Of a DNA stretch of 64,000 nucleotides, positions 1 through 64,000 are shown one piece after another (positions within the stretch are counted from its first letter, which is position 1; every line of letters begins with the position of its first letter). The notes beneath the pieces are model-generated. The model was not told the origin of the DNA and did no database searches. It worked only from the letters and a program-made list of their open reading frames with translations. Made by a program: the position numbers and the translations under genes. This DNA comes from Candidatus Thorarchaeota archaeon (GTDB taxonomy: Archaea > Asgardarchaeota > Thorarchaeia > Thorarchaeales > Thorarchaeaceae), in NCBI GenBank assembly GCA_048882485.1, contig JBHLRP010000003.1:104260-168259 (forward strand), read 5' to 3'.

Positions 1-197
1 TTCCCCTCAATCTTAGAAACACGATCAAAGAATTTAGGTTCGACAAGTATGTAAGCTCCCTTGTTCGGAGAGATGTGTTTCAGAAATTGCATCTGATTGA
101 TGTAAGCGATATGCTTCTCTACTAGGCTCTGGATTGCACACGTACTTGCAGCATCTTGAGGAATTCCATATTTTTTTAGGATATCACTGATAGTCAT
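1..197 (-). CDS. Partial CDS (runs off the window edge); possible LpxD-like acyltransferase N-terminal domain
   Basis: Translated by hand from the ATG at 197: MTISDILKKYGIPQDAASTCAIQSLVEKHIAYINQMQFLKHISPNKGAYILVEPKFFDRVSKIEG, open to base 1. The pattern loosely resembles the LpxD N-terminal domain, and it follows the acyl operon. Confidence 0.45.
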   Translation of the reverse strand, partial: MTISDILKKYGIPQDAASTCAIQSLVEKHIAYINQMQFLKHISPNKGAYILVEPKFFDRVSKIEG

Positions 198-259
198 GAT
201 TGCTCGTTTTCATCAAAGGAACTCCTTCCTTTTGAATTATACTTTGGATTGAGCTTCAT

Positions 260-1450
260 CTATTCAAGTATAGTCAGATTATTCCAGCATACGAGTCGAT
301 TCAGAAGTAGTATTCCATCCCATGGTGAGTCATAGATGTGCATCTGTCCCGGGGGTACAACTCTCGCGACTCCTCGATACATGACCCCTTCCGCAAACGC
401 TACTGATTTCTCATGATTAAGTATGCAGTTACCAATAGTCTGTACATTACGAGTGACGAGATTCATTGTATCAAGAACATCGTTAATTGGTTTTAGAAAG
501 ATGGTTCGTGATTGGACAGGTTCTTCCAAAGTAACTTCACTATCTATTAGTATTGTCCAATCATTCTCTTTTGGAGCTAGAACGTCCTTTTGAAGATCAA
601 GAGCATACTCTGCTCGCTTATTGATAATCATAGTGCCACGACCTGGATCAAATTCGGTTTTTGGCATTATTCTGGAAAGACGTTCAAGCTCCTTCGATAG
701 CAGCTCGGCAAAGTGCAGGATTCCCTTTTTATCAGTTTCAACAAAAATAACATGTGGTGATGAGCATGCACTCTGCTCAAAGAGAATTGAATCAGTAGCC
801 ACGTTCCTAAGATATTTGGCTAAATTCTCCGACTTCAGTGCCTCTCTATCAAAAACTGCAAACGAGTACTTAGGTCCAAAAACAACATCCTCACAATGAG
901 TTCTTTTGGGAAGACCAGTGATTGCCTCAACTGCTTCTTTCCCTCCCCAGACAACCCTCGCATCTGCGATCATTGATAGGTCTGTGTTTGCTTGTAAATC
1001 GGAGGAAGGAAAGTATACAATCGCCACAGAATTTAGCAAGTCCCTTCCCGTAACACCTTCAACTTCAATTGTAGCGAATAGCTGCAGAATTGGTAGGACA
1101 GTAAGAAGGCTATCTTGAGGTATTCTTAGAACATTCCCGTTCTTCGCAAGCATTGATTGAAAGAGCGAGAAGAGACTCAATGTCGGGATATTACCTGCTA
1201 TCCAATGACTTACTAATCCTCTTGGAAATGCCCGAAGCTTCTTTCGACCGGTTCCACTGAATGAATCTAAATAGTTCTGACTCCCAAGATTAGTTTCGAT
1301 AATCCTCTTGAGATTTTCACGGCGCAGCCAATTTGAGAGGAATGCAATTCCTTCTATCCTCTTCACTTTCTCATCTCTAACAAGCGAACGACTGAATCTA
1401 TGAAGAATATCTAAAATTGATGAAACTGGAGTTCTAAATAGATCAACCAT
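260..1450 (-). CDS. LuxC-family acyl-CoA/acyl-protein reductase (true start probably about 1546)
   Basis: PRGLVSHWIAGNIP, VWGGKEAV, FGPKYSF, QSACSSP (catalytic Cys) and WDG motifs of LuxC. The frame stays open upstream to the luxE-like stop. Confidence 0.88.
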   Translation of the reverse strand: MVDLFRTPVSSILDILHRFSRSLVRDEKVKRIEGIAFLSNWLRRENLKRIIETNLGSQNYLDSFSGTGRKKLRAFPRGLVSHWIAGNIPTLSLFSLFQSMLAKNGNVLRIPQDSLLTVLPILQLFATIEVEGVTGRDLLNSVAIVYFPSSDLQANTDLSMIADARVVWGGKEAVEAITGLPKRTHCEDVVFGPKYSFAVFDREALKSENLAKYLRNVATDSILFEQSACSSPHVIFVETDKKGILHFAELLSKELERLSRIMPKTEFDPGRGTMIINKRAEYALDLQKDVLAPKENDWTILIDSEVTLEEPVQSRTIFLKPINDVLDTMNLVTRNVQTIGNCILNHEKSVAFAEGVMYRGVARVVPPGQMHIYDSPWDGILLLNRLVCWNNLTILE

Positions 1451-1548
1451 CCCCTCACGGATTATGGTTTCTATCTCATTGAGATCATCAATCAGCAGTA
1501 CGGGGTCATGGAACTCTCCATTACTAGTAAGTAGCTGAATCGATATAA

Positions 1549-2667
1549 TTAGTCACCTCTACGCTCAGCAAATGTATCGCCGCATCCACGTGTTTCAGCT
1601 TTTTCAGCGCGAGATCGGAATTCGAAATATTTCCCTTTTCTTCCACATGGACAATCATCGATACCTATTATTTCTCCGATGTCTTCTGTGAGGAGTGCCT
1701 GACTCGGATAGCTACTAGCAATCGTAGAAAGAATTTCGATTAATCCAGGTATACCAACAGGTGCTTCCTCCATTGTATAGATATCTCTGATGATCAAATC
1801 AGCAAAATCCGGGATGTGTTTGTGACCTTCAGAACAATCAACAAAGAGTAAACCAAGTTGCTCTACCATTCCATAATAGTCCAAGATATTGTGAGGTTCT
1901 GTCCCAAAGAGCGCTCCGATTTCACGATTAAAGATCTCCTTGGTGACAGCCTGAGATGTCAGTTTTTTCCATCCGCCACCATGAAGAATCTTTATGTTGG
2001 GAATGTTGATAGTCATTCGTTTTTTCTTCAATGCATGAAAGAATCGAGTCCAAATAATGTATGTGAATCCGAATCCAAGAACTTCTTTGCTTCCATAGTT
2101 CTCAGCAAATGATTTGAGTCTGTCAAAGTTTACGCGTAATTCTCCGTCAATATTGTCCATTACATATACCGTTTTTCTAGCAAAGCTAGAGATTCCTCGA
2201 ATTGCTGCTCCTCTGGCAGTAATAGATGCAGCTGTAGGATCGTTGACATCAGCTGTGTCCATAACTAGGAAAGGTCTTCTTGATGTACCAAGAAAACTCT
2301 TGAGTGACGCAACAAGAGCTCTCGTTTGACGCATGGCTGTTGTTTTGTCGATTGGAATCTTGCTTGGAATCCCTGTAGTGGTGGCACTTGATTTCAGTGT
2401 TCTAATGATTTGATCATCTGAAACAGTCTGCAGATTATAATGCTTGAACATTGATACAGGAATCGGTGCCACATCTCTCAGGGCTTTGATATCTTCTGGA
2501 GTGCTACTGTATGATTTGTAGAATTTTCTCAGTGGAAGACTAGATTCCATTGAGGCATGAACCTGTTGTTTGATAAACGGTAGTAAGATTTGCTCTTTAT
2601 CCTGTTGAGGCATCTGGAACTGGTCATTCGCAATCATGGATTCAATTGTTATTTCTTCAGAATCCAT
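1549..2667 (-). CDS. LuxE-family acyl-protein synthetase
   Basis: IPVSMFK, SSATTT, HGGGWKK, YYGMVEQ, LLTEDIG, CPCGRKG and ETRGCGD motifs. Confidence 0.9.
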   Translation of the reverse strand: MDSEEITIESMIANDQFQMPQQDKEQILLPFIKQQVHASMESSLPLRKFYKSYSSTPEDIKALRDVAPIPVSMFKHYNLQTVSDDQIIRTLKSSATTTGIPSKIPIDKTTAMRQTRALVASLKSFLGTSRRPFLVMDTADVNDPTAASITARGAAIRGISSFARKTVYVMDNIDGELRVNFDRLKSFAENYGSKEVLGFGFTYIIWTRFFHALKKKRMTINIPNIKILHGGGWKKLTSQAVTKEIFNREIGALFGTEPHNILDYYGMVEQLGLLFVDCSEGHKHIPDFADLIIRDIYTMEEAPVGIPGLIEILSTIASSYPSQALLTEDIGEIIGIDDCPCGRKGKYFEFRSRAEKAETRGCGDTFAERRGD

Positions 2668-3725
2668 TGAACTAACTCCCTAAGATTGCCCTCTTTCATT
2701 CGAACTGGAGAGGTCTTGATAGAAGGATCTGCTAATGCTTCTTCAATCCAGGAGTCAATATCAACTCCGTCCAGAACTCCTGGTTGGATGTATGTAGATA
2801 AACCAAGTTCCTCAAAATCACTTTTCAGTTTTGAGTAAATCGAATCATTTGTAACGTTCTCATGCCATGTGAGGCATTTTGGCGTTAGCGTCAGGACACC
2901 AGCACTATGGGGAGTTCCATTTTGCTGCTCAAGAGCATGTGCAAGTGCATGACAGACACCAACATAAACACTACCTGTCATCAGTCCACCCAGATACCCG
3001 GCTTGAAGAAGGATATCAAGAGCTTTTGCACTTCCTGGTTTCTCTGATAGTTCCAAAGAGGCTTCTTTTAGAAGGGCAATGATTGATTGCGAAATTGCCT
3101 TGGTCATTGGACTTGCTTTCTTAGAAAGCAGGCTTTCATTTGCGTGGCCAAAGATGTCTCCAATAAATACGTGCAGCTGCTTTTCCTCAATTGTCTGAAG
3201 AAATGATGAATCAAGAATAGCCACTTCAGGAATAAGTAATCTGTGAATATGCGGTATCTTTACGCCCTTCTCATTCTTGATCACCGCAGTTCCATTTCCT
3301 TCAGATCCTGTTGACGGTGTTGTTGGAATAGCAATTAGGTTGATAGATCGTGATGCACGCTCGTTTTCGAGCAGGCTAGGGAAATCGATTGAGTGATTTT
3401 CTAAAAGCAACCGTAAGGCTTTGCTACTGTCCATTACTTGTCCGCCACCAATTGCTACAATCAAATCAATCTTCTTTGAAGTATAGATCTCTCTTAATCT
3501 GAGAACCTCGGTTTCCGTAGCAGCTGAGCATTTCTCCTCAAAAATGGAGTTGCCTTCTAGATTTGAAATTGCCTTTTGATATGCTTCATTTTCACTCGCT
3601 TCAGGATAAGCGATTACTAGGATTTTCGCTTCCGATATTTCCCTCAGAAGCGAGATGGCCCCTTTTCGAAAATGCACGCTCTGATTGTACATTAGACTCG
3701 GAATAATTGGTGAACCCTGAATCAT
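2649..3725 (-). CDS. Iron-containing alcohol dehydrogenase
   Basis: AIGGGQVMDSSKA, IPTTPSTGSE and the metal-binding HALAH...H motifs. Confidence 0.88.
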   Translation of the reverse strand: MIQGSPIIPSLMYNQSVHFRKGAISLLREISEAKILVIAYPEASENEAYQKAISNLEGNSIFEEKCSAATETEVLRLREIYTSKKIDLIVAIGGGQVMDSSKALRLLLENHSIDFPSLLENERASRSINLIAIPTTPSTGSEGNGTAVIKNEKGVKIPHIHRLLIPEVAILDSSFLQTIEEKQLHVFIGDIFGHANESLLSKKASPMTKAISQSIIALLKEASLELSEKPGSAKALDILLQAGYLGGLMTGSVYVGVCHALAHALEQQNGTPHSAGVLTLTPKCLTWHENVTNDSIYSKLKSDFEELGLSTYIQPGVLDGVDIDSWIEEALADPSIKTSPVRMKEGNLRELVQWILKK

Positions 3726-3729
3726 GTTG

Positions 3730-5229
3730 CTATACTCCCCGTTTATTCAACTCTTTCAATTCCGACATCATGACCTTTTCAGACTCATTCTTTGGTAGAG
3801 TATCAAGGAACTTGATATGTTTTGGTACCTTGAAAGATGGAAGATTCTTTCTGCAATGATCAATAATCACCTTCTCAGAAAGCGTGCTTCCTCCTCGAAT
3901 TACAACATATGCTTTGACAGCTTCCCCCATGATGTCGTCAGGAACCCCAATCACTCCTACTTCAACCACGTCTGAAATCTTGGCTATTGTTGCTTCAATC
4001 TCTCGGGGGCTGATACGATGCCCACCACTTTTAATAAACTCCTTCTGCCTATCTACAACATAGATGAAACCTTCCTCATCTACAGTTGCCAAGTCGCCTG
4101 TGTATAGTTTTCCATCTCTTAGATTTTTTGCAGTCCCCTCAGGGTCTTTCCAGTAGCCCATCATTATATTGCCACCAGAAGCGACAATCTCTCCAATTTC
4201 ACCAGGACTGACTGGAGTTCCATCCTCTTTTAAGACTTCAAGAGTTGTCCTTGGAATTCCTTTTCCACATGAGCCAAGCTTAGACTCCAATAGATCTGGG
4301 GGTAGATACGATAGTCGAGCTGTTGCTTCAGTCTGACCGTACATAATGAATATCTTTGTTGTAGAGAGAGTTTCCATGAGTTCTATAATAAACGGGTTTG
4401 TTAACTTTCCTCCTGCTTGAGCGACGAATCGTAGATGAGGAAATTTCATTTTCTTAAGAGGTGACCTTCTCAAAAGGATTTGAAACGTCGAAGGGACTCC
4501 GGCAAACCCGGTACATTCCTTTTCGACCATTTCATCTAATACTTTTCCGGGGAACATAAAACGGTTGTTTAAAACATTTTGTCCACCTACTTTAGTTAAT
4601 GAGTGTAGCCAACTTGCTCCATAGCAATATGAAAATGGAAGTACAACCATCATTCTGTCCTTTTCTGATAGTTCGAGATATTCTACAATAGAAGAAGTGT
4701 TCCAATGAATATTGTGATGCGAGAGCATCACACCTTTTGGTGTTCCTGTCGAACCTGATGTGAACAATATAACTGCGAGAGTCTTTACTGCATCGATATC
4801 AAGAAACTCAAACTCTTTTCTAGGTATGGAACCAAAATAGGTGGTACCTTCTATGCTTTTTTCATCAGTTATTATATTCTCAAAGTTGTATTTTTGCACC
4901 TTTTTGAGATACCTCTTCTGAATAAAGCAAGTTTCAATCTCGCAGGACTCAACAACAAAATCAAGGTGGTCTTCGCTCACACTATTATGAAGCGGTACTG
5001 AAACCAAGCCTGCACCCATTGTACCAAAATATGCTGAAACCCAGAAGAATGAATTGTCCGAGATTAGTAGGATTTTGTCATTAAGTTTATGACCAAGGTC
5101 CATGAGTTTTGCGGATACCGTTTGGATATTGGAATACAGTTCAGGATAAGTGATTGTTTGATCGCCTGCAAAAAGGGCAATCTTTCGAAGATTCCTTGAC
5201 TTTTGGAAGAGGTCATTCACTATATTCAT
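3730..5229 (-). CDS. AMP-dependent acyl-CoA/acyl-ACP ligase (ANL superfamily)
   Basis: ILFTSGSTGTPKGV, MYGQTEA, LYTGDLA and LPKNESEKV motifs. Confidence 0.93.
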   Translation of the reverse strand: MNIVNDLFQKSRNLRKIALFAGDQTITYPELYSNIQTVSAKLMDLGHKLNDKILLISDNSFFWVSAYFGTMGAGLVSVPLHNSVSEDHLDFVVESCEIETCFIQKRYLKKVQKYNFENIITDEKSIEGTTYFGSIPRKEFEFLDIDAVKTLAVILFTSGSTGTPKGVMLSHHNIHWNTSSIVEYLELSEKDRMMVVLPFSYCYGASWLHSLTKVGGQNVLNNRFMFPGKVLDEMVEKECTGFAGVPSTFQILLRRSPLKKMKFPHLRFVAQAGGKLTNPFIIELMETLSTTKIFIMYGQTEATARLSYLPPDLLESKLGSCGKGIPRTTLEVLKEDGTPVSPGEIGEIVASGGNIMMGYWKDPEGTAKNLRDGKLYTGDLATVDEEGFIYVVDRQKEFIKSGGHRISPREIEATIAKISDVVEVGVIGVPDDIMGEAVKAYVVIRGGSTLSEKVIIDHCRKNLPSFKVPKHIKFLDTLPKNESEKVMMSELKELNKRGV

Positions 5230-5468
5230 ACTTTAACACCATGATTCTTTAGTGCTTCTTTCATTAGCCCGATTGTGGTCATCTCAGTAATTTCTTCAAC
5301 ATCCAGGGCTAAATCCCATTCATCCTCAAACAAAGCCATCAGGTCCATATGAGTAACCGAATCCCAGCTATCAATGTCGTCAGGTGTACTATCATCCGAA
5401 AACTCATCTGGTTCAACACCAAATACCTCGCAGATATATTCATTGAATTTATCGAGTTGCGACATCAT
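5226..5468 (-). CDS. Acyl carrier protein
   Basis: 80 aa and highly acidic, with WDSVTHM containing the phosphopantetheine-attachment Ser. Confidence 0.9.
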   Translation of the reverse strand: MMSQLDKFNEYICEVFGVEPDEFSDDSTPDDIDSWDSVTHMDLMALFEDEWDLALDVEEITEMTTIGLMKEALKNHGVKV

Positions 5469-5475
5469 AATTCAC

Positions 5476-5877
5476 CTACTTTGATTTTATATGCATAACT
5501 CTGGATTCAGCAACTCCTTCAAGGACAACTTTTCCGTCTTGATTATAAACCAATGTTTCTACGGTTGCGACTTTTCTTTTGTCGATGGAAGTAATTGTCA
5601 GCTTTGCTGTTACAGTGTCATTGATTCTGACTGGGAAAGTATACTTTATTGTTTGACTCATCCAAAGGTTTCCTGGACCAAACATTTTTGTCAATGCAGC
5701 AGAAACTAGAGCTGCAGAGAGAATTCCATGAGCGATTCGTCCTTTGAAAATTGTTCTATTTGCGAACTCCTCATCGGTATGCAGGGGGTTGTCATCACCA
5801 CTGATCTCAATCAGCTTTTGTATATCTGCTTCAGTGATCTGTTTACTGATTTCGATAGTGTTTCCAACCTTCATCAT
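5476..5877 (-). CDS. MaoC-family (R)-enoyl hydratase/dehydratase (hotdog fold)
   Basis: SGDDNPLHTDEEFA...GRIAHG motif. Confidence 0.92.
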   Translation of the reverse strand: MMKVGNTIEISKQITEADIQKLIEISGDDNPLHTDEEFANRTIFKGRIAHGILSAALVSAALTKMFGPGNLWMSQTIKYTFPVRINDTVTAKLTITSIDKRKVATVETLVYNQDGKVVLEGVAESRVMHIKSK

Positions 5878-6024
5878 CGGTCGATAAGTGAGATATCGAG
5901 CCGTGAATAAATCTTACTAAACGTCAATGATTCATTGCATCATTTAGCAGTGTTTAGGTGTGTCGGAGGCCACTGAGGTACAAAAAGAGTTAAGAATAAT
6001 CCGAGAATACAGCCAGAAAAATCA

Positions 6025-6948
6025 ATGGTTGACTCTCTCACCCTCACACTGAGAGGGAACGATATTATGATTAAAGTTCTCTATGTATGGAATACTGCAG
6101 GGACTATATCTCCAGTAGCAACATGGCTGAATGATCATGGGCATGAAGCACGAATCATCATGCACTCATCATATGACAAGTATGGCGCTACTAGAATCTC
6201 AAAGGGAGCTGTAATGATAAACTCTAGAAGAGCTTTCTACTGGTCGATTATTAAATACATTCTACTATTTCGACCGACCCATATTCATGTAAACGCTAGT
6301 ATTGCTGGTTTAGTCCTTGCACGTCTGTTTGCTCCAACTACTCCCATAATTTTACAGTACCACGGCAACGAGGTTCGCTTTAGAAGTAAAGTTCATCCAG
6401 AAGCCTTGCTCGCTGACAAAGTGATTGTGTCAACTCCCGATTTGAAAAGATTTGGCGAGTGGGTTGATCGGCCAGTAGAGAGTATCTTCTATTATAGAGG
6501 TGGAAGGAAAAAGGGAACCGCTCTAATGGTGTACGCCTCATATTTCCCTGATAAACGTGCTTTAGCAAAATCTTGGTGTGCTAAGAATAACATCAAACTA
6601 CGGATTTATGATCGCGATGCTGAGGGATGGATTCCTTTTGAGGAGTTTCCTTCTATTCTTTCGAAGTATGAGTACTATCTTGATTGGAAAGGGATTAGTG
6701 ATTCTCAGACTTGTAGTAAAACAGCACTGGAGGCAATGGCATGTGGGTGCAAGGTTATTACAGATTATGATGTTGATAAAGTCTTAAATGACTATAATTT
6801 TGCAACCCCCAAGACATACATAAAGCTCTACCTCTCATTGAAGAAACCATTGCCCTCCATAAGGCGTACGCTAATAGCAATTGCAGGAATTATGAAATGG
6901 TTTGCAAACCGGTTGGGCAATTCCCCTGTGCCTTCTGGATGGAGATGA
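6025..6948 (+). CDS. Glycosyltransferase, GT4-like (start probably 6067)
   Basis: N-terminal KVLYV, HIHVN, QYHGNE and the SKTALEAMACG donor-binding motif. Confidence 0.7.
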   Translation: MVDSLTLTLRGNDIMIKVLYVWNTAGTISPVATWLNDHGHEARIIMHSSYDKYGATRISKGAVMINSRRAFYWSIIKYILLFRPTHIHVNASIAGLVLARLFAPTTPIILQYHGNEVRFRSKVHPEALLADKVIVSTPDLKRFGEWVDRPVESIFYYRGGRKKGTALMVYASYFPDKRALAKSWCAKNNIKLRIYDRDAEGWIPFEEFPSILSKYEYYLDWKGISDSQTCSKTALEAMACGCKVITDYDVDKVLNDYNFATPKTYIKLYLSLKKPLPSIRRTLIAIAGIMKWFANRLGNSPVPSGWR

Positions 6949-6954
6949 CAACCA

Positions 6955-7869
6955 TTGAAACGATTACGTGTTTTATTTGTGGGGAATACTGCTGGAGCGA
7001 TGACACCTGTTGCGGACTGGTTGTGTGCGAATGGTCATGAAGCGATAATCCTAGAAATGTACCACAATGACAGGTACGAATTGACATCAAGGTTTCCTTT
7101 TGCAAGAATGAGTACTTCAGCAACTGATTTTGTGGTTTCAATAAAAGATGCAATTCTTGATTTAAACCCGACCCACATACATGTTAATGCATATTACAGC
7201 AGTCTTCCAATTATTCGAGCTTGCTCTCCATTCACTCCTGTCATTATGCATTATCATGGAATCGAAATACGATTCCGAAAGAGAATCCATCCAACTGTAC
7301 GATTATTTGCAGACAAAGTGATTGTATCGACTCCGGATCTGAGAAAGTATGGAGATTGGTATGGTTGTCCTGTGCCAAAAGAATTCTATTTCCGTGGAGG
7401 TCGACAATTAGGAACAGCGGTAATGTTTTTTGGGCAAGTATTACCTCTAGCTGACACGGATGAAAAGACGCAGGATGCAGAAAAGATCTGCAAGGAGCTA
7501 GGCTTGGAATTAACGATTATAAACAACCAAAGAGGTGAGAGTGTACCAAGCCATAAGATGCCTGAATTTCTTTCTAGTTTTGAATATCTCTTTGATTTCA
7601 AAGGACTTGTACATTCTCCGATTTTTTCTAAAACAGCGCTTGAGGCAATTTCCTGTGGAGTCAAAGTGATTCACGACTCAGATTTGACCAAGATTTATAC
7701 ATCTTATCCTATCAAAACACCCAAGGACTACTATGAACTATATCTCTCGGTGGAAAATCCCCCAGCATACAAGATACCCTTTCAAATGCTAGCATCTCTG
7801 ATTCTTACTTCCTATTTTGCTCGAATGTTGGGCAGAAAAATCAGGAGTGTTATGAAAAGGACTTCATGA
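6955..7869 (+). CDS. Glycosyltransferase, GT4-like; paralogue of the upstream gene
   Basis: Shares NTAG, THIHVNA, YHGxExRFR, ADKVIVSTPDL and SKTALEA blocks with 6025..6948. Confidence 0.7.
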   Translation: MKRLRVLFVGNTAGAMTPVADWLCANGHEAIILEMYHNDRYELTSRFPFARMSTSATDFVVSIKDAILDLNPTHIHVNAYYSSLPIIRACSPFTPVIMHYHGIEIRFRKRIHPTVRLFADKVIVSTPDLRKYGDWYGCPVPKEFYFRGGRQLGTAVMFFGQVLPLADTDEKTQDAEKICKELGLELTIINNQRGESVPSHKMPEFLSSFEYLFDFKGLVHSPIFSKTALEAISCGVKVIHDSDLTKIYTSYPIKTPKDYYELYLSVENPPAYKIPFQMLASLILTSYFARMLGRKIRSVMKRTS

Positions 7870-7874
7870 TTACT

Positions 7875-8528
7875 CTATTCAAAAATCCATGTACCACGAA
7901 CTAAGATGAATGCCTCTGCAAACTCTGTGTTTATATATACTCCATCGCTTCTCATGATGGCTTCAAAATTATGCGGACTAAACCAATTGTTCCTCAATTC
8001 GAATTGGCTTTTATAGCATGCAAGCGCTTTCATTTTCATGTCCACTTCTTCTTTAGTCAGGGGCACGTATAGGTTTGGATTGAAGTCTTTTGATGTTCCC
8101 TTTATTCTATATTGGATGAGTGTCACTCGATGTCTAGTCGCAGCTCTCAAAGCTTCCTCTGCAACGGTTTTATGATCCTGATGAAAATCTCCATTGTAAG
8201 GCGCAATAATTAGATCTAATTCCAAGTCATTCCTATAGTCATATATTATATCTAGGATTTCTTGCCTTGAATCTGGTAAGTACTTATTTTCAAAGTCATG
8301 ATAAATACAACTTTTCACTCCAAGTAATTTTGCCGCTTTTTCATCTTCCCTCATAAGTTCGCCTTGTGGAAACCTGGTGCCGACGAGAGTGTCATCACAT
8401 TTCGTAAAAACATGATACTCTATCTCGCATCCCTGCGTTGCGAGTTTGTACAATAGCGCACCAGCTCCAATTATTGAATCATCAGTGTGTGGTGAAAGAA
8501 CCAGTGCTCTCTTTGGATTAATCTGCAT
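7875..8528 (-). CDS. PIG-L/LmbE-family deacetylase
   Basis: SPHTDD and DFHQDH metal motifs; KALACYKSQ; AEAF. Confidence 0.88.
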   Translation of the reverse strand: MQINPKRALVLSPHTDDSIIGAGALLYKLATQGCEIEYHVFTKCDDTLVGTRFPQGELMREDEKAAKLLGVKSCIYHDFENKYLPDSRQEILDIIYDYRNDLELDLIIAPYNGDFHQDHKTVAEEALRAATRHRVTLIQYRIKGTSKDFNPNLYVPLTKEEVDMKMKALACYKSQFELRNNWFSPHNFEAIMRSDGVYINTEFAEAFILVRGTWIFE

Positions 8529-8797
8529 GTCAATATCAATCCTCAGGACAGCGGATTTTTGAGGTGACTGCCATATATAGTCTTTCCAAAGATCAAGATA
8601 TATAGCAGCAAATCAGTATCTCGTCTGCGGAAGTGCATCCTTTGATTGCTTGGGGTTCGGATTGTAATAGATAGTAGTATCTGAATCGCCCCTGTTGAAG
8701 TTAAGCTATAGGTGATATTATAAGGAGTTCAGTTTTTGCCTTTCAAAGAATCGAGATTTCAGCTGGGTCTACCGGGTCTCTAGAGAAGGACTAGGCC

Positions 8798-9844
8798 ATG
8801 AGTGGGAAAAAATGGATAATGAAGCAGTATTGGCGTGTAGGAACCATTCGGACTCTTTTCAGTCTAGTTCTAAGTATGTTAGTATTGGGCAAGTACTACT
8901 ATGAATTCGTTCCAATACTTGCGCCGCTTGGTTTGCTAGGAGCACTAATACTCGGGTTTCTGCTTGTCCTCCTCTTCCTCGGTATAGGATATATCTATGA
9001 TGTAAGACTTAAGCTATGGAATGAGACATTCCAGGTGGGTGTAGAACGTGATCCTTACCAACAGACTCCAAATATTCGAAGCTACTCAATGGATTTTCCA
9101 GTACTATATGCATTTCTTTTAACATTCAGAAAATCACTTCTCAAAAGAAATCTAGATTTCTCAAAAATTGACGAACTTGTCCAGTACTATGATGCCTTTT
9201 TTCATAGAAATGCCACAGAAAAGAATGATCTGGTGGACTCAATAAAAAGTAATGAGGCATTTCTCGACAGAAATCCATTCACCAAAGAACGGTTACAGAT
9301 TCAAAAAGGAAGAAGTAAAGGAGCAAGAATGAAGAAGTCTTTTCAGACGCAGATATTGAGGATCAATTATGTGCAATCACTCACAGGATCTGTGCAGGAC
9401 GTCCTCGTCATCTCTGCTTTGTACGTCCCAATTCTTTTTGGTGCTACATTACCCAGAAACCTTCTCCTCAATATGATTTGGCTCATATCCCTTCCTCTGT
9501 TTATTCTTCTGGTTGTTCTTGGCTGGTACTATGATAAACAACTTAGAATGTGGGGACCAGAGTTTTCAGTAAGGATCGAAAGAGACCCATATAGCTATGT
9601 CCCCGAACCAAAGTTGGTGGCATCATTTTTCCCATTCATTTATGCGTTCCTAAGCACATCCTATGATGTGTTGAATGAAATTAATTCGGATACTAGGTAC
9701 ATAGAGAAGATAATTGGTTATTTTGATAGCTATTCTGCCCTTAGATCTTCGGTGGAGGATGATATGAATCGAGGAAAACAGATTCGATTTGAATTGGGAA
9801 ACATTTGGATGAAACAGAAAGGAGAAGATACCAATGGGAGTTAA
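8798..9844 (+). CDS. Hypothetical membrane protein with two tandem copies of a ~170-aa unit
   Basis: Long ORF with hydrophobic segments; GxxYDxxLxxW...ERDPY occurs twice. Confidence 0.8.
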   Translation: MSGKKWIMKQYWRVGTIRTLFSLVLSMLVLGKYYYEFVPILAPLGLLGALILGFLLVLLFLGIGYIYDVRLKLWNETFQVGVERDPYQQTPNIRSYSMDFPVLYAFLLTFRKSLLKRNLDFSKIDELVQYYDAFFHRNATEKNDLVDSIKSNEAFLDRNPFTKERLQIQKGRSKGARMKKSFQTQILRINYVQSLTGSVQDVLVISALYVPILFGATLPRNLLLNMIWLISLPLFILLVVLGWYYDKQLRMWGPEFSVRIERDPYSYVPEPKLVASFFPFIYAFLSTSYDVLNEINSDTRYIEKIIGYFDSYSALRSSVEDDMNRGKQIRFELGNIWMKQKGEDTNGS

Positions 9845-10346
9845 AAAATGGTTGATGAAACAACAATGGCGTCTAACTCAAATTAGAGGAATTTGGAGCT
9901 TGTTTTATGGGACCTTCATGCTGTCGATTGCGTTCTATGGGTTTGTCCCTATATTAAGCGAAATGGGTCCAATAGCTCCGTTTATCTTCTCTGCCACTCT
10001 CTTTCTAATATTCTTGGTCGGGGGCTATATCTACGACAGAGTGTTGATTATGTGGGCACCATCTCAAGAGGTGTGGATGGAACGCAACCCTTACCAGTAT
10101 GTTCCTCAGCCAAGAGACCGCATTTTTTGGTTTCCATTCTATTCAATACTACTCGACGTTTCAGAAGAGATGGCAATTAGCTATGGTTTGGACACTTCAG
10201 TCATTGATGAGGTTAGAGAATACTATGCAGAACTTGAACAATATACTGCAGAACGCAAGGAGGACATAGATGCTGCAAGTAAGCTAAGAGAAAGTTTTCG
10301 GGCTAAGCATTCATTCAAGGATATCTTTAACGATGACACACCATGA
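9834..10346 (+). CDS. Hypothetical membrane protein with one copy of the same unit
   Basis: KKWLMKQQWR and GYIYDRVLIMW...ERNPY; overlaps the upstream stop. Confidence 0.8.
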   Translation: MGVKKWLMKQQWRLTQIRGIWSLFYGTFMLSIAFYGFVPILSEMGPIAPFIFSATLFLIFLVGGYIYDRVLIMWAPSQEVWMERNPYQYVPQPRDRIFWFPFYSILLDVSEEMAISYGLDTSVIDEVREYYAELEQYTAERKEDIDAASKLRESFRAKHSFKDIFNDDTP

Positions 10347-10399
10347 ACCTAGGTGTCCTTCCACAAAGAAAGCTATGCAAACCAAGGATATTGAGAATA

Positions 10400-11140
10400 A
10401 TGGAAGAAGTAGTTATAGTCGCTGGGGGATTGGGAATCCGACTTGAGGAAATGCAGAAAGAAATTCCAAAGACATTACTCAGAGTAGGTGGCAAGACAAT
10501 CTTAGACTGCATCATAGCAACCATTGAAGATGCGACTAAAGGGAAATATCGACTTTTTATCGCAGCTGGCTATTACTATGATGACCTTAAGAGCTATATT
10601 GAGGAAAGAGAATCGAAGTATTCAAGAGTAGATGTAGTGGAGGCCAGGAATTGGATGGAAGGTAATGCATCTACGCTTCTTGCAGTTGAGGATAGGATAG
10701 AAAATGACGACTTCATCCTTCAGATGTCTGACCATCTCTTCACACCAGAAACGTACAAAGGATGCATCAAGAATACGTCAATACCTCTTCCTTTTGTTTG
10801 TGGGCAACCTCGAACAGATGGGATACCAGACTATCTCGATCTTGATGATGCAACAAAGGTTTTGTCGGATGATTCTTTCAAGATTATAGAGATAGGAAAA
10901 GATATTGAAGAATGGAATATGATTGACATGGGCGTATTTAGACTCACTAAAGATGCATTTTCTGTAATTGCATCCCTACCTAACAATCAAAAATCTCTTA
11001 GTCAGTATGTCATGAAATGGAGATCAAAGCAAGATTTCTATGTAAACCCGCAGCCGCAGGCTATATGGAAGGATATAGACACACCAATGGATCTTCAATG
11101 GGCAATAAAGATGGATTTACAAGGCATATGGAAGTCATAA
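10400..11140 (+). CDS. Nucleotidyltransferase (polyol/choline/inositol-phosphate cytidylyltransferase-like)
   Basis: VIVAGGLGIRL..PKTLL, MSDHLF, DDATKV, IDMGVF and WKDIDTP motifs. I prefer the ATG at 10400 to 10343. Confidence 0.8.
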   Translation: MEEVVIVAGGLGIRLEEMQKEIPKTLLRVGGKTILDCIIATIEDATKGKYRLFIAAGYYYDDLKSYIEERESKYSRVDVVEARNWMEGNASTLLAVEDRIENDDFILQMSDHLFTPETYKGCIKNTSIPLPFVCGQPRTDGIPDYLDLDDATKVLSDDSFKIIEIGKDIEEWNMIDMGVFRLTKDAFSVIASLPNNQKSLSQYVMKWRSKQDFYVNPQPQAIWKDIDTPMDLQWAIKMDLQGIWKS

Positions 11141-11260
11141 CGAGGAACAGAATGATGTTAATTCCTATCAGGCGAGATTATTGCAAGCTTGTAGACTGCC
11201 AATATACCATCATTCTCAATAGATGAATATGTTTCGATAATTCATTGGGGAACAGCAAAA

Positions 11261-12421
11261 ATGGTATTTAGGACAAACTTGGCAAGATTATTCAAGATTA
11301 TCACGCAAGGCTTGGACTATATTTGGCCAAAGGATCCCAGAATTCTCATCTTTGGTTCAAGCATGGGATTATTTCCAAGTGGTAATGCAAAGGCACTTTT
11401 CAATTATATCACCGGAAACCCAGATTCTCCATTTCATTGTCACTTTTTCCTTCGCGATTGTGGACCAGATTCTAGATACCGAAGATACACTCCCTTTAAT
11501 CTAAAAACCTATCTTCTATTTCTAAAGGCAAAAACAGTACTCATAACGCATGGTCTCTATGACATCGGACGACTAAATGTCTGTTCTAAGAAAAAGAATA
11601 TCATCAAGTTGTGGCATGGTCGACCGGGCTTGAAAGGCGATGGATACTCTAGCAAGAGCTCGACTCGTGAGCAACTTGCAGAGTTAGAAAGAGAAGATAG
11701 AAAGACCACTGCATTTCTAGTATGTTCTCGAATGGAATCATTCATGCGGGCTTATTCAAACGTATTACATCCCAGACAGATTCTGCCGCTTGGATATCCG
11801 AAAAATGATATACTGCTGAAAGATGCCCCGCCCCCGACAACACTACGGGATATATTTCCAACTCTCCCAGACTTTGAACAAGCTCTGCTATATGCTCCGA
11901 CATGGCGAGATTATGCTCAAACGAAGTTTTTTCCCTTCGATGATTTTGATGCTGAAGCTCTTGAGAGCTGGTTAGAGAAGCGAAATGCAATTCTTCTTCT
12001 ACGAGCTCATATTAGTGATTCGATACCTGTCAGTGAATCCAAGAGAATAAGATCTCTAAGCTTCGAGGATTGCAACGAAATCACTGATATATTAAAGGAA
12101 ATAAATGTGATAATAACAGACTATTCATCAATAACAGCTGATTTCCTTCTTCTGGATAGACCAATAATCTACATTCCATACGACAGAAACCAATTTGAGT
12201 CACGGATTGGGTTCTGCTATGGTAACTTTGATTTCTGGACACCCGGTGAGAAGGTATATTCATTTGCAGATTTTATTCAGGCTGTTAATGTAGCATTAGA
12301 AGGTGATGATGGCTATTCTGAGCAGAGAAAGCTGGTAAATCAATTTGTCAATGAGTTTCAATCACATAACTCAACTGAGAGGGTCTATACGTACCTTAAG
12401 AGGAAACTTGGATATAGCTAG
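11261..12421 (+). CDS. CDP-glycerol:glycerophosphate transferase (TagB/TagF family)
   Basis: LWHG, GYPKND, LYAPTWRD, ITDYSSI and RPIIY motifs. Confidence 0.9.
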   Translation: MVFRTNLARLFKIITQGLDYIWPKDPRILIFGSSMGLFPSGNAKALFNYITGNPDSPFHCHFFLRDCGPDSRYRRYTPFNLKTYLLFLKAKTVLITHGLYDIGRLNVCSKKKNIIKLWHGRPGLKGDGYSSKSSTREQLAELEREDRKTTAFLVCSRMESFMRAYSNVLHPRQILPLGYPKNDILLKDAPPPTTLRDIFPTLPDFEQALLYAPTWRDYAQTKFFPFDDFDAEALESWLEKRNAILLLRAHISDSIPVSESKRIRSLSFEDCNEITDILKEINVIITDYSSITADFLLLDRPIIYIPYDRNQFESRIGFCYGNFDFWTPGEKVYSFADFIQAVNVALEGDDGYSEQRKLVNQFVNEFQSHNSTERVYTYLKRKLGYS

Positions 12422-12432
12422 GAGCTGACTTC

Positions 12433-13371
12433 ATGGGTCATGATCTAAAGAAATACCCATTCCACCTTTATTGCGAATTCTGCAATAAGGAATGTACCTC
12501 TCCTGGTTACTCTGATGCAGAATATGTGCATGTCACAAATGTTTGGAATTGTCGAGAGAGTATCGAGCATGCATTCAAAAAACTAGCCAAGCAGACAAAG
12601 CTTCCAAGAGTATGGCTATGGATTGATGATGGTTCCACTGATGGTACTTCTGACGAAATCCTCCGTGTCGCCAAAGAACACCCTCAATTCGAGGTATGGC
12701 TTGAAAGAATGCCCCCTAAGATAGAGGGTAACATCAATACCATCGGTCGAGCATACACCGAAATAATGCCTAGAGTTATTGATAAATTGGACGCGCTGGA
12801 TATCAAGTATTTTACAATCCAGGATGTGGACACAGAGCCGTGTCCGAATTATTTCTCGCGAGTAATATGGCTCATGGATAATGATTCGACTCTTGGGGCA
12901 TGTTCTGGAACTGCGATCGGTCAGGAAGAGGCTAGAGAATCAGGCATGCCCATGGGTGGTCTAAAGGTTGTACGTTGGAGCATTATTAGGGAGATAAAGG
13001 AATACTGGGATCTTTCACCAGACACATTTCTCAATATTCGCACTTTGAAAAAGGGGTACAAACTAAAAATCTGGAGAATTCCTGTTAGAGAAGATAAACC
13101 TGCTTTTGGCACGACAGAGAAGGGAATGTTCTATCAAGGGCAATTGAACTTCTTTATAGGCAGACCATTTCTGGGAGTGCTTATCAGGGCTCTCCGCAGA
13201 GTTGTCCTACGTCGATATGGAACTGCTATGTTACGTGGATATTTCTTCGAGCGAGCAAGAGGAACTTGGCGATGTGATGACCCCGACGTTACTAGCTTCT
13301 TTGGCTATGGAAAACCCTGGCCTTGGGTAATCTTTAACTTGATCAAGACAAGAGGCCGATATTCTGACTAA
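12433..13371 (+). CDS. Glycosyltransferase family 2
   Basis: IDDGSTDGT and DVD (DxD) motifs. Confidence 0.8.
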   Translation: MGHDLKKYPFHLYCEFCNKECTSPGYSDAEYVHVTNVWNCRESIEHAFKKLAKQTKLPRVWLWIDDGSTDGTSDEILRVAKEHPQFEVWLERMPPKIEGNINTIGRAYTEIMPRVIDKLDALDIKYFTIQDVDTEPCPNYFSRVIWLMDNDSTLGACSGTAIGQEEARESGMPMGGLKVVRWSIIREIKEYWDLSPDTFLNIRTLKKGYKLKIWRIPVREDKPAFGTTEKGMFYQGQLNFFIGRPFLGVLIRALRRVVLRRYGTAMLRGYFFERARGTWRCDDPDVTSFFGYGKPWPWVIFNLIKTRGRYSD

Positions 13372-13532
13372 TTCTAACAACTCCAGCGCTTGCACTCTGT
13401 GATTGAATTTCCTTTGATGAAAGGTATCCACTCATCCCACTCAGTTGCTGCTGTTCCCATATGAAGAGAAAAGACATTGCCTTAGGCATTTCTGGAAAGG
13501 TTTCAACTAGAGCAGAGTTCTCTGTCACATTA

Positions 13533-15101
13533 TCAAATGAGTCCTGCCTTTTGGGCGAACTTCCTGTATCCTTTCATGAGTAGCTTCACGATATTACGTC
13601 GTAGGTTGAACCTAATCCATTCCTCATCAGTTGGTTCTTTAAAGAACCTCCCGAAATTGGCAGCATATTCATCTTCTGATTGGTATGTGATTAGCTGCTC
13701 TACTGCACCAGGTGAGAATGATATCTCAACATCAGGATTCTCTCCTCTTACAGGATATACCTGTATCTCTGAATTCCCAGTGACCTCAACATGAAACCGA
13801 TTTCCTTCTATCTCGTAGTCAATAACCGCTCCTGCTTTTAAGCCATCAAAGATCTTTGGATGGTTTGAAAGATAGGACATGAATTGGCTTTTGAGCGGAT
13901 GGTCTTCCGTAGATAGCAGGCGATCACCTGTTTCAGCATTTAGCAGAAATGTAGTGAGCTCAAGAATCTGCAGTTTACTGTCAATCGATCTTGCACCATC
14001 TCTAAGGCCTCTGAAACAAAAGGGACATGCTGTAATGAGGATAACAGAATTGGTGTCCTCGGCCTCTCTTACGCGGTCAGCAGCAATTCTTTCAGCCAAC
14101 TCTCCATGGGAGCTCTTCACTCCGCCACCCGCCCCGCAGCAATGTGCGTATCTTCTGTTCGTGACCATCTCAACAAGCTCTACATTATCGACCGATTCAA
14201 TGACTCGACGAGGAGCTTCATATACCTCTGAATGCCGACCCAGATGACAAGGGTCGTGATAGGTCACTCGGAGCTTGTCTGCAAATCCAAAGGATACTTT
14301 TCCTTCTCTCACTAGCTGGTCTAGGAATTCTGTGATGTGAAGTACTTGAAAATCGTAGTCATGACCTCCTTGAGGAATATCAATCTTCCAAGTCCGGAAG
14401 CAACCTGCACAAGCAGTTACAACCTCCTTTGCACCAGTGTTCTTTACGGCTTCTATATTGTGCCTAGTTAGATCTTCAAATGCATCCATTCTCCCCAGTC
14501 TCAGAAGGACTGAGCCACAGCAGCGTTCATCTTGAAGTATTGTATAATCAATGTTCATCTTGTCAAGCAGCTGCACAGTTGATACTGCAATCTCCTTCTC
14601 ACGTACCGAGCTCGTACAACCTACAAAGAAGACTACCTCTGCGGTCTCCTGGAACTGGCGCTCTCCAAAAACCAGATGGCGCATTTCATGGTCCTCTTTG
14701 TATGGATTGTAATGGCTCATAATCGAGTTTTCAATATCGATGTGCTTCTCGAATCCGTACCCTGCTTCAACAAGGTCATTTCGTAATGCTTCACTCATCT
14801 CAGGGAGTCTTATCCCGTTTGCAGTCGCTGTGCAGGTTTCCTGGCAGTTTCTGCAAGTTGTGCACGAGTACGCCCAGCTTACTAAATCCTCATCCACCTC
14901 AAGCTTCCCAGCTAAAAGGTCATTCATAATCATAATTCGGCCTCTTGAGGTGTAGGCTTCAAATCCAAGGACATTCTTTACCGCACAAGGATGAAACACA
15001 TCTCGACCTGACGCAATGGTCTTGTCAGCAAGAGAACAATCGCCACATCTTGCACACAAGAATAGGTCCTCTGCGTATTTCTCCAGATTCCTGTACTCCA
15101 T
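13533..15101 (-). CDS. Fe-S oxidoreductase (GlpC/GlcF/HdrD-like; 2x[4Fe-4S] plus two CCG domains) with a C-terminal SCP2-like extension
   Basis: CARCGDC, CTTCRNCQETC, ERCCG, YHDPCHLGR, CCGAGGG and TACPFC motifs, plus about 130 extra C-terminal residues. Confidence 0.88.
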   Translation of the reverse strand: MEYRNLEKYAEDLFLCARCGDCSLADKTIASGRDVFHPCAVKNVLGFEAYTSRGRIMIMNDLLAGKLEVDEDLVSWAYSCTTCRNCQETCTATANGIRLPEMSEALRNDLVEAGYGFEKHIDIENSIMSHYNPYKEDHEMRHLVFGERQFQETAEVVFFVGCTSSVREKEIAVSTVQLLDKMNIDYTILQDERCCGSVLLRLGRMDAFEDLTRHNIEAVKNTGAKEVVTACAGCFRTWKIDIPQGGHDYDFQVLHITEFLDQLVREGKVSFGFADKLRVTYHDPCHLGRHSEVYEAPRRVIESVDNVELVEMVTNRRYAHCCGAGGGVKSSHGELAERIAADRVREAEDTNSVILITACPFCFRGLRDGARSIDSKLQILELTTFLLNAETGDRLLSTEDHPLKSQFMSYLSNHPKIFDGLKAGAVIDYEIEGNRFHVEVTGNSEIQVYPVRGENPDVEISFSPGAVEQLITYQSEDEYAANFGRFFKEPTDEEWIRFNLRRNIVKLLMKGYRKFAQKAGLI

Positions 15102-16544
15102 CTATTGGTTCCCTCCTGTGAACACAGCGGGAGCCAGGATATTTTCTGGGTCTAGGGCCTTCTTTATCTTCCAGTAAGTTTCAAGGAATGTCTTGTCGGT
15201 CCTCTTGTGAGCTCTGCTCTCCCATAGAATGCCCTGCCAGTAAGGGCAGCCTCCGGTTTCAATGATTGTATCAAGCATCTCATTCCATATCTTGGTCGCT
15301 AACTCCATCTTTTCCCTATTTGGTGGGAAGAGCGTAATCCATCCAGTGGCATATGCTCTATCAGCGCCCAGGCAGCTAGCAATCCATTTGATTCCGTTCT
15401 TCAGCATCTCATGTTTGTCAAATATGGCCCAGAGCTTCTTCATGAGGTCTGGAATTGTGGTTATCGGCCTTAGATGACAAGTATTCAACCAAAATCCGTT
15501 ATTGTAGAGCGGTTGAACAAGATTGAATAGCTCAGTCCAGTGCATTTGTGATGCAAAGTTCCCGAGGTCTTTCCCTCCGTTCTCGAAAGCTATCTCTCTC
15601 ACAATCTCCATCTTACGCTGAGCTAGCTGTTCGTCTGTCTCTTGAACTATCGATGCAAACATAGCATGAATCTCGGGGTGACTGTCTAAGAATCCAGGAA
15701 AGAACGTGTCAGTAGACTGTCTATCCGCTAGGAGATTGAGTTCCTCTGTTAAGCCTCGTTTCTGAACTTCTAGGAAGGCGGCTGTCGCCTCTTCGAGCGT
15801 CTTGAATCCAAAGTCTCCATATGTAATGTGCTCTGCTTTGGGGTAAATCTTGAGGGTGACCTTCGTCTTGATTCCGAGGGTGCCATGATCACCAAGGAAT
15901 ATTCCAGTCAAGTCATTGTATGTTGAATACCTTCCGAAGAGCTCCGCTCCTTCATTCCAGCCCGTTCCGGTCTTGATAACATCACCACTTGCTAGCACGA
16001 CCTCCAGAGAAACCACTCCTTCAGTTGAAGGGCCATACTTCGATGCAGCGTAACCAATGCTGTTTATACTCGTAGACCCGCCTACAGTTCCCACATTTCC
16101 TCCGTAGGGACCTCGGAATCCAAGTTTGTAACCCTTTTCATCAAGACGATGTATCAGTTCTGCCCATCTCTGCCCTGCCTCAACTGTGACCGTCATGACA
16201 TTTTCGTTAATCTCTACTATCTTGTCCATCTTAACCATATCAAGCATAACTGCTCCAGGAACCCTCGGAAGGCAAGCACCGCATATCCCGTTCCTCCCGC
16301 CTGCAGGTACGAGCGGTGTGTTGGAATCTCTACATAGACTCACGATGGCCTGTATTTCTTCAAGGCTCTCAGGCATGACCACAATACCCGGTCTTTCTGC
16401 TGTGATATGGCATGCGTCCTGACTATAGGATGAGATGATAATCTGATTGTCATTGACTCTGGCTTCACCAACTATGTCCTTGATTTCATTATATAGTGGA
16501 TGATTACCGGCAGGCTCTATAATTGTCAAAGAAGGTTCCCTCAA
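15102..16544 (-). CDS. FAD-binding oxidoreductase (GlcD/D-lactate dehydrogenase/alkyl-DHAP synthase family)
   Basis: VVMPES, PAGGRNG, TVGGS, GTLGIKTKVTLK and KKALDPENIL motifs; abuts the Fe-S partner gene. Confidence 0.88.
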   Translation of the reverse strand: MREPSLTIIEPAGNHPLYNEIKDIVGEARVNDNQIIISSYSQDACHITAERPGIVVMPESLEEIQAIVSLCRDSNTPLVPAGGRNGICGACLPRVPGAVMLDMVKMDKIVEINENVMTVTVEAGQRWAELIHRLDEKGYKLGFRGPYGGNVGTVGGSTSINSIGYAASKYGPSTEGVVSLEVVLASGDVIKTGTGWNEGAELFGRYSTYNDLTGIFLGDHGTLGIKTKVTLKIYPKAEHITYGDFGFKTLEEATAAFLEVQKRGLTEELNLLADRQSTDTFFPGFLDSHPEIHAMFASIVQETDEQLAQRKMEIVREIAFENGGKDLGNFASQMHWTELFNLVQPLYNNGFWLNTCHLRPITTIPDLMKKLWAIFDKHEMLKNGIKWIASCLGADRAYATGWITLFPPNREKMELATKIWNEMLDTIIETGGCPYWQGILWESRAHKRTDKTFLETYWKIKKALDPENILAPAVFTGGNQ

Positions 16545-16640
16545 CGCAATCTGAAAGTAATCCGCTATAAGTAGTCAACGCCAGCATTAGGTTGGTGAGT
16601 CATCGAGAACTCTTTATCTAGCAGTGCAAGAAAGGCAGAT

Positions 16641-17138
16641 GTGTGTGAGATAGTGATGAAGAGATTAGCTGTCGTCTTGGGCCGTGGTGGCCACACAGCA
16701 CAGACATTCGCCCTCGTGGATCTTCTAGGCACACGATTCAGCTATATCTACCTGATTGGCATTCTCGATCGTCTAACTCCAAAGAAGATCAGGATTGAAG
16801 GGAGGGTTCTACCTGTCTTTGCACCGAGATTGCTTCCTCAGGATTCTCGGACCATGTCAGTGATACGTACAGCATTTACGTTGCTTTTATCAATCATCTA
16901 TTTCGTCTTGTATAGGCCTGTGGCCGTAGTGAGTTGTGGAACCGGACTCACAGTTCCCATTTTCTATGCTGCCCGCCTTCTAGGTGTCAGGACAGTCTTT
17001 ATTGAGAGCATGTCTAGAGTGGAGTCGCTTTCCATAACTGGAAGATTGCTACTAGGAAAAACAGACCTTTTTCTGGTTCAATGGCCTAGCCTTGCTGAAA
17101 CCGTCCCGAATGCAATTTATGGAGGGCAGCTGCTTTGA
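16641..17138 (+). CDS. Alg14/PssD-like UDP-GlcNAc transferase subunit
   Basis: GRGGHTAQ, SCGTG, VFIESMSRV..LSITGR and VQWP motifs. Confidence 0.88.
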   Translation: MCEIVMKRLAVVLGRGGHTAQTFALVDLLGTRFSYIYLIGILDRLTPKKIRIEGRVLPVFAPRLLPQDSRTMSVIRTAFTLLLSIIYFVLYRPVAVVSCGTGLTVPIFYAARLLGVRTVFIESMSRVESLSITGRLLLGKTDLFLVQWPSLAETVPNAIYGGQLL

Positions 17139-17593
17139 TTTTCCTGACAGTTGGAACAGCAATGTTTGATCCCCTCGTCAAGGTGATAGATCGACTCGTC
17201 GGAGAGGATATCATCAAAGAGCCTGTTGTAGCTCAGATTGGTCGCGGAGAATATGAGCCAAAGAACATGAGATATTTCCGATTCATCAAATCCCTCAACA
17301 AGGCATATGATGCTGCGGACATTATTATTAGCACAGGCGGCGCAGGAACAACTATTGAATGCGTCAGCAGAGGGAAGAAACTGGTTGTTGTTGAGAATAC
17401 TACTCTGATGGAGGGCCATCAAGCGCAATTAATTGGAGAGATGGCAAAACGAGGACACCTAATCTGGTGTCGCGATCCTGATTCTTTGGAGGATTGCATC
17501 GAGCAGGCACGAAATAAAACCTTCACACCATTCATTTCAGATGAACCCAGGGCTCATGAATTCATCTTGAAGCTCATTGGCGAATCCAAATGA
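17135..17593 (+). CDS. Alg13/PssE-like glycosyltransferase catalytic subunit
   Basis: IFLTVGTAMFD, QIG, STGGAGT and HQAQL motifs; overlaps the Alg14-like stop. Confidence 0.88.
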   Translation: MIFLTVGTAMFDPLVKVIDRLVGEDIIKEPVVAQIGRGEYEPKNMRYFRFIKSLNKAYDAADIIISTGGAGTTIECVSRGKKLVVVENTTLMEGHQAQLIGEMAKRGHLIWCRDPDSLEDCIEQARNKTFTPFISDEPRAHEFILKLIGESK

Positions 17594-17822
17594 TATCTCG
17601 TCGTTTGGCGCCAAATGGACAGCGGCTATTCCAGGCTGATTGTTGGGAAGAGTCGGATTTCATACCAGGGTTGGTATGGACGTATTGCACCAGCTACATG
17701 CTGCTATTGTCTGGATTTGATGTTCTCTTTATATTGAAAACCATACCCTTATTTCCATCGGAAACGAAGGTCAGTTGATACTGATTCCTCAGACAACACG
17801 AAAAACACCGAGATGAGACATC

Positions 17823-18581
17823 TTGAGCACGACAACAAAGAAGAAAAAGAAGAAGCCGGAACTACTGAGGCCCATTGGCGTGGGACTCTCAGTGAAGCTC
17901 TACAAATATGAAGGGACCAAGAGTAATGCCGCTCAGATCGCGACCGCGTTGAAGAAGGTCAAGTACGCACCAGAGAGCAAGAGCCATGCCGGAGCAGGAT
18001 TTGCCAAAGTGAAGGCTACCGGGAAGACCGTTGAGGGCGAGATTATTGCGGGCTTCAAGGTGCCTGTTCTGACTTACGGTACGGGCGGCAGATTGGAGCC
18101 AGTGCATTACATCAGTGTCAGCAAAGCGCAAGTGCTTGTAAAGACTGGAAAGGGCACTGTTGAAGTAAGAGGTTCAGCGCGCATCGCAAAGAAGTTCCAA
18201 ATGCTAATGGAGGAACATACAGGTGCCAAACTCACGCCCCTGAATCTCACTTCCGAAGCAGTGAAGGAGGTATATGGCGCTGCCACTGATATCGCATCTG
18301 TCATGCTATCCGGTGTCGAGAGAGGCAATCTCACACAAGCAGAGTTCCGCGGAATCTCGATAAAGAATGAAGCTGAGATAGGTCTCTATACGCGCAAATA
18401 TAGAGGAGAAATCTCCCGCTTCCGCGGCACGTTTCCATATCCTAGCGGCGCGCAGCATACAACAACCGTCAATGCTGACCTTGGTTCATTGATGATCTAT
18501 CGTAGCGGCGAAGGCATCGCAGAAAAGGACCTGAACTGGATTGTAGGATTGATGGAGGACGCCGCTCTAAACTACGGCTAA
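17823..18581 (+). CDS. Hypothetical basic protein with an N-terminal poly-Lys; possibly an RdgC/NdpA-like fold
   Basis: 252-aa ORF beginning MSTTTKKKKKKP. The fold guess comes from the sequence pattern only. Confidence 0.7.
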   Translation: MSTTTKKKKKKPELLRPIGVGLSVKLYKYEGTKSNAAQIATALKKVKYAPESKSHAGAGFAKVKATGKTVEGEIIAGFKVPVLTYGTGGRLEPVHYISVSKAQVLVKTGKGTVEVRGSARIAKKFQMLMEEHTGAKLTPLNLTSEAVKEVYGAATDIASVMLSGVERGNLTQAEFRGISIKNEAEIGLYTRKYRGEISRFRGTFPYPSGAQHTTTVNADLGSLMIYRSGEGIAEKDLNWIVGLMEDAALNYG

Positions 18582-18641
18582 TCCGGTTGGGCTTGCAAGG
18601 CCCTCCTAATCGTTACTTTCCCCCTCGGGAGCTAGCTCTAG

Positions 18642-18938
18642 CTACAACCATTCATCTGTATTTCTCTTAGCACCAATGATAGTCCGCGTGTTGTCAAGAT
18701 AGAATCGTGTCTTGTCTCGGAACTTGGGCCAGAATTCAAAGAAACGTTCGGGCTTCTCGACTTCTATGAGAAGGAATCCATTCCAATCGCTTCCCCATGC
18801 ATGTCGATAATCTCCCAAGATTCTGATATCGCTAGGCCAGTCATCCTTTGAAAAGACCGTCCAGAATTTCTTAGCCTTCTTTGCTTTTTCTTCATCCATG
18901 AGTTGGAATCGGTAGAACACAATGAACGCATATGTCAT
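18642..18938 (-). CDS. Small hypothetical protein (dimeric alpha/beta barrel, GYD-like)
   Basis: 98-aa ORF; the GxxWNGFLLIEV pattern resembles GYD/Dabb proteins. Confidence 0.6.
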   Translation of the reverse strand: MTYAFIVFYRFQLMDEEKAKKAKKFWTVFSKDDWPSDIRILGDYRHAWGSDWNGFLLIEVEKPERFFEFWPKFRDKTRFYLDNTRTIIGAKRNTDEWL

Positions 18939-19008
18939 TTCAGTCCCCGAAAATCACATGCGTTCGGTGAATTAAAAAGATTGAGCACCGGCAAGAATTC
19001 GGTGAGTC

Positions 19009-19740
19009 ATGTCTTCTAGAGAGCCTGACATTGCACGACGCGAATTCAAGCATGGGAAAGTTGCGTATGGCTTTCAATGGAATAAGACTCATCATGAACG
19101 CTTGGGAAAGCATGAGGGGGATCTTGCTTCCCTTTGGGCTCATATGACAAATATCACCTCTGGCAAGGTTCCGTCTGAACCATTCTCCGATCCATTCTAT
19201 GCGAGGGCTTCCTCCCTGAAGTTGCCAACGATGAATGCTACAAAGAAGGCAGCCATGAAGAACCGCTTGTTTAGAACAGGATCTGTAAAACGTTTCATGG
19301 ATAGTGACCTAATTAGCAAGCTAAGAGACTACCATCGTGCAAACAACAATCTAAGTTACAACGCGGACCATGGAATAGTGAGAGAGTTCCTATACAATGA
19401 TCCTAAAACTATTGCAATTGAAATCCCCGTGTGGTCTGAACGATATCGTCTGTCAGGGCATGTAGATCTCCTCAGATTCGTGGGAGACACTGTTGAGGTA
19501 TGCGATTACAAACCAGGGCCCATGCATTCTACTAGCAATCGATTCTTGGAATCAATACCACAAATCGCGGCCTATGGCGAGATGATGGCACATCACCTCG
19601 CGGGCACTCTGAGAAGCGCGCTTGATGCACCCCTACTCCCCAAAATTCGCTGCTGCGTCTTTGACACTCATGCATGCTGGGAGTTTGGTGCCGAGATGTT
19701 TGTGACTCTGATGGAATCTGGAAAGATATCTGGCTTCTAA
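19009..19740 (+). CDS. PD-(D/E)XK nuclease superfamily protein
   Basis: IAIEIPVW...GHVDLL...VCDYKP...QIAAYG, a RecB/Cas4-like motif set lacking Fe-S cysteines. Confidence 0.8.
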   Translation: MSSREPDIARREFKHGKVAYGFQWNKTHHERLGKHEGDLASLWAHMTNITSGKVPSEPFSDPFYARASSLKLPTMNATKKAAMKNRLFRTGSVKRFMDSDLISKLRDYHRANNNLSYNADHGIVREFLYNDPKTIAIEIPVWSERYRLSGHVDLLRFVGDTVEVCDYKPGPMHSTSNRFLESIPQIAAYGEMMAHHLAGTLRSALDAPLLPKIRCCVFDTHACWEFGAEMFVTLMESGKISGF

Positions 19741-20573
19741 TTCCGCCCGTTCTTGACAACTGTCATAGTCACATTTTCTTCAATACTGAGCAATCCTGTG
19801 TCTGCATTCCGAGTTTTTAATAGGATTGTAGGCCTCTGTGATACAAGTCCTTCTCGAATTCGTGAAAAGTAATTCTCGCTGAGCACTCCGAAACGACCGA
19901 GTGCAGGGTCAACCGGAACCCATCCTCGCTTCTCTAGGAAGATTTCGCACCACGCATGAGGTTCCGGCTTGGGTTGCCCCTTAAAGAAGTGACCAATGAC
20001 CCTTCTGGAGGGAATCTTGACCGCTCTTGTCAGCGCAATGAATAGGTCTGCATGTTCATCACAATCCCCCTCTTTTTCCAGCGCTGCTCTTGCCGCTCCT
20101 ATCCGCTCGTCTAGGTGAGTCTTTAGCTTCACTCGCTCTCGTACCACTTGAAAAGCCAGCCTTCCATATGAAAGATCTCCGTCGCTCTTTTCTGCGATAC
20201 CTTGAGACAACGTTTGAATGATTGGCTTGTCCAATTCCCAGTATCTTTGCATAGAACTATACATACCTATTGTCTGGTTCCTGATGGATTCTGGAATTGA
20301 TCGCTGCTCAATTAGCCAATCTCTAGCCGTAGTATCAATTCGCAGAATCACGGTAGGAGAGAAAGCTTCACCGGGACTGATCTCTGGAACCTTCATGACC
20401 GCAACAATATTCTTCTCTGCTCTCTCCATCACCCTGGCTGGAGGAAAGACATCAATCATCTCAACAAACTGATTGTCCATGTCAGTAAAGAGATGCCAAA
20501 TAAGCCGTCCATTACGAATCTTGGATTTTCCCCGATTCAATACATCGGCTTGCATCTCGATGCGTAATCTCAC
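19737..20573 (-). CDS. Transglutaminase-like cysteine protease domain protein
   Basis: Catalytic triad GDCDEHA / HAWCE / WVPVDP. Confidence 0.88.
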   Translation of the reverse strand: MRLRIEMQADVLNRGKSKIRNGRLIWHLFTDMDNQFVEMIDVFPPARVMERAEKNIVAVMKVPEISPGEAFSPTVILRIDTTARDWLIEQRSIPESIRNQTIGMYSSMQRYWELDKPIIQTLSQGIAEKSDGDLSYGRLAFQVVRERVKLKTHLDERIGAARAALEKEGDCDEHADLFIALTRAVKIPSRRVIGHFFKGQPKPEPHAWCEIFLEKRGWVPVDPALGRFGVLSENYFSRIREGLVSQRPTILLKTRNADTGLLSIEENVTMTVVKNGRN

Positions 20574-20685
20574 TACCCAACCTCACTCAATTCCAACAAG
20601 TCGTTCCTACTGCGAATAGATTTATGTGTTGTCTGCTACTCCAGACCTATTGCCTCAATGATTGATAGGTTAGTGAGGTTCGCTT

Positions 20686-22146
20686 ATGAGCAAAGATCCT
20701 AAGGACTCCCCCGAGCGAACGGGAGTAGTCGACGAATTGCTTGAGGAACTTGGTGTTGATGAGAGTCTCAAAAAGGATCTCATCGATTCAGGACGAATGC
20801 AGACTGATGTCTTCATGGTAGAGTCTGCAGAGCAAGTTCGCCGGCGGTTGGAGATAGAACGGAGTGCTGAAAGGCTCAGAGATAGTCTTGTCCTACTTGA
20901 ACGCAACATGATGAATGTTGATGCTACCGTTGACAGGGTCGAACGTGACCTAGTACCGGTTGTACTCTCTTTCTTGGTTGGACTAAAGGGGAACCTTGTG
21001 AATCTTAGGACGTCAATTATTGGTCGGAGCAAGCGAAGAGCCAAGACAAACCTACAGGCTGCTTATGTTGAAACAGAGGTCAAATCCATCGTTGAAGAAG
21101 AGTTCGAGAAAGTTGAGGAAACACTCACTACCGGTATGTCTGCTCCAATAATGGAGAAGGTGAAAGACATCACAGATGGCCTCAAGGGCTCCATGAAGAC
21201 TACATTTGAAGAAATGACCACCCTAAAGTCAAGCGTGGATGGTTTCACACAGCGCGCAACAACAGAGCTTGAGTTTCTTTCTAAGGAGCTGTTGATGAAG
21301 CCAAAGGAAATCACTTCTGTTGAACTCACCAGCAAAGTCAAGGAGCTCGAAAGACAAGTAGAGGAGCTCACACGTGATTTGGGTGTTGCTGAGGAGCGCC
21401 TGAAGAATAGAGAAGAAGAGATTGCCAGAGTTCAAACTGATTACAATGAAGCCAAAGCCAAAGAGGATTTGCTTGAAGAAACCATTGCGAAGATGAAGGC
21501 TGCTCCTCAGGTTGATGCAGATGTTCTGGTTGACCTTAGACAAAAGGTAAAGTCTCTAGAAACCGAACGCGATCTTCTAGCAAAGCGAGTGGGAGAGGAA
21601 GAGAGTCGTGCTTCCACTGCGGAAACGGCGGCAGCTGAACACCGATCAATGGTTTCAAAGAAGGAAATTGAGATTGGTGACTTGAAAGCTCAAGGAGCTG
21701 GACTTCAGAGTCAAATCGATTCTACTAGGGAACAACTGCTTGAAGTTGACGATCTTCGAGCGCGCCTTCGATCATATGAGTCGGGAGACAAGATGCGAGA
21801 GCTTGAACGCTTGCATAGTGAATATGATCGAATCAATGCTACATTTGAAAGAATGAAGAAGGACCACGATAAGACCCTTGCACGCCTACGGTATACAGAG
21901 CTGCGCTTGGAAGGATATCTCGGGCTTATGGAAGCAACTGACAAGACAAAGGGCTTCCTAATGATTGAGGAGAATAAAGAGATGTCCGTAAAGGCGATAG
22001 CCAATGCATTGGGCGTGTCCCAACCCATAGTCAGGAAATGGGCTGAGGATTACCAGAAGCTCGGTATTGCGCAGATTAAGGATGACGGAGAAACAATTGT
22101 CCTTGACAAGATGTTGATAGTACTGGAAGAGGATGAGGGGCAGTAG
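20686..22146 (+). CDS. Long coiled-coil protein with a C-terminal winged helix-turn-helix
   Basis: Heptad-rich E/K/R sequence; C-terminal MSVKAIANALGVSQPIVRKWAEDYQKLGI. Confidence 0.8.
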   Translation: MSKDPKDSPERTGVVDELLEELGVDESLKKDLIDSGRMQTDVFMVESAEQVRRRLEIERSAERLRDSLVLLERNMMNVDATVDRVERDLVPVVLSFLVGLKGNLVNLRTSIIGRSKRRAKTNLQAAYVETEVKSIVEEEFEKVEETLTTGMSAPIMEKVKDITDGLKGSMKTTFEEMTTLKSSVDGFTQRATTELEFLSKELLMKPKEITSVELTSKVKELERQVEELTRDLGVAEERLKNREEEIARVQTDYNEAKAKEDLLEETIAKMKAAPQVDADVLVDLRQKVKSLETERDLLAKRVGEEESRASTAETAAAEHRSMVSKKEIEIGDLKAQGAGLQSQIDSTREQLLEVDDLRARLRSYESGDKMRELERLHSEYDRINATFERMKKDHDKTLARLRYTELRLEGYLGLMEATDKTKGFLMIEENKEMSVKAIANALGVSQPIVRKWAEDYQKLGIAQIKDDGETIVLDKMLIVLEEDEGQ

Positions 22147-22147
22147 T

Positions 22148-22622
22148 CTAGGCCTTCTGCACCTTACTAAAGAATTGGACTACCTCTAATTGCCCGTCTA
22201 TCTGCAACACACTCTCGTAGAGCTTCTCAATCCATTCTGAGCTTGCTGAGCTAGTCATATATTGCTTCATAGCGGGTTTCAAGACATCCTGCACGAAAGT
22301 CCTTCTCAGACATTCGAGAGCCTCGACTAGCTCAGCACCCAATTGACCGGACCTAAGAGCGTTTTTCACAGCAAGATATTGCACTCTACATTTTCGTGAT
22401 GCGACATGTCTTTTCCTTGGTCCATCCAGAGCTTGCTTTGCTAGAGAGAAGTACTAGTCTGTGGCTTTGCTGAAGTCAGTGACTGCTAGATACTTGGTTT
22501 CTGAACACCGGCTAAGGAATGGCCTAGTCCTGTCAGTGACTGAACCAAACAGGCCGCTGAGTGTTTGGAACTCCCTAGGTTTCTTCAACAGAAAAACCAT
22601 CAGCAAATGGGTCTGAACTCAT
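22148..22622 (-). pseudogene. Probable disrupted hypothetical gene (frameshift near 22577 and in-frame TAG at 22456-22454)
   Basis: The frame of ORF 22148..22384 continues upstream through one TAG to an ATG at 22600. A different-frame ATG at 22622, preceded by GGAGTG, gives MSSDPFADGFSVEET and then TAG. Confidence 0.55.
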
Positions 22623-22695
22623 TTTAATCTTGACACTCCCATTATTCTCACACACCATAAGACGAATAAGAGTCAACGGGAACGAGACCCTGATT

Positions 22696-23742
22696 ATGAA
22701 GGAAGCAGTGCTCTATTCCAACCTGAAGGAAGGAGTCAGATGTGATCTATGCGCCAGAAGGTGTGTCATACGTGAGGGTGAAACCGGTTTCTGTAGAGTG
22801 AGAAGCCTGAAGAATTCCAAGCTATACACATCTGTCTATGGGCTGATTGATGGAATGGCAGCTGATCCAATCGAGAAGAAACCCTTGTTTCACTTTGCGC
22901 CTGGTTCTAGAACATTCTCTATTAGCACCTCTTCGTGTAACTTCAGATGTCAATTCTGTTTGAACTATCATTCCTCCCACCGTGATAGTCCAGTAGGTCG
23001 CCAAATGAGTCCTGAAGCAATCGTGAATCAGGCTGAACAGACAGAATGCGCTGGAATAACATACACATATACTGAGCCCACTATCTTCATGGAGCTCGCA
23101 TATGATACTGCAAGGATAGCAAACTCGAAGGGAATGTTCAACACATTTGTCACTAATGGCTACATGACAGTAGAGGCAGTAGACTACATTGCACCGTATC
23201 TTGATGCCGCATCTGTTAACCTCAAAGGAAGTGCTAACAAAGCGTTCATGCAGCAGTACATGGACGTCCCTAAGCCTGAGCCTATATTCAATTCAATGAT
23301 CCGCATGAAGGAGAGGGGCATCTTCATAGAAATAACAAATCTGATTATTCCCGAAATTGGTGATCATGAAAATGACACAAGAGCTTTATCAGAGTGGGTT
23401 GTGGATAATCTTGGTCCTAGGACTCCGCTTCATATAATTGCTTTTTCTCCTACATTTAAGATTACGAACCTTCCCCGAACTCCAGCAAGAATGCTGGAGA
23501 GGCACATCAAGATAGCAAGAGACTCTGGACTGACCTTTGTTTATTCTGGAAACATAGGTGGACATGACTACGAGAATACATACTGTCCGGAATGCGGCTA
23601 TAGGGCAATAGAGCGCTATGGAGTTTATTTGAAGAGGAACCATCTCAACAAACAAGGTAACTGCCCAAATTGTAATGCAAATCTGAATATTCAGGGAGTG
23701 CAATGGATGGGCGAGGGCACTCCACGCCTGACCTTTTTCTAG
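22696..23742 (+). CDS. AmmeMemoRadiSam system radical SAM enzyme
   Basis: VRCDLCARRC, DPIEKKPLFHF, CNFRCQFC, YTYTEPTI and NTYCPECG motifs. Start placed at MKEAVLY. Confidence 0.9.
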   Translation: MKEAVLYSNLKEGVRCDLCARRCVIREGETGFCRVRSLKNSKLYTSVYGLIDGMAADPIEKKPLFHFAPGSRTFSISTSSCNFRCQFCLNYHSSHRDSPVGRQMSPEAIVNQAEQTECAGITYTYTEPTIFMELAYDTARIANSKGMFNTFVTNGYMTVEAVDYIAPYLDAASVNLKGSANKAFMQQYMDVPKPEPIFNSMIRMKERGIFIEITNLIIPEIGDHENDTRALSEWVVDNLGPRTPLHIIAFSPTFKITNLPRTPARMLERHIKIARDSGLTFVYSGNIGGHDYENTYCPECGYRAIERYGVYLKRNHLNKQGNCPNCNANLNIQGVQWMGEGTPRLTFF

Positions 23743-23753
23743 GAGAATTTGCT

Positions 23754-24647
23754 ATGCATGTGATGAATGTCCTCTGGCGACCTACAAGTCGGGATACCTT
23801 CGAGCCCGGATTAAGGGTTTGGCCAACTGATGCAGACACACCACATTTTCTATCGCTTCCATCAGAATACGATGTGAGATGGACCATCCTAGGTCCCAAA
23901 CATTGCATTGGCCACGTAGATTCACAAGGCATACCGGTGAGATGTCCTGAGCATAGTCTGGTTCGCAGAGGTATGCGTCGATGTGGTCCATGTTCTGCAA
24001 TGGACGAAATGGATCCCTGTATTCGTTGTGACGGGAGCTACTGCAACGCTAATGAAGAGCGAAAGGAGCGATGCCGTTCCACTGAATATGCCGTTTATCT
24101 GGCTGTCTTCAATGATGGCACTCTGAAGATTGGCGTTTCTTCAAGAGCAAGGATAGAAACCAGATGGGTTGAACAGGGCGCAGACTACGGTGGAGTGATT
24201 GGAATCATTGAAGGAGGTTTGAAGGCTCGACAAATTGAGCACAAACTGGGTTCTAGATCTGAAGTCAAAAAGCAGGTCAGAGCTGAAAGGAAGGCTTTGC
24301 ACCTTTTGAAGCCTATCAGTCTGGGGAGGGCTCAAGAAATCGCGCAAGGTTTTCTTGACACTGTCAAGGAGAAAGAGATTGAATCAGAAATAACACTTCA
24401 GGACCTATCGAAATACTATCCTATTGATTCATTGAACGCAGAACCTCAGAGGTGGAGGTCGGGAAGAACTCCAATTGAAGGCCTCCAGTTGGCTGGACAA
24501 GTTCTAGGCATGAAAGGATCACTGCTTGTGACCCGATTTGGCTCAGCCTTCACAGTAGCAAACCTGTCAGAGCTAATTGGCTACTCCATAGATGATACTT
24601 CTGAAGTGCGAATGACTGCTCAAACAGGCCTTCTTGATTTCTTATGA
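23754..24647 (+). CDS. DUF2797-like Cys-rich protein
   Basis: Cys clusters, VYLA...LKIGVS...TRWVEQGA and GMKGSLL. AGGAG lies upstream of the ATG at 23754. Confidence 0.75.
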   Translation: MHVMNVLWRPTSRDTFEPGLRVWPTDADTPHFLSLPSEYDVRWTILGPKHCIGHVDSQGIPVRCPEHSLVRRGMRRCGPCSAMDEMDPCIRCDGSYCNANEERKERCRSTEYAVYLAVFNDGTLKIGVSSRARIETRWVEQGADYGGVIGIIEGGLKARQIEHKLGSRSEVKKQVRAERKALHLLKPISLGRAQEIAQGFLDTVKEKEIESEITLQDLSKYYPIDSLNAEPQRWRSGRTPIEGLQLAGQVLGMKGSLLVTRFGSAFTVANLSELIGYSIDDTSEVRMTAQTGLLDFL

Positions 24648-24693
24648 TGTTCAGATAAGTTATATCTGGCCAATTGTCCTGTCAGTAATTACG

Positions 24694-25551
24694 ATGAGTG
24701 AGCCAGAAGACCATGGTGCAAAGGTCCGCTACCTCTCCCTGGTGAGAAGGGAGGGAGGTGAGCCAATAATAGGCATTCCCTATCGTGAGATGTCTGTGGA
24801 CCCAGACTTGGTCGCGAGTTTTGTCCTTGCTATCATCATCTTTGAGAACCGCCAGTTGAAAACATTCACAAAAGAAGGCTATGTCGTAGTCATCGAAGAA
24901 GGGGACTATGTGGTTGGGCTACTCATCATTGATAAGGTGGAGGATGATACAGAGTACCGACAGGCGCTGATCAAACTCATTGAGCAATTCGAATCAGAAT
25001 ACGAAATACATCTACAAAACTGGAAGGGTGACATTCGTCCTTTCAGGGAGTACGCTCTCACCATTCTCGGGATTTTCCCATATCGAAAACTCGATTGGGA
25101 ATTGGTTCCTCGAATGGTCACAAAATCCGAGGCAACTCCTGATCTTCAAGCAACCATACCTTGGAGTGTTGGGGAAACTGATGAGAAATTGCAGCTAATC
25201 TCAGGATACATCAATGGCAAGCGGTCAATTGGTGAGATTATTGATCAGGCTGAGATACCTGAGGCTGAAGCATTAGCGCTATTTTCAATGCTTGATCGGT
25301 ACAAATGGATTACATTGAGCAGACGTTTGGAAGAGAAGAGTATACTAGTGAAGGTGATGGAGCCTCCCCTTTTATTGCGAGGGGTATACGGGGACCAGCT
25401 GACAGCTCTTGTGGAACTCTGTGATGGCACCAAAACTCTTCTCGAAATCTGTGAATCATTACCGTACAATATGGAAGCAGTCAAAACGGTAGCAAAGAAT
25501 CTGATAGATGCTGGGGTGCTAGGTTACCATGATTTGGAATTGGCAAAATAG
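24694..25551 (+). CDS. Longin-like domain plus two winged-helix domains (NPRL2/3-like architecture), paralogue A
   Basis: N-terminal DPDLVASFVLAI...LIEQFESEY...WKGD longin pattern; YINGKRSIGEI and LCDGTKTLLEI winged-helix repeats. Confidence 0.7.
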   Translation: MSEPEDHGAKVRYLSLVRREGGEPIIGIPYREMSVDPDLVASFVLAIIIFENRQLKTFTKEGYVVVIEEGDYVVGLLIIDKVEDDTEYRQALIKLIEQFESEYEIHLQNWKGDIRPFREYALTILGIFPYRKLDWELVPRMVTKSEATPDLQATIPWSVGETDEKLQLISGYINGKRSIGEIIDQAEIPEAEALALFSMLDRYKWITLSRRLEEKSILVKVMEPPLLLRGVYGDQLTALVELCDGTKTLLEICESLPYNMEAVKTVAKNLIDAGVLGYHDLELAK

Positions 25552-25616
25552 CGAATTTCTCCCTTCACCAGCAAAGGCTATTAACATAGCATCACCGCTC
25601 TCAGAATGCGCAAAGA

Positions 25617-26477
25617 ATGAATACTGGAGAGGAGGTATGGCTGAACTTGTCAATTGATACCAAGAAGGTCAGATATATCTCCCTTATCCGGATGGAAGGC
25701 GGCGAATCTGTTCTCAACGTGCCTTACGCTGAAATGACTGTTGATCCGGACCTCATCGCTGGCTTTGTCACAGCTGTGATTATTTTTGCCAAGACTCCAA
25801 TTCGAACAATAAGAAAAGCTGCATATGATATTCTAATTGAAGTTGGAGAGACCGTGTTGGTCCTTCTTGTAGTTGACCCAGTTCCTGATGAAGCTCCATA
25901 CCGTGAGAAACTCAATAAGATTCTACAAGAAGTCGAAGCAACCCATGGTAGGAAATTGAAGGATTTTGAAGGCGATGTCAGAATATTCAGGGATTTTGCC
26001 CTGAATATTATCAAGGAGTTTCCATATATGGAGATTGACCTTGACCTGGTACCTATACGTAGGTCTGGAGGGTCTAGGATAGGATTTCGTGTTGGCGATG
26101 TTGACAAAAAGCTGGAGCAGGTGGAGGCTTTCATCAATGGAAAACGCACAGTTGCTGAGATACTCGATTTGATTGGCCTGCCAGAAGATGAGGTTCTTGC
26201 AGCGATTTCTGCTCTTGCCAAGTATAAATGGATAGGCTTCAAACGCAGGCTCACAGAGAACGATGTTCTCGTGCATAATGATTGTCAAGACATAGATATC
26301 GATAAGCTTCGAATCCAATACGAAGCTAATGCAGTAGATGGCTTGATTGCCAGTTTTGATGGTGTGAAATCAATTACTGAGGTTTTCCAATCATTGCAAA
26401 ATGACCGCTACGATCGCAATGCGCTTTGGTTTCTGATCCACAAGCTTGTAGAATATGGTTGCCTTACACCGGCCTAA
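25617..26477 (+). CDS. Longin-like domain plus two winged-helix domains, paralogue B (start possibly TTG 25647)
   Basis: KVRYISLIRMEGGE, DPDLIAGFVTAV, FINGKRTVAEI, FDGVKSITEV and LVEYGCL; collinear with paralogue A. Confidence 0.7.
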   Translation: MNTGEEVWLNLSIDTKKVRYISLIRMEGGESVLNVPYAEMTVDPDLIAGFVTAVIIFAKTPIRTIRKAAYDILIEVGETVLVLLVVDPVPDEAPYREKLNKILQEVEATHGRKLKDFEGDVRIFRDFALNIIKEFPYMEIDLDLVPIRRSGGSRIGFRVGDVDKKLEQVEAFINGKRTVAEILDLIGLPEDEVLAAISALAKYKWIGFKRRLTENDVLVHNDCQDIDIDKLRIQYEANAVDGLIASFDGVKSITEVFQSLQNDRYDRNALWFLIHKLVEYGCLTPA

Positions 26478-26483
26478 TGTGTT

Positions 26484-27308
26484 TCAAAGCGGTGTATCAT
26501 CACCAGGGATTCCAACAACATCGCTTCTACATTGCTGACACTGATGAAACTGCTTAATATACTCTGAAGCGCTCTTTCTTGCCGCTGCCAATTCGCGGCC
26601 AGAAGGTGCTTTCATTCGTATCATACTGTCGTTTGGAACCAGTGGCACTATGTTATGAAGAGTAGCTCCAGCTTCAGAGATACTTCTAGCCAATGAATCA
26701 ATATCGCCTCCGTTTATGGATGGAATAAGAATGGTATTTGCTTTTACACGAATGCCCCCGCTACATGCTCTGCGAATCCCTTCCAGTTGTTTCTCAATAA
26801 TGCGTTTCCCCATCTTCTCCCCCCGCATAAGTCTTCCATCAATTATAGCCCATTCGTAGATTCTCGCGGCGGATTGAGGATTGACTGTGCTTATAGATAC
26901 TGACACGGTTTCAAGATTGATTCTCAGAAGGCTTGGAATCTGCGACGCAAGTAATATTCCATTTGTGCTCAAGCAGAAATGGATACCCGGCAAGGCTGTC
27001 TTGATTTTCTGAAGAGTGTGGAGCGTTGCATCATTTGCTAGCGGCTCTCCAGGACCTGATACTGCCACGATTCTAAGATTGGGCCTTCTTTCGATTTCCT
27101 CAATAGCTCTATTCACAGCATCTTCAGAATTCATCAATATTCGCGAAGCACCAGGCACATGAGTGTGACAAGCAGAAGCACCCTTTCCATCACAGAATGC
27201 ACATTTCACATTGCATACTCTTGCCACCGGTAGATGAATTCGCTCCCAGATGCTTTGTCTGCAATCAGACCAACATGGATGAAGTTCGGCTGGATACGCT
27301 AGTTGCAT
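26484..27308 (-). CDS. Stand-alone NifB-like radical SAM protein (no NifX domain)
   Basis: HPC, RIHLPVARVCNVKCAFC, SGPGEPLAN, CLSTNG and C-terminal CQQCRSD. Confidence 0.82.
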   Translation of the reverse strand: MQLAYPAELHPCWSDCRQSIWERIHLPVARVCNVKCAFCDGKGASACHTHVPGASRILMNSEDAVNRAIEEIERRPNLRIVAVSGPGEPLANDATLHTLQKIKTALPGIHFCLSTNGILLASQIPSLLRINLETVSVSISTVNPQSAARIYEWAIIDGRLMRGEKMGKRIIEKQLEGIRRACSGGIRVKANTILIPSINGGDIDSLARSISEAGATLHNIVPLVPNDSMIRMKAPSGRELAAARKSASEYIKQFHQCQQCRSDVVGIPGDDTPL

Positions 27309-27319
27309 TGCTTAATCAC

Positions 27320-27712
27320 TTAAGTTAGGTCTCGTAGAATCTTGCTTGCCTCTCTTGCAGCAAGCTTTGCATCGTTGAAGATTAAACCCAATCTTGCATT
27401 TTCTGGCGCAGTTACGGCTAGGAGGTATTCTGAGGGCATTGTAACAACAAGTGTAGATCCTCGGCTTCCCTGAATTATTATAGATTTGAGATTCCCTTGA
27501 CGTAGTTCTCGAACTGTCTGTTCTCCTGCAGAGTGAATGCCTGCTACCATTGCAGCTACAGCAACCTCTTCGGTTCTGCCATGAAAGTGACTCACGAGTG
27601 GCAATCCTTCCACAGAAAGTATGGCGGCACCAAGAATCGGCGAATTATTAGAGAGTTTCTTCAGAACCTCTTTGAGTATGCCAGGCATATCTTCCGCGAC
27701 AGGCTTTGCCAA
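27320..27712 (-). CDS. Roadblock/LC7 (MglB-like) domain protein
   Basis: GAAILSVEGLPL, AAMVAGI and ARLGLIF; 130 aa. Confidence 0.9.
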   Translation of the reverse strand: MAKPVAEDMPGILKEVLKKLSNNSPILGAAILSVEGLPLVSHFHGRTEEVAVAAMVAGIHSAGEQTVRELRQGNLKSIIIQGSRGSTLVVTMPSEYLLAVTAPENARLGLIFNDAKLAAREASKILRDLT

Positions 27713-27821
27713 CTTCCATCCCTCGAAATGAATCGGTCATCTCTCAAACGGCACTACTATCTGTTGGGAGGCTGGTAGCAAATAAAGCTTGGGAGCATAT
27801 GTCCTGCGGGGCGGTTTGTAT

Positions 27822-28823
27822 CTATCCTATGAGTCTGACTGATGTCACGGTATCACTGTGTATCGAACGAGCGGGAGTCTTCATGATTCTTAGTACATTG
27901 TTTGCATGCTTCTCCATCTCAACGTCGCGGAGCATGTCAACGAAATCTAGACCGGTTGTCACAGCTAGTCCTTTCAGTGGCTTACCTGCCTTGCAGGATT
28001 CCAAGAGGTCGGTTGCGGAAACAACTTTGCAGCGTAAGCCATCGCCAACATGTTTCTGCAAATGAGAAATCCCTTTTCTTGCGATTCCTTTGCTTTCCCT
28101 TTGTTCAGACGTATAGACCCTTCTTTTTGCGATATTGCGGAGTCTTGCCAAGCCCCCTTCAATGATTTCATCCGATGTTATCGTGGTTCCATAGAGGTGA
28201 CTTACATCCTTCGTTGTTGAGGTCACAAGCCATGCTGTGCCATATGCCGCTTGGTATCGCATGCCCTTTAGAATCTCTGACTCACTAAGAAGTGTAATCG
28301 AACGATACCCCTTGTACTCTACTGAGATTGTCCAATTCAGATCTTTATGCTTCACCATAAGATCCGGAGTCAAGCCCCCTCCAGTAGATGGGACACTTGT
28401 TTCCACATTGGGAAACAGATGAGTGATATAAGCCTCAAATGCTTCATGAAACATGTTGTGCCTTAGATTCCTTGCCTCCTGCGGATGTCGGAGGCCTGCT
28501 TCCTGGTAGAGAACAGGCATCTCCATCTTTTGTCCTGTCTTAAGTCGGACTTCGTTTTTCGTGGTAAGCTTTCCTCGAGCGTGGTTTTGCTGTACAAGAT
28601 GAATTGCTGCGGTTCGTCCAATCAAATGAAACATTGCCTTTCCCAATTCTATCCCTTGGGGCGTTTTCCTTCCTTCCTGCTTTCTCTTGGACTCTTTGTA
28701 TGCCCAGTCTATGACTTCCTGTGCATCGTTGCCAAGTAGGTGGAAGATTGAGCTAAGCTTCTCGCCCAGATTGTATCTCCTTACATACTTCTTCAGTTCT
28801 GGTGCATACTTTATTCTTCCCAA
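27822..28823 (-). CDS. Hypothetical protein with a PD-(D/E)XK restriction-endonuclease-like core
   Basis: FEAY...TPDLMV...ISVEYKG motif. Confidence 0.6.
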   Translation of the reverse strand: MGRIKYAPELKKYVRRYNLGEKLSSIFHLLGNDAQEVIDWAYKESKRKQEGRKTPQGIELGKAMFHLIGRTAAIHLVQQNHARGKLTTKNEVRLKTGQKMEMPVLYQEAGLRHPQEARNLRHNMFHEAFEAYITHLFPNVETSVPSTGGGLTPDLMVKHKDLNWTISVEYKGYRSITLLSESEILKGMRYQAAYGTAWLVTSTTKDVSHLYGTTITSDEIIEGGLARLRNIAKRRVYTSEQRESKGIARKGISHLQKHVGDGLRCKVVSATDLLESCKAGKPLKGLAVTTGLDFVDMLRDVEMEKHANNVLRIMKTPARSIHSDTVTSVRLIG

Positions 28824-28866
28824 GTGTCTACACTCTCAAGGTTAATTGCAGGATTCCTCTCTGGAC

Positions 28867-29499
28867 CTACATTATATCCTTTATCAGCTTGACCTCTTGT
28901 GTTTCGTCATCATAGGAAATAAGCTCGGCATTCCTCAAGTCGTGGATTGCTTTCATGACAGCCGTAGCCATGATTCCTGTACTAGCTTCAATATTCTTCC
29001 TTGTGATAGCAGTCTTGGTATTATGAAGAGTGTATAGGACTCTTGCATGAGGTTTTCCGCCGAAGATGTTTTCAATAAGGATAATATAGATCGCTAGAAG
29101 GTCACTGACATCTACCTTCTCTTGGAGTTTCTCCTTCTCAGCCGATGTTTCACGATACAGTTCTGATACTCGTTCAAGTTTCGTATTGATTTCATCCATC
29201 TCAGCTCGGAGTTCATCACGCTCCTTTCTGAGATCTTCAATCTCCGAGTCTTTTGTCGTGTCCGATTTCAGAGCCTCCAATTCAGACTCTGCATTGTTTG
29301 CTCTTTCCTCAGCTGCCCAGGCCTCTTCTTCAGCTTCTCTCTTTGCAGCACGGAGCTCTTCTGCTTCGCCAGTGTATTTGTCAATGTCTGCGGACAGCGC
29401 TTCATGTTCTTCCAGCAGTTTGGCAATACTATTCCTCAGCTCATCGAAATCCTCGAGTGTCTTCTCTTTATCCAATGACATTGTATCTCCACCAATCAT
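28867..29499 (-). CDS. Coiled-coil protein with a C-terminal winged helix (start probably 29481)
   Basis: Acidic heptad N-terminus; ITRKNIEASTGIMATAVMKAIHDLRNAELISYD winged helix. Confidence 0.8.
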   Translation of the reverse strand: MIGGDTMSLDKEKTLEDFDELRNSIAKLLEEHEALSADIDKYTGEAEELRAAKREAEEEAWAAEERANNAESELEALKSDTTKDSEIEDLRKERDELRAEMDEINTKLERVSELYRETSAEKEKLQEKVDVSDLLAIYIILIENIFGGKPHARVLYTLHNTKTAITRKNIEASTGIMATAVMKAIHDLRNAELISYDDETQEVKLIKDIM

Positions 29500-29631
29500 G
29501 CCTGACTATTCAGTGTCTTATATCAGTTTCACGTCCTAGTCAGTTGCTTTCGTTTGAATCTATATTATACCTCCAGTTTTCAATTGATTTAGTGGCAACT
29601 CAGACGCATTGAAAGCATGCAATTGTTGCTT

Positions 29632-30555
29632 TCATAGAATTGGAATTATGAAGTAACCGACAAGGAGTGTGGATAGCAACGAAGCCGTTACTATGACCCA
29701 AATCCGTCTGCTCCACCGCCATATTGTGCTGCCATCAAATCCTGGAATGGGTATCATGTTGAAAAGACCAAGGAACGAATTAAGCAACATTCCGTAGAAG
29801 ATTATGAAATCAACCGGGTATGCCAATGCTCCTGTGGTGATTGCCAATATCTCTGCAATGATGAAAAGCAGTCCTGCGACAATTAGATTTGATAATGGAC
29901 CTGCAACTGTTGATTTGGCGTAGTCATCAACATCACTTACTCCTCCAACTGCCATTACCCCCGTGCCAAAAATGGGGATAGCAAAAAGGATTGCTACCGC
30001 GGACAGATAGTATCCCTGCATTGTCATGCGGAAATGTGCGTACATCCCATATCTCTGAGCTACAAACTTGTGTGCAAACTCATGAATCATGAATGACAAC
30101 CAAAAGATGGAGATCAGAGCCAATGGATACCACCATAACCCACCCAGGATGAGTCCAGGAAGTCTGATAATTCCATTGAGGATTCCAATTGGTGGCCCTC
30201 CAATGATAGAGATGCTAACCAGAATAGTAAGAACAGTGGCAATCCCAAGATCTCTTACCTCTGTATCTGTGAATCTTCGCTTTCTTGGTTTCCTCACTTT
30301 CACTGGTCGTGGCCGAGCAATTATGTCTTCATCGTAGTCTTCATCATCATACTGCCCTGTGAATGATTCTGTGATTTTCCTCCGAGCATCATCTTTGACC
30401 TTTTGCATTGCAGCGCATCCGTGTCCCTCTGGAAGTCTATGGTCAGCACAATAGATTCCTCTGCAATACGGACATGTAAAAGTCAGGTCTTCTTTGCCGC
30501 ATAAGGAGCAGTTGGCCATAGTTGTTGCCTCTTTGAGTTCTCGATTTCTGCCCAT
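29632..30555 (-). CDS. AN1-type zinc finger fused to an M50 (site-2) intramembrane metalloprotease
   Basis: CSLCGK...FTCPYCRGIYCADHRLPEGHGC (AN1); HEFAH, AGPLSN and FNMIPIPGFDG (M50). Confidence 0.88.
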   Translation of the reverse strand: MGRNRELKEATTMANCSLCGKEDLTFTCPYCRGIYCADHRLPEGHGCAAMQKVKDDARRKITESFTGQYDDEDYDEDIIARPRPVKVRKPRKRRFTDTEVRDLGIATVLTILVSISIIGGPPIGILNGIIRLPGLILGGLWWYPLALISIFWLSFMIHEFAHKFVAQRYGMYAHFRMTMQGYYLSAVAILFAIPIFGTGVMAVGGVSDVDDYAKSTVAGPLSNLIVAGLLFIIAEILAITTGALAYPVDFIIFYGMLLNSFLGLFNMIPIPGFDGSTIWRWSRRIWVIVTASLLSTLLVGYFIIPIL

Positions 30556-30792
30556 ATTGGCTTTCTTAAGAGTATTCTTAGTGGAAGCCTGCTGGCCTTT
30601 TTTGTGCGGGAAGAGCGGCTTTTTCTAAAGTTATTAAGAAATTCGTGCATATTAGTAAAGGTTCATATACTTTCTAATGTAATTTTCCAACAAACGCTTG
30701 AATTCTAGGCTTGTCAAGAGAGACTGCGGCCTGTATTTGAGATGGCCTCGCATGAAGCCTAGTGTCCTGGAAAGCGGGAGGAAACAAGTTTA

Positions 30793-31224
30793 ATGATTGA
30801 CGATGACGAATTTCAGAAGATTTTCCGTAGAATGATAGAGCAGTTCTTCGGCACCTTTGGGATGCAGCCCGGAGGAAGCGGGATAGACGGATTGTGGGAC
30901 AGTCCTTCGGAAGAATTGGATGAGGTGCAATTCGATATGCCTCATGAAGGTGCCAGAGTTGAAAGGATAGACCTTGGAGACACAGTCATCCTTGTTATGG
31001 ACAACTGTGCTATGGAAGAGGGTCTCCAAGTGACAGTCAAGGGGAGAGTCGCTACACTTTCCTACAGCCCTGATAACCTATTCCAGACATTTGAAACTCC
31101 CTTTGCCATTGATGCCAATCGTTCCTATGTTTCGTGCCGCAATGGGGTTGCTGAGATACGTCTGGAGAAGGATGAGAATAATAAAGAATCTGATGAAATA
31201 GAGAGATTGCTGAGATTTGAATAG
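30793..31224 (+). CDS. Hsp20/alpha-crystallin-like small heat-shock protein (divergent)
   Basis: SCRNGVAEIRLEK matches the sHSP C-terminal motif; lies directly upstream of cdc48. Confidence 0.7.
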   Translation: MIDDDEFQKIFRRMIEQFFGTFGMQPGGSGIDGLWDSPSEELDEVQFDMPHEGARVERIDLGDTVILVMDNCAMEEGLQVTVKGRVATLSYSPDNLFQTFETPFAIDANRSYVSCRNGVAEIRLEKDENNKESDEIERLLRFE

Positions 31225-31237
31225 AGGGTGTGTTTGA

Positions 31238-33466
31238 ATGGCAGAAAGTTCAGATAATTCGACTAGATTGAAGGTCGCGGCAGCAATGCCGAAGGATCAA
31301 GGTCGTGGGATAGTACGGTTGAACACTGAAGTACGTGACCTTCTCCAAGTCCGGGCAGGAGATTACGTTTTGCTTAAGGGGACCAAGGAGACCGTTGCAG
31401 TATGTTGGCCAAGCCTCAAGGAGGATGAAGTGCTTGATATGGTCCGAATGGATGGTTTCATTCGTGCAAATGCAGGAGTGAAGCTTGGGGAAATGGTAGA
31501 AGTTGGGACAACAAATGTTCCTGACGCAACTAGGGTTGTTCTAGCGCCAAGTCAGCCCGTAAGATTCCAGCCGGGCTTTGAGGACTACATAAAGCAACAA
31601 ATAATGAACCGGCCTATGACAAGAGGAGATATCATCCTAATAGCATCGATAGGACAAGGTCTTCAGTTCACCGCGACGTCTGTGGGTCCAAGCAAGCATG
31701 TTAGAGTTACTGCATCAACTAAGCTGGAGGTTCTCACTCGACCTGCAAAACCTGAGGAGATTTCAATCCCGCAGGTCACCTACGAAGACATAGGTGGTCT
31801 GAGCAAGGAGATACAGAAGATCCGAGAAATGGTTGAGCTCCCAATAAAATCCCCCGAGCTCTTCAGACGTCTCGGAATATCCCCACCAAAAGGTGTTTTG
31901 CTCCATGGGCCACCTGGAACAGGTAAGACGCTTATTGCGAAGGCAGTGGCTAATGAATCAGGTGCGAATTTCAAGACAATTAATGGACCAGAGATAATGT
32001 CCAAATTCTATGGAGAATCTGAACAGAAATTGAGAGAAGCCTTTGAGGAAGCTGAGAAGAACGCCCCTAGCATTATCTTCATTGACGAACTCGACAGTAT
32101 TGCACCAAAGAGGGCTGAAGTTACGGGAGAAGTTGAGAGAAGGGTCGTTGCCCAACTACTTGCGCTGATGGATGGACTAGCGGGCAGAGGACAAGTGATA
32201 GTAATTGGAGCAACAAACCGGGTAGATGATGTTGATGAGGCTCTCCGAAGACCGGGTCGGTTTGACCGCGAGATTGAGATTGGCGTGCCTGATCGACAGG
32301 GCCGTCTTGAGATACTTCAGATTCATACCAGATCCATGCCTCTCGAGGAAGATCTTAATCTTCAAAGGTTGGCTTCTGTCACTCATGGATTCGTTGGTGC
32401 GGACCTGGCGGCTCTAGCTAGAGAAGCCGCGATGGAAGCACTCCGCAGAGCGCTGCCTCATGTAGATCCTGAAACTGGAGATATTCCTCCAGATGTGCTT
32501 CGTGATCTCTTTGTGACACAGAATGATTTCGATATTGCACTCTCCGGTATCTCACCTTCTGCTCTGAGGGAGGTGCTTGTGGAAAAACCCAATGTACAAT
32601 GGGAAGATATTGGCGGACTGGAAAATGCGAAAAAGGCGCTATTGGAGTCCGTAGAAGGTCCTCTCAAGTATCCGGATGTTTTCACAGAAATGAAGATTAG
32701 GACCCCCAAAGGGATTCTTCTCTATGGCCCGCCAGGCACTGGAAAGACTCTACTCGCTAAGGCAGTCGCCACTACGAGTGAGGCTAACTTCATCTCAATA
32801 AAGGGACCTGAGATATTTAACAAATATGTGGGAGAATCAGAAAAAGCTGTGAGAGAGATATTCAAGAAAGCTAGACAGGTTGCTCCATGTGTAATCTTCT
32901 TTGATGAGATAGATGCGCTGCTCAGTCAGCGTGGGCGGCAAGATGAAACTGGAGTGACACAGAGGATTGTGAACCAGTTCCTAGCTGAGGTTGATGGGCT
33001 TCAGACTCTGCAGAATGTGCTTGTCATCGGCGCTACGAATCGCCCAGATATTATGGATCCAGCAATGCTTCGTCCTGGTCGATTCGATATCCTGTTGCAT
33101 GTCGAAGCACCTGACAAGGGTGCGAGATTGGAAATACTCAAGGTGCACACAGTTGCAAGGGGCATTCCGGGTTCGGAGAACCTCGATTTGGAGAAACTTG
33201 CAGAAAAGACAGCCAACTTCTCTGGAGCTGACATTGAAGGCCTAGTAAGAGTCGCAGTGATGATTGCTGTCACTGAGGGTTCAACACCAACAAATATCCA
33301 GATGAAGGCCAGGAAAATTGAAATGAAGCATTTCGAAGAAGCTCTGAAGACAGTGCGGCCAACTTTGACACCAAAAGTGTTGGAATACTATGACAAGATT
33401 TCTGCGGCTCTAGAAGGCCGCCAAATTGAGCCAGATAGACCGACGCGGTCTGACCTATATGTATAA
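31238..33466 (+). CDS. cdc48: Cdc48/VCP/p97 AAA+ ATPase
   Basis: N domain plus two AAA modules (GPPGTGKT twice; IIFIDE and VIFFDE; RPGRFD twice) and a C-terminal LYV HbYX motif. Confidence 0.96.
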
Positions 33467-33478
33467 TCCATCAAATCG

Positions 33479-33501
33479 GAGGGTCATCCACCCTGACTCT
33501 C
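33479..33501 (+). terminator. Short hairpin downstream of cdc48; possible terminator
   Basis: GAGGGTCA-N7-TGACTCTC followed by a pyrimidine-rich tract. Confidence 0.3.
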
Positions 33502-33569
33502 TCCCATTTCCTTAGGGTCGCAACACTTTTGGCATCCATATTACACAACACATTGTTGAGTGACTTACA

Positions 33570-36062
33570 ATGGGGCAACGTTGGATAGTAAATCTATGCC
33601 CATTTCTGCATTTTGACAACTCAAGAGTGCAGACGTATGAACATAACGTCAGCATTGTTTCTTGGAATGTCAAAAGCATTCTGGACTATCTTGAAGTGAA
33701 TCCAAGTCACAAATTCTGTGTGGACCAAGTGACACTTCTTGAGGGGTTCAAGCGACTATTTCCCAACTACTGGGACTCCCTTCATCAAAGGGTTTTGGAG
33801 GGGAGGATTGAGATTGTGGGTGGCATGTATGTGATGCCTGACCTCATCATCCCTGATGGAGAATCCATAGTTCGCCAATTTATGTTTGGCACTCGCTTCG
33901 TCAGAGAGGAACTAGGAGTTGAAGTGAAGACGGGGTGGGCAATAGATTCCTCGGGGCACTGCTCTCAAATGCCCCAAATTCTACGGCAATGTGGGATTGA
34001 TTCGTATGTGTTTTGGAGGGGGATGCCATATGATTCGCCGACTGAGTTTGTGTGGAAAGGACCTGATGGCAGTCGGGTGAATGCTGTGTGGCTTTCAAAT
34101 GGTTATGACAGCTCCGCATGGCTATCAGAGAATCTTAGAGAAGCTTACAGTAATCTACTCAAAGTTGCAGAATTGGCTGGAGCAAAGGCGTCCTCCCAGA
34201 ATGTGCTTGTGCCTGTTGGCGGCGAGCTTGTGCCTCCGCTACCACATTTAGCTGACATTGTTTCCCACTGGAATGAATCTTTTCCAGACATGCGAATGTC
34301 GATTGTAACTCCAAGGGAGTTCACTGAGAAAATCAAAGCAGTACAAGCCTCTCTACCCATGATGTCTGGAGAATTGGCATCTGGCCGTTTCTCATCTGCG
34401 AGATCTGGAGGTTTGAGTGCCAGAGTGAAGCTGAAGCAGATGAATCGCCAGCTAGAATCTATGCTTTATCTCACCGAGCTGCATCTATCATATACCGGTG
34501 ATTTGAGCAATACAAGGGTGTTGGAGAACCTCTGGCTAATACTTCTTTTCAATCAAGATCACAATATCATTAGAGGCACCATTGCCGATGAGCCCTATCA
34601 ATTCGCTGAGCGGAGATTCAAGCAAGCGCTAGACCAGGCTGGCGAGATTCTTGAAGATGCCATAAGTGGTGTTGCATCTCAAATCTCGGTTGATCCCTCC
34701 AAGGCATCATTTGTAATATTCAATCCTCTTCCTTGGCGCCGGAGTGATTTGACTCGACTTTCCATAGATCTATCTAAGATCCACACGCCCTTCTTTCGAA
34801 TTCATGATTCAAATGGAAACAGTGTTCCGTATCAGGTAGTTGGGGACATCGCCGAGGGAAGCCCCGCAGATGTCCTTATTCTTGCATCAGATATGCCAAG
34901 TCTTGGATATAGAGTCTACACTATTGAGCCCTCAGAGAAGCCTCTCGAATTTGAGTCTTCTTTACGCACAGGGAACAATTGGATAGAGTCGGATGATTTC
35001 ATCGTCGAATTTGATGATTTCAGTGGTGCGATGACAAGAGTGTTTGACAAACGCAATCAGTTTGAAGCTCTGCGCGGCCCCGGCAATTATCTAACAATGG
35101 AAAGTGATGTTGGAGACCTCTACAGATACGCAAGATCCACGCTTTCAGATGAGGAATCTGATCTCACAACATTGCGGCACTCAGGCAAACTTTCAGTCGT
35201 TGAGTCAGGTCCGCTTCGAGCCACAGTAATAGTTGAGGGAGATTTCAAGGATTCTAAGAGAGTCCAAAGGGTTGTCTTGTACGAGGATCTCCATAGAATC
35301 GACCTTGAAACAGAACTGAATTTCAATGGCCATGGCAAGCGTGTCAGAGTCAACTTCCCTCTTACAGTACTTGCAGACAATGTGGTAGTCGGCTCTCAAT
35401 TTGGTGCAGAGTCTAAGACCGCCACTCCGAATGATCCTCAGGAATGGGCTGATGCCAACCAGGGGCTCTTTTCTGGCCTTGATTGGGTGGATTGCTCTGG
35501 ACCAGAGTTTGGCATAGGGTTATCAGCATTTGGCCTTCATGAGTTTCACTTCCGAGATGGAATGCTCAGTGTAACTCTCCTGCGAAGTGTGGAACAGCTA
35601 TCACATGGGCGACATGATGATGTTCTTCAGTCAAAGACTGCAAATGAGAAAGGCGAACATTCATTTCGGATGTCTATTATTCCACACAAGGGAACCTGGA
35701 AACAGGCTTCAGTGTGGAAAACAGCTGCTGAGCACAGATTACCGCTAATTGGCTATCCGCTAGAAACTTCCGGCGGAACGCTGCCTCTTGAGAATTCATT
35801 TCTGAAAATTGAGGGAATGGAACTTGGTCTCTCCTGTTTCAAGATTGGTACTTCTGAACATGAGTTCATTATTCGACTCTATGAAATGGCGGGCGAAAAA
35901 GGAAGCGCAACTCTTGAATTTCCCTTTGGAGTATCCAGGGTCAGCCTGGTAGATCTCCGTGAGAATGTCATTGGAGACCTGCCAACATCTGGTTCAACTG
36001 CAACAATTCCAGTTGATGCTCACTCGATAATCACTCTCAGAGTTACCAAAGCATCTCGCTAG
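33570..36062 (+). CDS. GH38 alpha-mannosidase-like protein, no signal peptide
   Basis: HFD, GRIEIVGGMYVMPD..IPDGES..RQ, GWAIDSSGH (nucleophile Asp), EFVWKGPDGS, FNPLPWRR and IIRLYE motifs. Confidence 0.9.
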   Translation: MGQRWIVNLCPFLHFDNSRVQTYEHNVSIVSWNVKSILDYLEVNPSHKFCVDQVTLLEGFKRLFPNYWDSLHQRVLEGRIEIVGGMYVMPDLIIPDGESIVRQFMFGTRFVREELGVEVKTGWAIDSSGHCSQMPQILRQCGIDSYVFWRGMPYDSPTEFVWKGPDGSRVNAVWLSNGYDSSAWLSENLREAYSNLLKVAELAGAKASSQNVLVPVGGELVPPLPHLADIVSHWNESFPDMRMSIVTPREFTEKIKAVQASLPMMSGELASGRFSSARSGGLSARVKLKQMNRQLESMLYLTELHLSYTGDLSNTRVLENLWLILLFNQDHNIIRGTIADEPYQFAERRFKQALDQAGEILEDAISGVASQISVDPSKASFVIFNPLPWRRSDLTRLSIDLSKIHTPFFRIHDSNGNSVPYQVVGDIAEGSPADVLILASDMPSLGYRVYTIEPSEKPLEFESSLRTGNNWIESDDFIVEFDDFSGAMTRVFDKRNQFEALRGPGNYLTMESDVGDLYRYARSTLSDEESDLTTLRHSGKLSVVESGPLRATVIVEGDFKDSKRVQRVVLYEDLHRIDLETELNFNGHGKRVRVNFPLTVLADNVVVGSQFGAESKTATPNDPQEWADANQGLFSGLDWVDCSGPEFGIGLSAFGLHEFHFRDGMLSVTLLRSVEQLSHGRHDDVLQSKTANEKGEHSFRMSIIPHKGTWKQASVWKTAAEHRLPLIGYPLETSGGTLPLENSFLKIEGMELGLSCFKIGTSEHEFIIRLYEMAGEKGSATLEFPFGVSRVSLVDLRENVIGDLPTSGSTATIPVDAHSIITLRVTKASR

Positions 36063-36132
36063 ACTATCACATACATTCAAGATGTGCCAAGAAATTGAAA
36101 AGCACAACATTTTTAGTGAATTGGCCGAATGC

Positions 36133-36393
36133 CTACTCTTCTAGCAGCCTGTTGATTTCTTCTACTTTTCTCTCCAGCGCTGACAATCTCTCTCCCACGT
36201 TCTCCATCTTTGCCCTCATCTCCGCTCCCATTTCTCCCCCCGGATCTTGTTTCATTATGCTTCCAGTGAGGACAAGGGCCAAAATGATGAGAATGATGGA
36301 AAATCCAGCGTAATCCCTGAAATAGCCAAGGATACCACTGATGATCGCGGTTCCTATCCAGATGCCAACTATCGCTGTTCCTCTAGAATCCAT
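36133..36393 (-). CDS. Small two-TM membrane protein with a C-terminal coiled coil
   Basis: Two hydrophobic segments; overlaps the ArsR gene stop. Confidence 0.75.
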   Translation of the reverse strand: MDSRGTAIVGIWIGTAIISGILGYFRDYAGFSIILIILALVLTGSIMKQDPGGEMGAEMRAKMENVGERLSALERKVEEINRLLEE

Positions 36394-36691
36394 TCATATC
36401 TTTCCTCTTTTTCAATTCAATAGGCGATATTTCGATGTGGAAATCCTTCAGCCTGTAGTATCTGAGGGCTCTTGCCTCGTCTTCTAGAAGTACTATCCTT
36501 GTTTCGACTAGGCCTGCTTTGTAGAGTTTGTTCAGGTGTACCTTGGCGAGTGCTCTGCTTATGCCGACCTCCTTAGCTAACTCGCTGAGATATTTCTCGC
36601 CATCAACTAGGGAGGTGAGTATCTTGAGTCGATACTCATGTCCCAACGCTTTTAGCTTCTCTATGAGGTCTGCGTATTCCACATTCTTCAC
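36383..36691 (-). CDS. ArsR/SmtB-family transcriptional regulator
   Basis: KALGHEYRLKIL..L...YLSELAKEVGISRALAKVHLNKL..AGLV. Confidence 0.9.
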   Translation of the reverse strand: MKNVEYADLIEKLKALGHEYRLKILTSLVDGEKYLSELAKEVGISRALAKVHLNKLYKAGLVETRIVLLEDEARALRYYRLKDFHIEISPIELKKRKDMNGF

Positions 36692-36696
36692 CTATG

Positions 36697-36721
36697 ATTA
36701 CATGTAATAAAATTATTACAT
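36697..36721. promoter_or_regulatory. Palindromic operator upstream of the ArsR operon
   Basis: Perfect inverted repeat ATGTAATAA-AA-TTATTACAT (36702-36721), overlapping a second palindrome ATTACATGTAAT (36697-36708). Confidence 0.7.
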
Positions 36722-36997
36722 ATAAGTATTTCTGACCTATCTACGAATCCTTTCTTCAAAGCAACAGCAGCCCTCCAAATTGGTCACCATCTTCAGAATC
36801 TAAATCTTGATAAAAAATGGAGCAGAGGAATCGCTTCGGATTTTGAAAATCTCGATACAATCAAGATAGCCTTTTGAAGCCATGAAAACAGGGTCATAGG
36901 ACAAAGACATTAGTGAGGTCTGACATTGAGCGATTTCTATCCTATCTCGCCATTGGTTGGCATCACCAATACAAGCTATGCGGCACAAGCAGGAGTC

Positions 36998-37792
36998 ATG
37001 GATGAGAAGTGGGCATGCCGTGTGGTCAGAGGCAAGAAGATTCTAGTCGAGAAGACTATTCATGACTTAGATTTGGAATCCTATGTGGGAGTAATCTATG
37101 GCCACATAAGACTTGAAGGCCTCAGCAGACATGCGGTGGCTCAATGCGCCGGCCGACTAATGCAGTTTTCGAGGAAATATCAGACTGCAGGTGTGTGTCC
37201 CAACTATGAGATTCCTGACCTTGTATATGATAATGGCAGTTCCCCCACAGCTCCTTCTGAGGGGGAATCTGAGATTAAAGCCGAGCCTTCTACAAGTATT
37301 GATGATATCTCTCTCACTGGCGTAGGTGCCATACCCAAGCTGGAGTCCCTGAACAGTACCGATCTCTGGAAACACGCAATCCAATCTTACGGCGTGATGT
37401 TGTCAGAATTGGCAACATATGGCGGAAATCTTCCCTCGGGCCATCTTGAGGTCATGTTTGAGAATGTAGCAAACGAATTGGTTAGAATGTGGAGCGCAAC
37501 TGGTGATGGAATTGACGTTCTTTCTGGTTTTGGAAATATGATCCTCAGTTGCTCGAAAGAAGCTCAGCTCCCTGCAGCTCCAGTACACCAAATGAAGATA
37601 GAAACAGGACGTTGCGAACTTTTGGCAATGGCAAGACAGATTGATCCTGATGGGAGGAAACTTCCGGCGGGCTATCCATGCGCATTCCATGAAAAGGTTG
37701 CAGAGAAAGTTGGCAAACTTATCGGAGCCAAAATAGAAATCAATACCTCTTCAACGGGATGCATTGTTCAAATCGCTCTAGACCTCGGCTAG
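36998..37792 (+). CDS. Hypothetical protein with a C-terminal V4R/MetOD-like Cys motif
   Basis: AGGAG precedes the ATG at 36998; GRCELL...YPCAFH...GCIV Cys pattern. Confidence 0.6.
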   Translation: MDEKWACRVVRGKKILVEKTIHDLDLESYVGVIYGHIRLEGLSRHAVAQCAGRLMQFSRKYQTAGVCPNYEIPDLVYDNGSSPTAPSEGESEIKAEPSTSIDDISLTGVGAIPKLESLNSTDLWKHAIQSYGVMLSELATYGGNLPSGHLEVMFENVANELVRMWSATGDGIDVLSGFGNMILSCSKEAQLPAAPVHQMKIETGRCELLAMARQIDPDGRKLPAGYPCAFHEKVAEKVGKLIGAKIEINTSSTGCIVQIALDLG

Positions 37793-37883
37793 AATATCGC
37801 CGACAATCTTAAAACGCTCCTAACTTCTGAAGTAGAATTAGACGAGACCGCGTGGTAAGAGTCTCGATTAGGAGCTAAATCAA

Positions 37884-38165
37884 TTGGCTTATCTTACATG
37901 GCGTTCATATGTCCGTTCAGGGCCGGTATGCCTTGGAGCACTCCTGGTTATAGCAGGAGCAATTATAGCACTACTACCATCCATTGATGCACAATATGCC
38001 TTCTTTGGTGAAATGACGGTGCTCATTGGTGCAGGTGTTGCTGTGCTAGGGCTTATCTTCATCTTGGTCGGATTCTTCTTCACTAAGAAGAAGCGCGATT
38101 CTGTTTTGAGACCTGTGGACACAAAAGTCGACGACACACCACCTCCACCACCACCGATGGACTGA
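37884..38165 (+). CDS. Small two-TM membrane protein with a poly-proline tail
   Basis: Two hydrophobic helices, KKKR, then DDTPPPPPPMD; AGGAG upstream. Confidence 0.75.
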   Translation: MAYLTWRSYVRSGPVCLGALLVIAGAIIALLPSIDAQYAFFGEMTVLIGAGVAVLGLIFILVGFFFTKKKRDSVLRPVDTKVDDTPPPPPPMD

Positions 38166-38193
38166 ATCGCATTCAATTAATCTCTCAATCATC

Positions 38194-38242
38194 TGGGACT
38201 GTGGACCTTACTCTGGTCCATAGCCCCATTTTGTCTCTTTTT
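38194..38242 (+). terminator. Hairpin plus T-rich tract
   Basis: TGGG-A-CTGTGGACC / GGTCCATAG-C-CCCA followed by TTTTGTCTCTTTTT. Confidence 0.5.
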
Positions 38243-38267
38243 CCAATCTCTCAATTTTCTGCATACC

Positions 38268-38288
38268 TCCATCCCGCAAATCCTAATA
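38268..38288 (+). repeat. 21-bp direct repeat, copy 1
   Basis: TCCATCCCGCAAATCCTAATA, identical to 39147-39167. Confidence 0.9.
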
Positions 38289-38435
38289 CAGGCAATTTCT
38301 ATGAGAATTGCTACAAGCACTACAGAGCTTGGAAAGAGGTTTCCCCTTGAGTAAGCAAACTATGTCAACGCAAGGGACTCATTTCGTAGATAAACTCTAT
38401 AACTCTTTGAACGAAAGTACTCACAGAGGGAGAAT

Positions 38436-39068
38436 ATGTCTGACGAACACTCTGATAGGGTAATTGTTTCTCAGGACAATCTTGCTCGGTGCAAGTGGTG
38501 TGGAACTCCTGAGAGTCCAATTTGGACAATTAGCCAGAGTGAGAATCTCTACTGCACTCCTGAGTGCATGCTTGCAGATGAAGCATCGATAAAACGACTC
38601 GGAGGGATTATCTTTATGGTCTTGGGAGTCCTTTCGACAATTCCCTACATCGCTACTCCTTTTTTATTTCCTGGATCTGTAGGTGCAGACAATCTCCTCA
38701 TAGTTACTGGTATGGCTTTCTTGGTGATTGGTATAGCACAATATGCTGAAAGCAGAAAGGGCCAAAAATACATGGATCGTAAGGATAGATACCGTGGAGT
38801 GTCTCCCATAATTTGCTCATACTGCTCGCACCAAAATTCACCACATTTCACAGCATGTCAGAATTGCGGGGCTCCATTGACTGAAGCCTCTTTTGCAGAA
38901 GAGTCACTACCTCCTTGGTTACACACTACAAGCGGTGTCGTCAGGTGTCCCTATTGTGCTGCATTCCAATCATATCGCCAAGTTCAAGGTACGCAGGAAC
39001 GCTTGGTCTTTTGTCAGAATTGCAGTAGGCTTTTCCGACCATCGAGACAAGCACATGTTGTACGATGA
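38436..39068 (+). CDS. Membrane protein with multiple zinc-ribbon (CxxC) motifs
   Basis: CKWC...CTPEC, two TM helices, CSYC...CQNC and CPYC...CQNC. Confidence 0.8.
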   Translation: MSDEHSDRVIVSQDNLARCKWCGTPESPIWTISQSENLYCTPECMLADEASIKRLGGIIFMVLGVLSTIPYIATPFLFPGSVGADNLLIVTGMAFLVIGIAQYAESRKGQKYMDRKDRYRGVSPIICSYCSHQNSPHFTACQNCGAPLTEASFAEESLPPWLHTTSGVVRCPYCAAFQSYRQVQGTQERLVFCQNCSRLFRPSRQAHVVR

Positions 39069-39146
39069 TGCAGATTCAACTAAGTCACTTCTACTGAGTG
39101 GTTGGTTTTGCCTTTTCTAGGAAGCAAATCCTAAGAAGCAGCGAAT

Positions 39147-39167
39147 TCCATCCCGCAAATCCTAATA
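39147..39167 (+). repeat. 21-bp direct repeat, copy 2
   Basis: TCCATCCCGCAAATCCTAATA; a partial third copy GCAAATCCTAA lies at 39124-39134. Confidence 0.9.
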
Positions 39168-39214
39168 TGCAACCTGAGCCAGTTTGAGTTTAGAATTGAC
39201 AAAGGTAGGGAACT

Positions 39215-39505
39215 ATGACATTCCTAGAATACAGAAACAGCCAGTTTCATGAGTGTTCAGGCACGCCATCTTCGGAGATTACATTGAAGGTTGATGATGC
39301 CCAAAAGAAATTGATACTCACCGTTCCTGGTGGGGTCGGAATGATCGAAAAACGTTCAGCAGAACGTGGCGCGCGATCAATTCAGAAGTCCGGCTTTCAG
39401 ACTGCGAGGAAAGGCCGCATTGGGTCTGGCTACGAGCTTATCATTGAGGGTCATGGTGGCTCTCTGCCTGATAAGCTGAAGCACTCTCCAAGAGAAGTAT
39501 ACTAG
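39215..39505 (+). CDS. Small protein; possible divergent single gelsolin-like domain
   Basis: ITLKVDDAQKKLILTVPGGVGMIEKRSAERGARSI aligns by eye with VCVVDDETKSIYLWKGTQAGIRRKFIGARVATNL of 43114..44031. Confidence 0.55.
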   Translation: MTFLEYRNSQFHECSGTPSSEITLKVDDAQKKLILTVPGGVGMIEKRSAERGARSIQKSGFQTARKGRIGSGYELIIEGHGGSLPDKLKHSPREVY

Positions 39506-39576
39506 AACATGATTAATAGCTGTGACCTACTTAACAAAGAAGCGATGGTCCAGAGGGAGCTGGAGGTCGAGGAACC

Positions 39577-41355
39577 GTGTCGGATGAAGATGTAAGGCGC
39601 ATGATTGAAGAAGCAACAAAGGAGTCTCTAAGACAGTCCTTTACTGAAGCTGGACGGAAATTCATTGAGGCCGCTGAAACCTCGGAGCGAAGAGGTGACT
39701 ACGAGGGGGCAGATAAGCTGTATCGTCAGGCTGCTGATGCCTATGAGAAAGCTGCGGACAAATATAGAACTAGCAAAGGATTCAAGAATTCAGCCATGAA
39801 CATGTGTGCAGCTGGCGATGTCTATTCAGAGCTTGGAGAGTCGCAGAAGGCTGTTGAATCCTATGGCCATGCCGCAGATGATCTCTTTGCAGCAGCAGGA
39901 GAACATCTCCTCTGGGGGGAAGACGCAGAAACCGCCAAGGGTACGGCCCTTGCGATGGCTGCGTGTATGCTGCTCCTAATGATTGGGAGAGAGGCTGATT
40001 CCTTCTATCGAGCTCGGACATTTTCAGCTGAAAATGCCTCCAAGCTTAGATTTCCTGCCATTGTGCGTCTAAGTCAAATCCCTCAGATGATTGAAACCTC
40101 GATCCAAGCAATGGACCTCGAAGGCTTTGCGACTGCAGAAACCGCGGCCGTGACCGAGTTGAAAGCAGCCCTGGCTAATGCCAATGCTCAGGAGTTCACC
40201 AAATATGTGGATAGAGGACTGGATATGGTCAGAGAGATTCTTAGGGGCAAGCTTAAGGTTCCTAGGCTTGTTCCCCAATTGGCTTTGCCAAGCGACATGA
40301 CCTTTTCAGAGGAATTTCCAATTCGCGTTCTAATTCAAAACGCAGGTGACGGTGAAGCTACAAACGTGAATCTCGAATGGCATATTGATGAAGACCTTGT
40401 GGTCATGTCAGGTGAACGGAAGAAATCCATTCCGATGCTTCCGCCTGATGAATCCCTTGACATAGCAGTCGTAGTAAAGGCGAAAGAAGGCATAATGGGT
40501 GTAAAGGAATACACCATCATGATGAAGGGAGTCTACAGTGATAAGCTGAAGACTGAATACTCACTGCAAGCAGGGCCCGGAACACTGGTACTGAAGGACT
40601 TCAAGGAAACCGAGAAACTTCAACAGGCTCTTGATGTTACAGACACTCGATTAGGACTTCTTACCTCCACCGTTGAGGACTCGCCATTTGAAAAAGAAGT
40701 GTTACATGGTGTCGTTTCATCCATTGCCAACTCAGCGAAACAGGCACGCACCTATCTCGATGAAGGAGATATCCCTTCTGCACGCGGCTGCGTTCATGTA
40801 GTCAACGAGATGGTTGACAAGATTGATGCAATCCTTGGCGATGAGGAGCTAATCGCAAGAATAAACGAAGCCAAGGAGGCTAGGAAACGATCATATGCAA
40901 AAGTGATGCTTCAATCCGCCAAGGAAGAGATTGATTCTACAATGAAAGGCAAGCAAGCCAAGATTGAGGCAGCCTCTCTTGAAGCGAAAGTTGATTGGGG
41001 CAACGAAGCTGAATCCAAGAAAGCGCTTGCTGCTCTTATTTCTGGTGCGCGTGATAAGACATCCAATCTAATCGGGGACCTGGAGGCTCTAAAGAGTGAA
41101 CTGCCCTCCGCTGCTGATTCAGTAGATCCAACCGAAGGCGCTCTGAGAACCAAACATCGCACTATGGTAGAAACAGCAGTGAGCAAACTGTCTGGGATAC
41201 GTGCCGAGCTTGAGCGCATGTCAAGTGATAGGGTACTCGCTGTAGGTGTAGCGCCAGACACTCCGGATAAAGTGGCATTAGCAAAGAAGCTTTTAGACGA
41301 GCTTATTTCAGATGTCAATGCAATTATAGAATCAAAGAAGACAGAAACTGGGTAG
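39577..41355 (+). CDS. Alpha-SNAP/TPR-like helical repeat + CARDB/Ig-like domain + coiled coil
   Basis: AADAYEKAADKY and AVESYGHAAD repeats; IRVLIQNAGDGEATNVNL CARDB motif; helical C-terminus. Confidence 0.7.
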   Translation: MSDEDVRRMIEEATKESLRQSFTEAGRKFIEAAETSERRGDYEGADKLYRQAADAYEKAADKYRTSKGFKNSAMNMCAAGDVYSELGESQKAVESYGHAADDLFAAAGEHLLWGEDAETAKGTALAMAACMLLLMIGREADSFYRARTFSAENASKLRFPAIVRLSQIPQMIETSIQAMDLEGFATAETAAVTELKAALANANAQEFTKYVDRGLDMVREILRGKLKVPRLVPQLALPSDMTFSEEFPIRVLIQNAGDGEATNVNLEWHIDEDLVVMSGERKKSIPMLPPDESLDIAVVVKAKEGIMGVKEYTIMMKGVYSDKLKTEYSLQAGPGTLVLKDFKETEKLQQALDVTDTRLGLLTSTVEDSPFEKEVLHGVVSSIANSAKQARTYLDEGDIPSARGCVHVVNEMVDKIDAILGDEELIARINEAKEARKRSYAKVMLQSAKEEIDSTMKGKQAKIEAASLEAKVDWGNEAESKKALAALISGARDKTSNLIGDLEALKSELPSAADSVDPTEGALRTKHRTMVETAVSKLSGIRAELERMSSDRVLAVGVAPDTPDKVALAKKLLDELISDVNAIIESKKTETG

Positions 41356-41365
41356 ATCTCTCTAC

Positions 41366-42571
41366 TCACTTTCTTCTCTTGTCCATGAATTGCTCTAGCC
41401 TATTCATTGCGTCCTCTATCATCTCAGGTGGAGGAAGGAATACGCTTCTGAAATGTGCCAAGCCATATATTGGATCAAAGCCAGAGCCGGGAACAAACAC
41501 GACGCCAGTATTCTTGAGAACATCAAGCACGAACTCCGTGTCATTTGCCCACCGGGCCATTAGCTCAATCCTCGGCATAATGTAGAACGCGGCTTGAGGC
41601 AATCGTGTCGAAATCGAATCAATCTCATTCAGCCTCCTCCAAATCAGGTCTCTTCTCACTCTCAATCTGGCCATTACGTCTTTCAGATGACTTCCGTCAC
41701 TTCTGAGGGCGGCTGCTGTGGCTAGTTGTGCCGGGGCATTAGAGCAGATTCTGATTCTAGCCTGTTTCACCATTGCATCGCGAAGCGGTTCAAGCTCTCC
41801 ATCTTGGTCATGATAGTATACATACCCTACTCTCCATCCGGGAGCTAGGTAGACTTTGCTAACACCATTAAAGCCCATGACCGGAATTTCTCCGGCCGCC
41901 TTGACCATTGGAGTCTGGTCCTTGTCGAAAGTGAGTTGATCATAGATCTCGTCGGTTATGAGTGGAAGGTTGTACTCACCTGCTATCCCCGCTATCTCCT
42001 TGAGTGTCTTCTCATCATAGACTGCACCTGTTGGATTATTCGGATTAATAGCGAGGATGCCCACAGTTTCTTCGTTAATCTTCTTTCTAAGATCTTCCGT
42101 ATCCGGAGCCCAATCTTCCTCCTCGATTGTACGATATGTTCTAGGGACGCCTCCAAAGAAGCTGACATAGCCAACATATGGAGGATATGAGGGTCCAGGA
42201 ACAAGAAGCTCGGAACCGTCGTTTACGAGTGCCCCTGCTAGGAATTGGATTGCCTCCGAAACCCCAGTTGTTGCAATGATTCGCCCAGGATCGACATCGA
42301 TCCCATTGACTCGCTTCTCCTTTTCAGCTGCAGCATGCTTAAGTTCATCAAGGCCCTCTGATGGAGAGTACCCATTCACACCGTCGCGTGTGGCCTTGCA
42401 CATGGCTTCTATCATGAACTCGGGAGTTTTCCAGTCATACTTTATGGGATCACCAATATTGAGATAGAGTGGGGATTCGCCACTATCCTTCTCATACTGC
42501 TTGGCAGCTACTACCACATCTCTAATGGCATATTTCAGGTTTGCAGCTCTCGAGGTGATTCTCAGTTTCAA
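41366..42571 (-). CDS. Class I/II PLP aminotransferase (alanine aminotransferase-like)
   Basis: YAIRD, LNIGDP, INPNNPTG, DEIYD and SKVYLAPGWRVG motifs. Confidence 0.92.
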   Translation of the reverse strand: MKLRITSRAANLKYAIRDVVVAAKQYEKDSGESPLYLNIGDPIKYDWKTPEFMIEAMCKATRDGVNGYSPSEGLDELKHAAAEKEKRVNGIDVDPGRIIATTGVSEAIQFLAGALVNDGSELLVPGPSYPPYVGYVSFFGGVPRTYRTIEEEDWAPDTEDLRKKINEETVGILAINPNNPTGAVYDEKTLKEIAGIAGEYNLPLITDEIYDQLTFDKDQTPMVKAAGEIPVMGFNGVSKVYLAPGWRVGYVYYHDQDGELEPLRDAMVKQARIRICSNAPAQLATAAALRSDGSHLKDVMARLRVRRDLIWRRLNEIDSISTRLPQAAFYIMPRIELMARWANDTEFVLDVLKNTGVVFVPGSGFDPIYGLAHFRSVFLPPPEMIEDAMNRLEQFMDKRRK

Positions 42572-42689
42572 ATGAATCCACTCGTGTCTGTCGACTCGAG
42601 GCCTCCGTATATTGTTTGCTATCAGGGGCGCATCCTAACTAAATTAGCCACAACCGTGGCAAAAAAAACGGCTTTGAATTAGAGCGGCC

Positions 42690-43085
42690 TCATGTTGAGA
42701 GTAAATCGCCAACCTCTTTGGCATATTTCCTCATCTGAGTCGTTGCCAGACCCATAGATGTCAAGTCCTTCGCTGCACCCATGAGTAGGAATTCTCCAGC
42801 TTGTGAAAGCACTGCAAATCCTTTCGCTCCTCTGACCGTCACCTCGAAGAGGTCTCCCAAATCTAATTTCTCTGCAGACGCAGCCATCTCTCCAGTCATC
42901 AGCAATGCTGCACTTACAGCAGCCATGAGATCTGGATCTGCTTCGGAGTCTTCAGTGGCGAAGTACGCCAGCTTCACACCCTGCTTGCTGACCACCGCAA
43001 TGGCGTCAAGGTCTGCATAGTTAGTCAATCCCATCAGGAGCTCTACGAGTTCCTTCTCTTTTTCTGGGTCCAGATGTTGCGACAT
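42690..43085 (-). CDS. Roadblock/LC7 domain protein
   Basis: AIAVVSKQGVKL, DPDLMAAVSAAL and VTVRGAKG; followed by a T8 tract on the minus strand (42661-42668). Confidence 0.85.
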   Translation of the reverse strand: MSQHLDPEKEKELVELLMGLTNYADLDAIAVVSKQGVKLAYFATEDSEADPDLMAAVSAALLMTGEMAASAEKLDLGDLFEVTVRGAKGFAVLSQAGEFLLMGAAKDLTSMGLATTQMRKYAKEVGDLLST

Positions 43086-43113
43086 TGTATTTTGCTCCCT
43101 ATTGATTCATTGA

Positions 43114-44031
43114 TTATTTTGCGACAAGCTTCTTCTTCTTTTTAGCGGTCTTGGCCTTTTCATCGGCGGTTGGCATGACGGGCGCTTCGGTTTCAGAACG
43201 GAAGAATGTGATGAGGTCTCCCAGGCGCTCCTTCATTTCCTGTTTGATTGGACTCAGGATGGCTTCAGGTGTGCCCTTCAGTAGCTCGATACCTAGCACT
43301 TTTCCATCTTTGACAATAACGCGGGGAATGAATCCCTCCGCCATAAACGTACCTTCTGGAGGATCTTTGACCCTTTCAAACTTCCTTTCAACTTTCTCTT
43401 GTCCGAATACTGCTATCTTGTGCTCTGCAACTGTAAATAGTTCGTTATACACGATCAGCAATTCTCTTTGATAGCCTTCAGGCGGGTCAGTGGTCTGCAG
43501 CTCTTCAATCATGGCCTTTATTTCACCTGAAATTGGACTTGCAGGCATAGATGTTGCCGTTGGAGCTGTAGATGGTTTTGAAGGCGATGTGGTAGAGACT
43601 GATGGTTTCGGAGGTGGTGCAGTTGCCTTCGGCTTTGGGGGCGGTGCAGCTTCGGTCTTCGATGCTGGCGCTTCTGCGGCAGTTGCCTTTGGTTTGGGCT
43701 TTGGCGGAGCTGGAGTAGGGGGCTTTTCCCCAGGCTTTAGCACACGTGTTGCAGCAGTTGTCCCATCCAGCGCGCTGAAGAATGTGGGTGGTTCTTCTCC
43801 TTCATCTACTGCCCTCACCTTGAAATGGAACCCATATTCAGTTCGAAGATTGGTCGCAACTCTTGCGCCAATGAACTTTCTTCTTATTCCTGCTTGAGTG
43901 CCTTTCCACAGGTAGATTGACTTGGTTTCGTCATCAACTACACAGACTACCATTTGAGAATCCAAGTCTGCCTTGGAGATCTCAACTTCGTTGAGAGTTC
44001 CATCCTCCATTACCTCATAACCTACGACCAT
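43114..44031 (-). CDS. Gelsolin-domain protein (one gelsolin domain, Pro-rich linker, unknown domain, poly-Lys tail)
   Basis: LDSQMVVCVVDD..SIYLWKG..AG...A...VDEGEEPPTFFSAL matches the gelsolin repeat consensus. Confidence 0.85.
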   Translation of the reverse strand: MVVGYEVMEDGTLNEVEISKADLDSQMVVCVVDDETKSIYLWKGTQAGIRRKFIGARVATNLRTEYGFHFKVRAVDEGEEPPTFFSALDGTTAATRVLKPGEKPPTPAPPKPKPKATAAEAPASKTEAAPPPKPKATAPPPKPSVSTTSPSKPSTAPTATSMPASPISGEIKAMIEELQTTDPPEGYQRELLIVYNELFTVAEHKIAVFGQEKVERKFERVKDPPEGTFMAEGFIPRVIVKDGKVLGIELLKGTPEAILSPIKQEMKERLGDLITFFRSETEAPVMPTADEKAKTAKKKKKLVAK

Positions 44032-44246
44032 GATTATTCACTAACTTGCAGTTTTTATCTTCTTGCTCCTGTGCCCCCAGAATTGGGCAGCTAAAGATTA
44101 GTTGAGATATGGTCATCTCTACGGACAGCTGGATATCTCTGTTTGGGATATAAGATTGTTATTGTGGTGGATGTTTTGTTTATAAACCCTGAAACTGATA
44201 GCGGTCAACAAGCCTTATGTAGAAGGGGAGCTAATGGCCTTAGTCG

Positions 44247-45335
44247 GTGCCAATGACTGAACAGTCAGCAGAAGCATTCTATGCTGAGCAATTTGGTAGA
44301 GGCAAGACCCTCTCTGTGTTACAATTTATTGCGGGCTTCATTATTTCCACGCTCATTATGGTTGGGTCCACTTGGGGTCTAATATACGTCTATGATGTCC
44401 TAACGGACTTCTCAATATCACCATCGAATCTGGGCATATACACGCTGGCGATGACAATAGGATCCCTTGTTGCCACGATACTTGGTGTAGCCATTTGCTA
44501 CATCATTCTAAAGGTCCCTCGTGCAGGAACATTGCTCCTAAGGGTTCATAGGTTCTTCAAGAGAGGCACTGGCGAGTATTTCGTCTGGCCAGAACCTAAA
44601 GATCAGAGCCTGCGGCTTGTCTTTCGTAGGTCATTATATGGTTCCATTCTGGTAGTCGGCATTGGAATGACAACGGTGAGCTTTGAACTTATGGGCGTGG
44701 CACAAACTGCAGATCTTGCTATATTCGGGCTTTGGGTTGTTGTAATCTCAGCTGCTGTTCTTCCTCTGACGATCCTGATACTATACTACGGTCCATGGCT
44801 CATCAAGGATGCAGGTCTTTTCCACTTGGATCTCAAGGACCGATCACTCAGCAATGTAGGCGACGACCTAGAAGACATGCTTGAGTTCTTTGCTGGCGTT
44901 GATTTAGTTCTAGTTTGGCTTGAGTTGACATTGACAGCAGGCTTTGAACAACCTTGGTTCTCAGTATTCGTCATAATGGTTGCATTGGGTCCTCTGCTCG
45001 CCATCATCTTCAACTTCACCCTTGTGTTTATGTTTATCAAGAACAGAGCCACTTTGCAGATTATTGACCGTCTGGTGGCTAGGTATGACACACAAGACAT
45101 GTATAATGCATCAGACAAAATCAGAAACAAGGTCCTTGCTCTCATAGACAGAGATATTCTTGCATCTTTGGAGCAATCTGACGAGAGTGTAAGCACTCCT
45201 GCTGAAGATGAATATGAACCGGTTCCTGACGATTCTTTTGGCTACATGCACTCCGAATCTGAAGAGCTCGGGGAACTGGATGTCATTCAAGAGGAAGAAG
45301 CCGAATCAACAGATGATGACGAGAGATGGTCCTAG
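44247..45335 (+). CDS. Hypothetical multi-pass membrane protein with an acidic C-terminal tail
   Basis: About six hydrophobic segments; D/E-rich end. Confidence 0.8.
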   Translation: MPMTEQSAEAFYAEQFGRGKTLSVLQFIAGFIISTLIMVGSTWGLIYVYDVLTDFSISPSNLGIYTLAMTIGSLVATILGVAICYIILKVPRAGTLLLRVHRFFKRGTGEYFVWPEPKDQSLRLVFRRSLYGSILVVGIGMTTVSFELMGVAQTADLAIFGLWVVVISAAVLPLTILILYYGPWLIKDAGLFHLDLKDRSLSNVGDDLEDMLEFFAGVDLVLVWLELTLTAGFEQPWFSVFVIMVALGPLLAIIFNFTLVFMFIKNRATLQIIDRLVARYDTQDMYNASDKIRNKVLALIDRDILASLEQSDESVSTPAEDEYEPVPDDSFGYMHSESEELGELDVIQEEEAESTDDDERWS

Positions 45336-45345
45336 CACTATCAGC

Positions 45346-46404
45346 CTAGTCCAGCAGCATCACTGATCCATCAGAGAATCCAAATCCAACCTCAGCATCT
45401 TTCATTGATCTTAGTCTATGGGCCAGAGATTCATCTGGAACTGAGGCTACAATAGTCTGACCTTGAAAATCAAGAGTGATTCTGAAAGTTCCGATTCTTG
45501 GAACTACTGAGATGACTGATGCCACTGGAGTGTCCTTGCTGATATCCGACGTCAAGAAGATGTCTTCTGGTTTGACAGTATACTTGACTGTTCCGCCTCT
45601 ATCCGCAACGCCGTTTGCAGCAAATCGATATCCACCAGTATCAACAATAACGCGTTCTTGATGAAGCTCTACTACTTGACCAGTCAGAACATTACCACTC
45701 CCTAAGAAGCTGGCAACAAACTCGCTGGCGGGCTTATCGTAGAGTTCTTCAGGATGGCCCACTTGATTGACTACTCCCTTATTTAGAATGGCTACACGAT
45801 CAGAGATGGCAAATGCCTCATCCTGGCTGTGGGTCACATAAATGGTGGTGATATTGAGTTCGTCCTGTATTCTCCGGATCTCGGTTTGGAGTCTCTCTCT
45901 TAATTGAGGATCTAGTGCTGAGAGTGGTTCATCCAAGAGAAGAAGATTCGGCTCTTTTGCAAGTGCTCGAGCAAGTGCTATCCTCTGTCCCTCTCCTCCA
46001 CTTACCTCGTTGCTACGTCTCATCAGCAAGCCCCGAATACCCAGAATGTCCGCAAGAAATTCAACCCGTTCAATAGTTGCCTCTCGACTCCATCCAGCCA
46101 TCTCAAGTGCGAATGCAATATTCTGATAGACATTCATGTTTGGAAAGAGCGCCACAGACTGAAACACCATTCCGATATTCCGATCTCTTGGAGGAGCATA
46201 CGTTACATCTTGGCCATCGAATAGAAGCTTGCCAGCTTGTGGTCTGAAAAAGCCTGCTATCATTCGAAGTGTTGTTGTCTTTCCTGAACCGCTTGGCCCC
46301 AGCAAGGTCATAAGCTCGCCATCTCCTACTTTGAGGTCGATAGGGCCAATACTAGTCCCATCTCTGAATCTTCGCATGAGTCCATGCAGTTCAACACTAA
46401 CCAC
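45346..46404 (-). CDS. thiQ: Thiamine ABC transporter ATP-binding subunit
   Basis: GPSGSGKT, VSGGEGQR and LLLDEP motifs; in an operon with thiB/thiP. Confidence 0.8.
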   Translation of the reverse strand: MVSVELHGLMRRFRDGTSIGPIDLKVGDGELMTLLGPSGSGKTTTLRMIAGFFRPQAGKLLFDGQDVTYAPPRDRNIGMVFQSVALFPNMNVYQNIAFALEMAGWSREATIERVEFLADILGIRGLLMRRSNEVSGGEGQRIALARALAKEPNLLLLDEPLSALDPQLRERLQTEIRRIQDELNITTIYVTHSQDEAFAISDRVAILNKGVVNQVGHPEELYDKPASEFVASFLGSGNVLTGQVVELHQERVIVDTGGYRFAANGVADRGGTVKYTVKPEDIFLTSDISKDTPVASVISVVPRIGTFRITLDFQGQTIVASVPDESLAHRLRSMKDAEVGFGFSDGSVMLLD

Positions 46405-48047
46405 TACAACGCGCCTCCTGAAGTTTCTTCTGAAATCTTTCCAATCACAAGAAAGGCGATGAAGCAGATTGCTACCAAGACAAAGGCTGCTGCTCCTGCT
46501 TCAACCATTCTCCTAACACCCAGATATTGATAGATAACAACTGCTAATGTTGTATTCTGCTCAAGTGCAATGAACAATGTCGCTGACATCTCGCCTATGG
46601 CCATAGCAAATGCGAAAACCCCTCCCGCAAGGATTCCAGGCGCGAGCAGAGGAAGCTCAACATAGAGCAGCCTCTGCAGACGCGAAGCTCCTAATGATTC
46701 AGCCTGCTCAATGACTTCACTGTCAATATTCCTAAGAGATAGCTCGATTGCTCTGGTGCTGAAAGGCAGTCCAATAAGGGTTTGAGCGATAACAATCAGA
46801 ACCCATGGATTTGTGGTTAGTCCCAAGGGAACAGCAATAGTCCGCATGAGTCCATAGGCCACTGTGATTGCAGAAATTCCTAGGGGCAGAAGTGTCATTG
46901 CTGATGCCAGAGTTGGCAGGCCCTTTTGTCGAGTACGATGCAAATATGCCAAAGGTATACCAAGCAGGACTGCTAGGATGGTTGCTAGGACCGCGTAAAG
47001 AAGAGAGTTAGCAAGTGGTATTAGCCCGCCTCCTGCACCTGAATTTAGTAGGTTGGCAAACCCTTCCAATGTGTATTGGCCGCTGAAGGGATTATAAACA
47101 GCTGCTTGTGCGATTGCCAGGATAGGCCCTGCAACTAGAACTGCGATCAATATAAGGTAGCCAACAGAACAGACCTTCCAAATCAAGCTGATCTCATCAA
47201 AGGACATTGTCTTGATTGTGCCGGTTCTACCCCCATTTTCCTCAATTCTACCAAGTCTGACATAGGAAAAGGCGAGGGCTAGAGTGATGAGGATTTGAAT
47301 CAATGCCAGAGAGCTGGCTTCGCCAAAGTCAAAGGTCCTGAAAGCATACCATATTCGAACCTCAAGTGTCATGTATCTGCCCTCTCCTAGGGCTAGCACA
47401 ATGGGAAAAGACATGAAGCAGAAAAGGAATGTAAGAACTGCCGCAGCTAGGAGTGAAGCACGAATGTGAGGTAGGATGATATACCTGAATTTCTGAAGAG
47501 TCGTGGCTCCAAGAATCTCTGCGGTTTCCTCAATCTCTGGATTCAATCTCTCAAGTGCAGATGAGACCATCACAATGACTAGAGGTATATTGTAGAATGC
47601 GTGGGCCAAGATTATTCCAACGAATCCATTTGCTAAGTTCATAATGCTATCAGAAGTTCCAGCTATTGTCATAAGCAAGGAGTCCAGGATTCCAAATTCT
47701 CCAAAAACTCGGAGGAAGCCCACCACTACGACGATGGGCGGCAATACGAAGGGAACAATGAGCGATGCTCTCAAAAGAGATTTACCCCTCATTCTCAATC
47801 TGGCTAGAAGGAATGCGCCAGGCAGCCCGATAATCACAACCAGAATAGTGCTAATGAGGGCTTGAACTACAGTGAAATTGAAGACAGACTGTGTCACTAT
47901 GGAGGAAATGACTTCGATGAACGATGTGCCAGGTCCATAAATAAGACCCTCGACTAGAACTGAAACGACAGGGAAGATTAAGAATGCCCCGAGAAGCACC
48001 AGCGGGGAAGCAATAGCGGCCCATCTAATCGATGTTTTCCAATCCAT
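46404..48047 (-). CDS. thiP: Thiamine ABC transporter permease
   Basis: Duplicated permease with two EAA-like loops (EETAEILGA, EQAESLGA) and PFVLPPIVV. Confidence 0.85.
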   Translation of the reverse strand: MDWKTSIRWAAIASPLVLLGAFLIFPVVSVLVEGLIYGPGTSFIEVISSIVTQSVFNFTVVQALISTILVVIIGLPGAFLLARLRMRGKSLLRASLIVPFVLPPIVVVVGFLRVFGEFGILDSLLMTIAGTSDSIMNLANGFVGIILAHAFYNIPLVIVMVSSALERLNPEIEETAEILGATTLQKFRYIILPHIRASLLAAAVLTFLFCFMSFPIVLALGEGRYMTLEVRIWYAFRTFDFGEASSLALIQILITLALAFSYVRLGRIEENGGRTGTIKTMSFDEISLIWKVCSVGYLILIAVLVAGPILAIAQAAVYNPFSGQYTLEGFANLLNSGAGGGLIPLANSLLYAVLATILAVLLGIPLAYLHRTRQKGLPTLASAMTLLPLGISAITVAYGLMRTIAVPLGLTTNPWVLIVIAQTLIGLPFSTRAIELSLRNIDSEVIEQAESLGASRLQRLLYVELPLLAPGILAGGVFAFAMAIGEMSATLFIALEQNTTLAVVIYQYLGVRRMVEAGAAAFVLVAICFIAFLVIGKISEETSGGAL

Positions 48048-48062
48048 GAATTCGCACCTGAA

Positions 48063-49202
48063 CTAGGTTATTCTAATCTCATCAAAGGTATCAAGCCAAA
48101 TGGTGAGATTAGCAGCAATTTCTGTTCTTGGGAGGAGATCGTTCAACAATGATACATCACTAGGATGCAACGCATATTCGAAAGCAGGATCCAGTGACAC
48201 TCCAGTTCTAACAGGAAACATCCATTGGTTTGTGGCTATAAGGGATTGAACTGTTTCATTCAGACAAAAATCAATGAATAACTTAGCGAGATCGGGATTT
48301 GGACCGTTCTTGACTAACCCCATCCCTTCAACTTGCATCCACGCATAGTATTCCCCATCATGGTAGATTGGCGCTATTCCTGTTTCTGGCTCTCCACCAT
48401 ATGTATAGACTGAGAATGCGCCATCAGTTCCATAGCTATTCATGATGTGTTTACTTTGTGTATTGTACCAAACATTCCATGCTTCAGACCATCCTGGCTG
48501 CACATCTATATACTCATTGACATCGATCCACCAATCTGTCCAGTTCACATACAGAAGCTTCTCATAGACAGCAATCTCAGTCAGAAGAAAAGCAAGACCA
48601 GGGCTGCTGAAGTGAGGGTCTTCAGTTACCAGGCCGCCAGCCAAGGCCGGATTTGTCAGGTCAGCGAATGTTAGATTGTTAAGCTCTGGGAACAACTCAA
48701 GACTGCTATCCTTGTATATCAGGGTAACAAGGCCAAAATCAAAGGGGACAATATAGTGGTCTGGATCGAGGACGTCTATAAATGTCGAGTTAACAACTCC
48801 GATATTGCTCGGTATGTAAGGAGTTAAGAGATCGGTGACTCCCGGTTGGAGAATCAAGATATTGTCTATCCCTATGATAACATCAGCAACTGGATTGCCT
48901 TGTTCTGTACCCAATCTTGAAACGATACCATTCGCATCTGTCCGAAGCCTTTCGATTGTTACGTTGCAATCAAATTGCTCCTCAAATGCACTAAATGCCC
49001 TCTCGAATATTGTGTCTGGATCATCGCCCCATTGCATGAAGCTATCGTATGTATAGACAATCAGGGTTGGCCTCTCACTTGGAGGCCGGTATGATATGAG
49101 TGCTATTGAAGCGACTGCAATGACAGCTACAACTATCACTACCGCAATCACATTCTTGGGATCTCTTCTCACTGGATACTCTGACATCGCAGACACAACC
49201 AT
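48063..49202 (-). CDS. thiB: Thiamine ABC transporter substrate-binding protein
   Basis: VYTYDSF..WG, ADVIIGID, SSPGLAFL, WSEAW, QVEG and NQWMFPV motifs. Confidence 0.88.
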   Translation of the reverse strand: MVVSAMSEYPVRRDPKNVIAVVIVVAVIAVASIALISYRPPSERPTLIVYTYDSFMQWGDDPDTIFERAFSAFEEQFDCNVTIERLRTDANGIVSRLGTEQGNPVADVIIGIDNILILQPGVTDLLTPYIPSNIGVVNSTFIDVLDPDHYIVPFDFGLVTLIYKDSSLELFPELNNLTFADLTNPALAGGLVTEDPHFSSPGLAFLLTEIAVYEKLLYVNWTDWWIDVNEYIDVQPGWSEAWNVWYNTQSKHIMNSYGTDGAFSVYTYGGEPETGIAPIYHDGEYYAWMQVEGMGLVKNGPNPDLAKLFIDFCLNETVQSLIATNQWMFPVRTGVSLDPAFEYALHPSDVSLLNDLLPRTEIAANLTIWLDTFDEIRIT

Positions 49203-49210
49203 CCTTATAT

Positions 49211-49239
49211 CTTAGTTATACAACTAAGTTATAGAACTA
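49211..49239. promoter_or_regulatory. Putative ThiR operator
   Basis: Inverted repeat CTTAGTT-ATAC-AACTAAG (49211-49228) and two tandem AGTTATAsAACTA units between the divergent thiB and thiR genes. Confidence 0.65.
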
Positions 49240-49264
49240 GCTGAGATAAATAGTTTACTCAGGA

Positions 49265-50200
49265 GTGATTATGATGAGACCACCGTGTGAACTCGTTCAA
49301 AAGGAGTATCTGCCAAATCTGAGAGCTAATCTTGCAAAGAGGCTTCACGAGTCAGGCCAGTCACAGATTGAAATTGCCAGAAGGATGAACATCACTCAGG
49401 CTGCAGTGAGCAAATACCTCAGTCAAGGAAGTAAGAAAGGCTCACTGCAGAAAGATGTGGACATTCTCGCAGAGAAGCTCACTAGCATGATTCTTTCAGA
49501 TGCACCTCGCCAAGACACAATGGTGAAGGAGATATGCAAGACCTGCATGTATCTTCGAATCGGGTCTACAATCTGCAAGATGCACAGAGACTCTGTACCT
49601 ACCTTGGGCGAAGTGAAATGTCAAATTTGTACTGATCTCCTTGCAGGTGAAGAAAGGGAGTTTACAGGTAGAGGAGTAACACTGAGGGACCTTCAAGGTG
49701 CCCTCACTCTAATATCAAACGCCTCCCAGTTCGCACGTCTAATCCCTCAGGTGAGAGCCAATCTCGTAGCATGTGGGGTCGATGCTAGAACACAGATGGA
49801 TGTCGCCGGCGTTCCGGGAAGAATCACCCTTGTAAACGGGCGTGCTGTTGCTCTCACATCTCCTCAATTTGGTGCTTCGCGACATACTGCCAACCTTCTT
49901 CTTTGGGCGCGATCAAATTGGCCACCAATTCAAGCTTGCCTTGGTATAAGTGGAACTGAGGAGATAGTCGCGGCCGCAGAAGATAGCGGTTTCAAAATGA
50001 TAAGCCTATCAATGCCGGCTAGTGATCATGAAGCAATTTCTAACGCTGCTCAGAAATTCATAAAGGGTCTGAAAAAGACGCTGCAATTCATTGCTATTCA
50101 TGTCCCTGGTGGAATTGGCGTAGAGCCCATTCTTTACCTATTTGGCCCAAGCGCGATGGCCTTAGCCAATGAATCGATAGCCTTGAGTATGAAGCTATGA
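49265..50200 (+). CDS. thiR: ThiR transcriptional regulator (HTH plus ThiN-like domain)
   Basis: MRPPCE, SQIEIARRMNITQAAVSKYL, IPQVRANL, VAGVPGRI, FGASRH and GGIGVEP; divergent from thiBPQ. Confidence 0.85.
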   Translation: MIMMRPPCELVQKEYLPNLRANLAKRLHESGQSQIEIARRMNITQAAVSKYLSQGSKKGSLQKDVDILAEKLTSMILSDAPRQDTMVKEICKTCMYLRIGSTICKMHRDSVPTLGEVKCQICTDLLAGEEREFTGRGVTLRDLQGALTLISNASQFARLIPQVRANLVACGVDARTQMDVAGVPGRITLVNGRAVALTSPQFGASRHTANLLLWARSNWPPIQACLGISGTEEIVAAAEDSGFKMISLSMPASDHEAISNAAQKFIKGLKKTLQFIAIHVPGGIGVEPILYLFGPSAMALANESIALSMKL

Positions 50201-50269
50201 GGTCCTGTCATACACATCCTTGACTCTTGCATTTCATCTATCTCGATTTGCGAGAGTGCGCATGCAATG

Positions 50270-50680
50270 TTATACTAGTTCTCCTAGTATAGATATCATG
50301 TTCCATATTTTGGATAGAATGTCTGTATAGGTTATTATGCCTACGAGGCTCTCCTCTTGCATGACTGGTATCTTCCTAACCCGCTTTTCTGCCATGATTT
50401 TGACTACCTCTGCCACGCTGGCGGATTCGCATATCGTTATCACGGGGTGAGTCATGATTTGCTTCGCTGCAATGGTTTCTGGGGATAGGCAAGGCTCAAC
50501 CACCCTCATGAGGACGTCGCGTTCGGATATTACACCAACCGGCTTATTATCCTGTACAACAATTATCGACCCTATGTTGAACCTATTCATGGTGGCGACG
50601 ACCTCTTTAACGCTGGAGTCTGGTCCTGTCACCCTAACACCCTTCGTCATGACATCTTTGACAAGGAGCGTATCAACCAT
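50270..50680 (-). CDS. Tandem CBS-domain protein
   Basis: VKDVMT...VGVISERD and IMTHP...LVGIITYTD. Confidence 0.9.
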   Translation of the reverse strand: MVDTLLVKDVMTKGVRVTGPDSSVKEVVATMNRFNIGSIIVVQDNKPVGVISERDVLMRVVEPCLSPETIAAKQIMTHPVITICESASVAEVVKIMAEKRVRKIPVMQEESLVGIITYTDILSKIWNMISILGELV

Positions 50681-50995
50681 CGTGTGCTTTCAATCCTTGG
50701 CTGCGCGCGCATGTTTTTGGTTCCACATACTCACATCCTATTAATCAACATGTCTTAAATCATGGAGTAATAAGCCATCTTTCGCTCTCCGTCTTTCTTC
50801 TTTAAGGTGTTGCTCTTGGCCTGCTTCTTTGACCATTTTATGTTGGTCTAGTGCAAATTGATGCCTACCACGTTGGCATTCAGTTTATGCACATTTAGGA
50901 TAGTCATCGCATAGTAAGCAGCTCTTGACAACTGCGGGAATACCTGCGACAAGAACGGTAAGAGTGGTGGGGGTAATACAAAGCCAGAAGTAAGG

Positions 50996-51976
50996 ATGTA
51001 TCTTCCAATCTGTAGCAAGGTGCTGACTCAGAATCATAATAAGGATTCAACGAAATCCGTTGAGTTAAACATCCTTATTTCTTCATGGAACGAGCATCAG
51101 TTGACACCACAATCTGGGCGATCCGCGATGGTCAAGATTAGAAATGGATTGATGAAGGACTGCAAAGACCTCCTAGAAGTATATATGGGCACTCGATGGT
51201 CCGAGGGATTCACTACTGTTGAACAGGTGAAACTAGAACACAAGGGGGTAGCTTTCGAGAAATGGGGCTGGCTTGTGGCTGAGGCAAGAGGCAAAGTAGT
51301 CGGTGAAATCCTGTGTCGCATTGAAAAGAATCCAGTTGCTGGAAGAATCGGAATCATAAGGAACCTCGGCATAGATGTTCGGCATCAGAAGAAAGCAATT
51401 GGAACCAAACTGACTAAAGCAGCTGAAAAGGTGTTACGCTTAAAGAAGGCGGGAAGGTTCGTTGGTACCACGACTCCAGAGGCTTATAACTACTGGATGA
51501 AAGTTGACTATCATAAGCGATACTGGCTAATGAGAATTGAAGCGCTTCTCTCGAAGATACCTGCAAAGAGATCAAAGAAGTTGCATCGAGAACTCCTCTC
51601 CAACCCAAAAGGACTTCCAAAGAGTATGCGCTTCTCTAACCTTGCCTATCCTGGAGAACTAGCGGAAGTTGTCAGAGAAATCATCACCTATGGAAAATCG
51701 GGGTTGATGATGGAGTTTCACTCAGAGAATGCTTTGTTGGGCGTGGGTGCAGTTGTTATGCGGGATGACAAGACAGCGAAATTCATGGCCGATGTAACGC
51801 CCAAAGGAGTAGATTTCGCAGATCTCGTAGTATTGCAGACCGCAAAGGCAGCGGCCAAGTTGAAGCCCAAATCTGTTTGGACTCTAATTCCTGAGGATAA
51901 ACTGCCATGGTATAGGGGATTGGCCAAATGGAAGTCCGAGATGTATCGGAACTTCCCTGTGACCAAATTAGCCTAG
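50996..51976 (+). CDS. GNAT-family acetyltransferase (start probably 51128)
   Basis: LGIDVRHQKKAIGTKL motif A. Confidence 0.75.
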   Translation: MYLPICSKVLTQNHNKDSTKSVELNILISSWNEHQLTPQSGRSAMVKIRNGLMKDCKDLLEVYMGTRWSEGFTTVEQVKLEHKGVAFEKWGWLVAEARGKVVGEILCRIEKNPVAGRIGIIRNLGIDVRHQKKAIGTKLTKAAEKVLRLKKAGRFVGTTTPEAYNYWMKVDYHKRYWLMRIEALLSKIPAKRSKKLHRELLSNPKGLPKSMRFSNLAYPGELAEVVREIITYGKSGLMMEFHSENALLGVGAVVMRDDKTAKFMADVTPKGVDFADLVVLQTAKAAAKLKPKSVWTLIPEDKLPWYRGLAKWKSEMYRNFPVTKLA

Positions 51977-51981
51977 TCTCC

Positions 51982-54174
51982 CTATTCTTCTGTTTCCATT
52001 GCCAGAGGTACTGCGATGTTAGTGAAAATCAATGCGGCTCCTATTGCCCATATACTTGCCATATTGATGTGCCATATTGCGAATGGAAGAGAGTTCACAC
52101 CCATCGCAAAGAAGACTCCTGCTACTACTACAATAAATAGTAGGTCTGCGATGAGCACCGCCCTGATGGGCCCTCCACTTCTCCATCTACGAAGCGGGAA
52201 GCCGAGTGCAATAACAAGAATGATGATCCCGCTGACGATCTCTTCAAGTTTGAAGTTTGCGAACCCGTAAAGTTCTTCGTCGAATCCTTCAAGGCCTTCA
52301 TCTGTCACAACCTGAACTTTCACAACATGTTCCCATTTGCTGTACTGGTTTGTATCGATTTCGAATGTGGCCTCTCCGACATCTACCCGGAGCCCTTCAA
52401 GAGCTGTCACAACTTCATCATCCACAAATACAGTCAGGTTGACAATGTCCCAAGTGCTATCAATTTCCACGGTGAATGTAGTCACACCGACAACAACATC
52501 ATCCAAAGGAGAAACGAAACTCACAGATGGTGCACCATGATTATCTACTTCAAGAATTATCTTGTATGTGAAAGCAAATTCATCAATGGCATATGCCTTG
52601 AATGTGAAGTTATGCTCTCCTTCAGAGTATCCGACGGTGTCGATATTGAACGATGCAATGCCGGTCTCTAGCGTTACGTTTACAACATCAGGTGCAAGGG
52701 CGTCATCAACATAGGCTGACAACGTCACGTTCGGATAGGGAGATTGAATTCGAATGGTGATACTGGCATTGCCTGAGATCTTGTCATAGACGGTAAGGTC
52801 TCTTATTTGGATTCTAACATGATCGAGGAAATTGTAGACTCTTGATGCTGTGCTTTGAAGCCCTTCCTCAGTTTCAACAATCGCCACAATCGTCTGGTCA
52901 CCATTCTCGTAGCGGCTTCCATTTATCGTGTAGATACCTACTCCGCTGGCAACGAGTGTATGATTGTACTCGGATGTGATTTCATCGTCGACGGTAATTG
53001 TGAGGTACACAAACTCATAATCTGAAGTAATATTCAATGTGAAATCGTCAAGTCCGGTGAAGACTTCACCTGCATCGGGTGTCAGAAACACAACAGCCGG
53101 CTCCCCGTGATTGTTTACTGAGAAGATATACAAATAGGTGATGCGGGCGTTCTCTCCAGTCACATTGTACTCCAGCAACAGTGTGAAGTTTAGAGCACCT
53201 TCTCCGAGGATTGTTGTATTCAGCTCTAGGTCATGTTCACCGTTGGCAATGTAAGTCAAATTGAATTGGGGATATTCGATCTCGTCCTCCACAAACAAGG
53301 TTAGATTTGCTCCACCGTAGTCAGAGCCAAGCTCCACAGTGAGGTTGAAGGCATCACTCACTTGGCTCTGGTTAGTTGGAGAGATTAAGGAGAGTGTTAT
53401 GGGCTGCCCATCATTGTCCACAATGAAAACAAGGTAGAATCGATGAGTGTCCTGAAAATTAACGACATCATAGTCAAACATGAGGGTGAAGTTATGCAGG
53501 CCTTCTCTAACGCTGGTTGTGTCAACCTGAATCTCCTGCGGCTCACCAACTATTGTAACACCATCATATGTAGGATAGATCTCACCTTCTATGTAGAGTG
53601 TGAAGTTGATGAAAGCGAAATCTGATGTGATGTTGAGCAGCAGATTCGCTGTCCCTGTGAGTGTGCTTTCATTTGCCGGACTTGTGAGGCTTACTTCGAA
53701 GTTCACAGAATCGTTGTCAACGAAGTATTCTAGGAAGAATGACTCCTTCTCATCCCAAGTCACATCTTTGTACTCAAGGAGTATAGTGAAGTTGAGATTG
53801 CCCTCTGGAACCGATGGCAATGTCGTGTCCACAGATAGTATCTGAGTCCCACTTCCAATCAATGTCTTGTTGTATGCTGAGTAGATTGCATTCTCAATGA
53901 ACAGTGTGACATTTAGATTACCAAAGTCCGATGTGATATCAATTGTGATATCCAGTGTGCCCGAAGTTCTGCTCCTATTTGTGGGGCTGACCAGACTAAC
54001 AGAGATGTTCTGAGAGTCGAAGCCGCCAGTAGCAAAATAATTAGGATCCTTTAGGCTCGCTGTCATGGAACCATCATTTGTGGTCATAGCAAGCGGTTGA
54101 ATATAGGCAACTCCAGCCAACATCATGGCAAGGAGCAGTATTGATAGCAGTCTACTCGTTGACTTCATAGTCAA
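51982..54174 (-). CDS. Cell-surface protein with a signal peptide, about six Ig-like repeats and three C-terminal TM helices
   Basis: Repeated ~100-aa unit SPxN...L.I.ITSD...VTL.ID...IDT...EG.HNFT...VDN with many N-x-S/T sequons. Confidence 0.82.
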   Translation of the reverse strand: MTMKSTSRLLSILLLAMMLAGVAYIQPLAMTTNDGSMTASLKDPNYFATGGFDSQNISVSLVSPTNRSRTSGTLDITIDITSDFGNLNVTLFIENAIYSAYNKTLIGSGTQILSVDTTLPSVPEGNLNFTILLEYKDVTWDEKESFFLEYFVDNDSVNFEVSLTSPANESTLTGTANLLLNITSDFAFINFTLYIEGEIYPTYDGVTIVGEPQEIQVDTTSVREGLHNFTLMFDYDVVNFQDTHRFYLVFIVDNDGQPITLSLISPTNQSQVSDAFNLTVELGSDYGGANLTLFVEDEIEYPQFNLTYIANGEHDLELNTTILGEGALNFTLLLEYNVTGENARITYLYIFSVNNHGEPAVVFLTPDAGEVFTGLDDFTLNITSDYEFVYLTITVDDEITSEYNHTLVASGVGIYTINGSRYENGDQTIVAIVETEEGLQSTASRVYNFLDHVRIQIRDLTVYDKISGNASITIRIQSPYPNVTLSAYVDDALAPDVVNVTLETGIASFNIDTVGYSEGEHNFTFKAYAIDEFAFTYKIILEVDNHGAPSVSFVSPLDDVVVGVTTFTVEIDSTWDIVNLTVFVDDEVVTALEGLRVDVGEATFEIDTNQYSKWEHVVKVQVVTDEGLEGFDEELYGFANFKLEEIVSGIIILVIALGFPLRRWRSGGPIRAVLIADLLFIVVVAGVFFAMGVNSLPFAIWHINMASIWAIGAALIFTNIAVPLAMETEE

Positions 54175-54298
54175 GCCTTCCTGATACCCAGTGACCAGTG
54201 GTCAGGCTGGGGCGACAGGATTGAGCCCGTTTTTAAAGCTAGCGCCGGTTTGATATTCGTACGACTACTGATGTTGAACCGCATTCAATTCCCTTATA

Positions 54299-55252
54299 TT
54301 GGAATACGGAGCAAAGCCGCTGATGACGCAGACAGGACTTGTAACAAACATCCAAAGATGTTCGACTGAAGATGGACCTGGTATACGCACAACTGTTTTC
54401 ATGAAAGGCTGCCCAATGAGTTGCACTTGGTGCCATAATATCGAAACCATTGATTCCGAACCACGAACAGTTTGGTACTCCACAAAATGCATCGGTGACA
54501 AAGCCTGCATCGAAGCCTGTCCAGAGGGGGCTCTCACATTTCTTGAGGAGGGCATGCGGATTGACCTAGAGAAATGTAAGACCTGTGGGACATGTGAAGA
54601 TGCCTGTCCAACGGGAGCCATTAAGGTCATGGGAAAAGAATGGGAATCAAAAACTCTTGTTGAGGAGCTCCTTCGCGATAGGGTCTTCTTCACGACATCT
54701 GGTGGTGGAGTCACTCTATCTGGCGGAGAAGCAACCTATCAGTCAGATTTTATGGTAGAGGTTGCTGAGGGTTTACGTGCCGAAGGAGTTCATGTCGCAC
54801 TAGATACATGTGGTTACTGCAGTGAGTCTGTGATCAAGAAAGCATTGTCTGTCGTCAGCATGGTTCTTTACGATCTGAAGGTAATGGACGCCGAGAAGCA
54901 TTTGGAATACACTGGAGTTCCTTTGGACCTGGTCTTGACAAATGCCAAGATTGTAGCTGAGAGCGGATTGCCCGTGTGGATTAGGACGCCAATAATTCCC
55001 GGATACACCGACGATGAAGAGAATATCAGGGCAATCTCACGATTTGTAGTTGACAATATGCCCAATATTGAGAGATTCGACCTGCTAGCGTTCAACAAGA
55101 TGTGCATCGACAAGTATGCCCTTTTCGGATTGGAGTATCCGCTCAAGGATGAAGAGCTTATGACGCCCGAGAGAATGGAGCATCTAGCCTCGATTGCCAG
55201 AGAGGAAGGTGTATCGAATGTTATATGGTCTGGAATGACCAAAGTGAGCTGA
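54299..55252 (+). CDS. Glycyl-radical enzyme activating protein (radical SAM with a ferredoxin insert)
   Basis: DGPGIRTTVFMKGCPMSCTWCHN, CKTCGTCEDACP and GGVTLSGGE. Confidence 0.92.
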   Translation: MEYGAKPLMTQTGLVTNIQRCSTEDGPGIRTTVFMKGCPMSCTWCHNIETIDSEPRTVWYSTKCIGDKACIEACPEGALTFLEEGMRIDLEKCKTCGTCEDACPTGAIKVMGKEWESKTLVEELLRDRVFFTTSGGGVTLSGGEATYQSDFMVEVAEGLRAEGVHVALDTCGYCSESVIKKALSVVSMVLYDLKVMDAEKHLEYTGVPLDLVLTNAKIVAESGLPVWIRTPIIPGYTDDEENIRAISRFVVDNMPNIERFDLLAFNKMCIDKYALFGLEYPLKDEELMTPERMEHLASIAREEGVSNVIWSGMTKVS

Positions 55253-55304
55253 TGAATATGCCAAGGCATATTCCATAACGCAAAATGCCACACCACAATC
55301 CTTT

Positions 55305-55871
55305 TTGTTCACAATATTCAGCAAATCTTTCGAGCCATCGATGAGGACCTGGGCATATTCCACAAAGGACGGAGCCTCCATAACAGTGCGTCATGCAGTT
55401 CCGGCTGATGCTAGGAAGCTTCACGGTGGATTTAACGAGGTCATTCAAGAGGGGATTTGGCTTCCGACATTCAATGCTAATAGCAACATTGCTGACTGGG
55501 TCAACTGGATTCAACGGACCAATCAATGTCGCGACGTGATGTTGGTCGCTGAGATTGATGATGAATACACGGGACATCTTACTCTTCAGACAGAGGAATG
55601 GATGGCGTCTGGGCATGTCGCCAAGCTGGGCATTATTGTAGCCAAAAAGGATAGAGGGAGGGGTATTGGCCGGGCTTTGATGAGAGCAGCTGAAGAGGCG
55701 GCGGTGGATTCTGGCTTTGAAAAGATTGTGCTTAGCACTTTCGAAGACAACGCTATCGCCAGATCACTATACATTGCAATGGATTACCGCCAAGTCGGTA
55801 TTAGAAAGCGTCACTTTAAGATGCCGAAGGGCTTTATAGACGAAGTGCTATTTGAAAAGGAACTAGTCTAG
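55305..55871 (+). CDS. GNAT-family acetyltransferase
   Basis: RGRGIGRALM and NAIARSLY motifs. Confidence 0.85.
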   Translation: MFTIFSKSFEPSMRTWAYSTKDGASITVRHAVPADARKLHGGFNEVIQEGIWLPTFNANSNIADWVNWIQRTNQCRDVMLVAEIDDEYTGHLTLQTEEWMASGHVAKLGIIVAKKDRGRGIGRALMRAAEEAAVDSGFEKIVLSTFEDNAIARSLYIAMDYRQVGIRKRHFKMPKGFIDEVLFEKELV

Positions 55872-55886
55872 TGATCCAAGCATAGG

Positions 55887-56408
55887 GTGGTCACCTGGAT
55901 GTGGCGTGACATTGTAGAGTATTTTCATGATTCACCTCAAAGGTTGAAGGTTGCTCAGGCGATTGTTCGTCATGGCTTCCATATTGAAAAGCCAGGTCTG
56001 GTACGCTGTGGCCCTATCAGGATTCCGTTGAAAGCGATTGGGGACGCACTTGGTATCGATAGGCGAACAGTTCGAGCAACAACGGAAGATATCTGTCAGA
56101 ATGAACGACTCTGTGAATTCTTCAAACGTTTGCAGCCAGCGGGGCCTTCATTGGAGAAGGTACGTGAAGTTCTAGGTTATGGTGTATTGACTATCTATGT
56201 GGATTCTCCCGAAAATGCAGGTATTCTTTCCGAAGTGACATCAATAATAGCTGGATATGGCATTTCAATCCGCCAAGTCCTAGCTGAGGACGTTGAGATT
56301 TACGAACAACCTTGTCTGAAAGTCATCACTCATGAACCCCTTCCAGGCAGGGTTATTGAAACACTCACTGCGATTAAGGGTGTGAATCGAGTAATAATTG
56401 AGAAGTAG
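55887..56408 (+). CDS. ACT-domain regulator of amino acid metabolism (archaeal)
   Basis: IGDALGIDRRTV HTH plus the GILSEVTSIIAGYGISIRQ ACT domain. Confidence 0.85.
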   Translation: MVTWMWRDIVEYFHDSPQRLKVAQAIVRHGFHIEKPGLVRCGPIRIPLKAIGDALGIDRRTVRATTEDICQNERLCEFFKRLQPAGPSLEKVREVLGYGVLTIYVDSPENAGILSEVTSIIAGYGISIRQVLAEDVEIYEQPCLKVITHEPLPGRVIETLTAIKGVNRVIIEK

Positions 56409-56456
56409 CAGAAACACCACTTAGGAACACTGAAAAGGCTGCACTAATGCCCCGCC

Positions 56457-57746
56457 TTGAGCGCTTCTGCCATGGATGACTTAGAGGAACAGCCAGCAGT
56501 AGAACACGCCTTGAATCAGGACAGTGCGAAAGACCAGAAATCAGGGATGTACCAGGTTTGGATGTTGGCGCTTTCTCTGAGTATCCTCCAAATCGGCTTT
56601 GGTATTGTGACGCCAATTTTCCCATTTTATATAGTTGAATTGGGAGTTGGCGCAACGGAGCTTGGTGTGTTGGCGGCATCATTTGCGCTCACAAGAATTC
56701 TCCTAGCAGGTCCATTAGGCGGGTTGTCAGATAGAGTAGGAAGAAAGAGAGTCCTTCTTGCGGCTCTTGCTGGATTCGCTGTTTCGAATGTGATCTATGC
56801 GTTAGCTAACAGCATCATTGTGATGATTATCGCTAGAGCTCTGGAGGGTGGCATTTCTGCGGGGTTCTATCCAGCTGCAAATGCATTTGTTTCGGACATG
56901 ACAACACCTGAGAATAGGGGGACCGCTATGGGGTATCTTAGCATGGGAAATATGGTGGGCTTCGTTATAGGCCCCTCCCTCGGAGGAGTATTGGCTGAAT
57001 TCCTTGGTATCCGTCTTCCTTTCGTGGTTGCAGCAATAGCCAGTCTTGTGACTCTAGTTATACTGAACCTCATCGTTCGCGAGCCTGAACGTCGGACTAC
57101 CCAATCAGAGCTGGAGAAGCACAGAGTCCCTGTAAGAGAGGTATTCGCAAAGAATGCGAAAGTGTACTCTGCACTAGGCATCACAATGTTCGCAAACATG
57201 TTTGCGATTGGCATTCTCGAAGTGGCTTTCATGCTTGATGCCGTCCAGAGATATGCCTTTAGCCCACTCGAGATAGGATTGTTCTTTGGCATTCTTGGAG
57301 TAATTGTCATAATTGGTAACGTCGGGTTTGGGAAGATATCCGATCTGATTGGTCGAAAATGGCTAATTGCAGCTGGGTCTCTTGTCGCAGCATTATCCCT
57401 TTACTTGTTCATGATTGCATCAGGTACCAATGATTTCTACTTGGCTGGTGCAATTCTGGGAGTTGCTATTTCTATGAGAGGTCCCACAATACAAGCAATG
57501 ATTGCTGACCTGTCAGATGCAAGAGCATATGGAAGTGTAATGGGTACGTTCGGTGCAATCAGCAATTCTGCATATGTTGTTGGACCGATTCTAGGTGGTG
57601 TGATGTTTGATACTAGCGGTGATTCAATCTCTGCGATTGGACTGACTGTTGTAGTATCGATAGGCTCTGCTGTAGTGGCTGGAATTGTCCTACCCAGCTA
57701 TAGACCCGCTGAGGCGTCTTTCGACCTCGAGTCAATTGAAGATTAG
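56457..57746 (+). CDS. MFS transporter (DHA1/TetA-like)
   Basis: GGLSDRVGRKRVL and GKISDLIGRK motif A; about 12 TM segments. Confidence 0.92.
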   Translation: MSASAMDDLEEQPAVEHALNQDSAKDQKSGMYQVWMLALSLSILQIGFGIVTPIFPFYIVELGVGATELGVLAASFALTRILLAGPLGGLSDRVGRKRVLLAALAGFAVSNVIYALANSIIVMIIARALEGGISAGFYPAANAFVSDMTTPENRGTAMGYLSMGNMVGFVIGPSLGGVLAEFLGIRLPFVVAAIASLVTLVILNLIVREPERRTTQSELEKHRVPVREVFAKNAKVYSALGITMFANMFAIGILEVAFMLDAVQRYAFSPLEIGLFFGILGVIVIIGNVGFGKISDLIGRKWLIAAGSLVAALSLYLFMIASGTNDFYLAGAILGVAISMRGPTIQAMIADLSDARAYGSVMGTFGAISNSAYVVGPILGGVMFDTSGDSISAIGLTVVVSIGSAVVAGIVLPSYRPAEASFDLESIED

Positions 57747-58657
57747 ACAATCTCAGCTGAAACATATGCGACAACATCGTTGTAGTTACCAGTCATGTCC
57801 CCAGAGTTTGTATATTTCAATACTCCAAATCTTGTAGCACCGCGCTCCCTTGCATATACCATTGCAGTGGCAATAGGGCCAGCACCGCATATGCTGACGC
57901 GGTGGCTTCGAACGAACTCGATGAAGCCCTTAGGGTCCAAGAACTCCAAGTACTCCATTGCCTGGTTGTCCTTCATCTTCGCACTCTCTGCTGATTCGAA
58001 GTGCGTGAAATCTGAACTAGCAATGACAAGAATGTCCATATTGTCAGCTAATGATGCAATTGTCTTTCCAATCGACTCACATAGTTCAAAGGTGGGCTCT
58101 CTGATGCAAATGGGAACAAAGCTAAAGCCCTCCTCAAACATGAATTGAAGAAAGGGGAGTTGCACTTCGATCGAGTGTTCGCTACTATGTGCCACACAAT
58201 CATTAGTTGCATGCTCGTTTTGATTAACAATGGCTGAGCCTAATTCTGTATCATATCGAACCAGACCCAGCGGGGTTTCCCAATTGTCGTTACAGACTGC
58301 CGCTCGAGCCCCAACACCGTAGTGATTAGGGCCAATGATTACAATGTGGTCGGGCTTGCCATCTTCCCAAAGTCGAAGAAAGGTATGCGCAGCGGGCATG
58401 CCCGAGAACATGTAGCCTGCATGTGGGGAAATCACTGCTTTCAGTTCTCTTATCGTCCCAGGATCTCCTTCAGGTAAACGTCCGGGACCAAGTCCTGTTA
58501 GAAAGGAGTTCCGAATTCTCTCTGTTAGAAGATTTGCTTCTCCTTCGTAGAATCTGCCTGCAACCACTGGCATACGAACCATATCAATCCCAGAGTACAT
58601 TGAACATGGTGTGAGAAAAGCATTACCTTCGTTAGCTAACTCACCCATGTTGCTCAA
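57743..58657 (-). CDS. MEMO1-family protein (AmmeMemoRadiSam protein B; start probably 58582)
   Basis: RMPVVAGRFY, SPHAGY, GPNH, EHSIEVQLPFLQ, ASSDFTH and ICGAGP motifs. Confidence 0.93.
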   Translation of the reverse strand: MSNMGELANEGNAFLTPCSMYSGIDMVRMPVVAGRFYEGEANLLTERIRNSFLTGLGPGRLPEGDPGTIRELKAVISPHAGYMFSGMPAAHTFLRLWEDGKPDHIVIIGPNHYGVGARAAVCNDNWETPLGLVRYDTELGSAIVNQNEHATNDCVAHSSEHSIEVQLPFLQFMFEEGFSFVPICIREPTFELCESIGKTIASLADNMDILVIASSDFTHFESAESAKMKDNQAMEYLEFLDPKGFIEFVRSHRVSICGAGPIATAMVYARERGATRFGVLKYTNSGDMTGNYNDVVAYVSAEIV

Positions 58658-59973
58658 AGACGGTCCTTGATCTCCTGTATCAGATTCTCAATCTTGACCT
58701 GTGAGGTGTGCTTTGTCGTCATGTTTCTAAGACTGACCTCACCTTTTTCGAAATCACGCTTGCCTACAATCACCACGAATCTTGCCTTCTTAGAGTCCGC
58801 CTGATCAAGCAGCTTCTTTAGAGGTCTATCCATGATGTCGCATATTCCAGAGATTCCCTCACTTGTAAGGTCTGCGAGGATTTTCATGCCATGCTTTAGC
58901 ATAGGTGTCTTGATTGGAGCTACATAGACATCGATTCCCTGATCTAGCTTCTCACCAAAACCACGTGCCATCAGGATGTCAATTAGGCGATCAATTCCCA
59001 TCGAGATGCCCGTCGCAGGAGTTGGTTGTCCGCCAAACTGCTCGATAAGATTGTCATATCGACCTCCTCCGCCAATAGAGCCAACCTTTGGCTCTCCAAG
59101 ATATGCAACTTCGAATACAGGACCAGTGTAATAATCAAGTCCTCGAGCCAGAGACATATCGAATTCTGTGAATTCTTCTGCTCCACTCTCAGCAAAAATC
59201 TCTGCCATGAGCTTGAGTTCATAAACTCCAGCGATCCCAATATTGGACCCCTCGAGCAGCGATGTGAATTTCTCAAGCGTTTCCAGGCCAGAACCTTTAA
59301 CCTGAATCGCATCGAGTAGGAAATCGCTCTCTTCAGTCCCGACTCCTCTGCTCTTGAGCTCCTCTTGAACTCCTGCTCTGCCAATCTTGTCGAGCTTGTC
59401 AATTGCTCTGAAGCATTCGAATGCCAGGTTATCTGAAACTCCAGCTTTCTCCACCATGCCTTTGAGCACCTTTCGATTGTTGATCCTTATCACATAGCTA
59501 TCTCCAAGAACACGCTTCAGAAACTCTAAAGCCACAAGAACCACCTCAGCGTCAGCAGCTGGGCTGCTAGCGCCCACGATATCGACATCTGCTTGACTGA
59601 ATTCACGGTATCGTCCTGGCTGTGGCCTATCATATCTCCATGCCTTGCCAATTGCGTATCGCTTGAAGGGCTTCGGTAAATGCGGATTTGTAGCTGAGAT
59701 GCGTGCCAATGGAATCGTGAGGTCGAAAATTAGGCCAACCTCGCGGTCTCCTTTGTCCTTGAATTTGAACGTTTCTGCCTCTATTTCTTCGCCGCCTTTT
59801 GCAGAGATTGTTTCCCAGAGTTCCATCGCTGGAGAATCCAACGGTTCATAACCGAAATACTTGAAGACTTCAATCGCAGCGGAAATCAAATACTCCCGTA
59901 TTCTCATCTCAGGACCCATGAGATCCCTCATGCCTCGTACTCGCCTCAACTCTGACAATTGAAAGTCCTCCAC
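58654..59973 (-). CDS. hisS: Histidyl-tRNA synthetase
   Basis: RGMRD, WRYDRPQPGRYREF, ARGLDYYTG and GGGRYD motifs. Confidence 0.97.
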   Translation of the reverse strand: MEDFQLSELRRVRGMRDLMGPEMRIREYLISAAIEVFKYFGYEPLDSPAMELWETISAKGGEEIEAETFKFKDKGDREVGLIFDLTIPLARISATNPHLPKPFKRYAIGKAWRYDRPQPGRYREFSQADVDIVGASSPAADAEVVLVALEFLKRVLGDSYVIRINNRKVLKGMVEKAGVSDNLAFECFRAIDKLDKIGRAGVQEELKSRGVGTEESDFLLDAIQVKGSGLETLEKFTSLLEGSNIGIAGVYELKLMAEIFAESGAEEFTEFDMSLARGLDYYTGPVFEVAYLGEPKVGSIGGGGRYDNLIEQFGGQPTPATGISMGIDRLIDILMARGFGEKLDQGIDVYVAPIKTPMLKHGMKILADLTSEGISGICDIMDRPLKKLLDQADSKKARFVVIVGKRDFEKGEVSLRNMTTKHTSQVKIENLIQEIKDRL

Positions 59974-60115
59974 AAAATTATCGCAGCAGCAACTTCTGAG
60001 CTGGCGGCATAGAGTTCACTAGTTAAGTCATCATTGCGGATGAACTAAGCCACCAACATTCAATGTTGTCACCAACCTCGAGTCGGAGGAGTTGTACTTT
60101 AAGTCTTGCGCTTTA

Positions 60116-61456
60116 TTATGCTATCGGAATAATCCCAAAGAAGAGCAAGAGTATGAAGACCACTACTCCTGCAGCCATGATTAAAGAATCCTTAGCCACC
60201 ATCTTGAGCAAGGCGGTTTCACGGTCTGAAGTGTAGACATAGACCATCTTGTTCAGCACCGATGTTGTGGTGGCAATTATCACCGCATATACTGCAGTAG
60301 CGATTGACATGGTTGTGCTAGCAAATCCAATTCCAACTATTGCAACGATTGCTCCTGCTGAGGCAAATCCTCCGATAAATGCTGCCACGAGAACTCCGAA
60401 GTCGGCATAGACATCTTGCAGGAACAGCGACAAGATTGACACACCAGCAAAAACAAGGGCAAATCGAATGGCCGCTCCAAACTCAAAGGGGGAAGCCAAT
60501 GCGCCTTCAAGTAGGTCATCCTCAACTTCTTCATTCTTCTTGCTAACTCTGAGCATTCGATAGACCCCAACAAGGAATAGGATTGCTAGGGGAATTGTGT
60601 AGTATCTAAGAATCTGAAGCGATGGATCCAGTATGATTAGAATAACTCCATTCCTTAGGACCATTGCCACATTGGCAAGTATCGTTCCTACGGCAGTCCT
60701 ACCCGGAAAAGCCCGCTCAGTACGAACATGGAAATCTGTTAGGCTTGAAACAGTCGCTTCGCTATTAGCGAATCCTCCAAAGAAGCCAAAGAAGTAGGGA
60801 CCCCTCCCTCTGAACTTCTTGACTAGCAGGTAGTTGACAAAGCTTATGCTCAAGAGAATAATTGCGAGTTGATAGATCTGGAATGTGGGAACTGTGATTG
60901 TCCAGAGCTGAACCGTCTGAGGCATTAGTGGCCATAGAAACAATATCAGTACTCCAAGCTCTGCAGCGCTAATCATCTCTTCCCGGGTGATGACTTCCAC
61001 TGCTGCTCTAAATTCTTGTTTGAAGCCGAGTACTAGAAAAACAAGAAATGACACAGTCATTGCAAAGACCTGCAGCGGTCCGATAAGCTGTCCGGGAGCG
61101 GGTAGCTCATCAAGGCCAACAATTGTACCCAGTACGAATGAGATTGCCAAGACAATTGATGTTGTCATTCCTTTTCGCATGGTTCGAAACATCTTGTAGA
61201 TGATTTGGACACCAATCAAGATTGTAGAGACCGTGATTGCGTAAATCAGAATCAGAGCATTGTCTGTTATAGTATAGGTGTAGGCAGAAATGGTCCCAAA
61301 GAGGCTCAGAAGACCAAAGGATCTCACTCCGCCTGGTGATTCAGCAATGTCTCGTTTCTGTCGCTCAAGTCCAATAAGGGCTCCAACGGCGAATCCTATT
61401 AAACATCTTACGACTAGGTCCGAGCTGATGAGTATCGCTTGCATCCTGATCACCAA
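60116..61456 (-). CDS. MgtC/SapB-family membrane protein with a DUF4010-like domain
   Basis: GALIGLERQ, GGVRSF, GMTT, GGFANSEAT and PFEFGAAIRF motifs. Confidence 0.85.
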   Translation of the reverse strand: MVIRMQAILISSDLVVRCLIGFAVGALIGLERQKRDIAESPGGVRSFGLLSLFGTISAYTYTITDNALILIYAITVSTILIGVQIIYKMFRTMRKGMTTSIVLAISFVLGTIVGLDELPAPGQLIGPLQVFAMTVSFLVFLVLGFKQEFRAAVEVITREEMISAAELGVLILFLWPLMPQTVQLWTITVPTFQIYQLAIILLSISFVNYLLVKKFRGRGPYFFGFFGGFANSEATVSSLTDFHVRTERAFPGRTAVGTILANVAMVLRNGVILIILDPSLQILRYYTIPLAILFLVGVYRMLRVSKKNEEVEDDLLEGALASPFEFGAAIRFALVFAGVSILSLFLQDVYADFGVLVAAFIGGFASAGAIVAIVGIGFASTTMSIATAVYAVIIATTTSVLNKMVYVYTSDRETALLKMVAKDSLIMAAGVVVFILLLFFGIIPIA

Positions 61457-61552
61457 TCCGCTTGACGCGGAAACAATGATTTGATGCGAATTCCATTTAA
61501 GGGATTTTATTTTCGCACAACAGAATGAAGAAAAGAGAAGACGAGGCTGACC

Positions 61553-62236
61553 TTAGTCGAGCCTCGTGTTTTCCAAAAGACGAGTGAGTGGAATGTCAAA
61601 ATGCTCTCCGGTTGGCAATGTTCTCCTGACAGTCATCGGGAGGATACGTGCACGGAGTTCTGCTTCCGCCAAGGAGAACAGCTCACCTGGAGCCGTCTTC
61701 ATACTGATCATTATTGGTGCGCCCATTGAGATTTGCAATGCGCGTGCACCGATTATCCTGGCCTTCTCAAATTTGGTAAGCCACTTCGGACCAATAGGAA
61801 TACCCATGGCGGCCTTGTCCGTTTCAAGTCCCGTTTTAAGACTTGACCGAATCTTAGCACGGGCGATCTCCTCAGCGGGAGGAAGCTCGTGAACATCAGG
61901 GTCTGGTTCTGGAGCTTTCTTTCGCTTTGACTTCTTGCCCTTACGAGTAAGGTCGATTTCACCAGCGTCAACAGCTTCTTTCAGCTTCACTGCGGCTGCG
62001 ATGAAATCCACTGCTTTGGCAGTACTGACCCCCGGGACGGCTGCTGCAAGTTCCTCAGAATCTGCTGAAGCTATCTTGTCAATGGTATCATAGCCAGCTG
62101 CGACCAATTTCTCTGCATTCTTTGGTCCCACTGATTGAATGTTCGTGAGTATCTGGGCCTTCTCAGCATCAGATTCCTCAGGAGATTCCTCCTCCTTTTC
62201 AGTTTCCGCGTCCTGTGGGTCGTCTGACATAAGCAC
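61553..62236 (-). CDS. rpoK: RNA polymerase subunit Rpo6/K with an N-terminal acidic and helix-hairpin-helix extension
   Basis: LTKFEKARIIGARALQISMGAP...LPMTVRRTLP core; LTNIQSVGPKNAEKLVAAGY HhH motif. Confidence 0.92.
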   Translation of the reverse strand: MLMSDDPQDAETEKEEESPEESDAEKAQILTNIQSVGPKNAEKLVAAGYDTIDKIASADSEELAAAVPGVSTAKAVDFIAAAVKLKEAVDAGEIDLTRKGKKSKRKKAPEPDPDVHELPPAEEIARAKIRSSLKTGLETDKAAMGIPIGPKWLTKFEKARIIGARALQISMGAPIMISMKTAPGELFSLAEAELRARILPMTVRRTLPTGEHFDIPLTRLLENTRLD

Positions 62237-62263
62237 ACCTGCTCTTTTTGTGATTGACTTTTC

Positions 62264-63916
62264 CTAATCCTCATCGGAGTCGATATCGCCGCCAGGGGCA
62301 CCGCCTGCACCAAAGCCAGATCCCTTTGAGCTGATCACATCGTCTATCTTGAGTATCATTTGCGCAGCTTCGGCCGCTGACATAACAATCTGTTTGTTGA
62401 CGAGTGCTGACTCAATGACTCTCGCCTTCTTCATGTCATCCACCTTGCCCTTGTCAATATTAATGCCGAAGGTCACTTGGCCATTGGCATGGGCATTTCT
62501 GAGATTGACAATCATATCAATGGGATCTAGTCCGGCGTTTTCAGCGAGAGTATTAGGCAATGACTCAATGGCGTCAGCAAATGCATTTACTGCATATTGC
62601 TCGCGTCCCTCGAGTTTCTCGGAATAGTCTCGCAATTGCTTGGCAATCTCTCCAGCCAGAGAACCGCCTCCATAGGTAACATATGGGTGGATTACCACAT
62701 CACGCACAACATAGAGTGCGTCATTTAGTGCACGGTCCACTTCATCCACAATGTGGTCTGTTCCTCCTCTAACGAGAAGAGTGACAACAGATGTCTTCTT
62801 GGTTCCTTCTATAAAGAGCATCTTGTCCTCACCCACAGTCCTCTGCTCTACAAGCTTGGCTGTTCCAAGGTCATCCCTTGTGAGGTTCTGAATCTTAGAC
62901 ACTATTGTTGCACCGGTTGTTTTATGCAATCTCTCTATGTCGGACTTCTTGATTCTCCTCACTGCTAGGATTCCTTCCTTGGCCAAGAAATGCTGGACGA
63001 CGTCGTCAATTCCTTTTTGGGCAATAACGACAGTTGCACCGGACTCGACAATCTTATCCACCATAGACTTGAGCATTCGCTCTTCCTCATCTAGGAAGCT
63101 CTGCATCGATGTGGGATCACTGATTGAGATCTTTGCATCAAACTCAGTCTTCTGTACTTCTAAGGGGCTCTCAAGAAGTAGCAATTTGGCATTCTCAACT
63201 TTCTTGGGCATTCCCGGATGCACTACTTCCTTATCTAAGACAAGACCCTTCACAAGTTCGGTAGCATCCACCGGCATTCCCTCCTGCTTCTGTCGGGGAA
63301 TATCATCGATATTCAATTCCTCGTTTGGGTCTCGATCCTTGTTGATGGCAAGCACCGCGTCCACAACTACCTTTGATAGCTTGTCACGCGAGGTTGAAAC
63401 GAACTTACTAGACATGGCAGTCCTAGCAACATCGAGTAGTATCTTCTTGTATTGACTGCTTTCAGGGTCGACTTCTTCTGCAACATTATCTATTATTTCA
63501 AGTGCCCTATCCGCAGCTTTCCGATATCCACTGATGATGGTCGTCGGATGTATCTTCTGGTCGAGAAGTCCTTCAGCGGTCTTCAACAGATCGCCAGTAA
63601 GGATAGCAGCTGTTGTGGTGCCATCTCCAACCTCTGCATCAACTGTCTTTGCAACCTCAATCACCATCTTTGCAGCAGGATGAGCGACATCCATTTCCTT
63701 CAAGATGGTTGCACCATCATTTGATACAGTCACGTCGCCAAAACTATCAACTAGCATTTTATCAGCACCCTTAGGGCCTAATGCAGACTTGACAGCCTCA
63801 GCAATCACAATTGCAGCCATGATGTTGTTTCTCTGTGCATCACGACCACGGGATCTTTCTGTGCCTTCTTTCAGCACTATTACTGGTACTTGTTGACTCA
63901 ATTCTAGTTCCTCCAC
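62264..63916 (-). CDS. ths: Thermosome (group II chaperonin) subunit
   Basis: LGPKGADKMLVD, SNDGATIL, GDGTTT and ILKIDDVI motifs. Confidence 0.97.
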   Translation of the reverse strand: MEELELSQQVPVIVLKEGTERSRGRDAQRNNIMAAIVIAEAVKSALGPKGADKMLVDSFGDVTVSNDGATILKEMDVAHPAAKMVIEVAKTVDAEVGDGTTTAAILTGDLLKTAEGLLDQKIHPTTIISGYRKAADRALEIIDNVAEEVDPESSQYKKILLDVARTAMSSKFVSTSRDKLSKVVVDAVLAINKDRDPNEELNIDDIPRQKQEGMPVDATELVKGLVLDKEVVHPGMPKKVENAKLLLLESPLEVQKTEFDAKISISDPTSMQSFLDEEERMLKSMVDKIVESGATVVIAQKGIDDVVQHFLAKEGILAVRRIKKSDIERLHKTTGATIVSKIQNLTRDDLGTAKLVEQRTVGEDKMLFIEGTKKTSVVTLLVRGGTDHIVDEVDRALNDALYVVRDVVIHPYVTYGGGSLAGEIAKQLRDYSEKLEGREQYAVNAFADAIESLPNTLAENAGLDPIDMIVNLRNAHANGQVTFGINIDKGKVDDMKKARVIESALVNKQIVMSAAEAAQMILKIDDVISSKGSGFGAGGAPGGDIDSDED

Positions 63917-64000
63917 CTAAGTCGAACTGGAATCATAAAACTGTACATGGACTTCGGGCTGCGCATTTAAAGATTACCTTCCGGCGGCAGTCGGTAGAGC

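Follow-up and report, generated by a model that had tools for sequence, protein, structure and literature searches.

Heat-shock units in which a small heat-shock protein (sHSP) gene precedes a Cdc48/VAT gene have been described in archaea, and the HSR1 operon of Archaeoglobus fulgidus is presumably a comparable hsp20 and cdc48/VAT unit. In P. furiosus, HSP20 and VAT1 form a heat-shock pair regulated by Phr (PMC10746257), and docking of Cdc48 on the 20S proteasome is given as established in archaea in the passage of PMC13328587 that cites Barthelme & Sauer (2012/2014). The window analysed here, a 64-kb stretch of the Candidatus Thorarchaeota archaeon genome, contains an already known, ordinary archaeal heat-shock unit of this type, with the sHSP gene immediately upstream of cdc48 on the same strand as in P. 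furiosus. However, it differs from the described units in its divergent neighbour, a gene for a membrane protease, in that no Phr/HSR1-type regulator was identified here, and in that Thorarchaeia outside genus g1 add a conserved structured 5′ leader. The four genes of the initial annotation (an AN1-finger protease, hsp20, cdc48 and a GH38 mannosidase) were found as ORFs at identical coordinates.

The sHSP gene (30793–31224, forward strand) encodes a divergent protein of 143 aa which is recognisable as an sHSP by its modelled fold only. In contrast to the sHSPs of the known units, it is too divergent for Pfam HSP20, giving no match even at E ≤ 10, and its sole NCBIfam match was archaeal Hsp20 (E = 0.002). 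Its AlphaFold (AF2) model holds an alpha-crystallin domain, for which Foldseek returned the Sulfolobus Hsp20.1 ACD (4rzk; E = 8e-5, TM 0.71, rmsd 2.1 Å) as best match, and its language-model neighbours were Hsp20/CS/GvpH. An N-terminal helix, a disordered linker, the alpha-crystallin domain (approximately residues 55–127) and a loose L/I-x-I/L/F tail make up its layout. Of 20 Thorarchaeia loci inspected, 18 have the gene immediately upstream of the Cdc48-A gene; here only 14 nt separate its stop from the cdc48 start, so co-transcription is likely.

Cdc48-A (31238–33466, forward strand, 742 aa) is a Cdc48/VAT-type double-AAA+ unfoldase with N, D1 and D2 domains, as assigned by Pfam and TIGR01243 (CDC48; 1034 bits, cut-off 803). 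Two Cdc48 paralogues occur per Thorarchaeia genome, and in the tree the A-type sequences and all the Cdc48s linked to the protease gene sit outside the B-type clade. As in the archaeal Cdc48-20S system, a double-ring Cdc48, a C-terminal Tyr-X tail and genome-encoded 20S proteasome subunits are found together. The HbYX tail noted in the initial annotation stood in part: the protein does end in RSDLYV, and a penultimate Tyr or Phe was present in all 20 A-type tails inspected, but the strict, canonical hydrophobic-Tyr-X form was restricted to genus g1, other genera having Gly, Ser, Ala or Gln before Tyr/Phe-X, and the second paralogue of the genome carries a YX tail too.

On the reverse strand, the AN1-M50 gene (29632–30555, an ORF of 307 aa) encodes a zf-AN1 domain (E = 7e-10) fused to a Peptidase_M50 domain (E = 3e-7) of the site-2-type intramembrane metalloproteases, each exceeding the gathering score in a Pfam search. 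The true start is probably M13 (30519), with which the orthologues begin, giving a protein of 295 aa. The AN1 finger spans residues 16–51 and is followed by a charged linker and by about six hydrophobic segments in the hydropathy profile, that is, a core of about six transmembrane (TM) segments with HEFAH (158–162) and the NxxPxxxxDG motif (FNMIPIPGFDG, 264–274). When aligned to MjS2P (Methanocaldococcus jannaschii MJ0392, 3b4r), both the HExxH and the NxxPxxxxDG were in register. AN1-M50 resembles such M50 site-2 proteases in its minimal multi-TM core with the motifs in TM segments, but it carries an N-terminal AN1 finger in place of PDZ/CBS regulatory domains, and both the finger and its K/R-rich linker are predicted to lie on the cytoplasmic side.

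By sequence comparison, the solved structures nearest to the finger were those of ZFAND1 and Cuz1 (PDB 1wys, 7yab, 5ij4), with which it shares all eight zinc ligands. These systems are also alike in their stress context and their association with Cdc48, which is physical for ZFAND1/Cuz1 and one of gene neighbourhood here. However, ZFAND1 and Cuz1 are soluble and bear a UBL domain, whereas the finger of AN1-M50 is fused to an intramembrane protease with no UBL and in a genome where no ubiquitin system was detected. The rhomboid RhoII of Haloferax volcanii, which is reported to carry an N-terminal AN1 finger, is an archaeal intramembrane protease as well, although a serine rhomboid and not a zinc M50 enzyme; a PF01428 match obtained for H. 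volcanii in a control search is consistent with the AN1 fusion. Deletion of RhoII alters S-layer N-glycosylation (PMC9263693), a connection between intramembrane proteolysis in an archaeon and the biology of glycoproteins. A profile search identified the domain of AN1-M50 as the sole AN1 domain in the genome. The gene is single-copy and near-universal in Thorarchaeia (79/87 genomes, 23/24 of the high-quality ones), and the eight zinc ligands, HExxH and N..P..DG were all conserved in an alignment across Asgard lineages; AN1-M50 is a pan-Asgard intramembrane zinc protease.

The divergence of AN1-M50 from hsp20-cdc48 across a common spacer, proposed in the initial annotation, was confirmed. This AT-rich region (30556–30792) measures 237 nt, or 273 nt counted from M13, and contains a putative promoter, assigned by eye only, in which a TATA-like TTCATATAC lies between the inverted repeat arms TTAGTAAAG and CTTTCTAA (approximately 30655–30690). 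A small leader hairpin precedes the hsp20-like start. The TATA/inverted-repeat block is conserved in genus g1, and in relatives operator-like repeats adjoin the TATA box and a structured leader precedes hsp20, so the hsp20 operon is clearly regulated.

The linkage of both genes was examined by matching their coordinates by hand. AN1-M50 was within 9.4 kb of Cdc48-A in all 52 Thorarchaeia genomes carrying both on one contig: at 0.66–0.96 kb in 24 of them, at 2.1–2.8 kb with an intervening FAD oxidoreductase in another 24, and at 3.4–9.4 kb in four. The orientation was divergent in all 52 except G005. Two apparent exceptions to the linkage were discarded, G059 (L108) as an artefact of a concatenated assembly whose join cuts hsp20 and G061 (L110) as explained by a TnpB-like insertion. 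The region is wholly collinear across the one Thorarchaeia family sampled, where the unrelated genes cc210 and orf333 keep their position too, and conservation within this family consequently carries little weight. Outside it, only two families, each with a Baldrarchaeia label, lend independent support to the linkage; in them AN1-M50 and Cdc48 are either convergent, about 50 nt apart (f6), or co-directional, about 140 nt apart (f5). In Baldrarchaeia, a CE4 deacetylase, a different carbohydrate-active enzyme, precedes AN1-M50. Neither Cdc48 nor an orf288 homologue (see below) was found within about 9 kb of AN1-M50 in 15 of 20 non-Thorarchaeia loci (Heimdall, Loki-type and others). An AN1-M50/Cdc48 association beyond local accident is supported, and gene order favours a functional link between the two.

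The GH38 alpha-mannosidase-family gene (33570–36062, forward strand) encodes 830 aa with four GH38 Pfam domains. The catalytic domain begins at residue 7 and leaves no space for a signal peptide, in line with the initial annotation, and from its sequence the protein belongs to a cytosolic, Thorarchaeia-specific subfamily with the motifs CPFLHFDN, WAIDSSG and QDHNIIRG. It resembles Ams1 (6lz1), Streptococcus SpGH38 (2wyh) and Escherichia coli MngB (NF007331) in its four-domain architecture without signal peptide and, as judged by eye, in retaining the His/Asp metal motif and the Asp nucleophile motif. However, it lacks the N-terminal extension of about 280 residues of Ams1, and its motifs are atypical of known cytosolic GH38s (LHFD, and QDHN instead of QxHD at the substrate site); in two orthologues the metal-ligand Asp is replaced. 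The nearest PDB entries were Ams1 (1e-32) and SpGH38 (7e-30), and the only NCBIfam match, MngB, fell far short of its cut-off (237 against 1138 bits).

A spacer of 103 nt separates cdc48 from GH38. The stem-loop at 33478–33502 (forward strand; 9 bp including 2 G-U), 12 nt after the cdc48 stop, folds no better than shuffled sequences (z = −1.2) and is kept in close relatives (g1) with compensatory changes. In other genera the spacer holds a hairpin and T-run followed by a TATA-like box ahead of GH38, which supports the earlier idea of a possible hairpin-based uncoupling of the mannosidase; GH38 is probably a separate transcription unit outside the cluster core. The subfamily was found in 41/85 genomes, all within one Thorarchaeia family, always directly downstream of cdc48 (about 40 genomes), and it is missing from the Baldrarchaeia and Freyarchaeia loci. 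Genera g3, g5 and g16 and most of g12 lack it too and have orf288 as the next gene after cdc48. The one-family spread and the missing genera suggest a single insertion with later losses.

A fifth conserved gene, orf288 (36926–37792, forward strand, TTG start), was absent from the initial annotation. A pair formed by an ArsR and a small membrane protein (36133–36691) was found only in this genome. The orf288 product consists of a domain of about 95 aa at its N terminus and a Cys/His-rich C-terminal domain (C209, C230, C252, H255, C279), joined by an acidic disordered linker. From its AF2 model (pLDDT 84), the C-terminal domain is tentatively V4R/Bet3-like, with Z scores against V4R/Bet3/TRAPPC3 of only 5.1–5.6, level with histidine-kinase CA domains. 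In all Thorarchaeia loci with sufficient contig, orf288 is placed after GH38, or after Cdc48 if there is no GH38. In the three Freyarchaeia and f17 loci, which lack Cdc48, homologues of its N-domain are encoded divergently to AN1-M50. The family has 226 members, every one named hypothetical and all the lineage-named ones Asgard; judging from these sequences, orf288 is an Asgard-only, putatively metal-binding two-domain protein.

The reading that we prefer, at about an even chance, is that AN1-M50 and Cdc48 act in membrane quality control, with orf288 as a candidate partner and GH38 independent, the locus being no single operon but a set of three or four units, each transcribed separately. The sHSP would hold unfolding proteins, which Cdc48-A would thread and could pass to the 20S proteasome via its C-terminal Tyr-X tail; the gene order is observed, and we infer the hand-over by analogy with other archaea. 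AN1-M50, most likely partnering Cdc48-A, would cut damaged or orphan membrane proteins inside the bilayer. Its finger, mounted on a charged and flexible stretch of about 50 residues, would recruit Cdc48 or 20S in the manner of eukaryotic ZFAND1 and Cuz1, and the fragments would be extracted and degraded without ubiquitin; conserved and rearranged adjacency together with domain homology suggest this recruitment step. The orf288 product may be a further partner of AN1-M50 (adaptor, sensor or substrate), and GH38, which presumably entered the space separating cdc48 from orf288 in the ancestor of the Thorarchaeia, would act from its own promoter as an independent enzyme on cytosolic alpha-mannosides. 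Against quality control, site-2 proteases are classically signalling enzymes. In eukaryotic Cuz1/ZFAND1, moreover, the AN1 finger contacts the proteasome and a separate UBL domain contacts Cdc48, and the lack of a UBL domain in AN1-M50 counts against Cdc48 recruitment.

These genes could instead be unrelated in function and remain neighbours through low rearrangement. The collinearity of unrelated flanking genes (cc210, orf333 and downstream genes) across the same family, the promoter that every unit seems to carry and the distance of Cdc48 from AN1-M50 in most other Asgard families agree with inherited order. However, the Thorarchaeia adjacency outlasts insertions of 1.4–9 kb and one inversion, it is found again in two other orientations in the Baldrarchaeia-labelled families, and AN1-M50 also has orf288 N-domain homologues beside it in Freyarchaeia and f17, in otherwise different neighbourhoods, so that we regard simple inheritance as rather unlikely. 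A signalling role, in which AN1-M50 would cleave, as RseP/SpoIVFB do, a membrane-tethered factor controlling the divergent heat-shock operon, with AN1 or orf288 as sensor or regulatory module, seems improbable. The regulator-target layout across the shared 237 nt, the regulation of the hsp20 operon (operator-like repeats, structured leader in relatives), the possible V4R-like sensor fold of orf288 and the classical function of site-2 proteases (PMC9263693) fit it, but a conserved gene for a membrane-tethered transcription factor or an anti-sigma-like protein is missing from the cluster, the ArsR pair being confined to this genome; the convergent and co-directional layouts in Baldrarchaeia misfit a regulator-target promoter pair, and AN1 homology indicates Cdc48/proteasome partners.

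The initial annotation had joined four genes into an ERAD-like module for damaged membrane glycoproteins, with cleavage by the M50 protease, extraction by Cdc48 and glycan trimming by GH38. Trimming by a GH38 enzyme is confined to mannose that is free or terminal and cannot release a glycan from its protein. The closeness of the signal-less GH38 to cytosolic Ams1, its invariable position after cdc48, the CE4 deacetylase in Baldrarchaeia and the lack of mannosylglycerate synthase in all 87 genomes (0/87; positive control in Thermus) speak for such a module. Nevertheless, bacterial cytosolic GH38s are nearly as close as Ams1 and MngB is the only NCBIfam match; the gene occurs in a single family, where at least four genera have lost it, and is missing from the Baldrarchaeia/Freyarchaeia loci, it follows a terminator-like hairpin/T-run with its own TATA box, and its QDHN, like the Asp replacement in two orthologues, departs from the usual motifs. 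No PNGase-like enzyme was found; in the window, the nearest protein with a transglutaminase fold is not PNGase-like. Searches for Ufd1, Npl4 and ubiquitin (Pfam) were without a match in the 90.5%-complete genome, a weak negative because the controls were silent. The deglycosylation leg is thus not supported, which leaves the four-gene module very improbable. Synteny across Asgard lineages was seen for AN1-M50 and Cdc48, in Thorarchaeia and the two Baldrarchaeia-labelled families, but not for the lineage-specific GH38; the original observation holds, and its interpretation is supported in part, for the AN1-M50/Cdc48 association but not for a mannosidase in an ERAD-like pathway. The pairing of AN1-M50 with Cdc48, which a second class of Asgard archaea shows as well, may point to a pathway for clearing membrane proteins.

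The four open reading frames described by the initial annotation were found at exactly the coordinates it claimed. The first of them (29632-30555, minus strand) encodes AN1-M50, a protein in which the Pfam profiles zf-AN1 (E=7e-10) and Peptidase_M50 (E=3e-7) both exceeded their curated cut-offs: PF01428 scored 39.3 bits against 27.9 (42.9 bits in the genome-wide profile search) and Peptidase_M50 30.3 bits against 27.2. When the ligand pattern C-x2-C-x8-12-C-x2-C-x4-C-x2-H-x5-H-x-C was checked, all 8 zinc ligands were present in the window protein (C16, C19, C28, C31, C36, H39, H45 and C47), and they were invariant or at least 90% conserved among 14 Asgard sequences. A charged linker, acidic and then K/R-rich, leads to about six hydrophobic segments, inside which lie the motifs HEFAH (158-162) and NMIPIPGFDG (265-274); this HExxH and NxxPxxxxDG are in register with those of the solved site-2 protease MJ0392 (3b4r). 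The proposed fusion of an AN1 finger to an M50 protease was borne out, and AN1-M50 is a predicted intramembrane protease of the M50 or site-2 kind. The closest solved relatives of its finger are ZFAND1 (1wys, E=5e-6; 7yab) and yeast Cuz1 (5ij4, E=3e-3), and its orthologues begin at Met13 of the window ORF. These proteins already carry the NCBI product name 'AN1-type zinc finger domain-containing protein', and full-text literature searches found no description of the fusion or of its link to Cdc48. AN1-rhomboid fusions are reported from haloarchaea, and a match of PF01428 in Haloferax volcanii is consistent with this.

The gene at 31238-33466 (plus strand), named here Cdc48-A, reached 1034 bits with TIGR01243 against a cut-off of 802.65, contains the Pfam domains CDC48_N, CDC48_2, two AAA and two AAA_lid_3 (a double-psi-barrel N domain and two AAA+ modules), and is by its sequence an unambiguous Cdc48. 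Its C-terminus is DLYV, in which L-Y-V fits the HbYX pattern (hydrophobic-Tyr-any), as had been claimed. Thorarchaeia genomes contain two Cdc48 paralogues each, A (68-100% identical to the window copy) and B (55-58%). The penultimate residue was Tyr or Phe in 20/20 A-type tails and is the only one kept outside g1, the genus of the window, and B-type tails vary (PGYI, SYYS, PGTI, SMYG, GYTI), with paralogue B of the window genome ending in G-Y-I. This genome also encodes 20S proteasome subunits, and archaeal Cdc48-20S complexes are described as established in PMC13328587, which cites Barthelme and Sauer.

Cdc48-A is preceded by an hsp20-like gene (30793-31224, plus strand), whose identity as Hsp20 held at the level of fold and not of sequence profile. 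The Pfam HSP20 profile gave no match even at E<=10, and the NCBIfam archaeal Hsp20 profile, whose cut-off is 140 bits, yielded no more than 17.6. However, an AF2 model built from 17 orthologues presented a confident beta-sandwich at residues 55-127 (pLDDT of the alpha-crystallin domain 80-93), with the ACD of Sulfolobus Hsp20.1 as best Foldseek match (4rzk, E=8e-5, TM 0.71, rmsd 2.1 A), followed by many small heat-shock proteins (sHSPs) and then by CS domains. Therefore, the name is correct at fold level only. Tails resembling the C-terminal I-x-I/V motif (LRF, LRI, LML) are present in many orthologues, not uniformly. In Pyrococcus furiosus, HSP20 and the Cdc48 homologue VAT1 are adjacent heat-shock genes regulated by Phr, with separate start sites (PMC10746257).

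Outside g1, Thorarchaeia genera have a conserved promoter and leader ahead of hsp20-like-cdc48 (alignment A4: L103:5068-5162(+), L095:5282-5376(+), L098:8343-8437(-) and another 12 loci); it is absent in that form from the window spacer (30556-30792). A TATA box, GCTTATATA, precedes two operator-like repeats (TGGTCCCTAG twice, or in genus g12 the variant ACCAAGTGGTAT twice) or a single palindrome, GGGAC-N5-GTCCC. In the leader, of about 55 nt, GAAGCCC/GGGCTTC forms the outer helix and GGGCGGC/GCCGCCC the inner hairpin, an invariant (G)TGACTC stays unpaired, and the structure ends 10-15 nt ahead of a GGAGG ribosome-binding site. Its 13 pairs were formed in 95.9% of the cells of alignment A4, and compensatory double changes affected 6 pairs against 1.5 expected, a value reached by 0 of 500 shuffles. 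No Rfam family matched the leader at gathering score. A classical RNA thermometer was rejected because the GC-rich stems leave the SD sequence free.

The window genome is a Thorarchaeia MAG of 3.96 Mb, 90.5% complete. AN1-M50 was single-copy in 79 of 87 Thorarchaeia species genomes (23/24 of those of high quality), and wherever it shared a contig with Cdc48-A the two genes lay within 9.4 kb (52/52 genomes, coordinates compared by hand). The gap measured 0.66-0.96 kb in 24 genomes, with the sHSP gene alone between them, 2.1-2.8 kb in another 24, where an extra FAD-dependent oxidoreductase of about 470 aa intervenes, and 3.4-9.4 kb in four. Both genes are divergent in all 52 except G005, which has an inverted protease gene. 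Two genomes that seemed to break the pattern proved to be artefacts: G059, a concatenated assembly with the hsp20-like gene cut after codon 36, and G061, with a TnpB-like transposase insertion. In the latter, a TnpB/OrfB-like gene (L110:94-1284(-), contig C38), whose product has a zinc ribbon at its C-terminus, lies directly upstream of AN1-M50 at the contig start, in place of hsp20-cdc48, which is on another contig. About half of the Thorarchaeia genomes (genera g5, g6, g9 and g11-g15) encode the oxidoreductase (Pyr_redox_2 and FAD-depend_C; L093:5434-6879(+), L092:10393-11781(-), L097:8987-10441(-), L098:8582-10033(-)) on the hsp20 strand, with AN1-M50 on one side and the hsp20-like gene on the other; it is absent from the equivalent position in the window.

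AN1-M50 matches were found in 313 of 400 Asgard genomes, throughout the phylum, and the fusion was confirmed in 20/20 fetched loci. Among these loci, Cdc48 adjoined AN1-M50 outside Thorarchaeia in families f6 and f5 only, the genes being convergent and about 50 nt apart in f6 (L072, L073) and co-directional and about 140 nt apart in f5 (L074). NCBI protein labels in both families are Baldrarchaeia, with one Odinarchaeota label in f6, and because of these mixed labels the linkage was counted in two named classes, not three. Maximum-likelihood analysis of 27 Cdc48 sequences recovered a well-supported B-type clade (support 100/99) to which none of the protease-linked copies (Thorarchaeia A, f6 and f5) belonged; the tree did not resolve deeper branches. 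Across the Asgard loci compared, the AN1-M50/Cdc48 pairing was kept in Thorarchaeia, f6 and f5, and the mannosidase was confined to one Thorarchaeia family.

Several variants were observed around AN1-M50. In f6 and f5, the gene directly upstream on the same strand encodes a CE4 polysaccharide deacetylase (PF01522; L072:8721-9518(+), L073:9808-10590(-), L074:6059-6805(+)) in which no signal peptide is obvious; GH38 is therefore not the only kind of carbohydrate-active enzyme found beside this protease. The Loki-type family f22 carries a tandem AN1-M50 pair (L087:8453-9382(-) and L087:9534-10514(-); the same in L088), one copy of which has lost HExxH, so that it may be a pseudoprotease. The finger of family f30 lies C-terminal to the M50 core (L085:9803-10780(+)). 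Family f17 includes one contig under a bacterial label. The proteins of L079 (G210:C119), a contig placed in the Asgard phylum, have the NCBI label 'Candidatus Deferrimicrobium sp.', which is a bacterial name, and the bin is probably mislabelled.

A fifth gene, orf288 (36926-37792, plus strand, TTG start), had been overlooked. It lies 3' of the mannosidase gene, or immediately 3' of cdc48 where that gene is absent, at every Thorarchaeia locus with enough contig. In its product, a disordered, acidic linker joins a strongly conserved N-domain of about 95 residues to a C-domain in which C209, C230, C252, H255 and C279 are invariant. No Pfam match was obtained at E<=10, and the family comprises 226 members, all 'hypothetical protein' and without Pfam domain, every lineage-named one being Asgard. 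The predicted model was confident (pLDDT 84) and its C-domain matched Bet3, TPC6B, Thorarchaeota TRAPPC3 (7yh2) and the V4R domains of PoxR and DmpR. These scores were only Z 4.8-5.6, level with those of histidine-kinase CA domains, and the assignment of a V4R/Bet3 (TRAPP) fold to the model is therefore tentative. The VIA match list was filled by C-domain matches. Foldseek against PDB gave nothing at E<=1e-3 (best E>=2.5e-3), and ESM Atlas scores (<=0.83) were uninformative. With the family profile, an N-domain homologue with a similar Cys-rich C-domain was found divergent beside AN1-M50 in 3/3 informative Freyarchaeia genomes of one genus, and in 2/3 genera of f17 N-domain homologues, there fused to a double zinc ribbon, are also divergent neighbours of AN1-M50. 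None of these Freyarchaeia and f17 loci has Cdc48 nearby; the orf288 pairing gives AN1-M50 another neighbour relationship, independent of the one with Cdc48. In the window, a two-gene insert (36133-36691, minus strand) separates the mannosidase gene from orf288: an ArsR-family wHTH gene (36383-36691) shares 11 nt with a gene (36133-36393) whose 86-aa product is a membrane protein with a coiled coil in its tail. In the close relative L002 the flanking proteins are 97-98% identical to those of the window, yet the site holds only about 80 nt, so the pair is a recent insertion specific to the window genome.

The mannosidase GH38 (33570-36062, plus strand) matched PF01074 (5.6e-42), PF09261, PF07748 and PF17677, which cover the N, middle and C domains of the family, and as these GH38 domains begin at residue 7 there is no room for a signal peptide, in agreement with the initial annotation. 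Orthologues (47-100% identical) were present in 41 of 85 genomes of a single Thorarchaeia family and nowhere else among 400 Asgard genomes, where the next-best homologues are 27-32% identical. They adjoin Cdc48-A wherever one contig holds both (about 40 genomes), whereas genera g3, g5, g16 (0/7) and most of g12 have none; this points to a single insertion with later losses. Between cdc48 and GH38, the spacer contains a stem-loop, kept in g1 through compensatory changes. The stem-loop of other genera is followed by a T-run and, some 40 nt ahead of the start of GH38, by a TATA-like CCTATAAGG box. Given these elements, GH38 is most likely a separate transcription unit. The suggestion that a hairpin uncouples it is consistent with what the relatives keep, but the window hairpin itself folded no better than shuffles (z=-1.2). 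A sigma-70/terminator scan of the window, with models ill suited to archaea, gave nothing above shuffles.

By sequence, GH38 is about as close to a bacterial cytosolic enzyme (2wyh, 7e-30) as to Ams1 (6lz1, 1e-32), and its sole NCBIfam match, MngB (NF007331), scored 237 bits against a cut-off of 1138. Its subfamily motifs are CPFLHFDN, WAIDSSG and QDHNIIRG; compared by eye, LHFD (H14, D16), WAIDSSG (D126) and QDHN (H331) fit what we take to be the metal-ligand and nucleophile positions of Drosophila GMII, with Asn replacing Asp after His331 and D16 being E or N in two orthologues. Mannosylglycerate was set aside as a substrate since its synthase (MPG synthase, PF09488) was lacking in all 87 Thorarchaeia genomes and the Thermus control was positive. 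Imported external mannosides may be hydrolysed instead. A second GH38 of the genome (L113:1208-4132(+), G000:C105; 974 aa, canonical HWDRAW, 30% identical to that of the locus) is directly preceded by L113:9-1136(+), whose N-terminus appears GHMP/galactokinase-like by eye only. If this neighbour is such a kinase, the second enzyme would be in a sugar-catabolic setting, unlike GH38 of the locus.

Concerning other ERAD-type components, Ufd1, Npl4 and ubiquitin (PF03152, PF05021, PF00240) gave no match in the 90.5% complete window genome, the control genomes being also silent. Three transglutaminase-core proteins were detected, all generic transglutaminase-like. One is a 278-aa cysteine protease (PF01841; 19737-20573, minus strand), rejected as a PNGase since its only PDB relatives are 3isr (generic, E=9e-4) and 6g49 (a protein-glutamine gamma-glutamyltransferase, E=0.82).

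The reading we favour, to which we give about an even chance, is that sHSP-Cdc48 would be the lineage's ordinary holdase/unfoldase unit of the heat-shock response, supplying the 20S proteasome, with AN1-M50 as its membrane-side partner. The protease would clip damaged membrane proteins, its tethered cytoplasmic finger would recruit Cdc48 or 20S, orf288 would be an additional partner and GH38 an unrelated passenger with its own transcription. The analysis establishes the gene identities, the topology motifs, the patterns of conservation and rearrangement and the separate promoter elements; all the physical interactions, and the direction of substrate flow, we infer. Inherited synteny alone might instead explain the cluster. 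Conservation within Thorarchaeia must be discounted because all genomes compared belong to one GTDB family and the unrelated flanking genes cc210 and orf333 are likewise collinear. A functional tie is best supported by the adjacency that survives rearrangement in a second class, a signal of only two or three independent events. Synteny alone seems to us a somewhat unlikely explanation.

That AN1-M50 acts as a signalling protease is quite improbable in our judgement. Archaeal site-2 proteases are functionally uncharacterised so far (PMC9263693). The complete ERAD-like scheme of the initial annotation, in which M50 cuts, Cdc48 extracts and GH38 deglycosylates, is very improbable. Its gene identities stand, but nothing supports glycan release from proteins, no PNGase-like enzyme having been found. 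GH38 is lineage-specific and has its own promoter elements. As a 'proto-ERAD with deglycosylation' rests on one lineage-specific gene insertion, it should not be propagated.

In eukaryotes, an AN1 zinc finger links Cdc48 and the proteasome, and Cdc48/p97 needs adaptors for membrane substrates. As regards the origin of this adaptor use, to our knowledge neither an adaptor nor a membrane recruitment factor has been defined for any archaeal Cdc48. AN1-M50, Asgard-wide and beside one Cdc48 subtype in two classes, is a concrete candidate for the archaeal membrane factor, and orf288 is a second candidate for an adaptor or recruitment factor. A bolder and unlikely proposal is that AN1-M50, Cdc48-A with the sHSP, and orf288 constitute a ubiquitin-independent clip-extract-degrade pathway, GH38 remaining outside, in which AN1 would be the ancestral docking module of the ZFAND1/Cuz1-Cdc48-proteasome axis. 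If true, this pathway would be an archaeal forerunner of membrane-associated degradation.
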